The notes under the pieces: generated by a model
Database searches by the model: none
Seen by the model: the letters and a program-made list of their open reading frames with translations, nothing else
Told to the model about the DNA's origin: nothing
Translations under genes and position numbers: made by a program
NCBI RefSeq assembly: GCF_006345805.1
Contig: NC_042997.1
Location: 55,180,001-55,244,000, forward strand
Source: Octopus sinensis
Taxonomy: Eukaryota
Direction of reading: 5' to 3'
DNA length: 64,000 nucleotides
In this document: one piece after another, positions 1 through 64,000 of the stretch
Position numbering within the stretch: the first letter of the stretch is position 1
Layout: each line of letters starts with the position of its first letter

Positions 1-467
1 TCTGCGTAGGATGTGTGCAGTGCCTAGTAGTGCAATTTTCTGTATGTTATATGTGTTTGTAAGTCCTGGTGTTTTTGTTATGTATTTGTCTGAATATTTT
101 TTTATCATGCCTAATGCACCTACTATGATAGGAATTGTTTCTGTTTTCAGATTCCACATTCTAGTTACCTCTATTTCCAGGTCTTTGTATTTTGAAAGTT
201 TCTCCATTTCTTTTAGAGACACGTTGTCATCTGCCGGTACTGATACATCAATTAGAAAGCATTTTTTTTCTTCATGGTCTCTGACAACTATATCTGGTCT
301 GTTGGCCTTAATTTCTCTATCTGTGTGTATCGGCATATCCCAGACTATGGTTGCTTTCTCGTTTTCTGTGACCTTTTCTGGTGTGTGCCTATACCATCTT
401 TTTTCTGTTGTTATTCCATAATGTTGGCATAGCTTCCAATGTATGTAAGTTCCAACTCTGTCATGTC
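1..467 (-). mobile_element. R4/Dong-like non-LTR retrotransposon fragment (C-terminal restriction-like endonuclease region), runs off window
   Basis: Minus strand translates YGITTEKRWYRHTPEKVTENEKATIVWDMPIHTDREIKANRPDIVVRDHEEKKCFLIDVSVPADDNVSLKEMEKLSKYKDLEIEVTRMWNLKTETIPIIVGALG...QKIALLGTAHILRR: RPD..D..EK..KY RLE motif; its 5' end abuts an (AAT)n tract. ORF 11..421(+) is only the antisense. Confidence 0.9.
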
Positions 468-501
468 ATTATTATTATTATTATCATTATTATTATTATC
501 A

Positions 502-595
<94 letters not shown>

Positions 596-724
596 TTTAT
601 CATCATCCTTATCATCATCATCATGATCATCATTATTGCTGTTGTTGTTGTTGTTGTTATTATTGTTGTTGTTATTGTTGTTATTATCATTATTATTATT
701 AGTTTTATTATTATCATTGTTATT
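468..724. repeat. Compound (ATT)n/(ATC)n/(GTT)n microsatellite
   Basis: Direct inspection. Confidence 0.97.
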
Positions 725-1271
725 GAGTGAGAGAGCAATGCATGCTATCAAAGTGACGTTGGAGTAGAAATATACGGAGCCTAATATACCCATCATAACT
801 ACCCGTCTGATAAGAGTACACCAAACACATGCATCACAGCCACATGCGACTTGGTGATCTCATATCAATATAAAAGGCGCATGACTTTGCAGGTGAGGTT
901 CAGTTACAATTCTCTCCAGGTCGAGTAGCCCATCCCACCCAAAAGATCTCAGAATAAGGTTTGTTTTAGGATGATGAACGAAACACCGTGTTTCCATAGG
1001 TGAATTATTCAAACCCCACAAAATTCCTCTCAACACATGACTATGATGCTCCCCAACTACTCTTGCTCGTGATCAGAGATGCACATATCGTCAGTCAGCC
1101 AGCAAGCAACATGTTCAACTGGTTACGGTCAAACAACTGACAAGAAAATCTGTGTTGTTGAGCAGAATATTTGCTATAGCCCGTCTTTTATACCAAAACA
1201 AAACGTGTACATGATAACACCTCCAATAAGTTAAGATGAGAAGCGATGAGAGCCACTGGCTGGTACTGCAT
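725..1271 (-). mobile_element. ~550-bp TAA-associated non-coding retroelement, copy A (diverged)
   Basis: Reverse complement aligns along its length with 45181-45736 and 52363-52909; 3' end (...CTCTCTCACTC) runs into (AAT)n on its sense strand. Confidence 0.85.
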
Positions 1272-1299
1272 TATTATCTGTACTGGAAGGTTTTCTTTT

Positions 1300-2215
1300 T
1301 TAGATATTCTAAATAACTCCAACTAAATGAATGCACAGGTGAATGTATAGTCTGAAAAGAGGTTTATTGATACCAAACCAGATAAAAGAATGTCTAAACA
1401 AAGGTTTAGAACAAATTAAAACCAATCTTTGCCATCAAGAACAATGATACGAACTTAGTATAAGCAGTTTAAGGAAACCTGAAAAGCAGCTTTTGTTTAT
1501 AGTCTACACAAGTTAATAAGAATTGGACCACGAGAATTACAGATGTCCTGCATGACAGTGGATGATAGCTTGCGTAAAAATCTGAAGATGTCACAAATAC
1601 TGCAACAAATTACTCAAGAAGATAAGCTGTTACACAAGGATTTGTAATAACTGACTGAAAGAAACAAGAACTATGATTTCTGGCGGAGAAACACAATATG
1701 CACATTTAGAGGTTACAAAATCTACATTGCATGGAAGAACTAATTAAAGACAGTCCTAAACAGGATATATATTGTAACCTATCGCATGATCCTATGACTG
1801 GACATCTTTATGGTTGAGTGAATCAACAGTGATTTTTAGCACTATGTAGATACGTTGCATCATTGTCCATCTAAAACTGAAAGGATTGCAATAGCGCATA
1901 GTCTTTCGATAAGATTTCAGATCGCTACGTTCGGCTTTGATCGTCCTTGAATCCTTAAACAAGACACTTGTAAACAAGATGATGGTGCAATAACGCGTCC
2001 GTCGAGATCTCCCGGCACGACAATCTGTGATTTCTTTCTTTGGCGATTCGTCAAATACCTTGAGTAGGATACACGAACGGCATTGATGGTTTAAAATCAC
2101 AGCTGCTTTAAATAAGCTACTGTGGGTTCAGTGTAGCATACATTGCAGCATTGCGTGTAGAAAATAGATGTTTCATGAACCGATAATAGCGCACGGATTG
2201 AATGTTTGTGACCTT
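1300..2215 (+). pseudogene. Degenerate Tc1/mariner-superfamily transposase (maT/rosa-like)
   Basis: 1999-2058 PSRSPGTTICDFFLWRFVK (WPPRSPDLTPCDFFLWG motif); C-terminal RIDVS*TDNSARIECL* (..NGAHIE.L*); many stops and frameshifts; 5' boundary approximate. Confidence 0.75.
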
Positions 2216-2336
2216 GTATTTTGACAGAAAAAATTTCGATATTACAAATCCTAAATAACTTTGTTTAATCCTTTCAGTATACCATCATAAATTTTATTAA
2301 TAGATAACATGGTATATTAGTGTGATGGTGTGCATC

Positions 2337-2543
2337 TATGTATGTATGTATGTATGTATGTATGTATGTATGTATGTATGTATGTATGTATGTATGTATG
2401 TATGTATGTATATATATATATATATATGTATATATATGTACACTCACATAAACATCCGAGGTTATAGTAAATGATACTCGCCCAAGTATCACCTGAGACA
2501 TAATCATAGCCTCTTATGTATAGGCGAACAAAAATCAGCAATG

Positions 2544-2619
<76 letters not shown>

Positions 2620-2785
2620 TATATATATATTATATATATATATAATATATATATATATATGTATTTGTATACACACACACACACAACACACACACATATA
2701 TATATATAATATATATACACACACACACAACACACACACATATATATATATAATATATATACACACACACACACACCACACACAT

Positions 2786-2830
<45 letters not shown>
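2337..2830. repeat. (TATG)n, (TA)n and (CA)n microsatellite block with a short unique spacer
   Basis: Direct inspection. Confidence 0.95.
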
Positions 2831-2834
<4 letters not shown>

Positions 2835-3834
2835 GTATGCGTGTGTGAAAATATCCTTGTTCATACAAGGAAAAGATATTTACATTAATAATTTTAATAT
2901 TTTGAGAAACTGAGAAACTGGATTAATGGAAGAGGAAAAAGTGGTGAGAGAAAAATTTGTTTGTGTATGTGTGAGTTTTTGTGCATGTGCATGCGTCTAT
3001 GTGTGCATGGTTGTGCTTGTATTATACATACATACATACATACATACATATACATAAACACACCTATATACACTCACATGTATATGAAGAGGGTGAATGA
3101 GGGAGAATATGAGAAAGTTGTTACCGTATTAGAGAGCAAGTGTGTGAAAAGGAGAGGGAAAGAAATATTGGGAGTGGTTGAAAAGGTTTGATTGTCGTTT
3201 AATTAGCTATATAAGATGTGTTGAAAGACGAGAGTGTCTATATTGCCACGTAGTTGTAATTAAACATGCTTATTTTTTTTCTTTCAATTAAATTTACATC
3301 TGAAATGGATGATGTCAAAAATATAAGCCAACGCCAGCTAATGATGTTTTTTTCCTTCGTTTAAATTAATCGAAAGTAGCAAATCAATTAATATAAAAAC
3401 CAGACAGATAAACATTTAATTCGTTGATTAATAACGAAAACATATAATCTGTTTATTAAAAGCTCTTAAATATCTATTTATTTATTTATATCTTCTAACT
3501 TCTTTAATTTTTTTGAAAGGAAATCACTCTGCAATGTAAAATCATAATGTGATCTAGAAGTATAAATTCGACATTTTAGACAGAAATATTTATCAGTTCG
3601 TGATCAAGAAAGGCGAGGTGTGGGGTTGAATTAGCAACGTTCATGTATTAGAAAATGTATTAGTGACGAAAACACATCACACAATCGTTTCTTTATGAGA
3701 CCAAGATATGATGGTTTCTTTAGTGGAAGAGGGAAAAATGAAGCTGTCACATAAATGCCTTTCTTAAATGCATTAGCACCGTATGAGAAGCGAACGGACT
3801 TCGCAGTATAATCGAAAGTAAGTTGTGGACAGCA

Positions 3835-4200
3835 CTCGTCTTGGGGTTACCTATTTTTCTATGATACCAACTTGTAGGTTTTCTTTATCTCTATACTAGC
3901 CCTGACCAACAAGACATATGAGTATCGGCAGTCTGACCGTGACCATCCCATCTTTTTTGCACATCAAACATTGCTTATTGAATTCACATTTGTTTTATTG
4001 AATTTTAAGATGGTATGGAGAGATTTGAGGCAAATTTAGCTGCTATTTATAGCAGGTAGAAGATCCACAAAGGGATTTCCTCAGTAAGAGAAACGCAGTG
4101 CCTTTTCAAAGGAACAAGAACCTACGAGCAAACAAGACAGCCTCTACCTGGTCGTTCGAGTTGCTAAAAATATCAACCAAATCAGCAATATCTTATCAAA
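3835..4200. repeat. Short interspersed repeat with core GATTTGGCTGCTATTTCTAGC (related cores near 41915, 55725, 55865, 57110)
   Basis: Same core recurs at five or more dispersed sites, here in both orientations; class unknown, boundaries approximate. Confidence 0.55.
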
Positions 4201-5574
4201 TCTAAAAAGTAAGGACAGAATGGATAAAAATATGCGTTTGCCTCGGCTACAAGGTCCTTAATCAGAGCTCTGTTTGGTCAGGCCTAACCTGGTGCAAAAC
4301 AGTTGCAAGAAAAGAGCGTTAGGTACTATAGATTCTTAGGAAAAGAATAAGTACCACAGGCCGACATTAATCTCGTTCTAAATTGTGGGGTATTGGATTG
4401 AATGAAAACACCAATGAAAATATAAAAGAATGCCATATAAACGTCATGGTCTTATAGAGAGTCGAGTTGCCAAATCCCATTTCAAATTCTTGCAGAACCA
4501 TTTTTATATACTTAATGTACAATTCATTTTTGAAAGTCTGAAAAACAGTATGGCATTATTCCGGGCTGATGTGCCATAGGCCCGCTATATGAAGGTGAAA
4601 TCTTTTGTAGGGCGCGGATTATTTAGATAAAGTAAACGGGTAGCAGCATTTTTTTTCAAATGGATGTATTATTTAAGGAAACAATAAATATAACATACGG
4701 TATACCTCTCTCTCACTCTCTCTCTCTATTTTCTCTCCCTGTATGAATGTACGCATGTATGAATGGATTGATATATATATATATATATATATATTATATT
4801 ACATATATATATATATATGTATGTATTTATATATATACATATATATGTATGTATTTAGATATATACATATATATATATACCCGTGTCTATCTATCTATCT
4901 ACCTATCTACTTATAACACACACTCACACACACACGTAGACTCACACAAACACACACACACACACACACACACAGACACAGACACACACGCATGAGTGTA
5001 CATAGGTGTTATTATGTTTATGCATTTCTTTTTATTTACGATAACTTGCGGAAAAAGAATGATAAATCATGTTTTTCTCTATTCATCTAATAAAGAATAT
5101 TGAATTTTTTCGGACATAAATATAAAGAAAAGATAGTAAGAAGATAGAGAAAATATGCAGAAAAAAAATTCTATTAATCGGCAAAAACTCTCAAAAGTCT
5201 ACTCTAGCGAGAATGTTTCTTTGAAATAAATTGCTTTATAATATTCGGCAGTAACTGCAATAGAAAGTAAATATATTTGTATGTGCTAGAAAAGACAAGA
5301 CTGCAAGTGAAAATAGCTTTATGTATAAGTTAGTTAATCAAATCTATTACAAATAAGGCCAATTATATTGTGTGTGTGTGTGTGTGTGTGGTGTGTGTGT
5401 GTGTGTCTATGTGTAACGTGCAGATGGACTTATTCAAATATTCATATACATATGTTTACATGGTTTATATTTATATGTTTATGTCTGTGTTATGTGCAAG
5501 CATACTCACACACGTATGTTTGTATAAATGTGCGTATCGAGTGTGTGTGTGTGTGTGTGTGTGGTGTGTGTGTG

Positions 5575-5605
<31 letters not shown>

Positions 5606-6278
5606 TGTTTGTGTGCATAATGTGTTTGCGTTTATTGAGTTACCAAGGGAGGCGGAAATATTTGGATGTTTTTGATGATGTCTTAAACAGAATTATGGTG
5701 GTAATGCTCTTCGGAGTCAAATATACAAATGACAAGGTGCGTTGTTCTTTGACATTTGAAAACTTTGAAAAGGTCATAGCCGCTCCAAGCAGCGAAAAAC
5801 ATAGGGGAATCAAACTTGTGTCACTATAAATATTCGCTTCATCTAGTCGATAAATACTGTTAAATGCATACTTTCTAAATACTCTCGATTATATACACAC
5901 ATGTATATGTGTAATAACTTATAGTTGTTCACATTTAAACACATGTACGTAAATATATTTATGTGTATAAGGTCTCAGCAAGAATGTACACACACTTTAA
6001 TTTACCGGCGGTCAAGTAATTTTCTTATATGTTGTGAGGTGACGATTACTGTAGATACAGCGGTAAGTTCCATGTGAAACGAAATAATCGATCAGGATTC
6101 GATACTCGCTTGGAAGCAAAATTTATTTCACTTACGTCACTTACGTCCCGAACGTTCTTGATAATCATCATATGAACAGCATACGATCAAACTTTTCTTT
6201 TGGAGAGATGTTTGGCTCTGTAACTAAGTATATATATATATATTTATATATTTATACCGTATGTATATATGTATATAT

Positions 6279-6327
<49 letters not shown>

Positions 6328-6391
6328 TATATACTGTATGTATATATATATACATATATATATATATATTATCTATATATATATATAATAA

Positions 6392-6431
<40 letters not shown>

Positions 6432-6444
6432 ATATATATATATG

Positions 6445-6481
<37 letters not shown>

Positions 6482-6505
6482 CTCTCTCTCTCTCTCTCTC
6501 CTCTC

Positions 6506-6564
<59 letters not shown>

Positions 6565-6609
6565 TACATATATACATAAATACATACAGTACAGAAGTCG
6601 TTTAAATCA

Positions 6610-7325
6610 CCCCCTTGTCGGGTTCTTTATCAAGAGGAACGCAACTAACCCGCCTCTTTTTGGAAGACAGGACATTCTCCTCCTCTGCTTCCATTTGTAG
6701 TAGACATCTGCAAGAAATCCTGGCAACATATCTCTTGTATTGCCATCCATCGCTTCCCGTATTTCACCAGCTGTCATTAACCTTTCGCAGATCGCGACAT
6801 CCCTATCCGAGAGCGGTAGCAAGCTGTCGCGGTAGGTTTAAAGTCCACCTCCATCTTCGCTTCACCGTCCGTCCCAAACAGTAAAATGAAGTGCTATTGA
6901 GAAGCCGCACTCATCTGCTTGGAATCGAGTAGCAGTCATCCATCCCGATTTGTCAAAGACCAAATTGTGATTGTATAGCCTCGAGGTGCTTCCACCAACT
7001 GGGTTCATCGAACAGCTTTATTCCCCCCATTCTTACAAACACGCACACCAGCTCTGACAGCAAAATCTTTGTGCTTACCGTAGAAAAATCTATTAAGGGC
7101 CAACCTCACTGCAAGCACGTCAGTCGCAGTACCTTTATTAAGTTTCTCTTGCAAGCTACAACATAGCCTTCCTATTCAAGAATTCGCCTTCATTATTCTC
7201 TCACTAAACCTTATCGATTCTACGCCCATTCTAATATCCCATTTCGTTGGTTGTTGACGGTTGCGCCCGACAATTCCCTTGTAACTAGTCCTCTAATCAG
7301 GTTTTTGTAAACTTGGCGCGCAGGG
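6610..7325 (-). mobile_element. Degenerate Tx1/L1-like ORF2 fragment (endonuclease-RT linker)
   Basis: Minus-strand pieces RQVYKNLIRGLVTRELSGATVNN, KHKDFAVRAGVRV, HFILLFG, LPLSDRDVAICERLMTAGEIREAMDG..PG resemble the L1/Tx1 region before the RT (L..E+..A+....PG.DG). Confidence 0.65.
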
Positions 7326-7962
7326 GGAGATGGTGTTGCTGATGCTGCGATGTAGGAATAACTGTTTTTGTTCTTTTATTGCTAGAAGACCAAAAGCCTT
7401 TTGTTAGTTAGTACTTCTACAAATGTATCACCTGCCCCTCTTACCGTCTACCATAACTCATAGAAGGTCCCCATTCTCTAGGTGAAAGTATTCAGGGATC
7501 CATATAATATTTTATGAAGTGAATAAAATCTGCACTTCTCTTTTTAGAACGGACTAGTTTTGTGCGGGTTGTTCTCGTACTAATGACCTCTTAGTACTCC
7601 ACCTAGGTCATTCTAAAATACTTAATATTTATTTCAGGTCACATCGCTTAATGTCACCTTACTTACTTGTTTCCTTGAACGAGATGGTAAGAGTATATAC
7701 TCCAGACAGGAGCAGCTGCGTGCGGCTACTTTTATTGCCTATTCTTCGTTATGGCAAGATGCTACCACCGTTGTCTTCATCTTAAAACATACCGTATTGA
7801 ACTCACAAGCTCTTCATGTGCCTCTCTGTTTATGCTAGTGGAGGGCAATTCTATATTTTCTATTTATAAAAAAAATACTCTACACCAGCATAAACAGAGA
7901 AGTGCGTGAAAGGCTTGAGGGTTCGATACTGTATTTTTCGTCTACATTTTCTGTTTACTGAA

Positions 7963-8229
7963 GGCACATAGCTCAGTGGTTAGAACATCGGGCTTACAAT
8001 CATGAGGTAGTGAATTCAATTCCCGGACCGGACTGCGTGTTTTGTTATTGAGCAAGACACTTTATTTCAGGTTGCTCCAGTTCACTCAGCTGGTGTCAAG
8101 TTGTATCGGCCTTTGCTTTTCCCTTGGATAACATCGGTGGCGTTGAGAGAGGAGGCTGGTGTGCATGGGTGACTCCGTGGTCATCCACAAACAACTTTTC
8201 CCAGACTTGTGCCACATGACCGAAGTGGA
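7963..8229 (+). mobile_element. tRNA-derived SINE
   Basis: Head GGCACATAGCTCAGTGGTTAGA (A box) and B-box-like AATTCAATTCC, then TTGAGCAAGACACTTTATTTC; homologous to 40841-41168. Confidence 0.8.
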
Positions 8230-9923
8230 TCCTTGTTTTTTCTTTTCTGTTTTCACATCTATAAGTAATAGTTTTAATTTTCTTTTTCACTCCCTTGGAT
8301 GCACAACTAGCTTCTGCTCCATGTTGTCAGCCACGTAATTCAATCCAGGTCTGCATTGCATTAGCAAATGCATCTTTTTTTGTGTTTATGGTAACAGATG
8401 AGTTGCTGCTGTTATTAGTGATGCTTTTTTTCTGTTGCTGCTGTTATTGTTGCTCTTGTTTTTCTCCTCGTTGTTATTAGGGGATGGCATCAGTCTTGTT
8501 AATTTTGTTTTCGCAGTTGGTTTTGTTGTGGCTGGTGTTATTTGTGTTAATGTTTTTCATGTTAAAGCTTAGGAAGAGACACAGTGGGTGTCTTCTTAGG
8601 CTTGGCTTTAGCAGTTATTATGTCACATTCATTATTAGCAGATGTGGCAGTTGGTTTGTTCAAAGATAGAGAAGGAAGGAATATAAATAATTCTCCTAAA
8701 CTCAGTGCTTTAATTCTACTTTTGACGTTCTAGAAAGGTATCCAAAATAATGCGAAGATTTTTTTGTTTTTTGGAAAGACTAAAACGGTCCTTTCCGTGC
8801 TTGAAAAGTGAGAGCGACTATTTCAATAATTGCTCAGTTACTCGTAGGAAGCAAATTTTAGACGGCCTAGTTGGAAAAGTGAAGAGAATTTCCAAAGAGG
8901 ACACTCAGCATAAACTCAGCGTAGATTTCACGTGTACTGCCATTTAAAAAAAACTCCCTCAAAATTGCAGTATTCGTGCAATATGCACGGTTTCACACTT
9001 TTATTTTGTAGGTCACTATAACATTGTTTCATTCAGTTCATGGTTCTTATGAGAATGAAGTAGACAACGAATTACGTTTATGGAATATTAGGAGGTAAGT
9101 TGTAGTGTGTAAATTCTGGATTTCTGTAATAGTAATGTGATCTATCGTTCAATTCTGTTATTCAACTGGAATTAGTTGTTTCTTATAGACTGTAAATGCT
9201 CGTCAACCTTCAACTATGCATGACTAAATGTTGTTGAAAAATATTTCCTGTTGTGTAAATGAGACTTACGCATCTCTCTATGCAAGGCGATGACAGTAGA
9301 AATCTTACATTGTCACCTTATTTCGAACACGAGTTCCTCATTCTTCAGCATGTCACATATCTTTGTGTCACCCAAGTGCAACACTGATGCATATTTCTTG
9401 GGTGAATTATGATGTTGCTATTTTCTGACGGGTTCTATTTTAAACAATAAATTACAGGGGCGATTTCAATAATTATGAGAAAATTGCACCGCTTGATATC
9501 AGAGAATCGTATGAAGTGTAGTTTATAATTATGGCAATTGTATTTTATCTGAGTGCATGTGTCTTTGGTTCAAACACTAGCAAGCGTATATTTGTGTAAA
9601 TTTATAATTTCTTGTATTTACCATATAAGATAAAGACATTGAATTATGAAGGGATTTCTTTTGTAATGCTTCATTAACATCAATAATTTCATTGGCCATG
9701 AGCTGAACTGTAATTTCTTGAGGATACAACGTCTTCCTTCGACTTCTAAAACAATAAATTCCCCCAAATCGACAATTTGAAACACAGAGAAAAAGAATGA
9801 TACGAAAAAATGCATTGTATGAGAGAACAAAGACAAGAAAGATAACTAGATACTGAAATACATCCATATCCTACTATCTTCTCATGAAAGTAAAACTGTT
9901 TCTCTTGTCAAAAGTGACGGTGA

Positions 9924-9990
<67 letters not shown>

Positions 9991-9995
9991 TATGT

Positions 9996-10453
9996 TGTAT
10001 TTTCTTTCTAAGTATAATCAATGATGATGAGATGTCAACGATATTAGCACAAATTAAATATAATTTGTATAGTACAGTAATTATATTAAATTTTATAAAT
10101 AATGAATCAGTAATATTTTTCACAGTATAAGAAATTTTGATAATATAAAAATAGCTTCGAATAGTTAAACTTGAAATTAGAAGTGTTGTTGAAAATGCTT
10201 CCCTTAATTTTTTATGTATCTAATTTTAAACTTATCTGGAAGCTTGTACTTTTCCAGTTGTATGGTATATATATTCTTTTATTTTTTTTTTATTTGTTTC
10301 AGTCATTTGATTGCAGCCATGCTGGAGCACCGCCTTAAAGAGTCTTTTAGTCAGAGAATGTTACGGGGACGTAAACACACCAACACCAATTGTTAAGCGA
10401 TAGTGTGTGTGTGTCTGTGTGTGTATGTGAGAAGCAAACACAGATACAAGGGG

Positions 10454-10485
<32 letters not shown>

Positions 10486-10559
10486 TTATGTGTGTATGTT
10501 CTTGTATCTGTGCTCCAGCATGACGGCAGTCAAATGACTGAGAGAAGTAAAAAATAAAA

Positions 10560-10597
<38 letters not shown>

Positions 10598-10861
10598 GGA
10601 AAAGTACAAGCTTCCAGATAAGTTTAAACTTAAATACATCAAAAATTAAGGGAAGCATTAGTTTTGTCTTTCAACAACACTTCTCAATTTCATACTCGAA
10701 GCTAGTTTTATATTATCAAAATTTTTTTATACTGTGAAAAATATTGCTGATTCATTATTTATAAAATTTAATATAATTACTGTACTATACAAATTATATT
10801 TAATTTGTGCTAATATCGTTGACATCTCATCATCATTGTTTATACTTAGAAAGAAAATACA
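9996..10861. repeat. Long inverted repeat (arms ~9996-10330 and ~10510-10861, spacer ~180 bp)
   Basis: 10596-10861 is the reverse complement of 9996-10258 with few substitutions and indels; inner parts are inverted SINE tails. Confidence 0.92.
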
Positions 10862-10885
10862 TATATACACATACAAATATATATA

Positions 10886-12120
10886 CAGAGGTTGGACAAA
10901 ATAATGGAAACACCTAGCATCATAATTTTGAAATATCTATAAAACCATCAAAAGCTTGTTTATTTTTATGTTTTTGATTTATTATTAGTGTTGCTTAATA
11001 TGTTTTACTAAAATTGCTTTTCTTTTCAGATATTATCAGAAAAAGGTAATTAAAATTCATTAAAACGACAGATCTATCGAACTTTCAAAGAGGTCAAATT
11101 GTTGGTGCTCGTATGGCAGGCGCTAGCGTAACGAAAACAGCCGAAATGTTTGGTGTATCAAGAAGTATTGGCTCGAAGGTAATGACAGCCTTTGAGAAAG
11201 AGGGAAATAAACTCGTCGAAACAAAACCCTGTAAGAAAACCAAAACTTTCAGGTAGGGACCATCGGAACCTTACGTGAATTGTTAGAAAGGATCACAAAA
11301 GTACAACTCTCCAAATTACTGCAGAGCTTAATAACCACCTCGAGAATCCAGTTTCCACGAAAAATGTTCGCCGGGAGCTGCACAAAGCCAAATTTCACGG
11401 GAGAGCTGCAATCAGAAAAGCACTACTTTAAAAAACAAACGTTGCAAAGCATTTAGAGAATTGGTCCCTAGAACAGTGGAAGAATGTTATTTTCTCGGAC
11501 GAGTCATCCTTTACCTTATTTCCGACCACCGGCCGAGTATACGTGTGGAGACAGCCAAAAGAAGCATTTGACCGAGACTGCCTTCTTCCAACTGTTAAAC
11601 ATGGAGGAGGATCTCTGATGATCTGGCGGTGAGGTGGGGTGATGGGGGGCTATATCTTGTAAATCCGCTGGCCCAATGCTTTTCTTTCATGGCAGAATTA
11701 ATAGTGAAGAATATTTAAGCAATTTATCTGATCAAATTCATTCTACGGTTGCGGAACTGTTTCCGGAGGGAAACATAATCTTCCAGGGTGATAATGCACC
11801 AATTCACATAGCTAAAGTTGTTACTGAACGGCACACGGAACATTCTAGTGAAGTTGAATATCTTATCTGGCTACCACAGTCCCCAGATCTCAATATTATT
11901 GAACTGTTATGGTGCAGTTTAGAAAAACAAGTCAGGAGTTGATATCCTCCACCATCATCACTACAAGAACTGGAGACTGTTTCAGCTGAAGAATGGACAA
12001 ATATTCAAACTTTGCCCGAGTCCATATCTCGTAGAATTCAAGCTGTAATTACTGCCAAAGGCAGTGCTACCCCATTTAAAATAAATTTGTTTGAAATTTT
12101 TAGGTGTTTCCATTATTTTG

Positions 12121-12121
<1 letters not shown>
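10886..12121 (+). mobile_element. Tc1-like DNA transposon, DD36E type (Incomer-like), inactive copy 1
   Basis: TA + left TIR CAGAGGTTGGACAAAATAATGGAAACACCT (10886-10915); partial right TIR AGGTGTTTCCATTATTTTGT (12102-12121); transposase pieces TDLSNFQRGQIVGARMAGASVTKTAEMFGVSRS, FSDESSFTLFPTTGRVYVWRQPKE, QGDNAPIH...WLPQSPDLNIIE; frameshifted, start codon reads ACG. Confidence 0.92.
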
Positions 12122-12160
<39 letters not shown>

Positions 12161-12166
12161 TGCATA

Positions 12167-12447
12167 CAGGAGTGGCTGTGTGGTAAGTATCTTGCTAACC
12201 AACCACATGGTTCCGGGTTCAGTCTCACTGCGTGACATCTTGGGCAAGTGTCTTCTGCTATAGCCCCGGGCCGACCAATGCCTTGTGAGTGGATTTGGTA
12301 GACGGAAACTGAAAGAAGCCTGTCGTATATATGTATATATATATGTTTAACCCTAATGTTCTTATGTAGTGGTTTAATAAAGTATATGATTGGGTATTAT
12401 CTGGTAGTTGATAAATGATTTAGATGTATTTCTCCATTTTCTTATTT

Positions 12448-12488
<41 letters not shown>

Positions 12489-12494
12489 GTGTGT

Positions 12495-12531
<37 letters not shown>

Positions 12532-12724
12532 TGTGTCTGTGTTTGTCCCCCTAGCATTGCTTGACAACCGATGCTGGTGTGTTTACGTCCCCGTCACTTA
12601 GCGGTTCGGCAAAACAGACCGATAGAATAAGTACTGGGTTTACAACGAATAAGTCCCGGGGTCGATTTGCTCGACTAAAGGCGGTGCTCCAGCATGGCTG
12701 CAGTCAAATGACTGAAACAAGTAA
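12167..12724 (+). mobile_element. Abundant composite SINE with internal (TA)/(TG) microsatellites
   Basis: Head GGAGTGGCTGTGTGG...GGTTCAGTC, TTGGGCAAGTGTCTTC core, tail GGTGCTCCAGCATGGCTGCAGTCAAATGACTGAAAC; many copies in window. Confidence 0.85.
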
Positions 12725-12727
12725 TAT

Positions 12728-12765
<38 letters not shown>

Positions 12766-12814
12766 ATATAGATATATTATATACACACATATGTCTGGGT
12801 ATGTTGTGTGTGAA

Positions 12815-13105
12815 AGCGGTGGGTTAGTCGTTAAGGTATTCGGCTCATCATCGTAAGGGGCATGTGGTGTCTCTTGAGCAAGACACTTTATTTCCCACTG
12901 CTTGCTTCAGACCACTTAGTTGGTAAAAATGGGTTTTACATGTAATTCAAAAGGCCTGCATAGTCACATTCTATGTCACGCTGAATCTCCCTGGCAACTA
13001 AGTTAATGGTACGTATGTCGGTGAAGTGCTCAGTCACTTGTACGTTAATTTCACGAGCAGGCTGTTCTGTTGATCGGATCAACTGGAACACTCTTCGTCG
13101 TACAA
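12815..13105 (+). mobile_element. tRNA-type SINE (diverged)
   Basis: GGTGGGTTAGTCGTTAAGG head and TTGAGCAAGACACTTTATTTC core. Confidence 0.6.
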
Positions 13106-13138
13106 AGTGCAAGCTAAATATACATACGTACACGCATG

Positions 13139-13181
<43 letters not shown>

Positions 13182-13200
13182 ACACATACACAGACACAGA

Positions 13201-13537
13201 GCCTTTAATCGAGCAAATGAACCCCAGGACTTATTCTTTGCAAGCCTAGTACTTATTCTATCGGTGTCTCTTGCCGAACCGCTAAGTTACGGGGACTAAA
13301 CGCCCCAGCTTTGGTTGTCAAGCGATGTTGGGGGGACAAACACAAACCTACACACACACACACACATATATATATATAGAGAGAGGGCTTCTTTCAGTTT
13401 CCGTCTACCAAATCCACTCAAAAGGTATTGGTCAGCCCGAGGCTATAGTAGGAGACACTTGCTCAAGGTGCCACGTAGTGGGAATGAAACCGGAAGCATG
13501 TGGCTGGTAAGCAAGCTACGTACCACAAAGCCACTCC
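13201..13537 (-). mobile_element. Composite SINE, same family as 12167-12724
   Basis: Reverse complement matches head and body of 12167-12724. Confidence 0.85.
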
Positions 13538-13542
13538 TGCTG

Positions 13543-13580
<38 letters not shown>

Positions 13581-13729
13581 GAACACACACAGACACACAT
13601 ATACACACACATTATAACTGAGAAAATTGATTATTCTATCTCTATCTCTATTTCTCTCTCTCCTCCCTATGTATATTTATATACATACACACACATACAC
13701 ACATATGTGTGTGTGTGTGTGTTTTGGGA

Positions 13730-13920
13730 CGGTGTGCTGGCTGAATCGTTAGCACACCTGGAAAATGCTTAGCCACATTTCGTCCGTCTTTACGTTCTGG
13801 GTTCAAATTCAAGCGAGGTCAATTTTGCCTTTCGAGGTCGATAAAATAAGTAATTGCTGGGAACTGTTAATCGAATTATCCCCCTCACACGAAATTTCTA
13901 CCCTTGTGCCAAAATTTTCA
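13730..13920 (+). mobile_element. tRNA-type SINE with Deu/Nin-like central motif
   Basis: TGGCTGAATCGTTAG head, GGGTTCAAATTC B box, GCCTTT..GAGGTCGATAAAATAAGTA motif; family also at 27555, 44345, 53950, 57255. The Deu/Nin label is from recall of the motif. Confidence 0.7.
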
Positions 13921-13941
13921 ACCTATATTTTTATTTGTTTA

Positions 13942-14148
13942 TTTTTTTTATTTGTTTCAGTCATTTGATTGCAGCCATGCTGGAGCACCGCCTTAAAGAG
14001 TCTTTTAGTCAGAGAATGTTACGGGGACGTAAACACACCAACACCAATTGTTAAGCGATAGTGTGTGTGTGTGTATATGGGAAGCAAACACAGATACAAG
14101 GGGACACACACACACATATATTTATGTGTGTATGTCCTTGTATCTGTG
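13942..14148 (-). repeat. Internally deleted SINE tail segment, near-identical to 10282-10512
   Basis: Both carry the same deletion junction GAGTCTTTTAGTCAGAGAATGTTACGGGGACG and the same flanking sequence. Confidence 0.9.
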
Positions 14149-14254
14149 TATATAGAAACATATATGTGTGTTGTTCCAGGTAGGGAAGTGCCTTCCACAG
14201 CTTCCGATTCACCGAAACATTGTGAATTTGGTAGCGACTGTGTGCAAAAACTCG

Positions 14255-14302
<48 letters not shown>

Positions 14303-14464
14303 ACGTATGTACGTATGTTTGTATGTATGTATGTATGTATGTATGTGTGTGTGTATATATGTATGTATGTATTATGTATGTATGTATGTGAGATGTATGT
14401 ATGTATGTATGTATGTATGTATGTATGTATGTATGTATGTGTGTATGTATGTATGTATGTATGT

Positions 14465-15030
14465 GAGATGCATTCTAGGTTTGGGACTGACTTTTTAGGT
14501 TATTGTGATTTTAATATGTCATTACTATACAACTAATAACTGACCTGCCACATTTTAATTCCAGATTGAAGAAGTACACATTGCCTGTCACAGCTGACTA
14601 GTTTGCAGAAGGCAGTGGAGACATGAAGACGACTTGGAAGCTCACTATGCAATAAAGTTAACTGAGCAAAAACGTTACGAAAACTTATGGAGTGTTTATG
14701 GATTAACTTGTATGAATCGGGTATCAGTTTCTCGCTGGCACAAAAGGTTCGGGCATGGTAGGGAGGAGATGAGAGACGACGAGAGGTGTGGAAAGGAGAG
14801 AATATCAAAGCTGTTTGAGAAAATTCGTTGATGAAGACTCGTGTTTTCTAGATGTAGACTCGGTTTCTTCAAAGAATGATAGGCAACACTTATGAATTAC
14901 TTTAGGATTACCAAAATTGGTGAGATAAGGGGAAAGGATGACGCCGGCACATTATGATATCGAGTTATTTTTAGACGGGAGACATTGTCCGAAATATTGC
15001 AACAGAATGGACTGCTTTAGAGGCTGTCAA
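14465..15030 (+). mobile_element. Internally deleted mariner-like transposon relic
   Basis: ORF 14634-14831 HYAIKL...LWSVYGLTCMNRVSVSRWHKRFGHGREEMRDDERCG resembles the mariner N-terminal HTH (VYG...SR..V..W.KRF..GRE...DD.R.G); boundaries approximate. Confidence 0.7.
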
Positions 15031-16011
15031 GGACCACATGTCAGAAATAAATTGGGTGACGGATGAGGTCTACCACTCATATCAATCTGTCTGTCTGTCT
15101 GCATATTTGTCTGTCTGTCTGTTTGTCTGTATGTATGTATGTATGTATGTATGTAGGTATGTATGTATGTATGTATGTGTGGATGGATGAATGTACATAT
15201 ATAATGATTTCGCTTAGCTATAACGGTACCGAAAATCAATTGCTAGAAGTCCATATACTTATACGTTATAGTATTAGTAAAGTCCGTCGCGAAGACTTCA
15301 TTGAAGCTATAAAGCTCTGAGAAAGCTATAAGAAGTCGCCCACACACTCAACTTTAGGTGCAACCATACTTATTGCAGAAACAACTATAAGCTAATGAAA
15401 GTCAATGCGTAATTCCTGTTCTTTCGTCATTAATTTATTAATGCTTATTCACACGCGCATATAATACGTGTTTACTCGAGCGTGAATGTGTGTATATAAA
15501 TGTGTGTATGTACTTATATGTTGCATAAATTACTTATTTATCAAATATCATAAAATTAAGGAATGGGTAAAAGAGGGCTTGAAAGGGATTTTCCAAAACC
15601 CTCACCTGCATAAAAGTGCAGAAAATTGAAATCGGATCGAGAACTCTAGTCTATGACGCCCCTGAACGAACCAGAAGATATTGATGTAGCTTAATGCTAT
15701 TTGAAATAAATCCAAAATGTAAAAGACTCCATATGATGTGTGGTTATAAACTAAGAACTACTCTCTTAAAGAAAATTACTATACTTGCTGCTGAGGTGTT
15801 TAAGTTTAGGAAGTATATTCTACTGGAAGTTTCATACAATATGCACTGAATCACCAATTGTCTACTAAATGTGTACCAGTGTATATGTGCGTGTGTATAT
15901 GTATCTGAGGATGAGTGTGACAGTACGAGTATGTGAGGATATGTTTGTGAAGATGTGAGACTGTGTGTGTGTGTATGTCTGCGCGTGTATGTGTGTGTGT
16001 GCGTGTGTGTG

Positions 16012-16053
<42 letters not shown>

Positions 16054-16163
16054 TGAATGTGCATTCGCATGTGTGCACGCTTTGGAAACCTATACAAGTA
16101 TACGTTTGAATGCCTCTCGGTAGGTGTATCTATAAATGCATATACATGCATACGTATAGATAT

Positions 16164-16500
<337 letters not shown>

Positions 16501-18247
16501 ATATCCGCGCACTTAGACAAATATAACTTTACCTGTATATATGTATACGTCTATAGAATTATCTTCTCTTGCTTGCTGTCCCTCTCCCTTCTTCTTTCTC
16601 TCTCTTTCCCTTTATATATGTCGATATAATTACATATGGATGTGCCTACGTGGCTGTGTATATTACTGTATGCGTATTAGTGTACAACCTGTGTACAGTA
16701 TGTCAGTATGTGTATATGTGCATGTGGTAATGCTCTAATGTTCTCTGGCACTTCCCTCGCTCACATCGCAAAACATGTGCTTCTCATTTTGAAGTAAAGT
16801 TCTTAGGAAAAAGCAAAAAGAAATAGAAAGAAAACAGATTGATGAAGAGAAAGTAGAGGAAAAATACCATCCTATAAAATAGTTCTACAGAAAACAATTG
16901 CAGATGCCGACTGTTCGGTGTTTAAAGCGATCCGACTCAAGAATGGTGAGCGAACACGACTTCGTGATGTCTTGATGGCTCCCCTTGGCCACACCTCCCG
17001 CTGCTAACCAGGGTAGCAGGAATATTGTGTGAAGACCAACTGCGGTTTGTCTCCGGTGGATCGTGAGTAAACCAAGAGAAAAATCAACGAACAGCTTTCT
17101 GAGGATTCAAAAAGGACATTTTCGATAAAGTGTTGAGAAAAAGATATGTTTACACTTAACGAGATTACTGAAAATAATGTGAAACGACATGTCACTCTAT
17201 TGTCGATAGATGGCGCTAGTTTCTGGCTGAATGCGACACCTGTCTGTGTATCTATATACACGCTTTATATGTATTATTTATGTCTGTGTAAGTACATATA
17301 CATGTAAATGTATGTATGTATGTATGTATGTATGTATGTATGTATGTATGTATGTATATATATACACATAAATACATATATATATATGTATGTATGTATA
17401 TATATATATATGCACATAAATACATATATATAAATGTATGTATGTATGTATGTATGTATGTATGTATGTATGTATGTATGTATATATATACACATAAATA
17501 CATATAATATATGTATGTATGTATATATATATATATGCAATAAATACATATATATAATGTATGTATGTATGTGTGTATGTATGTATGTATGTATGTATGT
17601 ATGTATGTATGCATGTGTGTGTGTATATATTATAGATATGCATACAGAGAAGCACATACACACACATGTGCGCGCACTTTGTAGTATAAACTTAGTTATG
17701 TAAGTATATAAAGCATTTGTTTACTGACGTTTACACTTGTTTATATTAAATGCAGTACCGCTAAATTTGAAGATATATCGTGTAGACGGAATTGTATTTG
17801 AAATTTGAAAATACACAGGCGCGCGGACTCACACACAAACTGACATACATACACACACACATACATACACACGCATATGATTGTGTATATATGTATGTGT
17901 ATATATATGTATATATATATATATATATATATTCATGCGCACAGACATATGTATGTGTATGTATGCATGTATGTATGCCTATATGCAAATATATATAAGA
18001 AGTGGAATTTTCACCGTCCTTTACTCCAAGATTCACATGCTGCTCAGTCAAAAAATCGTATTTGAAACATGAGCTTCATTGTGAAAAGAAAACAGAATGG
18101 CATCACCCGCATTCTGTTTGTATGTATGTTGAAAGAGATGTATCAATGCTACTGGTTTTTAATCCTATTAGATCTGGTGAAATATCTGGGCCATAAATGC
18201 GATCTACTCATTTAGTATTTGTATATGTCCCTTTGCTGCTGTAGATA

Positions 18248-18300
18248 ACTTAGAACAATTGTCGTGCTGATGACGCCTACTGAGGCAGAAACAATTGCCA
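18248..18300 (+). ncRNA. Hammerhead-ribozyme-like relic
   Basis: CTGATGA (18267-18273), GCCT/AGGC stem II, GAAA, palindromic CAATTG; stem I poor and the downstream cleavage-site U is altered. Confidence 0.35.
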
Positions 18301-18513
18301 AAATCTGAATTTTTATCTCGAGACAGTAAGCTTGAACCTTTCCGTAATAAAAATGTGAAATTTTAACTAAGTATTCCCCAGATTCTACTTCTATAAGGAA
18401 TTGGTCTTAATCGCCATTTGATAATTGTGACGCATTCTCCAAAGGTAATTTTAATAAATCGCGAATTTATGTTGTATGATATATGATAGACCTGTATTTG
18501 CTTATATTATACA

Positions 18514-18603
<90 letters not shown>

Positions 18604-18792
18604 TATGTATATAATTTATTTATGAAAGCTTAATATTGGAGTCTATATGAGAGCGTCTGTGTGTTTGCACGATGAATTAATGAACACACATACACACACA
18701 CACACACATATACACACATACACAAACACTTATATGTTATATCATACATATATACTTATACATTTATACTTACACACACATATATGTATGTA

Positions 18793-18869
<77 letters not shown>

Positions 18870-18870
<1 letters not shown>

Positions 18871-19136
18871 TATTGGTAAAACGGTAAGATAACAAAAAAA
18901 GAAAGATACCTCAATATTATGTAATAGAGGAAATTTATCTATACAATAATATGTTACATTACTCGATAGTCAAGATAAAACTCTGAGTTTCAGATGCCGA
19001 AGTGGAAATCCACACACCATCTCTTCGGTTATCTGGCCAGATACCGAAGAGATGGTGTTGTGGATTTCCACTTCGGCATCTGAAACTCAGAGTTTTATCT
19101 TGACTACCGAGTAATGTAACATATTATTGTATAGAT
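18870..19136. repeat. 200-bp near-perfect palindrome (18937-19136), probably inverted Penelope-like termini
   Basis: Arms are reverse complements with zero spacer, centre ATCTGG|CCAGAT at 19036/19037; the left arm continues as extra element sequence to ~18870. Confidence 0.85.
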
Positions 19137-19157
19137 ATATATAAATATATATATATA

Positions 19158-19600
19158 CAAGCAGAGATACCCGGCGTTGCCCGTGTGACATACAATTGAA
19201 GAATTAGACTTTCTGTTATATTTTCTCTAATGAACTGGAATATCTATGTTTCGAATTTCATAAAAATTGCAGATGAGGGTTATTTCCCTCTTTACAGACC
19301 CCCCAAAAATTGTAATCGTGCCACATATATCCCATATTACTGATTTTTATGCGCATATTCCAAAATTCCAGTTTTATGGAACCTGTTAAAAAGATTTTGC
19401 TTCTGAAAAATGAAGGTCATAGAGCTCTAAAATGTGAGAGTTAAGGCCCCTATTGGGGGTGGGCATCTTAATATCAACCACAGAAGTTGAATTGTTGAGA
19501 ATTTTTTTTACTTGGATTTTATATCTATTGTTTGAATTTCTTTGAAATAGGAAATATATGTTCACTGGGTTTGTAAAAGAGAGCAAAGCTACAGGAAACC
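19158..19600 (-). mobile_element. Non-autonomous Helitron 3' portion
   Basis: Minus strand ends C(A)CGGGCAACGCCGGG hairpin + TATCTCTG + CTTG|T (degenerate CTAG|T); related body sequence recurs at ~20200-20465. Confidence 0.65.
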
Positions 19601-20463
19601 AAAAGACGAATGATCACAATAAGCAGTCAGCTACAGTACCCTAGACGTTACCATTCCCAATGTAGGATTCCTCACCATCCAGGTGACAGGCACAGCAGTA
19701 AGATGCATTACGAATTTATAGCAATTGGAAGGGCGTGACCCAACTGAAATCAACATTAACAACTGTGTGACGTGAGGGCTAAGGAGAAATGAAAGTTGCA
19801 GTTTGCAAATGACAACTATACTGATATGTAACTGGACAGAATAAATTTACAATGTATAAATGTCTTTGAATAACCAGTCACTCATCTGGGAAGGCCTTGA
19901 AATCAATGTTACCATGTGGGGACTATGTGTGACCGAGTGATAATAAAATGACTGAAAGGACGTCTGCAATCAAATAACTTTACTCAACACTTTGCAACTC
20001 AATCAGTGGAGGCAAAGATGCTTCTCATTTACTTGAAAATTTATGCAGCACATTGCAGAAATCACAATGTAAGTGTATGTCAAAGCAAACTGTTACAATG
20101 TTGTACCATTGAATTAGAAATAATGCTCAACTTTTATGCTCGGGTAACCCTACAGCTTCCAAGAGCACAACTGTATTCGTTTTTGCTTTGTTAAAATTAC
20201 AAAATTGTGGGTGTTAAGTCCCCATGGAGGGGTCTTTATAACTTGTAAGAAGACGAAATTTTATAAATATTACTTCATTTGTGTCTAATATCTATGGTTA
20301 AAATTTCATCAACAGCAAAAATATATGAATTGTCATGGGGGTTATGACCCTTATGCATAGAATATAATTTCCAAATTTCATAAAGATCCATTCAGTACTT
20401 TTGACCTAGATTTGGATCAAAAAAGAAATGACTAAAATTTGGGAGTTAAGGCTCCCATTAGGG

Positions 20464-20540
<77 letters not shown>

Positions 20541-20541
20541 G

Positions 20542-20591
<50 letters not shown>

Positions 20592-20871
20592 TATACACAC
20601 ACACACATACAAAGATAAATTGATAGATACAACTGATTGGGCAAACAAAAATATGAGACACAGCCTAATGCTTTTTTATGTTGATAAGCTTGGTACTTAT
20701 TGTATTAGTTTGTTCTTGTGAAACCAGTAAGTTAAGTGGATGTAAATAAATGAACAGCAGTTGTGAAGCAGTGATGAGGGCGAAACACAGAAACAAAGAC
20801 ACACACATACACTTACATATATAGATACATATATATACGATTGATTTGTTTCAGTTCCTGTCTACGAAATC

Positions 20872-23568
20872 GATGTATATTGTTGCAGGCATCCTTTTTG
20901 TCTCGGGAGACAATGGAGTTGCGCATAAAATAATCTAGACCGGCTTTTACATTTCATGTCCTAATACATCTCCTGCTGTGGCTGTGTAGTCCTATCCTGG
21001 ACAAACACTCCCTCTAGCAGGTGCCGCAAATGTAGCGAAGACTTTGCCTGGCTGGTTGTAATGTCATACTTTCTTGTTGACGTCTTTTCTTGTCTTTCCA
21101 TTTCTCCTCTCTCTCTATGTCACTTCTTTGTGTTCCCCCTTTTACGGTACGTCGCCAAACTCCTCGGTTGCTGGCAACTACTTCCCAGTTGGTAATATTG
21201 ATGTTGCAGGCATTCATGTCCCTTTTGCAAACATCCTTGTAACGTAAGAATGGTCTTCCCACAGACCTAGTGCCCCTAGGAAGCTCTCCGTAGAGTATGT
21301 CCTTGGGGATTCTGCCATCTTCCATACGGCTAACATGTCCAAGCCATCTCATACGTCTTTGTGTGAGGAGTGCAACATGCTTGGTATTCCTGCTTGCTTG
21401 AGGACATCTTTGTTGCGGACATGATTCTGCCATTTGATGCGAAGGATTTCCCGGAGGCAGCGCAGGTGAAAGATATTTAGGCGACGCTCTTGGCGTGTGT
21501 ATGGCGTCCAAGTCTCACTTCCATACAGTAGAGTGCTAAGTACACATGCCTGGTAAATCTTAATTTTTGTGGTCTTGGTCAGCTTATTGTTGTCCCATGC
21601 CCGTTTGGATAGTTGGGCCATCACAGCAGCTGCCTTGCCAATGCGTATATTGAGCTCAGCATCAAGGGATATGTTGTAGGTGACGGTAGAGCTAAGATAG
21701 GTAAACTTCTCCACCTCTTGTAGTCTGTAGTCTCCAATATGTATGTTTGGAATGTCCGATGTATCCTGACCCATGATATTGGTCCTCTTGAGGCTGATAA
21801 CTAAGCCAAAGTCGCTACATGCTTACTCAAAACAGTTGATGAGCCTTTGTAGGGCTTTTTCTGTGCGTGATACCAGAGCGGCATCATTAGCAAATAGCAC
21901 CTCCTTGATCAGGACGCTTCTGATTTTGGTCTTGACACGCAGACACGAGAGATTGAACAGTTTCCTGTCACTTCTACTGTGCAGAAACACTCCATCATCT
22001 GATGTCTGAAAGGCATATGACAGCAGCAGCGAGAAGAAGATGCCAAATAATGTAGGGGCAACAGCACAACCTTGCTTTACCCCGTTTTTTATTTGGAAGG
22101 CCGTTGATGTTAAACCATTGTGCTGTATGGTGCCTTGCATATCATCATAGAAAGATTTGATGATCCTCAGCAGCTTTGGTGGACATCCGATTTTTTTGGA
22201 GCCGGATGAAGAGGCCTTTTCTACTTACCAAGTTAAAGGCCTTTGTCAGATCAATGAAGGCCATATATAATGGCATTTTTTGCTCTCTGAACTTCTCCTG
22301 AAGTTGGCGTATGGACAATATCATGTCAATAGTTGATCTGCTTCTTCTAAAGCCACACTGCGATTCTGGATAAATTCGAGAAGCAAGCAGTTGTAGCCTG
22401 GACAGGATAACGCGAGCAAAGGCCTTTCCAACAGTACTTAGAAGAGATATTCCACGGTAATTGTTACAATCACCACGTTCACCGTTGTTTTTGTAAAGCG
22501 CAATGATGTTAGCATCCCGCATATCCTGAGGGACTGTACCCTCTCCCCAGCACTGACACAGAAGCTCATGAATGTGCCGAAGCAGGATAGTGTTTTTGCC
22601 GGTTTTGATGATCTCTAAGGAGATGACGTCTTTTCCCGGAGCCTTGTTACTTGCTAGGGAGGCAATAGCTTTGATGAGCTCTGCTATAGATGGCAGACTG
22701 TCAAGTTCACACATGACTGGCAAGATCTTGACACCCTCGATTGCAGCCTCAGCTACCGTGGTCTCCTATGAGTAGAGATCCTGGTAGTACTTCACCCATC
22801 TATCCATTTGCTTGCTTTGGTCCTTGATGAGATCTCCAGTAGTTGATTTCAGAGGGGCTGACTTGGTTGCGGGTGGACCGAGGGCCTTCTTCAAACCGGC
22901 ACACATCTGTGACAGATTTCCTGCCAATACCTATTTGCACAGCATCTGGCAGTCAGTTGGGTTTTATTTCTTGCCTTTCTGAGTTCTTCGAGTGACTTTG
23001 TAGAAGAATCACTCTTGTATTGCATCAGAGCTGCACGCTTTGCTTCGATAACTGTTTCCAGTTCTGAGAGCCCAGCACTGAACCAATCTGGGTTTTGCCT
23101 TTCTCTCATGCCGAAAGTATCTATTGATGTGGTATACAAAGCTTCCCTGATATAATTCCACCTACTTTCAGCAGAGGAGGTTGGGCAGCTACTGAGGGCA
23201 ACCTTGATGGAAACAACAAAACATTTTCGCACTGTAGGGTCCGATGTTCTGGCAGTGTTAATGCGTAGTCGGCCCATTTTCTTGGAGTAATGGACTTTGT
23301 TAGGCAGAATCCTCACCCTGCTTCTTATTAGTGAATGATGTATGTCACAATCCGCACTGTGGTAACTACGGGTCAGTTGAACAGAAATCAGAAATGATAT
23401 TCGTGTAATGATGAGATCCAGCTGATGCCAGTGGTGAGATATTGGATGTCTCCAAGATGCCTTGTGGGATGTCTTGTTGGCAAAGAATGTGTTGGTGATG
23501 CACGGGTTATGGTATGTGCAAAATTCAAGTAGTCTCTGACCATTGTCATTCATGTTGCCAATACCAAA
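20872..23568 (-). mobile_element. 5'-truncated RTE-clade (BovB-like) LINE, frameshifted
   Basis: Collinear minus ORFs: APE C-terminus (FGIGNMNDNGQRLLEFC..HWHQLDLII), RT (YRGISLLSTVGK, PESQCGFR, AFIDLTKAF, GVKQG, LFANDA), RLNIFHLRCLREILRIKWQ, CGTC*RECLSRIGLHSHSRRC; short 3' UTR ending CCATTGTCTCCCGAGACAAAAAGGATGCC. Confidence 0.95.
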
Positions 23569-23633
23569 ACACATACACTTACATATATACATATATATAT
23601 ACGATTGATTTATTTCAGTTCCTGCCTACGAAA

Positions 23634-23740
<107 letters not shown>

Positions 23741-23829
23741 ACACACACACACACCAAAGATAAATTGACAGATACAACTGAGTGCGCAAATAAACATATG
23801 AGACACTGCCTAGTGTTTTATTTTTATAT

Positions 23830-24116
23830 TTTGATAAGCCTGATACTTATTCTATCAGTTTCTTCTTGTGAAACCAGTAAGTTATGGGGATGTAAATAAA
23901 CGAACGCCAGTTGTGAAGCAGTGATGAGGGAGAAACACAAGGACACACACATAGACTTACATATATACATACATATACATACAATTGATTTCTACAAAAT
24001 CCACTGACAAGGCTTTGGTTGGTCTGAGGCTTTAACAGAAGACACGTGCCAAGTTACCACACAGTGGGACTGAACTGAGGACCATGTGTTTTGGAATCAA
24101 GTTTTTTACCACACAT
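23830..24116 (-). mobile_element. Composite SINE (family of 12167-12724); partial duplicate at ~20680-20871
   Basis: Reverse complement matches SINE head and body. Confidence 0.75.
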
Positions 24117-24349
24117 CTAAACCTGCACCTATGTATGTGTGTAGGTGTGGGTGGAGGTGTGTGTATGTGTGTATATATGTATGCATGTATATATGTATAT
24201 ATATATATGTGTATATATTACATGTACATCTATATATATACATCTAGACATACATGTATATCCATAGAAATACATCTATACATATACATGTATATTATAC
24301 ATCTATATATACATATATATATATATATATATAATATATATATATATAT

Positions 24350-24381
<32 letters not shown>

Positions 24382-24451
24382 ATATATGTATAATATATAT
24401 ATATGTATATATATATATAATATATATATATATATATAGTATATATATATA

Positions 24452-24496
<45 letters not shown>

Positions 24497-24499
24497 ATA

Positions 24500-24695
24500 T
24501 ATGTGACCTCGTGTGTACCGTTGGCGATTTTTTTTCCTCTGTCTTCCCTTCTCTGGATCTTTCCTTCTATGTTTCTGCTCGAAACGTTAAACTCTCCTTC
24601 TTCCCTTCTTTCCTGAGCGTCCAATAATACTATATTTGTTCCACGTCCTCGCGTTGTGTTTTTTGTGTTTTCTTGTTTGGATTAGCTTTACATAT
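24500..24695 (+). mobile_element. Penelope-like terminal repeat with partly deleted hammerhead-like motif
   Basis: Homologous to the reverse complement of 41280-41480; keeps GCTC-GAAA-CGTT-AAAC but lacks the CYGANGA half. Confidence 0.6.
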
Positions 24696-24729
24696 ATATA
24701 TACATCCATATACATACAATAGAGAGCTG

Positions 24730-24922
24730 TTTTATTTCACTTTTAACACGTAATACTGAAATAGTGGAGAAGATATGATATTGCTGTAGGCCCGCCCTAG
24801 GTAATGGACCCTAAGTAAGGCATGTGTAAAATTTGAATGAAATTGATTGTGTAGTTCTCAAGTTTTAGGGAAATACACAGACAGACAGACAGACCACATT
24901 CTCAGTTTTATATATATAGAGA
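24730..24922 (-). mobile_element. Non-autonomous Helitron 5' portion
   Basis: Minus strand A|TCTCTATATATATAAAACTGAGAATGTGGT(CTGT)n, the typical TC start plus (CTGT)n of small Helitrons. Confidence 0.65.
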
Positions 24923-24943
24923 TGTATGTATATATGTATATGT

Positions 24944-24983
<40 letters not shown>

Positions 24984-25192
24984 TATATATATAATGTATA
25001 ATATATATATATATATATGTATGTATGTATATGTATATGTATGTATATATATGTATGTATATGTATATATATGTATATATATATGTATGTATATGTATAT
25101 ATATATATATATGTTTAATATTATATATATATATATGTATGTATAATATATATATATGTGTATGTATATGTATATATATAATATGTATATAT

Positions 25193-25234
<42 letters not shown>

Positions 25235-25244
25235 TATGTATATA

Positions 25245-25302
<58 letters not shown>

Positions 25303-25419
25303 AGAGTTAGCACATAAATGTGAAACAATGGTGTAAAAATTCTCAACCAAAACTGTCCGACGAACGAAGTAACAGTTTTTGTGATGTTTTAGCTGCTTTA
25401 TTAATACATACATATTACT

Positions 25420-25675
25420 TTATTGCCCAGACTGTCGGATGTAGTCATACATCGCTGGCTACAATGCTATTACTTGCATTGATGTAATTTGCAAATGATG
25501 TCACTTCTCTAGCTGGGCGGGTTGGCCGTTATTTCCCTGAACGGAACGCCAGTCCGTCGCAGTGTAATCCATTTACTACTGAGTAGACTTGAGCAACGTG
25601 AAATGAAGTCTTTTGCTCAAGAACACAACGTGTCGCCGGTGTGGGATTCGAAAACGTGATATTGTGATCATGATA
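25420..25675 (-). mobile_element. tRNA-type SINE
   Basis: Minus strand has B box TTCGAATCC and GTTCTTGAGCAAAAGACTTCATTTCAC core. Confidence 0.65.
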
Positions 25676-25744
25676 TCATGATTACAATACCCTTTCTACT
25701 AGGCAACGCGTCTTCACACACACACACCCCAGGACACTATTATG

Positions 25745-25787
<43 letters not shown>

Positions 25788-25894
25788 CACACACATATAT
25801 ATATATATATACTTTTCTACTCGCTTCAGCCATGCGGCTGCGGTCATGCTGGAGCACCACCGTGGTCTTTCTGATTACCTCAGTCTGGGGTGTT

Positions 25895-26460
25895 TCACAT
25901 CATCACTTCTGTATGTGCATTTGTCCCAGCAGCTGGCCCTTTGGTGTATAAAGGAGTTTGATTCCGCTGCTCTCGTCTGCACCTCACGTTGGGCCGTTGA
26001 TTCATCCGGTATTGTGGAGAGGAGGATGTCTAGTTCCTTTTTGAAGATATCTACTCCACCTTATGCAGCTTTCTTAATTTTTGTGGCAGGGCATTGAAGA
26101 ACTGTGGGTCTTTGAGCCCTAGACTATTGAAGTACTTGGTCCTGAATGTTGATGGAGTGGATGATACCTTTAGTACAATACAATGCTGGCCAGTTCTGGC
26201 ATTTGTATAACACGCAATGCCGAAATTACGTACTAGCCCTTCTAGAGTTTTCCATATGTAGATTATTACATGTTGTAGCGCCTTCGCTCCAGGGAGTAAA
26301 GTTGCAGTTTTCTCAGCCTATCCCTGTAGCTCATCCGCTGCACTGCTTCAATCCTTTTAGTGTAGTGGCATTGGACTGCTTCAAACTCCACCACTATGTG
26401 GTGACCATAACTGGGAGCAGTAGTCCAGGCGGCTGAGAGCAAACGTTTTCCACGGGGTCA
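25895..26460 (-). mobile_element. 3' fragment of a CR1/L2(Jockey-group)-like LINE
   Basis: Minus strand: LLSRLDYCSQLWSPH ... IIYIWKTLEGLVRNFGI..YTNARTGQHC ... NSLGLKDPQFFNALPQKLR. Confidence 0.8.
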
Positions 26461-26464
26461 GCAT

Positions 26465-26482
26465 AGTTTCTTGGTCACTTGT

Positions 26483-26515
<33 letters not shown>

Positions 26516-27269
26516 TCTCTCTCTTTCTCTCTTCTCTCTTACTCTCTTTCTCTCTTCCCTCTTTCTCTCTTCTCTCTTACTCTTTCACTCTCACTTTCTC
26601 TCTTCTCTCTTACTTTCTCTCCTCAGAGACCCACCTTCCCCTTCACCCTTCATCGTCAACCCTCCCCACAAGCCCACCCCCTAAACATTCCTACTCCACC
26701 TTCCCTATCCTTCCCATCCCCATCCTATCTCTTACACCCTCTCCCACATACCCCTCCTCTACCCCCACCCGTGCTTTCCACACTCTGGCCTCCCCACCTC
26801 CCCTCCTCCCAACAACATCACACCACACTGCACCATACAACATTACACATGACTTCACAACACACCACCCACACACCAGCACTGACCAATTCCCATCCCC
26901 ACATTTTCACACCTACACATACATACACGCACACGTCAAGACCACCAGCCCCCTTTCACACGCACATAGTATTCTCTTATACACACACGCACCTTCGTGT
27001 TGGGGGTCATCTTTACTTTGTTATCTCCCCTACTTCTTCGCTCTCCTGTGTAACCCTTCTGTCCGGCAGTCGCCATGATAGATCGGTAGCCACTACACAC
27101 ATTTTTTCTCTCCCTGTTTCTCTCCTTGTTTTTTTCTGTGTCCCTTTCTGTAGAAGAGCGGAGGCTCGAAACGTAAAAGACTTTTTCAATTCCTGAGCGT
27201 TATACTAATACATTTGTTTGTTTTGTACACCACCTGTCTTCGAGTTTTGATTTTTTTCGCGAACTCTCC

Positions 27270-27270
<1 letters not shown>
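26465..27270 (+). mobile_element. Penelope-like terminal region with CT-rich tract and hammerhead-like motif at 27144-27179
   Basis: CTTT-CTGTAGA-A-GAGC-ggag-GCTC-GAAA-CGTA-AAAG; Penelope assignment is inferred from the motif, no RT or GIY-YIG ORF seen. Confidence 0.55.
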
Positions 27271-27312
<42 letters not shown>

Positions 27313-27554
27313 TATGTATGCATCTTTAAACATATAAACATGTAAGTGTAAATATATACATATAATTTATATGAAGGCTTACCATGTATGTTTGTGTATA
27401 CGGATACCTGTGTGCGTATGAATGTTTGTGTACGAACATGGAATTTTATGTCCCAGCAATTATTTGGCAAATGACTTGAAATATTTTATAACGTGAAGCG
27501 GAAAAGAACGTGTATGCGTGAGAAAGTGTGGAAGTGATTGTGTTTGTGATTAGC

Positions 27555-27710
27555 ATGCAGAGCATAGTGCTAAGCGATATTTCGTCTGTCTTTACGTTTT
27601 AAGTTCAAATTCCACCGGAGTCGACTTTGCCTCTTCCCCTTTTCGGTGGCGATAAAATAAGTACCTGTCGAACGCTAGCGTTGGTGTAATCAATTTAATC
27701 TTGTCCCCTA
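27555..27710 (+). mobile_element. Deu/Nin-like SINE (5'-degenerate)
   Basis: GTTCAAATTCCACCGGAGTCGACTTTGCC...GATAAAATAAGTACC. Confidence 0.7.
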
Positions 27711-30466
27711 GCACAGTCCGTAATATCCTGCAGGGTTGGTCTTGATAGAAAAACAAAGCCAGTACAGTGATCTGGAACCTATAGACCATAGTCTGCCTTA
27801 GTAATGATACAGCACAATCAAGTGAAAGCGAAAGACGAACGAATCATTCTTCGTTAAAAAAACCCCAACATAATGCCTATTGTTTAATGCAGGCAATTGC
27901 AGCTGTCATTGGTTTAATTTTATAGATGAGAGGCGTAAAAACAAAAAGCTTAATTTCGTGTGCCTCCCCGGCCATCATCCAGCCTCACCAAACAAAAAGC
28001 AAATGAAGATTTCGTAGTAATATCAACGCTGGTTGGCATCGCTGGAGAAGTACTGCAATTGTTATGACTTCTCTCTCTACATTTGATAATAGGATTGACT
28101 CCACCAGTTCATGCTGCATGTAAAATGTTCTAAGAACTTCCTTAACACATACACACAACAGTATGAATGCAAATATATAAATATTATATAAGCATAGTTT
28201 TCATATATAAGGGACGAGAGCACTCAATATAGCAAAATAATACAGCAAAATCAGTGCACTGTTTCCTGGGACCCAAGCAAGCGAAGGAACCACCAGCCTT
28301 ATTGCCATAACAGCTGAAACTAGTTCAAAATGGTTGTCATTGACAAGAAACTGCAGACGGATCACTTCTACAGGCGAAGGTTAATTTAGTCCTAGCTGTT
28401 ACACCCTGGCAAAGCATGCAGGCTAAAAAATAAAACCTTCCTGATTTTGAGATTACTGAATATACGGAAGTGTTTCCAACATTACGATATAGCTTTAGTC
28501 ACCAACAGAAAAAATCAGTATCTTAGAGTAACTTCTGCAGTTTCTGTGTGAGGTAAAGCATCTGTGAGAGGTAAAGATGTATATGTGTATGCATATAAGC
28601 TCAGATGCTCAAGTTGTATGTGTATGTTTGCACATATCAATATATGTTTTAGCATAGGATCCATTCTTTTTTTACGAAAGATTTTATCACGTTTTTTCCC
28701 CCGTTCATTTTCAATATGTTCTCATAGTTACCTTATCAAACGTCCATACTGTTTCACATATTAAAGTGAATTTATAAACAATGAACGATAATTTCATGCC
28801 TTACACTAGTTGACAATAGAGATTCTTCTGCATTAATTCTAACATACTTACTCATCGTCTTTGTTTTTTTCTGACTTAGCAAAACCTGACTTTTTGTCAC
28901 TTTTTCTCTTTGACAGCTGGTTGGTTTGTTTGTGTATCTGCTTGTCAGTAACTCGCTCTCTCTCTCTTTCTTTCCCTACCTCTCTTTCTTTTTCTCTCTC
29001 TCTTTCTTCCCCCCTCTCTCTCTCTCGTTCTCTCTCTCTTTCTTTCCCCCTCTCTCTTTCTCTCTCTCTATGTCTATACTCACATACTTGTGTTTGTTAG
29101 AGCATAACTAAATGCATGTGTACACGAGAGCTTAATTTTGAAGTTGACTATTGAATGACATTAAGACTGCTGGATAGGAAAATGCAACAATTGTAAACTT
29201 TTGTATTACACATTTCGAAATATTGAGTATTAGTTAAAATAGTTTGAAGACATTTGCATTGTAGGACCTTTAAAATATATGTCATCTTTTCACTAATCAC
29301 TATGTTCACAATACTTAACTCCGGTATCTGCAGCTTCAGCTGATTAAACAGCAAAAAATCGCTTTGTGGAGGATGCTAGCCTATTCGCCTGTAGCTTTCC
29401 CTAGAAATCATCTCTAATACATTCTCTAGCAAGGTAAATGTACAACATACGTAATTACGAAAGTTGTCCACAGGCGCCATAAAAGTCTTACATTGAAATG
29501 ATGAAGTCATGCTTCATTAGCCGTCCTCTTTCTGTTAAGGTAGTTCTGTAACATGAAAATAAATGACTTCATTAAATATCGATGGATTCTTTATGGGAAG
29601 GTGTGATGGTAGTGGTGGTGCGACTTGAAGTGTAGGCAGTTCTGATCACGTTTTATGACTGTTAATCTTCTGTATTGTCTCAGATGTGATGAAAGGCAAA
29701 GTTGCTTTCATTAGTGGTCGAAGCGTAGACAGGTGACGCAGAATAGTACATATAGTCATGTAGATACCAACTAGTTCTAACCTGTACGGTCTGCACCGAA
29801 TGTCTTTAGATATTGATTTTGATGGTGGCTCTGGGAAAAAAAGAAAGAAAAAAGAAAAATGAGGACTATACGCACATAGTTCGTTGTTTAGTATATTGGA
29901 AGTTGCTTTCATATCGAGCCTCCGGGTATGAAACATTCCATCGCACACGTCATTACAATATATATTTTGCTTTACATTCACACACACACACACAAAATAT
30001 ACATACACAAATACACAGAAATACGCAGATCACTGATGTTTTATTCGAGTTTAAATTTATTCGTTAAGATATATGTGCTCTTATGGCCTCGAAAATATTT
30101 ATGCCCTAGTTAATTTGCATAAATGAAATGAATATGAGCTAACTCTGAGTGACCACTGTCATGTGTTTGCACAACAAAGACAAATAAGGATATATTAAAT
30201 ACCATACAATTCATGATTTGGTGACAGTTTCTCAACTCCCAAATATAAGTTGGCTCCAGTAGCCAAGAAACAATTGATCTACCCTCTCTGAAAGTGAGGA
30301 TTGTTTCAATAGACCAATATTTCATCTTGTACGATCTTTCATATACACTTGTTCATCTCAGTTGCTCAAATAAATGTCACCAACAAATTTAAATTAGCTT
30401 AGTTCATTTTCTGCTCCCATTTAGCTTTATATATATATGTATATATATATATATATATTCACACAT

Positions 30467-30704
30467 AAATAACAAATGAAAGACGAAAGATGGAATATAC
30501 GAGAATATAGTATTAAGCACTCCTCTTGTGGGACACACAAAACTGGCTCGGAAGTATCCGGTGGTGCAGACGTATCTCATCGGGTGATAAATAAATAAAA
30601 AAAAACTCTTTAAAAGAGGAGTCGATGCTAGATGTGTCGAAACAATTGTTGTCATTCATAATATATTCTCGTATATTCCATCTTCCGCCTTTCATTTGTT
30701 ATTT
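30467..30704. repeat. 43-bp inverted repeats (30467-30509 / 30662-30704) around ~150 bp
   Basis: Arms differ at 2 of 43 positions; interior contains GTC-GAAA-CAATTG-TT. Confidence 0.85.
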
Positions 30705-30708
30705 ACCT

Positions 30709-30741
30709 ACGATCACTTTGAAAGTGATCGTGCTTTACTAG
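30709..30741 (+). mobile_element. Helitron-type 3' terminus
   Basis: Palindrome ACGATCACTTT-G-AAAGTGATCGT followed 6 nt later by CTAG|T. Confidence 0.5.
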
Positions 30742-30833
30742 TAAGCTACCAGGTGTAAACCATTCGTTATTTATCCATTATATATATATATATTATATAT
30801 ATATATATACATACATAATACATATATCATATG

Positions 30834-30886
<53 letters not shown>

Positions 30887-30896
30887 CATACATACA

Positions 30897-31020
<124 letters not shown>

Positions 31021-31835
31021 ATAGTTAGCGCCATACTAATATGGCATTCTTATAAAAATAAGAATAAAAGCTGTCCGCTTATTAGCTCCATGAGGCCATC
31101 GCCTTAAGTTAGCTATTTGATATTTTAATATGTATGTATATATATTTATGTATGTATGTATTTGTTTTGCAAGATTCCGGATATGAAATCGTATGTTTGA
31201 ACAGATATCGTTAGAATGGAAAAATCAGGACAGGAGGAGACATGTGGGATGGAGGAGGTTACTGGATGTGTGACGAAAGATTTTAGACAAAGGACACTAA
31301 AATAAGAACAACGATAAAACTGAAGTGATGAACAAGTAAATAGTACCTGTGGTACTAAATAATGACCATCTCGAAATATAACAATATTCACACACACACA
31401 CACACATTGCGCGCACAAACACACATATGACCATATATGCCCTAATGTTAGATTATTTTCTGTAGTCAATATATTTTCTGTAGTCAATTTCAATCGCCAC
31501 CTTTTCCTGATTCACTTAGAATTCACGCCTAATTTCACGCTTACTGCTATGAAAAAGGTGGGTACTTATGAAAATAAGAAGCGTAGGTTCGATACCGGCG
31601 CGTACTAATGCCCACTTCCTATAGTCAATATACGGTGAAGGTTTATAATCCGATTTATAAAATTTCAATCGCTACCGTTTCCTAATTCACACAGTATTCG
31701 CCAATGAAACCATAGTTCCAAAAATTAACGGAAACACGGGTAGGTATGTTGGCGTAATGAGTGAGCTCACTTATAGCGATAATATTAGTCTATTTCTGCA
31801 GTCAATATACGTTGAAGGCTTATAATTCAATTTAC

Positions 31836-31918
<83 letters not shown>

Positions 31919-32857
31919 GTATACACACATCACGACGTGCGTTTGTATAGTTTCTGACAGCCAATTTCACGCTGACAATGTGTATGAATCAAAGTGCTAC
32001 GCAGTGAGATCAAATCTAGACCTTTGCAACTGCAAGTCGAATTTATTGACTGCACAGTCATTTAGATTTACAAGAGAACTGAACTGAAGACTTAAAAAAC
32101 TAACTACAATCGCGTTTAAAACGGGAACCAGCCGCATATTAGATCGGGCTTATCATATTACAATCCTCTTAATTCTGGTTCTAGTATGTCTACTCGAACA
32201 TTTTGTTAGATCTAATTCAAAATATAGTTTCCTAGTTACAGCAAAATTGATGAATCAAGTAAAAGAATAGTAAGCTCTTGTTTTATTGGATCGTAGAATT
32301 GTAGGGAGAACTTTCTTTTTGAATGTGAACCGAATCAGTAAAACTACAGTGGAAGGAAAAGATAATAGTAAGCGTGGAATACAAGATATACATGAATTTA
32401 TGAATAAATTTAGCTTCAGTTATATAGCAAAACAACCAAGGACACGAAAAGCCAAAGACCATCTGTGACTCAGTAAATCACTTCGATATAGTCATTCCCC
32501 TTTCATACACAAATACCAAAACACAAACTTATGCAAACAGAACTATCCCCCCCTCCTCCGCCAGTATGTATACATATGTACATAAAGGCGCGTCCACAAA
32601 TTTCTGATTATTTTTTTCCCCTCAGGGTTTTCGCTTTCTTTATCTGCATCGTTATCATACTGCAACATTCTGTCGCTCTGTATATGCAATATATGCACAC
32701 ACACACACACACCACACACACACACACACACGCACACACCACACACATGCACACACACACAGACACACACACACTATTATCACCACCATGGATATAATAA
32801 CTGAACCTACATGTTTTATACTACCCTAAAATATACCTTACATTTCACTGGATTAAA

Positions 32858-33256
32858 TGTATGTATGTATGTATGTATGTATGCATGCATGCATGCATGT
32901 ATGTATGTATGTATGTATGTATGTATGTATGCATGTATGTATGTATGTATGTATGTATGCATGTATGTATGCATGTATGTATGTATGTATGTATGTATGT
33001 ATGTATGCATGCATGCATGCATGTATGTATGTATGTATGTATGTATATATGTATGCATGTGTGTGTATGTATGTATATATGTATTTATCTATCTATCAAT
33101 CTATCTACATCTATCTGTCTATCTCTTTCTTATATATATATGTGTGTGTGTGTGTGTTATCTCTTTCTTATATATATATGTGTGTGTGTGTGTAATATGT
33201 GTGTGTACGCGTGTATATGTGCCTGAGTGTGTGTGTGTGTGTGTGTGTGCGCGAGT

Positions 33257-33290
<34 letters not shown>
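32858..33290. repeat. (TATG)/(CATG)n, (TATC)n, (TG)n/(CA)n microsatellites; (TA)n/(TATC)n at 34100-34470; (AG)n at 35460-35645
   Basis: Direct inspection. Confidence 0.95.
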
Positions 33291-33293
<3 letters not shown>

Positions 33294-34099
33294 TCACATA
33301 GATATGAAATTATATAATTTATACCAAAATAATCAAATATCCCTTTCCAAATAGTTTTCTTTTTTCTTTTTTTTTTTACAGTTGATAACTTTTTGCTAAG
33401 GTGAGAAACTGGCTTTCACGATACGAGAAGAAATAGTGCCTTAGTTTTAATTAACGTCGTCGGCAACTGATTGGCCGCCTCTTAAGAAATCCCAGTATTG
33501 TAGCTTCCTGTAGGTATGTCTTCCTACTCATCCTGCTCTTTTGGTAAGAATTAAGAAAAAAAAACGACATCTGTAAACAGCAATGAGTGACTTAGAGTGC
33601 AAGTCCAGCCCTTCTCATTGACCACAGGGTTGGTCAATCTGCTGGTACTGGGGACTTGGCGCAGATATTTTTCCATATACAGATTCTGGTTTATCTTCTC
33701 ATTGCTAAGCATCTTTGTCTCTCTTCTTTCCTTTTGTTTGTTTGTTTGTTTGTTTCTTTCTTTCTTACCCTCATTTTTCTTTCTTTCTTTCGTTCTTCTT
33801 TCATTCTTTCTTCATTTCTTTCCATTTGCACCATCCACATTTCCAATAACTAAACAGAAATATTCCACTTATTCTGTCTTTATGTTGGATCTCATACACA
33901 TCTCTTCTTCATACTGTTTGTATTTCCCTTTTACACTCCTTCTAAATTTCTCTCATCTTTTATGCCTCTCCTCACCCATCTCTTTCTCTCTCCCTCTCTG
34001 TATCTATCTTTGTCTTTCATTCAGTCTCCTTCTTGCTCCTGCCGTTTCATTTATCTTCTTTCTTAATCATTCATTCATTTTCTCTCTCTCTCTCACTCT

Positions 34100-34173
<74 letters not shown>

Positions 34174-34217
34174 GCTTCTTTTCGACACCGCATACATGCA
34201 CACACAACATGCGCGCA

Positions 34218-34280
<63 letters not shown>

Positions 34281-34353
34281 TATCTATCCTATCTACTATC
34301 TATCTATCTACCTACCTATCTATCCATCTATCTATCTATCTATCTATCTATCT

Positions 34354-34401
<48 letters not shown>

Positions 34402-34431
34402 CCTACCTACCTACCTATCTATCTATCTATC

Positions 34432-34472
<41 letters not shown>

Positions 34473-34554
34473 ATGTCTGTCTGTCTGTGTGTGTCCCTAT
34501 CCATCTCCTCCTCCTCTCTCTCTCTCTCCCTATTTATATATATAAATATATACA

Positions 34555-34715
34555 CATACAAAATAAGAGGAATGACCACCAAAGTGGATTCCAAATATGC
34601 TAAAGATAGATGTCAAATTGCCATACTACGAAGAGTGTGTTCTCAAGAACGATTTGACGTCTCTCTTTAGCATATTTGGAATCCACTTTGGCGGTCATTC
34701 TTCTTAATTTGTATG
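34555..34715. repeat. 161-bp fold-back (64-bp arms, 33-nt loop), MITE-like
   Basis: 34555-34618 and 34652-34715 are reverse complements with ~5 mismatches. Confidence 0.9.
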
Positions 34716-34804
34716 CAATATAATTTTTAATCCTCGGATTTTTACATATGCTAAGCCACTTGTTTTAATTGATTAATATCAAATTCTACCTTCATTATAT
34801 ATGT

Positions 34805-34855
<51 letters not shown>

Positions 34856-35336
34856 ACACATGCACTGTCACACATGCACTGTCACACACTGACACATGCA
34901 CAGAGTTACACACAAACATACATCTATGTCGATGTTCTCTTATCTCTCTATCCATCACATACATTCTCTCGTTGTTTCTCCTCTGCTATTGCCACATTCC
35001 CATCCCTTCTCCTCCATCTCCGCCTCTGTCTCTGTACCTGCCCCCTCCCTCTCTTGCTGTTACTGAGTTTCTTTCTGCCTAGACTTGTATCTGCTTCTTT
35101 ATTATTGTTTTGTGCACTTCTCTTCTCTCTATGCTTCCATACTTTCTTCCCATTCCTCTTTAATTCAAATATAGTTGCAGTATTTATATATTTATTTTTC
35201 AATATTATGAAATACACTGTTACTTACTTCGTGCCGTAATTTATTTCCCGCTGTTTTCGTACGCGTGTAACAAACGCGCGCGCGCGTGTGTGTATCTGTG
35301 ATTGTGTGTGTGTGTGTGTGTGCCTGCGTATATGTG

Positions 35337-35368
<32 letters not shown>

Positions 35369-35460
35369 GTGTGCGCGCGCGAGTATTGTGTGTGTGAATG
35401 ACTGAGTGTATGTGATGGGATAGTATCTTGTGTATTCGCACGTGCTATCAGGTAAAAGCC

Positions 35461-35583
<123 letters not shown>

Positions 35584-36239
35584 AAGAGAGAGAGAAAGAA
35601 AGAGAGAGAAAGAAAGAAAGAGAGAAAGAAGGAGAGAGAGAGAGGCAGAGAGAAGAGAAGAGAGTAGAACAGGAAGGATTAAAAAATTTAAAGGGAGGGA
35701 ATGTACACAAAGGATAGGGATAAAGAATATGGATATGCGATAACATTTGTTAACAAATAAGAGAACAACTATCATCACTTGTGCTAGAATATCGCAATAC
35801 ACCAAACTTGGAATCCTTCGGTGAAATATGTTGCAATAAAAGTGCCATAAACGACCACACAGAGACAGCGATGTCAAAATGAAATGATCCAATAACATTT
35901 TTAAAGCGAAATGTGGTTGGCTGGTCCACAGTCAAATCTGAAACCGCCGATTCGCAAAGTCTCAGAAGCTTCATATGAGCATAACAAACAGTTTAAGCCT
36001 TAAGGCCAAAAAAGTAATTTAATATTAGTTGCATACTTACGAATTTGAAAAATTAAAGATTCATTATTTTTCTGATCACAGATGCGCTCCCATAGGTTCC
36101 TATAAACTTGCAATTCGCCCCTGGTGTTAAAAAAGGATACTTCATTCATCATTTGAAGGTATGCAACACTGAAAACAAAAATATAACTTTTGTGTATAGA
36201 GCATTGTATTAACATTTCATAAATATTTTCAACAACCAG

Positions 36240-36545
36240 CAGGTTATGGTCGTGAGGTTAATAAGTTCGATTCGCAACTACCATGGGCTAATGTCTACTA
36301 CTATAGGCCCTGGTTCGACTAATGTCACTTGATATTGGGAAACTACTCTGTGTGTGTGTCTTTGAGTTTGTTTTTGAGATCTTACACCGCGTAGCAATCA
36401 CTGTTCCTGTCTCTGTAACTTAGCGGTTTGGCAAGAAGAATTGATAGAATGGGTAGCAGACTTTGAAAATAAGCACTGATGTTAATTTGAACGATTAAAA
36501 CAATTCAAGGTGGTTTCCCAACATGGCCGCAATTCAGTGACCGAA
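36240..36545 (+). mobile_element. Degenerate composite SINE (family of 12167-12724)
   Basis: Recognisable body (TAGCGGTTTGGCAAGAAG...GATAGAAT) and tail (CCAACATGGCCGCAATTCAGTGACCGAAAC). Confidence 0.6.
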
Positions 36546-36761
36546 ACAAATAAGAGAATATAAAGGATAAGTAGGAATTTGGTGATTTACGAAGTGGGGA
36601 TTGGGTGAAAAACTAAAATGAACTTACAATCACGTTTCGATATGTTTGTAACTCCACTTTACATTGTTTCTACTACAATAATGGATGTTTATGACAATAA
36701 CGACGAGAGTGATACTAATAATTCTGTGACTGTTATAATGATGATAATGTAATTAATAATA

Positions 36762-36793
<32 letters not shown>

Positions 36794-39734
36794 AATGACG
36801 ACGACGATGATGATGACGATTATTTAATATCATTGCCTTCAAATTTCTCAGACTGACCATAGCTTGCAAATAGCTCTTAGCATTCGTTTTATAACATTTT
36901 AGGAAGAGATATTGAAATGAACCCTGAAACCCCATATAGAAATGTAACTTTTATGACACGGATATAAATTAATTGTACGTGCACTATGCATCTTTATAAA
37001 TTGCATACGCACAGTGACACTTTGGATGTCTCTTAATCGTCATATTCAGTCTTGAACCCATAAAAAAACTCCATTTTTTGAGCCGTTTTACTGAATAGTG
37101 ACTTTGACATATTCACTCTTGATTGTGTCATCAAAAAAATTAGTTCCGAAATGCACATTTAGGTTTGATCTTCTGTTTTTGACATTAATTTTCAAGAAAT
37201 AATTCATTTGGCCTTGAGTATACGCTTTAAGTCTTAGATTTGGTTTAGTACAACAATTTTGACTTCGCGACTTTGTTCTCAGACACAGTCACGTGGTTTC
37301 TTAAAGTGTAACTCTAATCACCGGTACTTCTTTGTTCGAATTTGATAAAGGCAAATAAGACTCTGTGAAGTATTTGAATTAAAAGAAAGTATTAAAACTG
37401 TTTTATAAGCATTTTGAAAGTTATATATCAACACTTTAATACTTTCTCTTAATAAAATCAGTGTGCATTCATGAAAGCATTCGTTGTTGGAATTCAGTCG
37501 CTAGAATTTCTTCTTGATCAGCTTCGGAGATATTGGTTATAACCCAAAACCGAAATGTATTTATTTCTAATTTAATTTTCAAATGTATATGGAAATCTTT
37601 TATAATTTAGATGAGCACATTTTGTTCTCCAGTAACTTTAGATAAGTATTAAAATTAAATCCTGCTAGAAACTATTGTTCATGCACCAGAATCAACCTAC
37701 CAGCTCATTGTTTATGATCTTAGAAATTAAGATTGTTATCTACGTAGGCAATGACATTTCTGGTATTTATGAAATATAAATAATTATATGTTAATTCTTT
37801 ACAGACAAATAAAAAAAAATGTAAAATTACCAGTTTCTTAATTTACTTTCAAAAGCCTCACGTTCAAACTTGCTATTTTGAATTCTGTTGCAGCTTTAAT
37901 AAGACGTTGTTGTTTCTAGCGTTTTAATTAATTAGGCCCCGACAGAGTTTGCATAGTGTTCGGTGCCAGTGAGTAACTGATATGTTTGCTCTAGCAAATA
38001 CGAAGCAGTAATACCGAGAAATCTCACCAGTGAGATTACGTGGAAACGACACTACTAGGTTTATTGAAGAAATTCAAAGCAGTACACAATATCTCATGTG
38101 GATCGAATTTCTTTCAATTTCCCCAAGGATGACCGGAAAAAATGAGAATATATACTAAAAGGAATATGTGAAATTAAGTTTCATAAAATTATCTCATCGT
38201 CCTTATAGCTGTTGATGAAAGAAAATTCTGAAGTTAAATTTGTTTGTAGCGATTGTAAGAAAGGAGAAAAAAACATATATATGAAATACTTTAAACACGA
38301 TAGAGAAAAAAAGGGAGCGATAGAAGAACCCTAAAAAGAGCAGAAGCAAACAATGTAGCCAAGAATATTGTCAGACTACTGTCTACAAAACCAAACGAAA
38401 AAGTGAATAGAGAAAAGATAATATAATCTATAAAAAAAGGAAAGAAAAGAAAAATTGAAAGGAAACGAAAGAAATGATTTAAAAAAAAGATGTCAAATTT
38501 GACCAAGACTGGTTTATTTCGCTGTTAGCTTTTAGCAATAAGACTTTTAATAAACAGTAGTTTTGGTGCGTAATTCTGTAGGGATTTTTTAACGTATTGT
38601 TTGGTTGTCGGTGAGAGTAATAGCATGAAATATAAGAAAGAAAAGAAAGGTGGAGGTAGTATTGGCAAAAGAAAAATCTTTAGGACTGATGAAGACTGAT
38701 CGAAAGCTAAAGAAATGAATATGCATTGAGTTTATAGAAAGATAGATACATGTATAGGGAGGAGGGGGAGAGGAAATTTTGTCACATAGCAGTTAGTCGA
38801 ACATCTGTCACAGCCAAATATTCCATTTGTTAGCAGAATTTGGCTGAACGCTATTTGTGAATTGATCGGCCTCTTGTCCCCATTTCCCCGCTCAAGGACT
38901 AGCACCAGTTTCTTTCCATCTGAATATACTGAATACTATCAATAGGATTATTTCAATATCCATTGCACCGGGCCATGGTATATCTCCCATGTGGTTCAGC
39001 ACTAACTACGCCGAACCAACTCACACACCATTACTTCTCACCGCCACTCTTCCATCTTTTCTTTCTTCTACTCGGAGCAATATTCAAACCATGATTTCCC
39101 CTGGCGATAACTTCCTGAAAGCGTCACGTTGATATAGCGCTATGTGCATTGCACCTTGTTCTTACTGCTTGCCTGCTATCTTCACCGCCGGCGTCGCTGC
39201 AGCTGACACCGTCATCGACTTGAAGTCTCATAGAACAACAAGAGAAACATCAGTAATTCCACTACATTCATGCCGGTAGTGTTGCTTGATGCTGACTGAA
39301 TTATTTTCCTTTCTTTCTGCATATCTTTCTGTGTTTATTTATTTTTTATCGCCTTCCATCTTAAAATATTGTTTTTAAACGAATTCAATCATATTCCTCT
39401 TCTACCCCTCCCTGTTCTCTCTTTCCCTTCCGTTTCTCTGTCTACCAGTTTATATATTTCACTCGCTCATTCTCTTTCTCTTCTACTCCCGCTCTCTCTC
39501 TATATATATATTCACAGCTTTCCTTCATTTCTATATTTTTTCTTTACACTGTGTTTATCTCAACCTTTCCCACTTGCTTATTACGTTATTTTTCTATGTT
39601 GTATTCTTAACCTTCTTTATGACACCACTCTTCTTCCTCAATACACGCATTTAGTCAGCTAGTCAGCATTACACACGTCCACCCGTCTATTTATTCATAT
39701 TTATATCTATCTTTCTAGTCAGCTAGTCAGCAAT

Positions 39735-40030
39735 CCATCCATCCATCCATCCATCCATCCATCCGTCCGTCCGTCCGTCCGTCCGTCCGTCCGTCCGTCC
39801 GTCCATCCATCCATTCATCCATCCATCCATCCATCGTCAACGAATCAGGCAGTTAATTGGTCAATCAATCAACCAGGCAACCAGGACTCTAGCTAAACAA
39901 TGATCAATCAAGCAACCAATCAACTCACAAACTAGCCAGCCGGCCAACCACTCGATTACAAACCATTGGACCAGCCAACTAATTAGCCAAGCCAACCAGT
40001 CTCCCAGTCAACTAAGTCACGAAACCAGCC
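39735..40030. repeat. (CATC)n-(CGTC)n-(CATC)n tract grading into degenerate tetranucleotide repeats
   Basis: Direct inspection. Confidence 0.9.
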
Positions 40031-40840
40031 GCAACATAAATCAGTTATTCTCCCAGTTTTGAGGATTCTTTTTTTAATTATCATTCTTATTCTTTTCAAG
40101 TACTATTATGGGTGAAGTGATAGTCATTCATTGCTTGCAGTGGTCGAATCGGTTTCAAAACGGTGATGCTACCCGAAATACAGCCACACATACCATATTC
40201 ACTACGGCCCTAACACTCACCTTCTAAATGAAAGCAAACTTCACGAAATCCCTCCTCCTCTTCTTCTTCATCAACATCATCACTATCATCATTGTTGTTA
40301 TTATTATACCCTATAATGTTGTCTGCATTGATGTAACTTTCTCATCTAGTCCAGTTCGATTTCTGGAGAAAATATGCGAAGTAAGATTGTATGTTGTTGT
40401 CCATCTTTCAAAAATTTTCTGAAATACTGTACTCCTTTTTGTATCGTTGCCGCGAAGAGGTTAAGGTTGGTGTCAGCAAGGACCTAATGTTTTAAGTATC
40501 ACACATCATTCATGAAACCACTGGCTACAAGAAATCCACCTCATCTACAATGAGAGGCAGTTAAGCAAACTTCACAACTGATCCTGACATCAGCCAGGTC
40601 TGCTCATTTGCCATTCTTTCAGTTTTTTTACAAATCTGTATATCGGTATCCATCGCTCCTGAATGGGACTGGAGGCTAGTTGTCTCGCCTCTTACTTTCA
40701 GGTATTCTAACACCCAGCATTATAAGGGAGTTGCCCCCAAAAAGTTACACAGCAACGAACACCGGTGAACCAGCAAAGCACATAAATTGAGTATGTGCAG
40801 TCGATGGTATATATATATATATATATATATATGTAATACA

Positions 40841-41168
40841 CATGGCTAAGTGTTTAGAACGTCGAGCTTACGATCGTGAGGTTGTGAGCTCGAATCCCGG
40901 ACCGGGCTGCATGTTGTGCTCTTGAGCATGACACTTTATTTCACGTTGCTCCAGTTCACTCAGCTGCAGAAATGAGTTGCGACGTCACAGGTACCAAGCT
41001 GTATCTGCTGTTGCCTTTCCCATGGATAACACTGGTGGCGTGGAGAGTGGTGGCCGGTATGCATGGGCGACTGCTGGTCTTCCATAAACAACCTTACTCG
41101 GACTTGTGCCTGGGAAGGTAACTTTCTCGGTGCAATCCCATGGTCTGTGTCGTGACCGAAGGGGGTCT
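40841..41168 (+). mobile_element. tRNA-derived SINE (family of 7963-8229), more complete copy
   Basis: TGGCTAAGTGTTTAG A-box-like head, GCTCGAATCC B box, shared body. Confidence 0.8.
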
Positions 41169-41179
41169 CAGATATATGT

Positions 41180-41222
<43 letters not shown>

Positions 41223-41279
41223 CATATGTATATACATATATATACACACACATATACATATATATATATATATAAAGTT

Positions 41280-41591
41280 AATCCAAATAAGAAAACAAAA
41301 AGACAACAACGCAAGGATGTGGAACAAATAAAGTATTATTGGACGCTCAGGAAAGAAGGGAAGAAGGAGGGTTTGACGATTCGAGCGGAGCTCTTCGTCG
41401 GAAACATAGGAGAAGGAAAGATCCCGAGACGGGAGGACAGAGGAAATAAATCGCCAGTGGTATTCACGAGGTCACATACTAAAAGATGGAAGTGGTAAAA
41501 ATGGAGGAAAATGTTTTTAAAAACAAGAGAGCTATATCAAAGAAGGAAAGGTAAAGAAGGTGTGCGATGATGACAAGTGTGTGTGTGTGAG

Positions 41592-41624
<33 letters not shown>

Positions 41625-41650
41625 ATGGTGGACAATGGCTAGTAGCAGGC
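41280..41650 (-). mobile_element. Penelope-like terminal repeat with hammerhead-like motif at 41371-41405
   Basis: Minus strand GTTT-CCGACGA-A-GAGC-tcc-GCTC-GAAT-CGTC-AAAC; homologous to 24500-24695. Confidence 0.6.
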
Positions 41651-41651
41651 A

Positions 41652-41762
<111 letters not shown>

Positions 41763-41994
41763 TATATATATATTTACACGCACGGAAGTCTGTGCGTGTG
41801 CGCGGGATGGGGGTGCACGGTTTAGTGTGCTGTGAGCGCTCCTCAGTGGTTGGATCTGTCCACTCGTAAATACATTATCCAATGTGTTTTGTAAGACGAT
41901 AGGATGTGATTTAAGGAAGATTTGGCTGCTACTTTTAGCAAGGTGAGTGGATACTTATATGTTCCTTTATTGTTAAGGCTACTGATAAGGAATG

Positions 41995-43510
41995 CCCCTT
42001 TTGTGGAATAAACAGCCAACTCTCTAAAGGTACCACTTTCGCTGCCGCTCACTGCTTGGACCACCAATCTACCGACAGGATCCGAGCAGATTGCCCGTGC
42101 TTCAAGACCTAAGGATTTTCGGAACAGCACTGTTACATCGCCACCACATCGACAACCCACAAAATGAGAATGTCTCATAGTCTTCGAAAATGGATGTTAG
42201 CGGATGCTTCTCGGAAATTCTCGCCTCACTAATGGCAGCCAAATCTAAACCAAGTGACTTGAGATCGTTGAGTGAGCTATCTTGCTTCCCGATCGAACCC
42301 AGGCTCGGAACATTTAGACTACCCACTCTAAGTTTTGCTATCTAGGTTAGAGAAAAGAAAAGGAAGTTGTTCGGATGATTGTTGCAACGGCTTTGTTTTT
42401 GCCTGAATGGGGGGAATGGGTAAAGTTTCTCTAGTTTGATTTCCTGGGGCTATTTACTAAAACCACAGATGTTCTGGGGGTAATTTCTTGTTTAAATCCA
42501 GATACATATTCATATCGATTTGTATTAGCATTATGTCCGACGGTGTTTTCGGGAGGAGTTCAGAATATCTCAGAATGTTTTTGCTGTCAGTTACTTCCTC
42601 AATCAGTTCAATGTCACTCTCCTGAGCAACAATAAAATTCATAAAGAACGTAAGTACACGAGTGTGTGGCTGCTAGTCATTTTGTTGTTCGGGCATTTCT
42701 TTTTGTGTTCATGCTTTTTTATTCGTTTGTAGCTCGAAAGCCTAACGAAGCCTTTGCCTTTGTGAGGCTTGAGTTACAGGAAAGAGGCCAATGTGTGCTA
42801 GTTTTAGCCTTCTCACGTAATGTCTGAGAATAGGATTTTTCCTGTGGAGTTGGTAGTAACGATGGAGAGCATCATACTCTCTCCAACACAGCAGTAAAAA
42901 GCTCTGAAGTGGTTTGAGTTCCCACACACGAAGCATCTGGGGCTTTTCCCTCTATAAACAACGGCATCTGCTCGCATTCCTCGAAACAGAAGTAATCGGG
43001 AATGCGATTGAATTCCCGTTGTGGGGCGGTCTTCCCTATGCTGCTTCAGAATGACTAGAACTCTTGTCAGATCTCGATGAACCGGTATGTTCTTGATTCG
43101 AATTCGAGTCGAATTTTAACCCATATAATAAGGTATATTTAAAAAGATATGGGACGTACAAGTAATTGTTGCCATTCTTCTGGCTCCTTGCTCGGTGATG
43201 CACATAGCAGCTACTGTCACATACAGTTTTCCTGTTGGCCCCTTGTGGGCAATAAAGAAATTGTACTTTTTTCCTGTATATGTGTGTAGCACTAAGGGCC
43301 ATAGTCCTTGGAGGCATTTTTCAGTTTCTGTCGGAGTAGGAAATTTAAGTTTTCACTCCTGGCGAGAAACGCATTTATACACTATGTTTTTTTTTTCAAT
43401 AACCCTTTTCCTCCTCACTAAGCGACAAAATACCTGGTTTTACAAAACTATCTTTGTGCTAGAAGGCTTTACCTTTCGGATCTTGTACCGAATGCAGGGT
43501 CCACTGGCTA
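41995..43510 (-). mobile_element. 5' part of a degenerate Tx1/L1-like LINE (ORF1 with zinc knuckle, N-terminal half of APE endonuclease)
   Basis: PRCFVCGNSNHFRAFYC knuckle (42891-42941); then GSLNVPSL..KQ..LNDLKSLGLDLAAISEARI and GGDVTVLFRKSL...SDPVGRLVV...FRELAVY endonuclease motifs; 5' boundary approximate. Confidence 0.8.
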
Positions 43511-44269
43511 ACTAACTCTCAAGAAACAAGTTGTTATCGTGGTTTTGCATGTTGTTATTGTTGTTGCTGTTGCTGTTGTTGTTGTTGTTGTTGTTGCTGT
43601 TGCTGCTGTTTTCCGCAAAGTTTATTTTGTTGTTACCGCTGTGGTCGATGTTGCTGTTAATGACTACAATCTTGTTTTCGTTCACGCTCTTGCTGTTGTT
43701 GTTGTTTTAGTTCTTGTTGTTCACGTTCATGCTGTTGCTGTTATTGCTGTTTCTGCCGCTGCTGCTGTTGTACACATTGTCGATATTGTTGTTGTTATTG
43801 TTATTTGCTGTCACTATTGTTGATGCTCGTTGTATTTTTGTATGTATTGGGTGTCGTAATAGCAACAAGACTAAATTCCATTACCTTGATTGGATAAATT
43901 CATTTGAGCTCCAAATTGCCTGCCACTGACACCTTGTTCAGTTGTCATGGTTAAATTGGGAGTCAAAACGGGTTGACAGAAAACTGTCCACAATAGATTA
44001 TTATTTTTTTGTCGTATTCCGACATTTTTTAAAATTGTAAAAAAAAAAAAAAGAAATGCAAAATATAGTTGATGTACACCCCTCAAAAGAGGGTTTTAAT
44101 TGAAGAGAAATGTTACCACTTCGATCTACAGATTACGTCAGCAAAATAGTTACCACAAGCCGAAACAATTGATATAACTCTTAAAACTTACGGAGCGTCA
44201 AGTTACCGTGACTTCTCAGTATGGCGACCATAATGATAGTGATGCTGTTGCTGCTGATTATGATCATGA

Positions 44270-44337
<68 letters not shown>

Positions 44338-44344
44338 TAATAAT

Positions 44345-44566
44345 AATAATAATAATAATACTTTCTACTATAAGTACACGATCTGAAATTTTGGGGAGAG
44401 GTAAGTCGATTACACCGACCCCAATGCTTGATTGGCACTTATTTCATCGTCCCCCAGGGATGAAAGGTAAAGTCGACGTCGACAGAATTTGGACTGAAAA
44501 CGTAAAGACGGACAGAATACCGCTAAGCATTTCGCCCGGTTTGCTAACGATTCTGCCAGCTTGCCA
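44345..44566 (-). mobile_element. Deu/Nin-like SINE flanked by (TAA)n tracts
   Basis: Reverse complement GGCAAGCTGGCAGAATCGTTAGC head, GTCGACTTTACCTTTCATCCC core. Confidence 0.8.
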
Positions 44567-44583
44567 TAATAATAATAATAATA

Positions 44584-44616
<33 letters not shown>

Positions 44617-44624
44617 TGATGATG

Positions 44625-44664
<40 letters not shown>

Positions 44665-44665
44665 T

Positions 44666-45120
44666 AAAATCCTGTGGGATGTAATGATCCAGTGCGATCG
44701 CCTGACCAGACATAGGAAACCGGACAGGGTTGTGGTGAATAAAAAAAGAAAGAACATGTATGATAATCGACATAGCATGCTCCGGTGACAACAGGGTCAA
44801 TGTGAAAATAGAAGAAAAAATAAACAACTATGACGATGTAAAGTGCGAAATACGAAGGTTGTGGTCAATGAAGAGAGTATACGTGATACCAATAGTAATT
44901 GGCGCACTTGGATGTATCAGAACTCAAATACCAACGTGGCTGAAAACGATCGGTGCAACTGTGAAGGTAGAACACCTACAAAAATCAGCATTGTATGGGA
45001 CTGCAAGAATTCTTCGCAGGGTTCTTGAAACATGACCAGTAAACAAGTGTCACCTTTTTCTGCTGGCTGTGAACAGCTGGCACTTCCCATCATACCCAGC
45101 AAAATAAGCCGTGAATTTTC

Positions 45121-45122
<2 letters not shown>
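44666..45122 (+). mobile_element. 5'-truncated R4/Dong-like LINE with an uninterrupted RLE reading frame and 3' UTR, flanked by (TAA)n
   Basis: 44666-45035 KILWDVMIQCDRLTRHRKPDRVVVNKKRRTCMIIDIAC...KINNYDDVK...IPIVIGALG...LQKSALYGTARILRRVLET*; (TAA)n on both sides. Confidence 0.92.
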
Positions 45123-45180
<58 letters not shown>

Positions 45181-45182
<2 letters not shown>

Positions 45183-45736
45183 GCCCTGATGCAGTACCAG
45201 GCAGTGGCTCTCATGGCTTCTGATCTTAACTGATTGGAAGTGTTATCATGTACATTGTTTTGTCTTGGTATAAAAGATAGGCTACAGCAAATATTCTGCT
45301 CAATACCACAGATTTGCTTGTCAGTTGTTTGACCTTAACCAGTTGAGCATGTCCCTTAGTGGCTGACGATATGTGCATCTCTGATCACGAGCAGACGTAG
45401 TGGGGAAGCATCATAGCCATGTGTTGAGAGGGATTCTTTGGGGTTTGAATAATTCACCTCTGGAAACATGGGTGGTTCTTTCAACATCCTTAAACAACCC
45501 TTATTCAGGGACCTTTTGAGCGGGATGGGCTACTCAACCTGAAGAAAATTCTAACTGGGCCCCACCTGCAAGGTCATGTGCTGTTTATCTTGATATGAGA
45601 TCACCATGTCGCGCACATATGGTTGTGATGCATGTGCCTGGTGTACCCTTATCAGACGGGTAGTCATGATGGGTATATTGGGCTTCGTATATTTTACCCC
45701 AGTGTCACTTTGATTGCATGCACTGCTCTCTCACTC
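45181..45736 (+). mobile_element. ~555-bp TAA-associated non-coding retroelement, copy B (longest)
   Basis: Flanked by (TAA)n both sides; very close to copy C. Confidence 0.9.
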
Positions 45737-45779
<43 letters not shown>

Positions 45780-46172
45780 GAGCATAACAAACCGGACCTA
45801 TAGGTGATCGACAAGATGCATCACATGTGCTATATAGTTGATGTTGCGTGTTCCTTTGACTCATGAATAGTCAAGAAGGAAGGCAAAAATATAAATACAA
45901 CCCTCTTAAGTACGAAATAGCCTGGTTATGTAAAATGAAGAAGGTGAAGGTAGTGCCAATTATTGTTTGGTTCTTGGGGACAGTATCAGAAGGCATCAAG
46001 AAGAATATAAAGGAAATTGGAATAGAGTGCCCAGTAGAACTGTTACAAAACATTTGCCTCCTTGGCGCAGCTAAAATAATCAAGAACGGACAGCATGGTA
46101 CTGTAGGCTGCAGGTAGCAAGCCCGCCACGAATGCAAGACTCCAGGAATTCCAACAAAATCTGTGCTAAAGT
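45780..46172 (+). mobile_element. 5'-truncated R4/Dong-like LINE fragment, degenerate
   Basis: EHNKPDL*VIDK..CYIVDVAC; KYNPLKYEIAWLCKMKKVKVVPIIVWFLGTVS...LQNICLLGAAKII; preceded by (TAA)n, short TAA/CAA tail. Confidence 0.85.
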
Positions 46173-46593
46173 AAATAAATAAATAATAATAACAACAACA
46201 ACTATGAAGTAAAAGAATAAGCAACAAAAGTTATGCAACAATTGAAATCCCAACTAAAACTGGAACAGCAACGGATCATGATAAAACGATGACAAGCAAA
46301 GCCCCTTCATGGCAAATATTGGGTTAAACTAAACGCAAAAGAAATAGACAGAGCAAAATCCCAACATTAAAAGTGTTGGACTATATCCGAGTAAATACAT
46401 ATTGGACTATATCCGATTAAGTACACATCACAAACACGTAAGTACGTAAACTAATTAACTACGTATACACCCCAGTTTTACATTAACACAATTTAATATT
46501 TCAAAATAACATTAAGTAATGTATAAACAGGATGCACACACATAAGCGAATCGAATAAAAACAAAAAGACAAATACTAGTCATTATTGATCAC

Positions 46594-47825
46594 GACAAAA
46601 TAATGGAGACACCTAGAATCATAGCATCATAATTTTGAAATATCCATAAAACCATCAAAAGCTTGTTTATTTTAATATTTTTGATTTATTATTAGTGTTG
46701 CTTAATATGTTTTCCTAAAATTGCAGTTTCTTTTCAGATATCATCAGAAAAAGGTAATTAAAATTCGTTAAACTGACAGATCTATCAGACTTTCAAAAAG
46801 GTCAAAATGTTGGCACTAGCGTATGGCAGGCACCAGCGTAACGAAAAAAGCTGAAATGTTTGGTGTATCAAGAAGTATTGTCTCGAAAGTAATGACAGCC
46901 TCGTCGAAACAAAACTTCGGAAGAAAACCAAAGACTTTCAAATAGGTACCGTCGGACTCTTACGCGATTTGTTACAAAGGATTACAAAAGTACAGCTCCC
47001 AAAATTACTGCAGTATTTAATGACCACCTCGAAAACCCAGTTTCCACAAAAAACTGTTCGCCGAGAGCTGCACAAAGCAGGATTTTACGGAAGGGCTGCA
47101 ATCAGAAAAGCACTACTTTCAAAGACAAATGTTGCAAAGTGTTTAGAGTGGAGTAAAAACCCACAGAATTGGTCCCTAGAGCAGTGAAAAAATGTTATTT
47201 TCTCAGACGAGTCATCCATTACCTTATTTCCGACCACCGGCCGAGTATACGTGTGGAGACAGCCAAAAGAAGCATTTGACCGAGACTGCCTTCTTCCAAC
47301 TGTTAAACATGGAGGAGGATCTGTGATGATCTAGGGGCGCTATATCTTGGAAATCTGCCAGCCCAATGGTTTCCCTTCATGGCAGAATTAATAATAAAGA
47401 CTATTTAAGCATTTTATCTGATCAAATTCATTCTACGGCTGTGGAACTGTTTCCGCAGTGAAACGCAATCTTTCAGGATGATAATGCACCAATTCGCACA
47501 GCTAAAGTTATTACTGAATGGCACGCGGAACATTCTAGTGAAGTTGACATCTTATCTGGCCGCCACAGTCTCCAGATCTCTATATTATTGAACATTTATG
47601 GTGCATTTTAGAAAAAAAAAAAAAACAGGTAAGGAGTCGATATCTTCCACCACCATTACTACAAGAACTGGAGACTGTTTTAGCTGAAGAATGGACAAAA
47701 ATTCCTTTGGAAGCAATTAAAACTTTGCACAAGTCCATACCTCGTAGAATTCAAGCTGTAATTACTACCCCATATTAAAATAAATTTGTTTGAAATTTTA
47801 AGGTGTTTCTATTATTTTGTCCAAC

Positions 47826-47828
<3 letters not shown>
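46594..47828 (+). mobile_element. Tc1-like DD36E transposon, inactive copy 2
   Basis: Partial left TIR GACAAAATAATGGAGACACCT; right TIR AGGTGTTTCTATTATTTTGTCCAACCAC + TA; collinear with 10886-12121 but with different lesions. Confidence 0.92.
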
Positions 47829-47859
<31 letters not shown>

Positions 47860-47999
47860 CGGCATTAAACAAATATATACCCCCACGGAAAAGTAGGAGT
47901 GGACATTAGTTTTTTTTCTTCTTTGTCTCGTTTGACTACATTAATATATTTATAATTATAGAAGCGGTAGTCTATCAAATTGTCTACGCAAATAGATAA

Positions 48000-50900
48000 G
48001 ACCCGGAGCCTAGTACTCACATGCAAATGTTAATGACAATTAGCCAAAACTTATGTTGGATCAGAGGAAATATTAACAATGAAAAATAGTAAAACATGAA
48101 AATAATAATATCAGTGATGATAATAGTAATAAAGGAAGTAAGTGGTCGGAATTTCCCTATGTTCTGATCGAAGATACATTTAGTGATGGTGTCACAATAA
48201 AAACACTGGTAACTGCGCAACCTGATAATCGCTACCTCATATGGGTGACAGTGAAAAAACAAAATATTGGGAATAACAGTGGGAATGAAACTGAAACCTT
48301 TGATGGTGACAGTATTGCACTCGGCAGGCTCAGAGATACTGGTCCGGCTCCAGCCTGTCGTTATCCAGCAACCCAGCAATGGATTAGTATACATGACGTT
48401 GATAGAACAAACAAGTCAATGCTGTGGTCATGGAGTGTTACTATCTGAGAAGTCCTGTAGACGAAAATGGTGCTCATATTGGAGGATACTGACAACGTAG
48501 GTATGATCAGTGGAGAGAAAGAAGATTGTTTCAACACACGGAAAAGAGATTATGCGCTCAAACTAGAGCAATAAGAAACTTGGAGCTATCATTGAAGAAA
48601 TCAGCAGCAGAGGAAACGATGAAAATACAGTTCTTACTGATAAATGTAATCTCATAGCAGAAAATAGAGGTGAGATAAACCACAAGAAAGGAACAGTGAT
48701 AGCTTGCTCAATGAGAGACATATAGATGGTCTGGCAGAAGACAATAAAACTAATGGTGACATGACAGACGAGTAAAAGGCAATCTACGACAGAATAAAAG
48801 CAAGGGTACAGGAGAACGACAGCGACATTATTTGCAAACTTAAATAGGTTGATCGGTGGAAATCGAACCAAGAAACGAAAAATGTGATTGAAATTCTGAA
48901 ATACATCAGAACAAAAAAACAACAACAAAAAAACATCACAAACAAAAAATTTGATCAAGGCAGCAAGTATTGTTGAAGCAGAAAATGTGGGTGTTGAAAT
49001 ATAATGGGAGTGCCAAAAGAAAAGGTCCATGGTGGAAAAGAAGAATACAGCCAAGGTTAGATATGCGCTGTGTTGGACCGAAAAGAGAAGGGGGAGCTTA
49101 AAAACGAAGTAAAATACAGGGAATATAATATTGAAAGAAAGGGACTGAAAGTGGTAATGGATGAACTGAAACAGCGCCTCGTTGCAAATAAAGCAAAGAT
49201 GGTAAGATACGACCAAAGAATGAAGGGATGCCAGCAGAATAGGAATTTCAGAGTAGAATACCAGATAACATTGAAAGTAAAAGGTTTTGGAGTGACATCT
49301 GAAGCATAGACAAGGAGCACAAGAAGGATGCTCAATGGTTGCAAGAACTGAAACAAACAATAGTTTGTCCACAACAGGCAGAGCTAGTCATTTTAGTTAG
49401 GGAAGTGAAGGAAATCAGCAAAAAAGTGGGCAGCTGAAAGGCCCCGAGACCAGATGAAGTTCAAGGCTACTAGATCAAAAGATATGGTGAATGTCATGCA
49501 CGAAGAGCTGCACAACTCATCACCTTGTTAAATGCCGACCAAGTAACACCAGAGGGGTTGACAATAGGTAGGACAGTGTTGTGCCTGAAAAACTTCGAAA
49601 AAGGCAATACGGTAGACAACTATAAACCGATGTCCGGCTTGCTACTTATGTGGAAATTATTGACTGGAATAGTCACAGAGTCAATGTACGAACATCTGGA
49701 AAAATGGAGTCCTGTTACATGAGCAGAAGGGATGCAAGTGTAAGTGCAGAGGTACCAAGGATCAACTCCTGGTAGACAAAACTGTACTTAGAGATTGCAA
49801 GAGGAGTAAAACTAACTTAGCCATGTCATGGATTGATTATCGTAGGGCATACGATATGATCCCACATTCTTAGATTGTGGAATGTATGAACCTATTTCGT
49901 ATTGCATCGAATGTTGAGCGATTGCTTGGAAAAGTATGGCGAAGTGGAGGACGGAACTGACAACATATAGAAGAATTTTATGGACAATAGAAATCAGGAG
50001 AGGTATTCTTCCAAGGGGACTGCCTGTCTCCCCTGATCTTTGTACTGTGCATAATATCACTAACACTGATTCTGAGGAAAGCAAAGGTTGGGTATGTAAT
50101 CAAGAGCCGCAAACAAAATGTCAACCACTTGTTATTCATAGATGACTTCAAATTTTATGGTGAAGATGAATCCCAAGTCAGTTCACTCGTTGATACAGTG
50201 TATACTTTCAGTGCTGATATCAGCATGGAGTTCGGACTTAAGAAGTGTGATCTGTTAGTCTTGATAAGAAGCAAAATCAAATGTATGAACGGGCTAGTGA
50301 TACTGTTAGGGGAGGATATAAAGCGAATAGAAAAGACGAGCTATATGTACTTTGGGATATTGGAAATGGATAAATTGATGGAGAAAGAAATGACAGAAAA
50401 ATCTAAGGTGGAGTACTTGCGAGGACTGAGACAGATGCTTAAGTCGAAATTAAACGGACGGAATAAGATTGAAGCTATCAACATCTGGTCGGTTTCACTA
50501 CTTAGATATGGAGCAGGAGTAATCGCATGGACAGTAGACGAACTAAACAGCTTAGAGAGAAAGACAAGGAAGTTGCCGATTAGATATGGGATACTCCACC
50601 CAAAAAGTGATACTGATAGACTGTATGTATCAAGAAAAAGGGGGAAGAGGATTGATTGGATGCGAACACAGCATTAGTGCTGAAGAAAACAATATAGCAT
50701 GGTATGTAAAAAATTCTACAGAACCGCTATTATTAGCAGTAAGAAGTTTCAGGCTTGTGTAGGATGGAAGATTGCAAAGATAAAGCACGGTACAAGCACT
50801 TGAGAATGAAGGAAACTGAAAATAGGTGGATGAAGAAAAGAATGCATGGACAATTTCGTAGAGATGTTGAGGATAGGCCATAGAAAATAGATTGCTATGG

Positions 50901-51421
50901 ATGACTAAAAGTGATTTAAAACCGGAAACGGAGGCTCTAATCTGTGCTGCCCAAGAGCAAGCGTTAAGAGTCAATTACATCAAATACAGAATAGGCAACA
51001 CATCAGAAAGTGATAAGTGCAGAATTTTTGGACAAAATAGTTAAACCATATGGCGTATTGGACAAAATGATGAAACCGTACGGCATACGCCACTAGCTCA
51101 GAAAGAATATAAGAGGCGCCATCGTAATATAGCGAGGGCTGTCCATTGGACACTTTGCAACAAGTATGGACTTGACAGAGCAAATGATTCAGTGCGACCA
51201 TGAGATAGAGAATAGGAAACCAGACATAGTGTTAATTGAGAAAGAAAGCAAACGATGCTGGATCATAGATATAGCATGCCCAGCTAACAACAAGGTATGC
51301 GACAAGGAAGAAAGAAAAGTCGATAGATATGACAGGTTAGCTTGGGAGGTTAAGAAGGTGAAAAAGGTGGTTGTAGTAGTAATAGTAGTAGTGGTAATAG
51401 TAGTAGTAGTATTATTATTAT

Positions 51422-51456
<35 letters not shown>

Positions 51457-51682
51457 CCAATAATTGTCGGAGCCCTGGAAACAGAGAGTAAAAATCTTGA
51501 GAAGTACACGAAACAAATAAGGGCTGTAATAAGGCTGGAACACTTGCAGAAAACAGCAGTGCTTGGAACCGCTTGAATACTCTGGATGGTGCTCGAAAAA
51601 ATAAAGGGGTGTAACCTTAGTTCATTGGTAGTGAACGGCTGACACCGTAGTACATCTCCAGCGTTAGAAGCTGTGGAAAGAC
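48000..51682 (+). mobile_element. Near full-length degenerate R4/Dong-like non-LTR retrotransposon
   Basis: Collinear motifs: VMECYYL..EKRLCAQTRAI; ELKQRLVANKAKMVRYDQR; RT ([50 protein letters not shown]); MHGQF; ETEALICAAQEQAL; knuckle remnant; RLE (RKPDIV..IIDIACP..ERKVDRY..LAWEV, PIIVGAL, LQKTAVLGTA); 3' UTR then (TAA)n. 5' boundary uncertain. Confidence 0.92.
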
Positions 51683-51687
51683 AATAA

Positions 51688-51823
<136 letters not shown>

Positions 51824-51845
51824 TAATAATAATAATAATTATAAT

Positions 51846-52255
51846 GAGCAGATACCAGAAGGGGTATAAGAGAATGATAAATTTAAGCCAAATTATCGAT
51901 ACCTCCACCCAAGAGATATTAGAGTGAAAAATAAAGTGCATGAAACGATGAAGTATGAGCCACTGAAGGAGAAGATTGGAAAAATGTAAGGTATGAAGAA
52001 GGTCTTAGTGAGTCCAGTGGTAGTGGGAACATTGGGATGCATATCAGACAGATTCAAGGCCAGTAAATAAAATCGGAGTCGATGTAATGTTAAAGGTTAT
52101 GCATTAGACAACATTTCTTGGTGTAGCGAGTGTTTTAAGAAAGGCACAAAAAATTAAGCAGTAAGGGACCTTTGTCAACTTGTTGTTCATTGCCCTCTCA
52201 CTGAAATGTGCGTACCGTTTAACATCCAAGTGTCTGAGATTTACAAAAATGAAAC
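51846..52255 (+). mobile_element. 5'-truncated, internally deleted R4/Dong-like fragment between (TAA)n tracts
   Basis: QIPEGV*ENDKFK; KYEPLKEKIGKM*GMKKVLVSPVVVGTLGCIS. Confidence 0.8.
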
Positions 52256-52345
<90 letters not shown>

Positions 52346-52362
52346 TGATGATAATAATAATA

Positions 52363-52909
52363 GATGCAGTACCAGGCAGTGGCTCTCATGGCTTCTGATC
52401 TTAACTGATTGGAAGTATTATCATGTACATTGTTTTGTCTTGGTATAAAAGATGGGCTACAGCAATATTCTGCTCAATACCACAGATTGCTTGTCAGTTG
52501 TTTGACCATAACCAGTTGAGCATGTCCCTTAGTGGCTGACGATATGTGCATCTCTGATCACGAGCAGAAGTAGTGGGGGAGCATCATAGCCATGTGTTGA
52601 GAGGGATTCTTTGGGGTTTGAATAATTCACCTCTGGAAACATGGGTGGTTCTTTCAACATCCTTAAACAACCCTTATTCAGGGACCTTTTGAGCGGGATG
52701 GGCTACTCAACCTGAAGAAAATTCTAACTGGGCCCCACCTGCAAGGTCATGTGCTGTTTATCTTGATATGAGATCACCATGTCGCGCACATATGGTTGTG
52801 ATGCATGTGCCTGGTGTACCTTTATCAGACGGGTAGTCATGAAGGGTATATTGGGCTTCGTATATTTTACCCCAGTGTCACTTTGATTGCATGCACTGCT
52901 CTCTCACTC
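52363..52909 (+). mobile_element. TAA-associated non-coding retroelement, copy C
   Basis: Near-identical to copy B, ~6 nt shorter at the 5' end, (TAA)n both sides. Confidence 0.9.
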
Positions 52910-52933
52910 AATAATAATAATAATAATAATATA

Positions 52934-52988
<55 letters not shown>

Positions 52989-52990
<2 letters not shown>

Positions 52991-53360
52991 AATCATAGAT
53001 AAGGAAAACTGAAGTTGCTTACTTATCGGTCCACTTGCCCGTTTGATTCCAGGATCGTAAAGAAAGCGGAAGATAAACAAAGAAAATAAAATTTGAAATT
53101 TTGGAGCGTGTGAACCGTAAAGGTTGTGCCTATAATGATTGATGCGTTGGGAACAGTAAGCCAAGATATAGACAAATGGTCGAAGAAGAATGAAACAGAA
53201 TGCCCGATAGAGCACCCACAGAAAGTGTGCCTTTTAGAGAGAGGAAATATTATCAGGAGGGTTCTAAGTACTTGAAAGACTGCCGAAAACACGTGGTTAC
53301 TTTAGGTTACAGGTAGTAACCCGCTACCCACGCTAATCATACCAGGAATAAGACCAAACC
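52989..53360 (+). mobile_element. 5'-truncated R4/Dong-like fragment, degenerate
   Basis: VKVVPIMIDALGTVSQDIDKW...ECPIEHPQKVCLL...IIRRVLST*; preceded by (TAA)n. Confidence 0.8.
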
Positions 53361-53746
53361 TGTGCATCTCTGATCAGGAGCATGATTAGTTGGGGAGCAC
53401 CATAGCCATGTGTTAAGAGGGATTTGGGTGGGGGTTGAATGATTCATACCTTGAAAGAGGAGTGTTTCTTTCATCGTCTTTAAACAACCCTTATACAGAG
53501 ATCTTTTGAGTTGGGTAGGCTACTCGACCTGAATAAAATTCTAACTGGGCCCCACCTGCAAGGTCATACCCTGTTTATCTTGATATGACGTCACCAATTC
53601 GCGCACATACTGTTATATGCGTGACTTGGTTATGCTGCTTGTGCCTGCCTGGTGTACCCTTATGAGACCTCTAGTTATGATTGGTGTATTGGGCCTCATA
53701 TTTGCTCCCCAGTGTCACTTTGGTGGCGTATGCTACCTTTTCATTC
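53361..53746 (+). mobile_element. TAA-associated non-coding retroelement, copy D (5'-truncated, diverged)
   Basis: Aligns to the 3' two-thirds of copy B; followed by (TAA)n then (GAA)n. Confidence 0.85.
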
Positions 53747-53833
<87 letters not shown>

Positions 53834-53935
53834 AAGAAGAAGAAGAAAGAAGAAGAAGAAGAAGAAGAAGAAGAAGAAGAAGAAGAAGAAGAAGAAGAAG
53901 AAGAAGAAGAAGAAGAAGAAGGAGAGGAAGAGGAA
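53747..53935. repeat. (AAT)n followed by (GAA)n; (GAT)n tract at 56899-56977
   Basis: Direct inspection. Confidence 0.97.
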
Positions 53936-56924
53936 GGGGATAGACAACAATAAGTATTTGACTGGTACGTATTTTATCAACTCCAGGTGGATGAACGGTA
54001 AAACTGATCTTGGCAGAATCCGAACTCAGAATGTTAAAGTGCTATAGCTAAATACTGCAAGCTATTATGTCTAATTATCTATCTGTTCACTGATACAAAA
54101 TGAAACTGTAAAACTTTATCAGGAATGTTATTCATTCTTTTTTACTTGAAAAAGCTTCTAAAAATTCATCTGATATTCTTTCGAAGCTATAGCACATATT
54201 TTTCGACACGATATCTCCGATGGAAGCTCTAGTCGCATAACTTTGTTTGTTGCCCAAGATTATGAAAGAACCATGTTCAGAGTGGATCTGAATTCCCGTG
54301 TGTAGATATCAACATGTGGCGTTGCTTGTATTGTTTCAGAAGTTCTATCTTTTCGGTTCTGTCTTTTCTCTATCACTTTCTTTTCTCCGTTTGCCTCCTG
54401 GAGTTAGTTATGGTTATTTATCTCCAGGCAATTCAAGCACATTGGCATGTTGATATTAACTGTGAATTCCGCAGTGGTATTGCCTGAAGTTAACAGTATT
54501 CTGACATTGCAGGAAAGAATTTCACACAAATCTCGATGTAAACAAAACTGCTAGCAATCTTCATATTTCTCTCTCCTTCTTTTCTTCATTCACCCTCCCT
54601 CGTTTCATTTCTTCTGTTCATAAAAAAATAAAAATAAAAAAAAAAGATAAAAAATTTTGCTCGAAAAATCTTCTGTCGTAAATAATACGTGAGTAACATT
54701 TTAAAATTGAAACTGCAGAAGAACAGGAGAAAGCGCCAGAATTATCAAGGGAAGAGATAGAAAGACAGGAATAGAGAGATATAAAGATAGGAAAGAAACA
54801 GACATAGCAGAAAGAGAAAAAGGCGGTAAGTATGAGTATAGGTGAAAGAGAGGGAGAGAGGGAGAGAGAGAGAGAGTACAAAGATAGAAACTGGGCGGGA
54901 GATACAGAGATACAGAGATAGTGAGATAAAGAGAATGAGAAAAGAAGAAAAAAAGAAACGAAATGCAAAATCAAATGAAAGAATTTGGTAGAAAATGCTC
55001 TTAGAGCCCGAATGTCTGTGAATTGTTTAAAACATTTTAATAATATTTTGTTTTTGTGAAAATAATTTATCGAATGTGAATGAAATACTAGAGGAAATAA
55101 ATAAAAGACAAATTGATTAATGGGAGGTATAAACTTATATAATAACAGAAATATATTATAAAAGTAAAATAATTAAAATAAGAGAATCAACGATAAAATA
55201 ATGATGGATACAACCGACAAAAAGAATTGATAATGTTAATACAATGAAAATCTACGAAACTGTTTTAAATATGAATTTAAATAATTTAAATAAAATGTAC
55301 ATAAAATGGCATTTTTTAAATATTTAAAATAAATCTGTGATGATCGCTGTAGAGAAGATGTATCTATTTCTCGTTTCCAACAAATTCGTTTCGTTTACAC
55401 TACACGAACATGATGACTTTTCGTTTGAATACTCATAAAATTACACGGGCCTTCTTATGCATGTATAAGGAAAATAAGTTAATATATAAAGTGAAAACTT
55501 ATGTCTACACTGAATACAGTTGACTTTACTCATCGCCTTAGAAAGAAATAAAATATTTGTGTCACTAGTGTATTCGAATGATATTACTCAGTCCCAGGTC
55601 AGATTTCATTGAGTAGAATATATGATCTGAGGCATCTCAGCTTTTGTTATTTATGAGTATTTAGGGTTGCTTTATTTAATGTGTCATTTTTCTCTTCCTT
55701 TAAAACAGCTGGGTGTAACGTGAGGAAGATTTGGCTGCTATTTCTAGAAGATCGAGTGACATTATAGAGCTCACTCACCACCGTTGACTCAAAACTTACA
55801 CACCTCAGCAAATATATAAAGTTCGCGTGGTACTTGTAATATATAAGTGTGTTATGTGAGTGATATTTGGCTACTATTTCTAGTAGGGCAAGGAAATCAT
55901 AAAGTGTCATAGGGCGCAAAATTTCAGAGCTTAAATTTTGTTTTTGTAGCATTGAATAGAAATAAGATAAATACACTCATGGATAGGGCGTCAATATATG
56001 GCATTTGAATATTCTAAAATATATTTAAGAAATAAAGTTGCAAAACTAAATATATTACTTGATTGACTGATCCATTTATTTTGTCTTTCCTATTGTAGCG
56101 GAGATTTTTCATCAACATAGCGATCTAATTAGACCCCTTCATCAAAGCAACGTCTATCACCTACCTACAAGACTTTAGAAAACATTAAAAAGACATGTTT
56201 TTTTTCTTTATTTCTTTTTACATAAAAAAATTCCTTGGGATGTATTCTGCACGAAAAGTATATAGAGAAGTGCAGGATAACATGCATAATATAATAAATC
56301 AAAACATTTTTCAATCATTTGAAATTATACCAGTTGAGAAGCAGTTCTACAGTTCTGTTTGAAACTAGTACAATGTGATCTTAAGATATCTATACTTTTT
56401 ATTACACAGAATATGGCGGTCTATTATGTGTAAGCAAATGAGCGTACTATAGCTACAAAATTGCCTACATTTAAATTTGATAAAAATATACAACAGAGAC
56501 TACCTCGATTGCTTTCCTAATGTTGTACCTGATATAGGCCTTCTGAATAAGGTTTTAAATCCTGTAAATATCTTACAAGGAGAATCATATGATCGTGCTT
56601 AATTCTACTATCACTTGACATAGAACATAGCGTTTTCTATCATTTGTATTAAAAACACTTAGTCATGCAGTAAAACTGTGGTGCATTAAAACTTTACTTA
56701 ATGACAGCATGCCATTAGAAAAGAAACTAACACAAATTTGGAACCAGTTTGACTATCTTCAGAATATTTAGATACAAATGACACCTTTCATTGTAGTAGC
56801 CTGATTTTCTGTCGGGAATGTTAATGTTGATTTGTGTTTGTGTTATCAAATTAATGTTTGAAACATTGCGCGTGCACACATAAATGACTTTGAATAAATG
56901 ATGATGATGATGATGATGATGATA

Positions 56925-56977
<53 letters not shown>

Positions 56978-57254
56978 CAGTAGGTAGCCTGACTGAGTAA
57001 ACCCATAACAAACACTCTTCAACCGTTACCATTCCGTCTTTTAAGGAGTATGTAGAACTATATTATCATGAGTTTCCCTATCTTATTTCAGACAAAACAG
57101 TGTGATTTGACAGTGACTTAGCTGTTATTTATAACGGATCGAATGACTACGGAGGGGAGACTCTCTCGTTGGATCGTAAGACTTTATGAGGAGGAGATAA
57201 GTATTTTTATATGTGTCCTTGTTTCAAAAATGAATTTAATAAAATAAGGATAAA

Positions 57255-57470
57255 ATTGATTTAAAATTTTGGCACAAGGCCAGCAATTTCGGGGGAGAGG
57301 ATCAGTTAATTACATCGAACCTAGTGTTCAACTGATACTTATTTTATCGACTCTGAAAGGATGAAAGGCAAAGTCGACCTCGACGGAATTTGAACTCAGA
57401 ACATGAAAACGGGCGGAATGCCGCGAAGCATTTTGTTTGGTGGGCTAACGATACTGTCAGTTCACCGTGT
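57255..57470 (-). mobile_element. Deu/Nin-like SINE; shorter relic at ~53950-54060
   Basis: GATGAAAGGCAAAGTCGACCTCGACGGAATTTGAACTCAG matches the family at 44345. Confidence 0.8.
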
Positions 57471-57583
57471 TAGAAAGAAGTAAAATATTGGTGTTACTAT
57501 CGTATTCGGAATGAAATTAATTAAATATATATTATTTTAGCTGAGTGCTACAATTAACCAAGTTAATAAATCGCTGTGAGTAC

Positions 57584-57826
57584 TGTGGTGTTGGCAGTCG
57601 GTGTTATGGGACGTGATGAGCTATGTGGTGCTGGTGGAGAGGATGACAGATGAGGTGGGCGGAAAAGGTCAAGCAGGACGCACGTGTGGTCATCGAGCAT
57701 AGACGACGAAGCGATAGAACGTGTCGAATTCGTGAGAGACCGCTGATTTTCGCCGAGGTAAGGCCTTTTGTATTTCTTTCTCCCGTCGCTTCTTCTTCTG
57801 TTGTCCTCTTCATCCATCACACTACA
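57584..57826. mobile_element. Solo LTR (243 bp)
   Basis: Termini TGTGGTG...CACTACA (TG..CA inverted ends, 6/7) flanked by a perfect 5-bp duplication AGTAC (57579-57583 and 57827-57831); GC-richer than flanks. Confidence 0.8.
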
Positions 57827-57859
57827 AGTACCTACTACTTTTTCACACTTTTACACGTT

Positions 57860-58105
57860 TCAGGCATTTGGAGCACTGACTTTAGTCGAAGAAACCGACC
57901 ATTCTTTGTAAACCTAGTACTTATTCTTCGTAAGCCTAGTACTTATTTTATCGGTTTTTTGCAGAACAGCTATATTTCGAAGACCTAAACACACCAACAT
58001 CGGTTGTCACGCGATGATGGGGGGACAAACATAGGTAGAAAGACACACACACACACACACATTAATATATATGCATAAATGTATGTATGTATGTATGTAT
58101 GTATG

Positions 58106-58136
<31 letters not shown>

Positions 58137-58185
58137 GTATGTATGTGTGTGTATATATATATATTATATATATATATATATATAG

Positions 58186-58277
<92 letters not shown>

Positions 58278-58430
58278 CGACGGGCTTCTTTCAGTTTCCG
58301 ACTACCAAATCCCCTCACAAGGCTGTGGTCGGCCCGAGGCTATAATTGAAGACACTTGCCCAAGGTGCCACGCAGTGGGAATGAACCCGGAACCATGTGG
58401 CTGGGAAGCAAGTTTCTTACCACATACCAA
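57860..58430 (-). mobile_element. Composite SINE (family of 12167-12724) with expanded internal microsatellites
   Basis: Reverse complement matches head, body and tail. Confidence 0.85.
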
Positions 58431-60436
58431 AGTCTGCGCCGAGTTTATTTCTTTTCATTAACAAATTTACTGAGACTTAACACTTAATTTCTCCGCTCGC
58501 CTCTATGTAAATAGATGCCATGGGACATCTTTGGATAATTAATGAGTGTGTCATTAGCTATTGTGGTTAGTTCATTGTATGAAACAGATGACTACAAAGT
58601 GACCTCAGACTGATATCCACTATCATCAGAATCCTTCGTATGTCCCCAACAGTCTTTCAACACAATATGGATTATATCAGATAATGTCAAATAGCTAAGT
58701 CAACTAAAAAGTTTCAATTCTAGGATGTGTCTTCATGACAGCTATTATAGATTTCTTTAGTAAGAGAAAAGTAGTATGGTGACATCGAGTTGATAGTCAA
58801 TGTTATTAAGTGAGTGTGTGTGTGTGTGTGAGAGAGAGAGGGGGGGGACAGGCAGTCAGACAGACAGGGAGAAAGAAAGTGAGAGAGAGAGAGAGCGAAA
58901 GAGAAAGAGAGAGAGAGGAAGAGAGAGAGTTCTACAAACTCTCTGTTAAAGATTGCCCTGGTGAGGGCCTATTATAAACTTAGTTATAATTCATATGTAT
59001 ACTTTATAGAGTAAAACAAAAACGAATGGAAAACAAACCCGTTGCTGAGCGTGTAAGAACTCCAGTTCAATTACTGTCACAAGAGTTTCATTGTGATTAA
59101 AGATACTTCCAATGGCCAATAGCAGCAAGCTGTAAATAGAAGCCATAATGAGTTAAGGTGATAACACTGTGTATTTGATCAGTGTTTTTGTTTGTTTTCT
59201 AGAGAGGAAGTAAAAAGCTAAAAAAACATCTAATAAAAAAAGAAAGAAGAAGAAGCGACAATAAAACTGCTATGGAGGCATGTAACATAAATCTCAATAA
59301 TGTCACTATTGAAATGTTGCCTTCAAATTAGACTCTGATGTTGACTTAGCAACCATTTTTTATCATGAATACATATTGTGGACGACTTAAAATGTCCTGA
59401 TGCTTTTCTATAGCAGAAAAGAGTCTAGTTCACTCCCTTTGCATAATGTAGTGTGGCGCCTGAAGAAAAGGCTGTTTATCTAAAAATATGAGGTGACCAG
59501 TTTATCAAATCTACATTACGTCTTAAGGTTATTAAGTCATTGGAGTCTTGGTTTTTCAAACAATTAGAGGGCGATCCAAGAGTAACTGCAGTTATTACTA
59601 CAAGGTGGCGAATTGAGCATGAGACAGAATACCTTGCGGTATTCGTTCCGCCTCTGGTGCTCTTAGTTCAAATCTTCTTCATAATCTTCATTACTTCTTC
59701 ATCTTTTCTTCTCTCCTTGTTGTTGTTGTTGTTGTTCTTCTTATTGTTCTCTTCCTCCTCCCCCTCCTTCTCCTCCTCCTCCTCTTTCTTCTTCTTTCAC
59801 CCCCTTTCTGGATTGTAAGTCTCAGCTTGTCATATTAACTTGCTTTGCGTTGCGACCTCAACACAAGGCCACGCGCCTTCACTATATGATTATGAATTAA
59901 TCGAAGTGTACAGTATCATATATCCATTAAGGCCGTTCTTAACAATCGGTTTCGCACTTGGGGTTCAACGGAGTGTTAGGTAACAGTCCGATTATGTAAC
60001 CCTGCGCTCATCTGAGGTAGCCGCTATGGAATGAATATGGAAACTGCTCTCTATTGTTGGAGATGCATAGACAGATCCGGTATATATATATATAGGACAA
60101 CACTTTATTGCATTTTGTTATAGATACATCTAACATATTAGATATCAAAATATTCTCCTGGTGATCAATTACGGTTGGAATCCAAGTGCATTTGGATTCC
60201 AACCGTAAGTTTCAGTTAATTGAAATAGTGAAACGTACGTTAGAACTAAATATATCAAATATTTATATTTGTACCTATCTTAATTTTCCACTGTATATAC
60301 TCTGTATATCATAAGTACTACCACTGCTAAGTACAAACGTCGACTAACCACTATACTGGAAGCTGACTGGATAATGATAATCTATGTGGAACTCTAACTG
60401 ATAGAGTTCTAGTTATGCACCTAACTGTATCCACAT

Positions 60437-60468
<32 letters not shown>

Positions 60469-60569
60469 TATATATATATATATATTATATATATATATAT
60501 AATGTGGATATGGCGGATCCATATCAGTTGCTACAGTCAGGTGGAGGTATTCGTCATACAAGTAAAAGC

Positions 60570-61132
60570 AGTTATGCCTGTTGACATCACCTGACAACTT
60601 CAAACAGGCCTAGTCTGACCAAACAATCTTGTAAAAGAATTGTGGATTTCCACGAATGCCATTCAGCATCTCTGCGAACTGCGTATGACGATCTGGGCCA
60701 TCTTTTGCTAAAGGTTTACAGGAATCTGGGTCGATATGGCTTCAAGTTCAGTTGTTTCTTGAGACTACCCAGTTGTTTCGTGAGATGCTTAACTCAGCCG
60801 ATGCTCGTCTGGTAAGTTTCATAGGGCCATACACAAACCCCAGACTTGCTTGCATCAGATTTTGCTCAGTGGTAACAGTTCGTGGACGTCCGGAGTTCGG
60901 TACATTCTTCAGTGAGCCTGTCTCCTCGAATTTGTCTCCCATCTTGTAAATCAACTGTCTTGACGACGGATCGGTGTGGAAGGTTTTTGTCCACTTCTAG
61001 TACCTTTCTGCATTTTCAAATTCCCGGGAATTCGCTACAATTCATTTTTTCTCGATATATGTCAAGTGGCCTACCATTACGTCGCACAACCCTGAAAAAT
61101 AAAGACTGTCAGCCTACTTTTGTACCACGCTG
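60570..61132 (-). mobile_element. 5' part of a degenerate Tc1/mariner-superfamily transposon (maT/rosa-like)
   Basis: Minus strand TA|CAGCGTGGTACAAAAGTAGG terminus; ATG at 61077, MVGHLTYIEKK*IV...FENAE...[28 protein letters not shown]...RRASAELSISR...LKLKPYRP. Confidence 0.8.
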
Positions 61133-61399
61133 TAAAGACACGCATGCAAACATACACACTTGCGGGTGCACACACCTAAGTAAAAACAACATACACACAT
61201 TCATCTATAGAAATATACATTCATGTGTACGTATGTTGGTATATGGGGACTTATTTGTTCACAAAGATGTATCTTACTTTTATAATTAGATATTTTCATT
61301 ATTACGTTCAATATATAGAGAACAATTTGTCTGTACAGAGAAGCAATATTATTTGAATTTTCCCAGATTTTAGTATAAAGTAATGTATATCAATATACA

Positions 61400-61498
61400 C
61401 AGACATAAATAAATGCATATATGAATAATCACACTGCCACACACAGGCGCATACACATACAAGGATATATATATATATATATGTATATATATGCATAC

Positions 61499-61531
<33 letters not shown>

Positions 61532-61735
61532 ATATATATATATATATGTATATATATATGTATATATGTATGTATATATATATATATAATATATATATAT
61601 ATATATACAGATACATATCACTATGTGTATATATATATATACACATACATATATATGTGTATAGATACATATATATATATACATACATATCTAAATCTAT
61701 CTACCTATCTATCTATCCATCTATCAGCCTATCTA

Positions 61736-61783
<48 letters not shown>

Positions 61784-61830
61784 CATCTATCTATCTATCT
61801 ATCTATCTATATATATATATATATATTATG

Positions 61831-61888
<58 letters not shown>

Positions 61889-62270
61889 ATATATTATTAT
61901 ATATATATATATATATATATATAAATACACACATGTACATATATCTTACGAAAATGAAATGAAATGATTTGGTTGAAATGACATACTTGTGCACCTGTAA
62001 ATGTAACCATTTGTGAATTCCGATAAGATTTAATTTTTTATAAGCTGGAAACCCATTTGCAAGTATATATTTAACGAAAAATACAGGCATACATGCTTAC
62101 AGATTAAATTTAATGAAGTTTCTAGAAAGAAAACTGTTCAGAGTATTGGGCTTATGTATACAAATACATAGATGTATATGCATAAGTGTGTGTATATATA
62201 TGTATATATATATATATATATAATATATATATATATAATATATATATTATATAATATATATATATATATA

Positions 62271-62310
<40 letters not shown>

Positions 62311-62486
62311 CATACATACAAATATCTATATATATTCTATATATATATATATACATACATAATATATATATATAATATATATATATATACAGAGAAATCA
62401 ATATGCATATACATTGTAATAAATGTATATAATCTAATATATATATTTCTATATGAGAATACGTCTGTATACACACACAAACAACA

Positions 62487-62517
<31 letters not shown>

Positions 62518-62600
62518 AACACATATATATATATATATATATAATATATATATATTAATATGTACATATATGTGTGTATATATATAAACAGGTATATATA
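61400..62600. repeat. Extended (TA)n/(TATC)n/(CA)n microsatellite field with one unique island (~61950-62170)
   Basis: Direct inspection. Confidence 0.93.
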
Positions 62601-63039
62601 TAGCGTTATATATCAGCTTACAATTCAATATCAACTTAAATATTAACTCAATAAATGTAGTAGGCTTTGTAGAATTTAATAAACTCTACGAGGAAATCGG
62701 TGATAGTGACTTCAAAGTTTAAGCTTGGTAGGATGCATCTCATTATGCTTTACTTGGGTTCTTTTTGATTTTATATAGTTTTTGTAACAAATAGTTTCTG
62801 AACAATAACTTTCCCATCTGCTTACACCACACATAAGTATTATTCACATAGTTCTACCTAATCCCCAAAGACTATATAAGTCCCCCACCCCCCAAACAAA
62901 CAAACAAAAAACAAATATGAAAGTCTGATGGAGATGAGAATTCGAAGTCATTGTCAACTATTTCCTTGAAGGAGTAAATATATATGTGTAAGGACACGTG
63001 TATGTGCGCGTGCATGTATATACATAAACACATATGTGA

Positions 63040-63310
63040 GAGCGCATAGCCTAGTGGTTAGGATCTACTCGCAATCGCGAAATTGTAGTTTCAGTTACTG
63101 GAATGGGTGGTGCGTTGTCATCTTGTGCAAAACATCTCATTCCACGTCGCCCTGCGATAGCTTAGACACCTGAAGTGTGGTACAACGTGCATCTGTTCAA
63201 GCAGCATTGATTTGGCGGAGATTGTGAGCTAATGTACAGCACATACGTTTGATTAATATAAACAAATCATTTGTACAGGTTGTTCAGCAAGAGATTGCAG
63301 AACTGTCATT
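63040..63310 (+). mobile_element. tRNA-type SINE (diverged)
   Basis: GCATAGCCTAGTGGTTAGG A-box head, TTGTGCAAAACATCTCATTCCAC core. Confidence 0.6.
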
Positions 63311-63383
63311 CACCGGCTCCAAGAGGACTACCATTATATATGCACGTATATGTGGATATGTTTGTGTGTGTATATAAATATAT

Positions 63384-63420
<37 letters not shown>

Positions 63421-63759
63421 GCACGTACTTGTGGGTATATTTTGGTGTGTATGTGCGTGTGTGTGTATGTTTACAAATGTACGTGCATACACATACATGT
63501 ATATGTACGTATCACTTGATATACGTTGATTTGCATACAAATTTGTGTACACACACACATACACATAAATATATACATATATATATATATTCATTAATGT
63601 CATTAATGCTTGAATATGAAAATATGTTTAGATTAGTTTATATATATTTAAGAATGTATATATATAACGTATGTATATAGCAAGTTAGTAAGATAGATAT
63701 TAGTTTACATATATACATACACACACACACATATACATATATATATATATATATGTATA

Positions 63760-64000
63760 CGTGGTCTGATCAATAAGTATTCGGACTGTTGCCATAGTAA
63801 CGAGGTTAAAGCATGTAGAGTAAAGCCGTCTGGTGCAGATTGATCTTGAACTCTGCTGTGTATGCGCAGTAAGTTTTAACGTTCTAGCTTACTTCCCCTG
63901 TTTACAGCAGTGCTTGGAAGGAAAGTGTGTAGCATGTGAACTTCGCATTGAATCTGCATCAAATTTTGCCAAAATCTTGGCGGTTCCTGCTCAGAGGCCT
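63760..64000 (+). mobile_element. 5' end of a mariner-like transposon, runs off window
   Basis: TA|CGTGGTCTGATCAATAAGTATTCGGACTG terminus; last bases translate ICIKFCQNLGGSCSEA (mariner QR.CIKFC..LG.S.SE. start). Confidence 0.8.

What the first reader, a model, noticed from the sequence alone, without database searches (positions are those of the whole stretch)
45181..45736. A ~555-bp non-coding element that looks like a SINE-like partner of TAA-targeting R4/Dong LINEs
Seen: four copies (725-1271 minus, 45181-45736, 52363-52909, 53361-53746). All end at ...CTCTCA(C/T)TC directly into (AAT)n, and all have the same polarity relative to the TAA strand as the neighbouring RLE LINEs. Three start within ~8 nt of each other; one is deeply 5'-truncated. 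There is no long ORF and no convincing tRNA A/B box pair, unlike the other SINEs here. Established: Dong (R4 clade) inserts into (TAA)n by target-primed reverse transcription, and SINEs borrow LINE machinery via shared 3' ends. Inference: a non-autonomous element with a defined 5' end and a non-tRNA head, mobilised by an RLE-type LINE. I do not recognise it; RLE-partnered SINEs are rare to my knowledge.
Basis: partly seen in the sequence, partly recalled or inferred. Interest (0 to 1): 0.82.

Follow-up and report, generated by a model that had tools for sequence, protein, structure and literature searches.

The report
Octopus TAA-repeat-targeting non-coding retroposon
A ~550-bp non-coding mobile element in an octopus genome lands only in (TAA)n microsatellites beside R2/Dong-like LINE fragments, so it most likely borrows their machinery, but it lacks every feature that defines a classical SINE.

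Summary
There are four copies at exactly the stated coordinates. Three are full-length and start within 8 nt of each other. One begins at element position ~190. All run into (AAT)n, and none has a conserved ORF, a tRNA match or an Rfam match.

The window is Octopus DNA. The neighbouring LINE fragments are R2-superfamily elements with a restriction-like endonuclease, and they also end in (TAA)n. TAA arrays cover 1.2% of the window, yet 8 of 9 scorable 5' junctions of TAA-tailed elements abut one. This shows TAA targeting in a fixed orientation.

- It is a non-autonomous retroposon, most likely moved by Dong-like LINEs.
- It is not a classical SINE: it has no A/B boxes, and three T4 runs lie on the sense strand.
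- It shares no detectable 3' end with any of the five LINE 3' ends visible here.
- The HDV-like 5' ribozyme that Bombyx Dong uses was not found.
- The "truncated" copy D is fused, with no TAA unit between, to the complete 3' UTR of a LINE fragment. This may be a template-jump chimera or a chance nested insertion.

No further octopus DNA carrying the element could be reached. Copy number, the origin of the head and the partner LINE remain untested. I judge it a new variant of a known kind, of moderate interest.

The parts
45181..45736 (+). Copy B, full length. The conserved core starts at 45188 (GATGCAG). 45181-45187 are extra bases at the 5' junction.
52363..52909 (+). Copy C, full length, 98.4% identical to B. 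It starts exactly at GATGCAG after (ATA)n.
725..1271 (-). Copy A, full length, 86% identical to B, an older source lineage. It starts at ATGCAG after ATAATAAT.
53361..53746 (+). Copy D, 78% identical to B positions 192-556, with a 21-nt insertion. It is joined with no TAA unit to the LINE 3' UTR upstream.
52990..53360 (+). LD: a degraded C-terminal RLE-LINE fragment. The ORF remnant is at 53033-53272 and is followed by an 85-nt stretch after the stop that matches the canonical short 3' UTR of this LINE group. It lies directly upstream of D.
   Evidence: nhmmer E=0.017
45188..45370 (+). Head of the element (~183 nt in copy B), origin unknown. It matches neither the LINE fragments nor anything else in the window. 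It has no A/B boxes and no HDV-like fold. A TATAAAAG at 45269-45276 is conserved in A, B and C.
45371..45736 (+). Tail module (~365 nt), shared by all four copies. The predicted fold includes a 20-bp hairpin at 45636-45683 that is kept mostly through G-U changes.
45123..45180 (+). (ATA)n target array upstream of B
45737..45779 (+). (AAT)n array downstream of B
52256..52362 (+). (ATA)n array upstream of C
52910..52989 (+). (AAT)n array downstream of C and upstream of LD
53747..53830 (+). (AAT)28 array downstream of D
468..724 (-). Impure (AAT)n array downstream of A (written as ATT on the + strand)
1..465 (-). 5'-truncated RLE-LINE fragment inserted in the array downstream of A. It runs off the window.
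44672..45122 (+). L44: a 5'-truncated RLE-LINE fragment with an 87-nt canonical 3' UTR, lying between two TAA arrays upstream of B
45780..46185 (+). L45: a 5'-truncated RLE-LINE fragment downstream of B's array
48936..51682 (+). L51a: a long, frameshifted RLE LINE (RT, CCHC, PD..D..K) that ends in (AAT)n at 51683
51846..52255 (+). L51b: a 5'-truncated RLE-LINE fragment between two TAA arrays upstream of C

Best explanation
The element is a non-coding, non-autonomous retroposon of about 550 bp from an Octopus genome. Its RNA is copied into (TAA)n microsatellites by target-primed reverse transcription, using the protein of TAA-specific, restriction-like-endonuclease LINEs of the Dong/R4 type.

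Shown:
- It is a family with a fixed 5' end, a fixed 3' end and no coding capacity.
- It inserts inside TAA arrays in one orientation.
- It shares those arrays with RLE-LINE fragments in the same orientation.
- Its 5' junctions vary in the way R2-type insertions do.
- It has evolved through successive source lineages, in the order D-like, A-like, then B/C.

Inferred:
- The LINE endonuclease nicks the TTA strand, and the freed 3' end pairs with a (UAA)n run at the 3' end of the element's transcript.
- That repeat tail, rather than a copied LINE 3' UTR, is what the two share. This would be a relaxed, Alu/L1-like relationship.
- The 190-nt head supplies a defined RNA start, probably an internal pol II-type promoter, because neither pol III signals nor the Dong-type 5' ribozyme are present.
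- Copy D is most simply a product of the same machinery: reverse transcription of a broken element RNA followed by a jump onto the 3' end of a LINE RNA.
For: - Four copies with matching ends. B and C have unrelated outer flanks.
- TAA arrays make up 1.2% of the window, yet 8 of 9 scorable 5' junctions of TAA-tailed elements abut TAA. All ten elements have the same polarity relative to the repeat.
- The LINEs are RLE type. An RT profile hits R2 proteins at E=2.6e-24 against L1 ORF2p at 3e-9. The C-terminal domain's best PDB match is R2 residues 996-1081, aligning on RKPD. A Pfam RVT_1 domain is present.
- A related LINE in another species also ends in (TAA)n.
- The window is Octopus: its RTE LINE is 90.6% identical to O. 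bimaculoides CM046602.1.
- The literature reports that Dong targets (TAA)n, including in a snail (PMC3812793), and that Dong-R4 families are recently active in O. vulgaris (PMC13282606).
- B carries 6-7 extra bases at its 5' junction. This kind of variation is described for R2 and its SIDEs (PMC3414825).
- There are no ORFs, tRNA matches or Rfam matches. There are no A/B boxes, and three T4 runs lie on the sense strand.
- A and D share 16 states against B/C, where about 5 are expected by chance. Head and tail are equally diverged between A and B.
- R2 reverse transcriptase is known to template-jump in vivo (PMC3414825).
Against: - Only four copies in one 64-kb window were seen. No other octopus DNA carrying the element could be reached, so copy number, the distribution of 5' ends and flank statistics genome-wide are unknown.
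- No LINE 3' end in the window shares sequence with the tail. R2 and R1 are 'stringent' elements that need their own 3' UTR (PMC3414825), so a relaxed mode is an assumption.
- The partner could be a LINE family that is absent from the window and carries this tail.
- No promoter was demonstrated. The conserved TATAAAAG lies at position ~82 and would not start RNA at position 1.
- The D/LD junction can also be explained by an ordinary nested insertion that left no TAA unit.
- Structure conservation in the tail is weak, with four sequences and 3 double changes.
Confidence: 0.62

Rival explanations
1. It is a short internally deleted element (SIDE, or bipartite non-autonomous LINE). The head would be the 5' end and the tail the long 3' UTR of a Dong-type LINE family that does not occur full-length in this window. 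Recognition would then be stringent, through the parent's own 3' UTR.
For: R2 SIDEs and other bipartite non-autonomous LINEs have exactly this layout (PMC3414825; PMC5786205). Copy D sits downstream of a LINE ORF remnant with no TAA between, as expected if some LINE lineage carries this tail. D-like states are ancestral to B/C. Head and tail have diverged together.
Against: Bombyx Dong and R4 define their 5' end with an HDV-like ribozyme (PMC3774820). No such fold exists at the 5' end of A, B or C: the descriptor gave 0 candidates against a mean of 5.7-9.1 in shuffles, and Rfam found nothing at E<=10. The 85 nt that LD carries after its stop already look like a complete canonical short UTR (E=0.017), so D looks appended rather than part of that UTR. 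The head has no similarity to any LINE sequence available.
Confidence: 0.22
2. It is not a separate element. It is simply the long 3' UTR of a LINE, and A, B and C are ordinary 5'-truncated LINE copies.
For: D continues upstream into a LINE ORF fragment. RLE LINEs in this window are nearly all 5'-truncated.
Against: Three independent copies start within 8 nt of each other and are preceded by TAA repeats, not by LINE sequence. For random truncation of a LINE of more than 4 kb this is roughly a 1-in-10^5 coincidence. The head (positions 1-190) does not align with LD's ORF or UTR: score 20 against 21±3 for shuffles. No LINE peptide matches inside the copies.
Confidence: 0.06
3. The TAA runs are tails carried by the element rather than targets. 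The partner would be an AP-endonuclease LINE, for example the abundant octopus RTE, and the clustering with RLE LINEs would be a coincidence of a repeat-rich region.
For: Many LINE/SINE pairs end in simple repeats (PMC5786205). An RTE LINE lies in the window.
Against: B and C have long TAA arrays on both sides. Chains of four or five same-orientation elements are separated only by TAA arrays. The RTE copy here has no TAA tail. Every coding fragment inside the arrays is RLE type.
Confidence: 0.05
4. The copies arose by segmental or tandem duplication of a local sequence, not by transposition.
For: B, C and D lie within 9 kb of each other.
Against: The outer flanks of B and C are different LINE fragments. 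A is 44 kb away on the other strand. Divergence ranges from 1.6% to 22%, with shared derived states. The copy ends are exact.
Confidence: 0.02

Closest known systems
R2 SIDEs (short internally deleted elements) of Drosophila (Eickbush & Eickbush 2012, PMC3414825)
   Same: Both are non-coding, non-autonomous partners of a site-specific RLE LINE. Both are inserted at the LINE's own target by TPRT, have variable 5' junctions and are a few hundred bp long.
   Different: SIDEs carry the parent's 5' HDV-like ribozyme and its 3' UTR. Here no ribozyme fold was found and no LINE 3' UTR in reach matches the tail. The target is a microsatellite rather than rDNA.
Dong (R4 clade) LINEs: Bombyx Dong, DongAg, snail DongBg
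   Same: Both target (TAA)n in a fixed polarity relative to the repeat (PMC3812793). Dong-R4 families are recently active in Octopus (PMC13282606).
   Different: [quoted passage not shown] This element has no ORF and no such ribozyme.
Bipartite non-autonomous LINEs (RIME/ingi, NARTc/L1Tc, RTESINE, WALLSI3, Vingi derivatives; PMC5786205) and the CR1-derived SIDE Persaeus (PMC6740152)
   Same: All are LINE-dependent retroposons without a small-RNA head and with a defined 5' end.
   Different: Those derive demonstrably from both ends of an AP-endonuclease LINE. Derivation of this element's head and tail is unproven, and its presumed partner is an RLE LINE.
Relaxed LINE parasites (Alu and SVA with L1)
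   Same: The only feature shared with the partner appears to be a simple-repeat 3' tail that can pair with the nicked target. SVA likewise lacks a pol III head.
   Different: L1 uses an AP endonuclease and poly(A). Here the tail would be (UAA)n and the enzyme a site-specific RLE protein. This analogy is inference only.
Classical tRNA-derived SINEs, including the octopus SINE copies in this window
   Same: Both are short, non-coding, repeated and LINE-dependent.
   Different: This element has no A/B boxes, no tRNA or other small-RNA similarity, and T4 runs inside it. The octopus SINE copies here do not end in TAA.

Membership tests
Classical SINE | Head derived from tRNA, 7SL, 5S or snRNA with an internal pol III promoter | tested here: not met
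   ARAGORN found none. Rfam found nothing relevant at E<=10. No B box within 2 mismatches, and only poor A-box matches.
Classical SINE | Transcribable by pol III without internal terminators | tested here: not met
   T4 runs on the sense strand at positions 78, 334 and 512 of copy B.
Classical SINE | [quoted passage not shown] | tested here: inconclusive
   No similarity to the five LINE 3' ends in the window. Copy D is fused to a LINE 3' UTR, but that UTR already looks complete. The partner family may lie outside the window.
Classical SINE | Short, non-coding, multicopy, with defined ends | tested here: met
   547-556 bp. ORFs are 50 aa or less and not conserved. Four copies with matching ends.
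SIDE / bipartite non-autonomous derivative of an R2/R4-type LINE | 5' end is the parent's 5' end, including its HDV-like self-cleaving ribozyme | tested here: not met
   A generic double-pseudoknot descriptor gave 0 candidates at the 5' ends of A, B and C, against a mean of 5.7-9.1 in shuffles. No Rfam ribozyme family matched. No full-length octopus Dong was available, so homology to a parental 5' end is untested.
SIDE / bipartite non-autonomous derivative of an R2/R4-type LINE | 3' end is the parent's 3' UTR | tested here: inconclusive
   No match except the ambiguous LD-D fusion.
SIDE / bipartite non-autonomous derivative of an R2/R4-type LINE | Inserted at the parent's target, with 5' junction variation typical of TPRT | tested here: met
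   The copies sit in TAA arrays, and B has 6-7 extra bases at its junction.
Dong/R4-clade LINE (for the neighbouring coding fragments) | Single-ORF architecture: RT, then a CCHC motif, then a C-terminal PD..D..K restriction-like endonuclease, with no AP endonuclease | tested here: met
   RVT_1 domain. RT profile best hits R2 proteins. C-terminal domain aligns to the R2 RLE region. KPD...IID...EK motifs can be read. No Exo_endo_phos hit.
Dong/R4-clade LINE (for the neighbouring coding fragments) | Insertion into (TAA)n | tested here: met
Dong/R4-clade LINE (for the neighbouring coding fragments) | Phylogenetic placement inside the R4 clade rather than R2, NeSL, Hero or CRE | not tested
   No reference Dong or R4 protein could be obtained. 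The assignment rests on target, architecture and the published Dong-R4 annotation of octopus genomes (PMC13282606, PMC8967140).
Non-autonomous partner of the TAA-specific LINEs (the claim made here) | Mobilised in trans by the LINE protein | not testable with these tools
   This needs a retrotransposition assay, or population or empty-site data.

The most novel reading that the evidence does not exclude
The element may be a 'relaxed' parasite of a site-specific RLE LINE. On this reading the Dong-type protein would accept any RNA that ends in (UAA)n, because the repeat pairs with the nicked TTA strand. The element would succeed by supplying only its own promoter-bearing head and a stable RNA body, with no ribozyme and no copied LINE 3' UTR. 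That would make TAA microsatellites in octopus genomes general landing pads for trans-mobilised RNAs, including chimeras such as LD-D. It would also contrast with the stringent 3' UTR recognition established for R2 and R1.
Probability: 0.3. Interest if true: 0.62.

Novelty: new variant of a known kind. Interest (0 to 1): 0.45.

Why it matters
Non-autonomous partners of RLE LINEs are rarely described. The papers found here describe R2 SIDEs, and one calls SIDEs of non-LTR elements rare. Those partners keep the parent's ribozyme and 3' UTR. A young family that uses the TAA target of Dong-type LINEs without either feature would ask how these enzymes choose their RNA template: by a strict 3' UTR, or merely by a repeat tail. 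B and C differ by 1.6%.

It also bears on octopus genomics. Dong-R4 LINEs are among the most recently active elements there, and hundreds of 'unclassified SINE' families are reported. TAA microsatellites used as markers would be embedded in repeated flanks. The practical gain is modest: a better repeat library and a testable system for template choice by an R2-like reverse transcriptase.

Tried and rejected
1. More copies from the source genome were sought and none were found.
- Exact-protein look-ups of short ORFs in the element and of LINE and RTE ORFs in the window returned nothing.
- A protein search with the degraded LINE peptide next to D found no candidates.
- Two exact-pattern scans of the metagenome collection returned nothing.

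2. Seven outside loci were fetched through LINE/RTE protein hits. Only L002 is octopus (O. bimaculoides chromosome CM046602.1, RTE 90.6% identical), and it holds no copy. L001 and L003-L007 are other organisms.

3. Small-RNA head or ribozyme. The Rfam gathering search, the Rfam search at E<=10, ARAGORN, the A/B-box scan and a structural descriptor for HDV-like ribozymes were all negative. Only the generic fold topology was used. No viral sequence was used.

4. Tail shared with LINEs. A blastn with word size 7 gave only chance-level hits. A profile of three canonical LINE 3' UTRs does not hit the element. It does hit the 85 nt between the LINE stop codon and D. I had suspected by eye that element positions 130-215 resemble the canonical UTR. 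No search supported this, and I dropped the idea.

5. The head as LINE coding or UTR sequence was rejected.

6. Structure conservation in the tail. RNAalifold and pair counting show a plausible fold, but four sequences are too few to prove it.

7. Literature searches for a described Dong-dependent SINE, or for an 'R4-derived' retroposon class, found none in the library. My memory of such a RepeatMasker class remains unverified.

Full report
**Observation**

- B: 45181-45736 (+).
- C: 52363-52909 (+), 98.4% identical to B.
- A: 725-1271 (-), 86% identical to B.
- D: 53361-53746 (+), 78% identical to B positions 192-556, with a 21-nt insertion.

A, B and C end in CTCTCTCACTC and D ends in TTTTCATTC. 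In every case (AAT)n follows directly.

The three long copies begin at GATGCAG (C), at ATGCAG (A), and at GATGCAG preceded by 6-7 extra bases (B). A profile built from the four copies finds nothing else in the window.

B and C are independent insertions. Beyond their TAA arrays they are flanked by different LINE fragments.

The longest ORFs are 50 aa or less, and B and C share none. ARAGORN finds no tRNA. Rfam finds nothing at gathering score in the window, and nothing relevant at E<=10 in the element.

**Source and setting**

The window is AT-rich and full of microsatellites. An RTE-type LINE at 20954-23569 is 90.6% identical over 2.66 kb to a locus on Octopus bimaculoides chromosome CM046602.1. 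Its best named protein matches are O. bimaculoides proteins. The window therefore comes from that species or a close Octopus relative.

**The neighbouring LINEs**

tblastn with the C-terminal ORFs finds six fragments of one LINE group:
- 465-1 (-)
- 44672-45122
- 45780-46185
- about 48936-51682, long and frameshifted
- 51846-52255
- 52990-53360

They carry an RVT_1 domain. A profile of their reverse transcriptase hits R2 proteins in the PDB at E=2.6e-24 to 1e-14, against about 3e-9 for L1 ORF2p. The C-terminal domain of a better-preserved relative (locus L001) has R2 residues 996-1081 as its best PDB match, aligning on the RKPD motif. The KPD...IID...EK pattern can be read directly.

Each fragment ends in (TAA)n, and so does the related LINE in L001, which comes from another organism. 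Published work reports that Dong elements of the R4 clade target (TAA)n in silkworm, mosquito and a snail (PMC3812793). It also reports that Dong-R4 LINEs are abundant and recently active in Octopus (PMC13282606; PMC8967140; PMC9115989). I did not place these fragments in a phylogeny, so 'Dong-like' rests on target, architecture and published annotation.

**Targeting**

TAA arrays occupy 1.2% of the window. Of the nine TAA-tailed elements whose 5' junction can be scored, eight abut TAA repeats. All ten elements have the same polarity relative to the repeat.

They form three nests:
- A - array - LINE.
- array - L44 - array - B - array - L45.
- L51a - array - L51b - array - C - array - LD - D - array.

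Tails carried in by randomly inserting elements cannot explain this. It requires insertion into pre-existing TAA arrays in a fixed orientation. The RTE LINE in the window has no TAA tail, and the tRNA-like octopus SINE copies do not end in TAA.

**What the element is not**

*Not a classical SINE.* It has no B box within two mismatches and only poor A-box matches. Three T4 runs on the sense strand would stop pol III.

*Not simply a LINE 3' UTR.* The three 5' ends coincide. The first ~190 nt have no similarity to the LINE sequence upstream of D: local score 20, against 21±3 for shuffles. No LINE peptide matches inside the copies.

*Not shown to share its 3' end with a LINE.* blastn at word size 7 against all five visible LINE 3' regions gave only chance-level hits. 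A profile of three canonical ~85-nt LINE 3' UTRs does not hit the element.

**Copy D**

That same UTR profile does hit the 85 nt between the LINE stop codon and D (53296-53352, E=0.017). By alignment this stretch runs almost to the end of the canonical UTR. Compare ...ATCATACCAGGAATAAGACCAAAC with L44's ...ATCATACCCAGCAAAATAAGCCGTG....

D therefore begins where the LINE's TAA tail should be, with no TAA unit between. Every other junction in the window has 43-257 nt of array. Three readings remain open:
- The reverse transcriptase jumped from a broken element RNA onto the 3' end of a LINE RNA. R2 reverse transcriptase does this in vivo (PMC3414825).
- A LINE lineage acquired this sequence as a 3' extension.
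- An ordinary nested insertion happened to leave no repeat unit.

The first two tie the element to the LINE machinery. The third is neutral. I cannot separate them with one example.

**The ribozyme test**

Bombyx Dong, R4 and R2 define their RNA 5' end with an HDV-like self-cleaving ribozyme. For Dong, cleavage occurs exactly at the junction with the upstream TAA repeats (PMC3774820). R2 SIDEs keep that ribozyme. A Dong-derived SIDE should therefore start with such a fold.

I wrote a generic descriptor with these parts:
- P1 of 6-7 bp starting within 12 nt of the junction.
- A 3-bp G+C-rich P3 with a 5-9-nt loop directly before the P1 return strand.
- P2 of 5-7 bp closing after a C-containing joiner.

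It gave no candidate in A, B or C. Shuffled sequences gave a mean of 5.7 candidates, or 9.1 when one mismatch was allowed. No Rfam ribozyme family matched. The head therefore does not look like a Dong or R2 5' end. A very aberrant ribozyme, or a 5' UTR of a family without one, is not excluded.

**Family history and RNA structure**

A and D share 16 character states against B/C, where about 5 would be expected from independent decay. Head and tail are equally diverged between A and B, at 88.7% and 87.2% identity. The unit has therefore evolved as a whole through successive source copies, with B/C the youngest.

The full-length RNA folds somewhat better than shuffles (z = -2.8). A consensus fold of the tail includes a 20-bp hairpin (45636-45683 in B) that is kept mainly through G-U changes. 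With four sequences the covariation signal is weak: 3 pairs with double changes and 95.2% of cells paired, against 93.7% in shuffles.

**Mechanism proposed**

The element is a non-autonomous retroposon. Its RNA, which ends in (UAA)n because every copy sits in a TAA array, is used by the protein of a TAA-specific RLE LINE. The TTA strand is nicked, the repeat tail pairs with the primer, and reverse transcription runs to a defined RNA 5' end. That explains the common start and the junction extras.

Targeting, orientation, the defined ends and co-residence with RLE LINEs are shown. The partner's identity, recognition through the tail only, and a promoter in the head are inferred.

The main rival is a SIDE-like origin from a Dong family not represented in the window. 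It predicts a LINE with this head and tail elsewhere in the genome.

**Limits**

All conclusions rest on four copies in 64 kb. No further octopus DNA with the element could be reached. Only one 20-kb O. bimaculoides locus was reached and it has no copy. The other fetched loci belong to other organisms. Exact-protein look-ups and metagenome scans were empty. Dfam and Repbase could not be queried, so the family may already sit in a repeat library under an 'unknown' or 'unclassified SINE' label.

**Verdict**

It overreaches in calling the element a SINE that shares its 3' end with its partner.

Relative to known systems it is a new variant of the non-autonomous LINE-parasite theme. It is closest to R2 SIDEs but lacks their two defining modules. 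Interest is moderate.

Noticed in passing
window 53360/53361 (LD 52990-53360 joined to D 53361-53746): A LINE fragment with an apparently complete canonical 3' UTR is fused directly to internal position ~190 of the element with no TAA unit between. Every other junction in the nests has 43-257 nt of array. This may be an in vivo template-jump chimera.
   Followed up: partly
window 20954-23569 (-): An RTE-type AP-endonuclease LINE with several long ORF pieces, 90.6% identical over 2.66 kb to O. bimaculoides chromosome CM046602.1 (L002). It identifies the window as Octopus. It has no TAA tail.
   Followed up: partly
window 49257-51713 versus L001 9162-11608 (ENA ERZ25066843 contig): The long RLE LINE is 72% identical in DNA (82% across the RLE region) to a LINE in another organism that shares no other repeat with the window. 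That LINE also ends in (TAA)n and sits among many TAA arrays. This points to either deep conservation or horizontal spread of the LINE lineage. The closest named proteins are from the octocoral Paramuricea clavata (54-56% identity).
   Followed up: partly
window 51373-51456: A (GTA)n microsatellite has expanded inside the LINE's endonuclease ORF. It reads as a run of valines between VKK and PIIVGAL.
   Followed up: no
window 45038-45123, 51604-51686, 53296-53352; L001 11487-11590: The short (~85-nt) 3' UTRs of several of these LINEs share a conserved layout, GTNAC...GTNAAC hairpin-like motif followed by CATCTCCAGC / CATACCCAGC. It is conserved across species and is a candidate protein-binding 3' element. 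The element lacks it.
   Followed up: partly
window 44385-44565, 57261-57467, 13730-13917, 63710-63951: Copies of a ~190-bp octopus SINE, about 80% identical to copies in L002. Read on the opposite strand, it has tRNA-like box motifs. Its ends are not TAA, so it uses a different partner.
   Followed up: partly
window 46969-47775 (+): Remnants of a Tc1/mariner transposase (HTH and DDE-region peptides) between the B nest and the long LINE.
   Followed up: no
window 45269-45276 (and the same position in A and C): A TATAAAAG motif is conserved at about position 82 of the element's head. It is too far inside to explain the 5' end, and its role is unknown.
   Followed up: no
window 1272-1290 (-): Upstream of copy A the flank reads CCAGTACAG-ATAATAAT-GCAGTACCAG. 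The flank thus repeats the element's first bases, which may be microhomology used at the 5' junction or may be chance.
   Followed up: no
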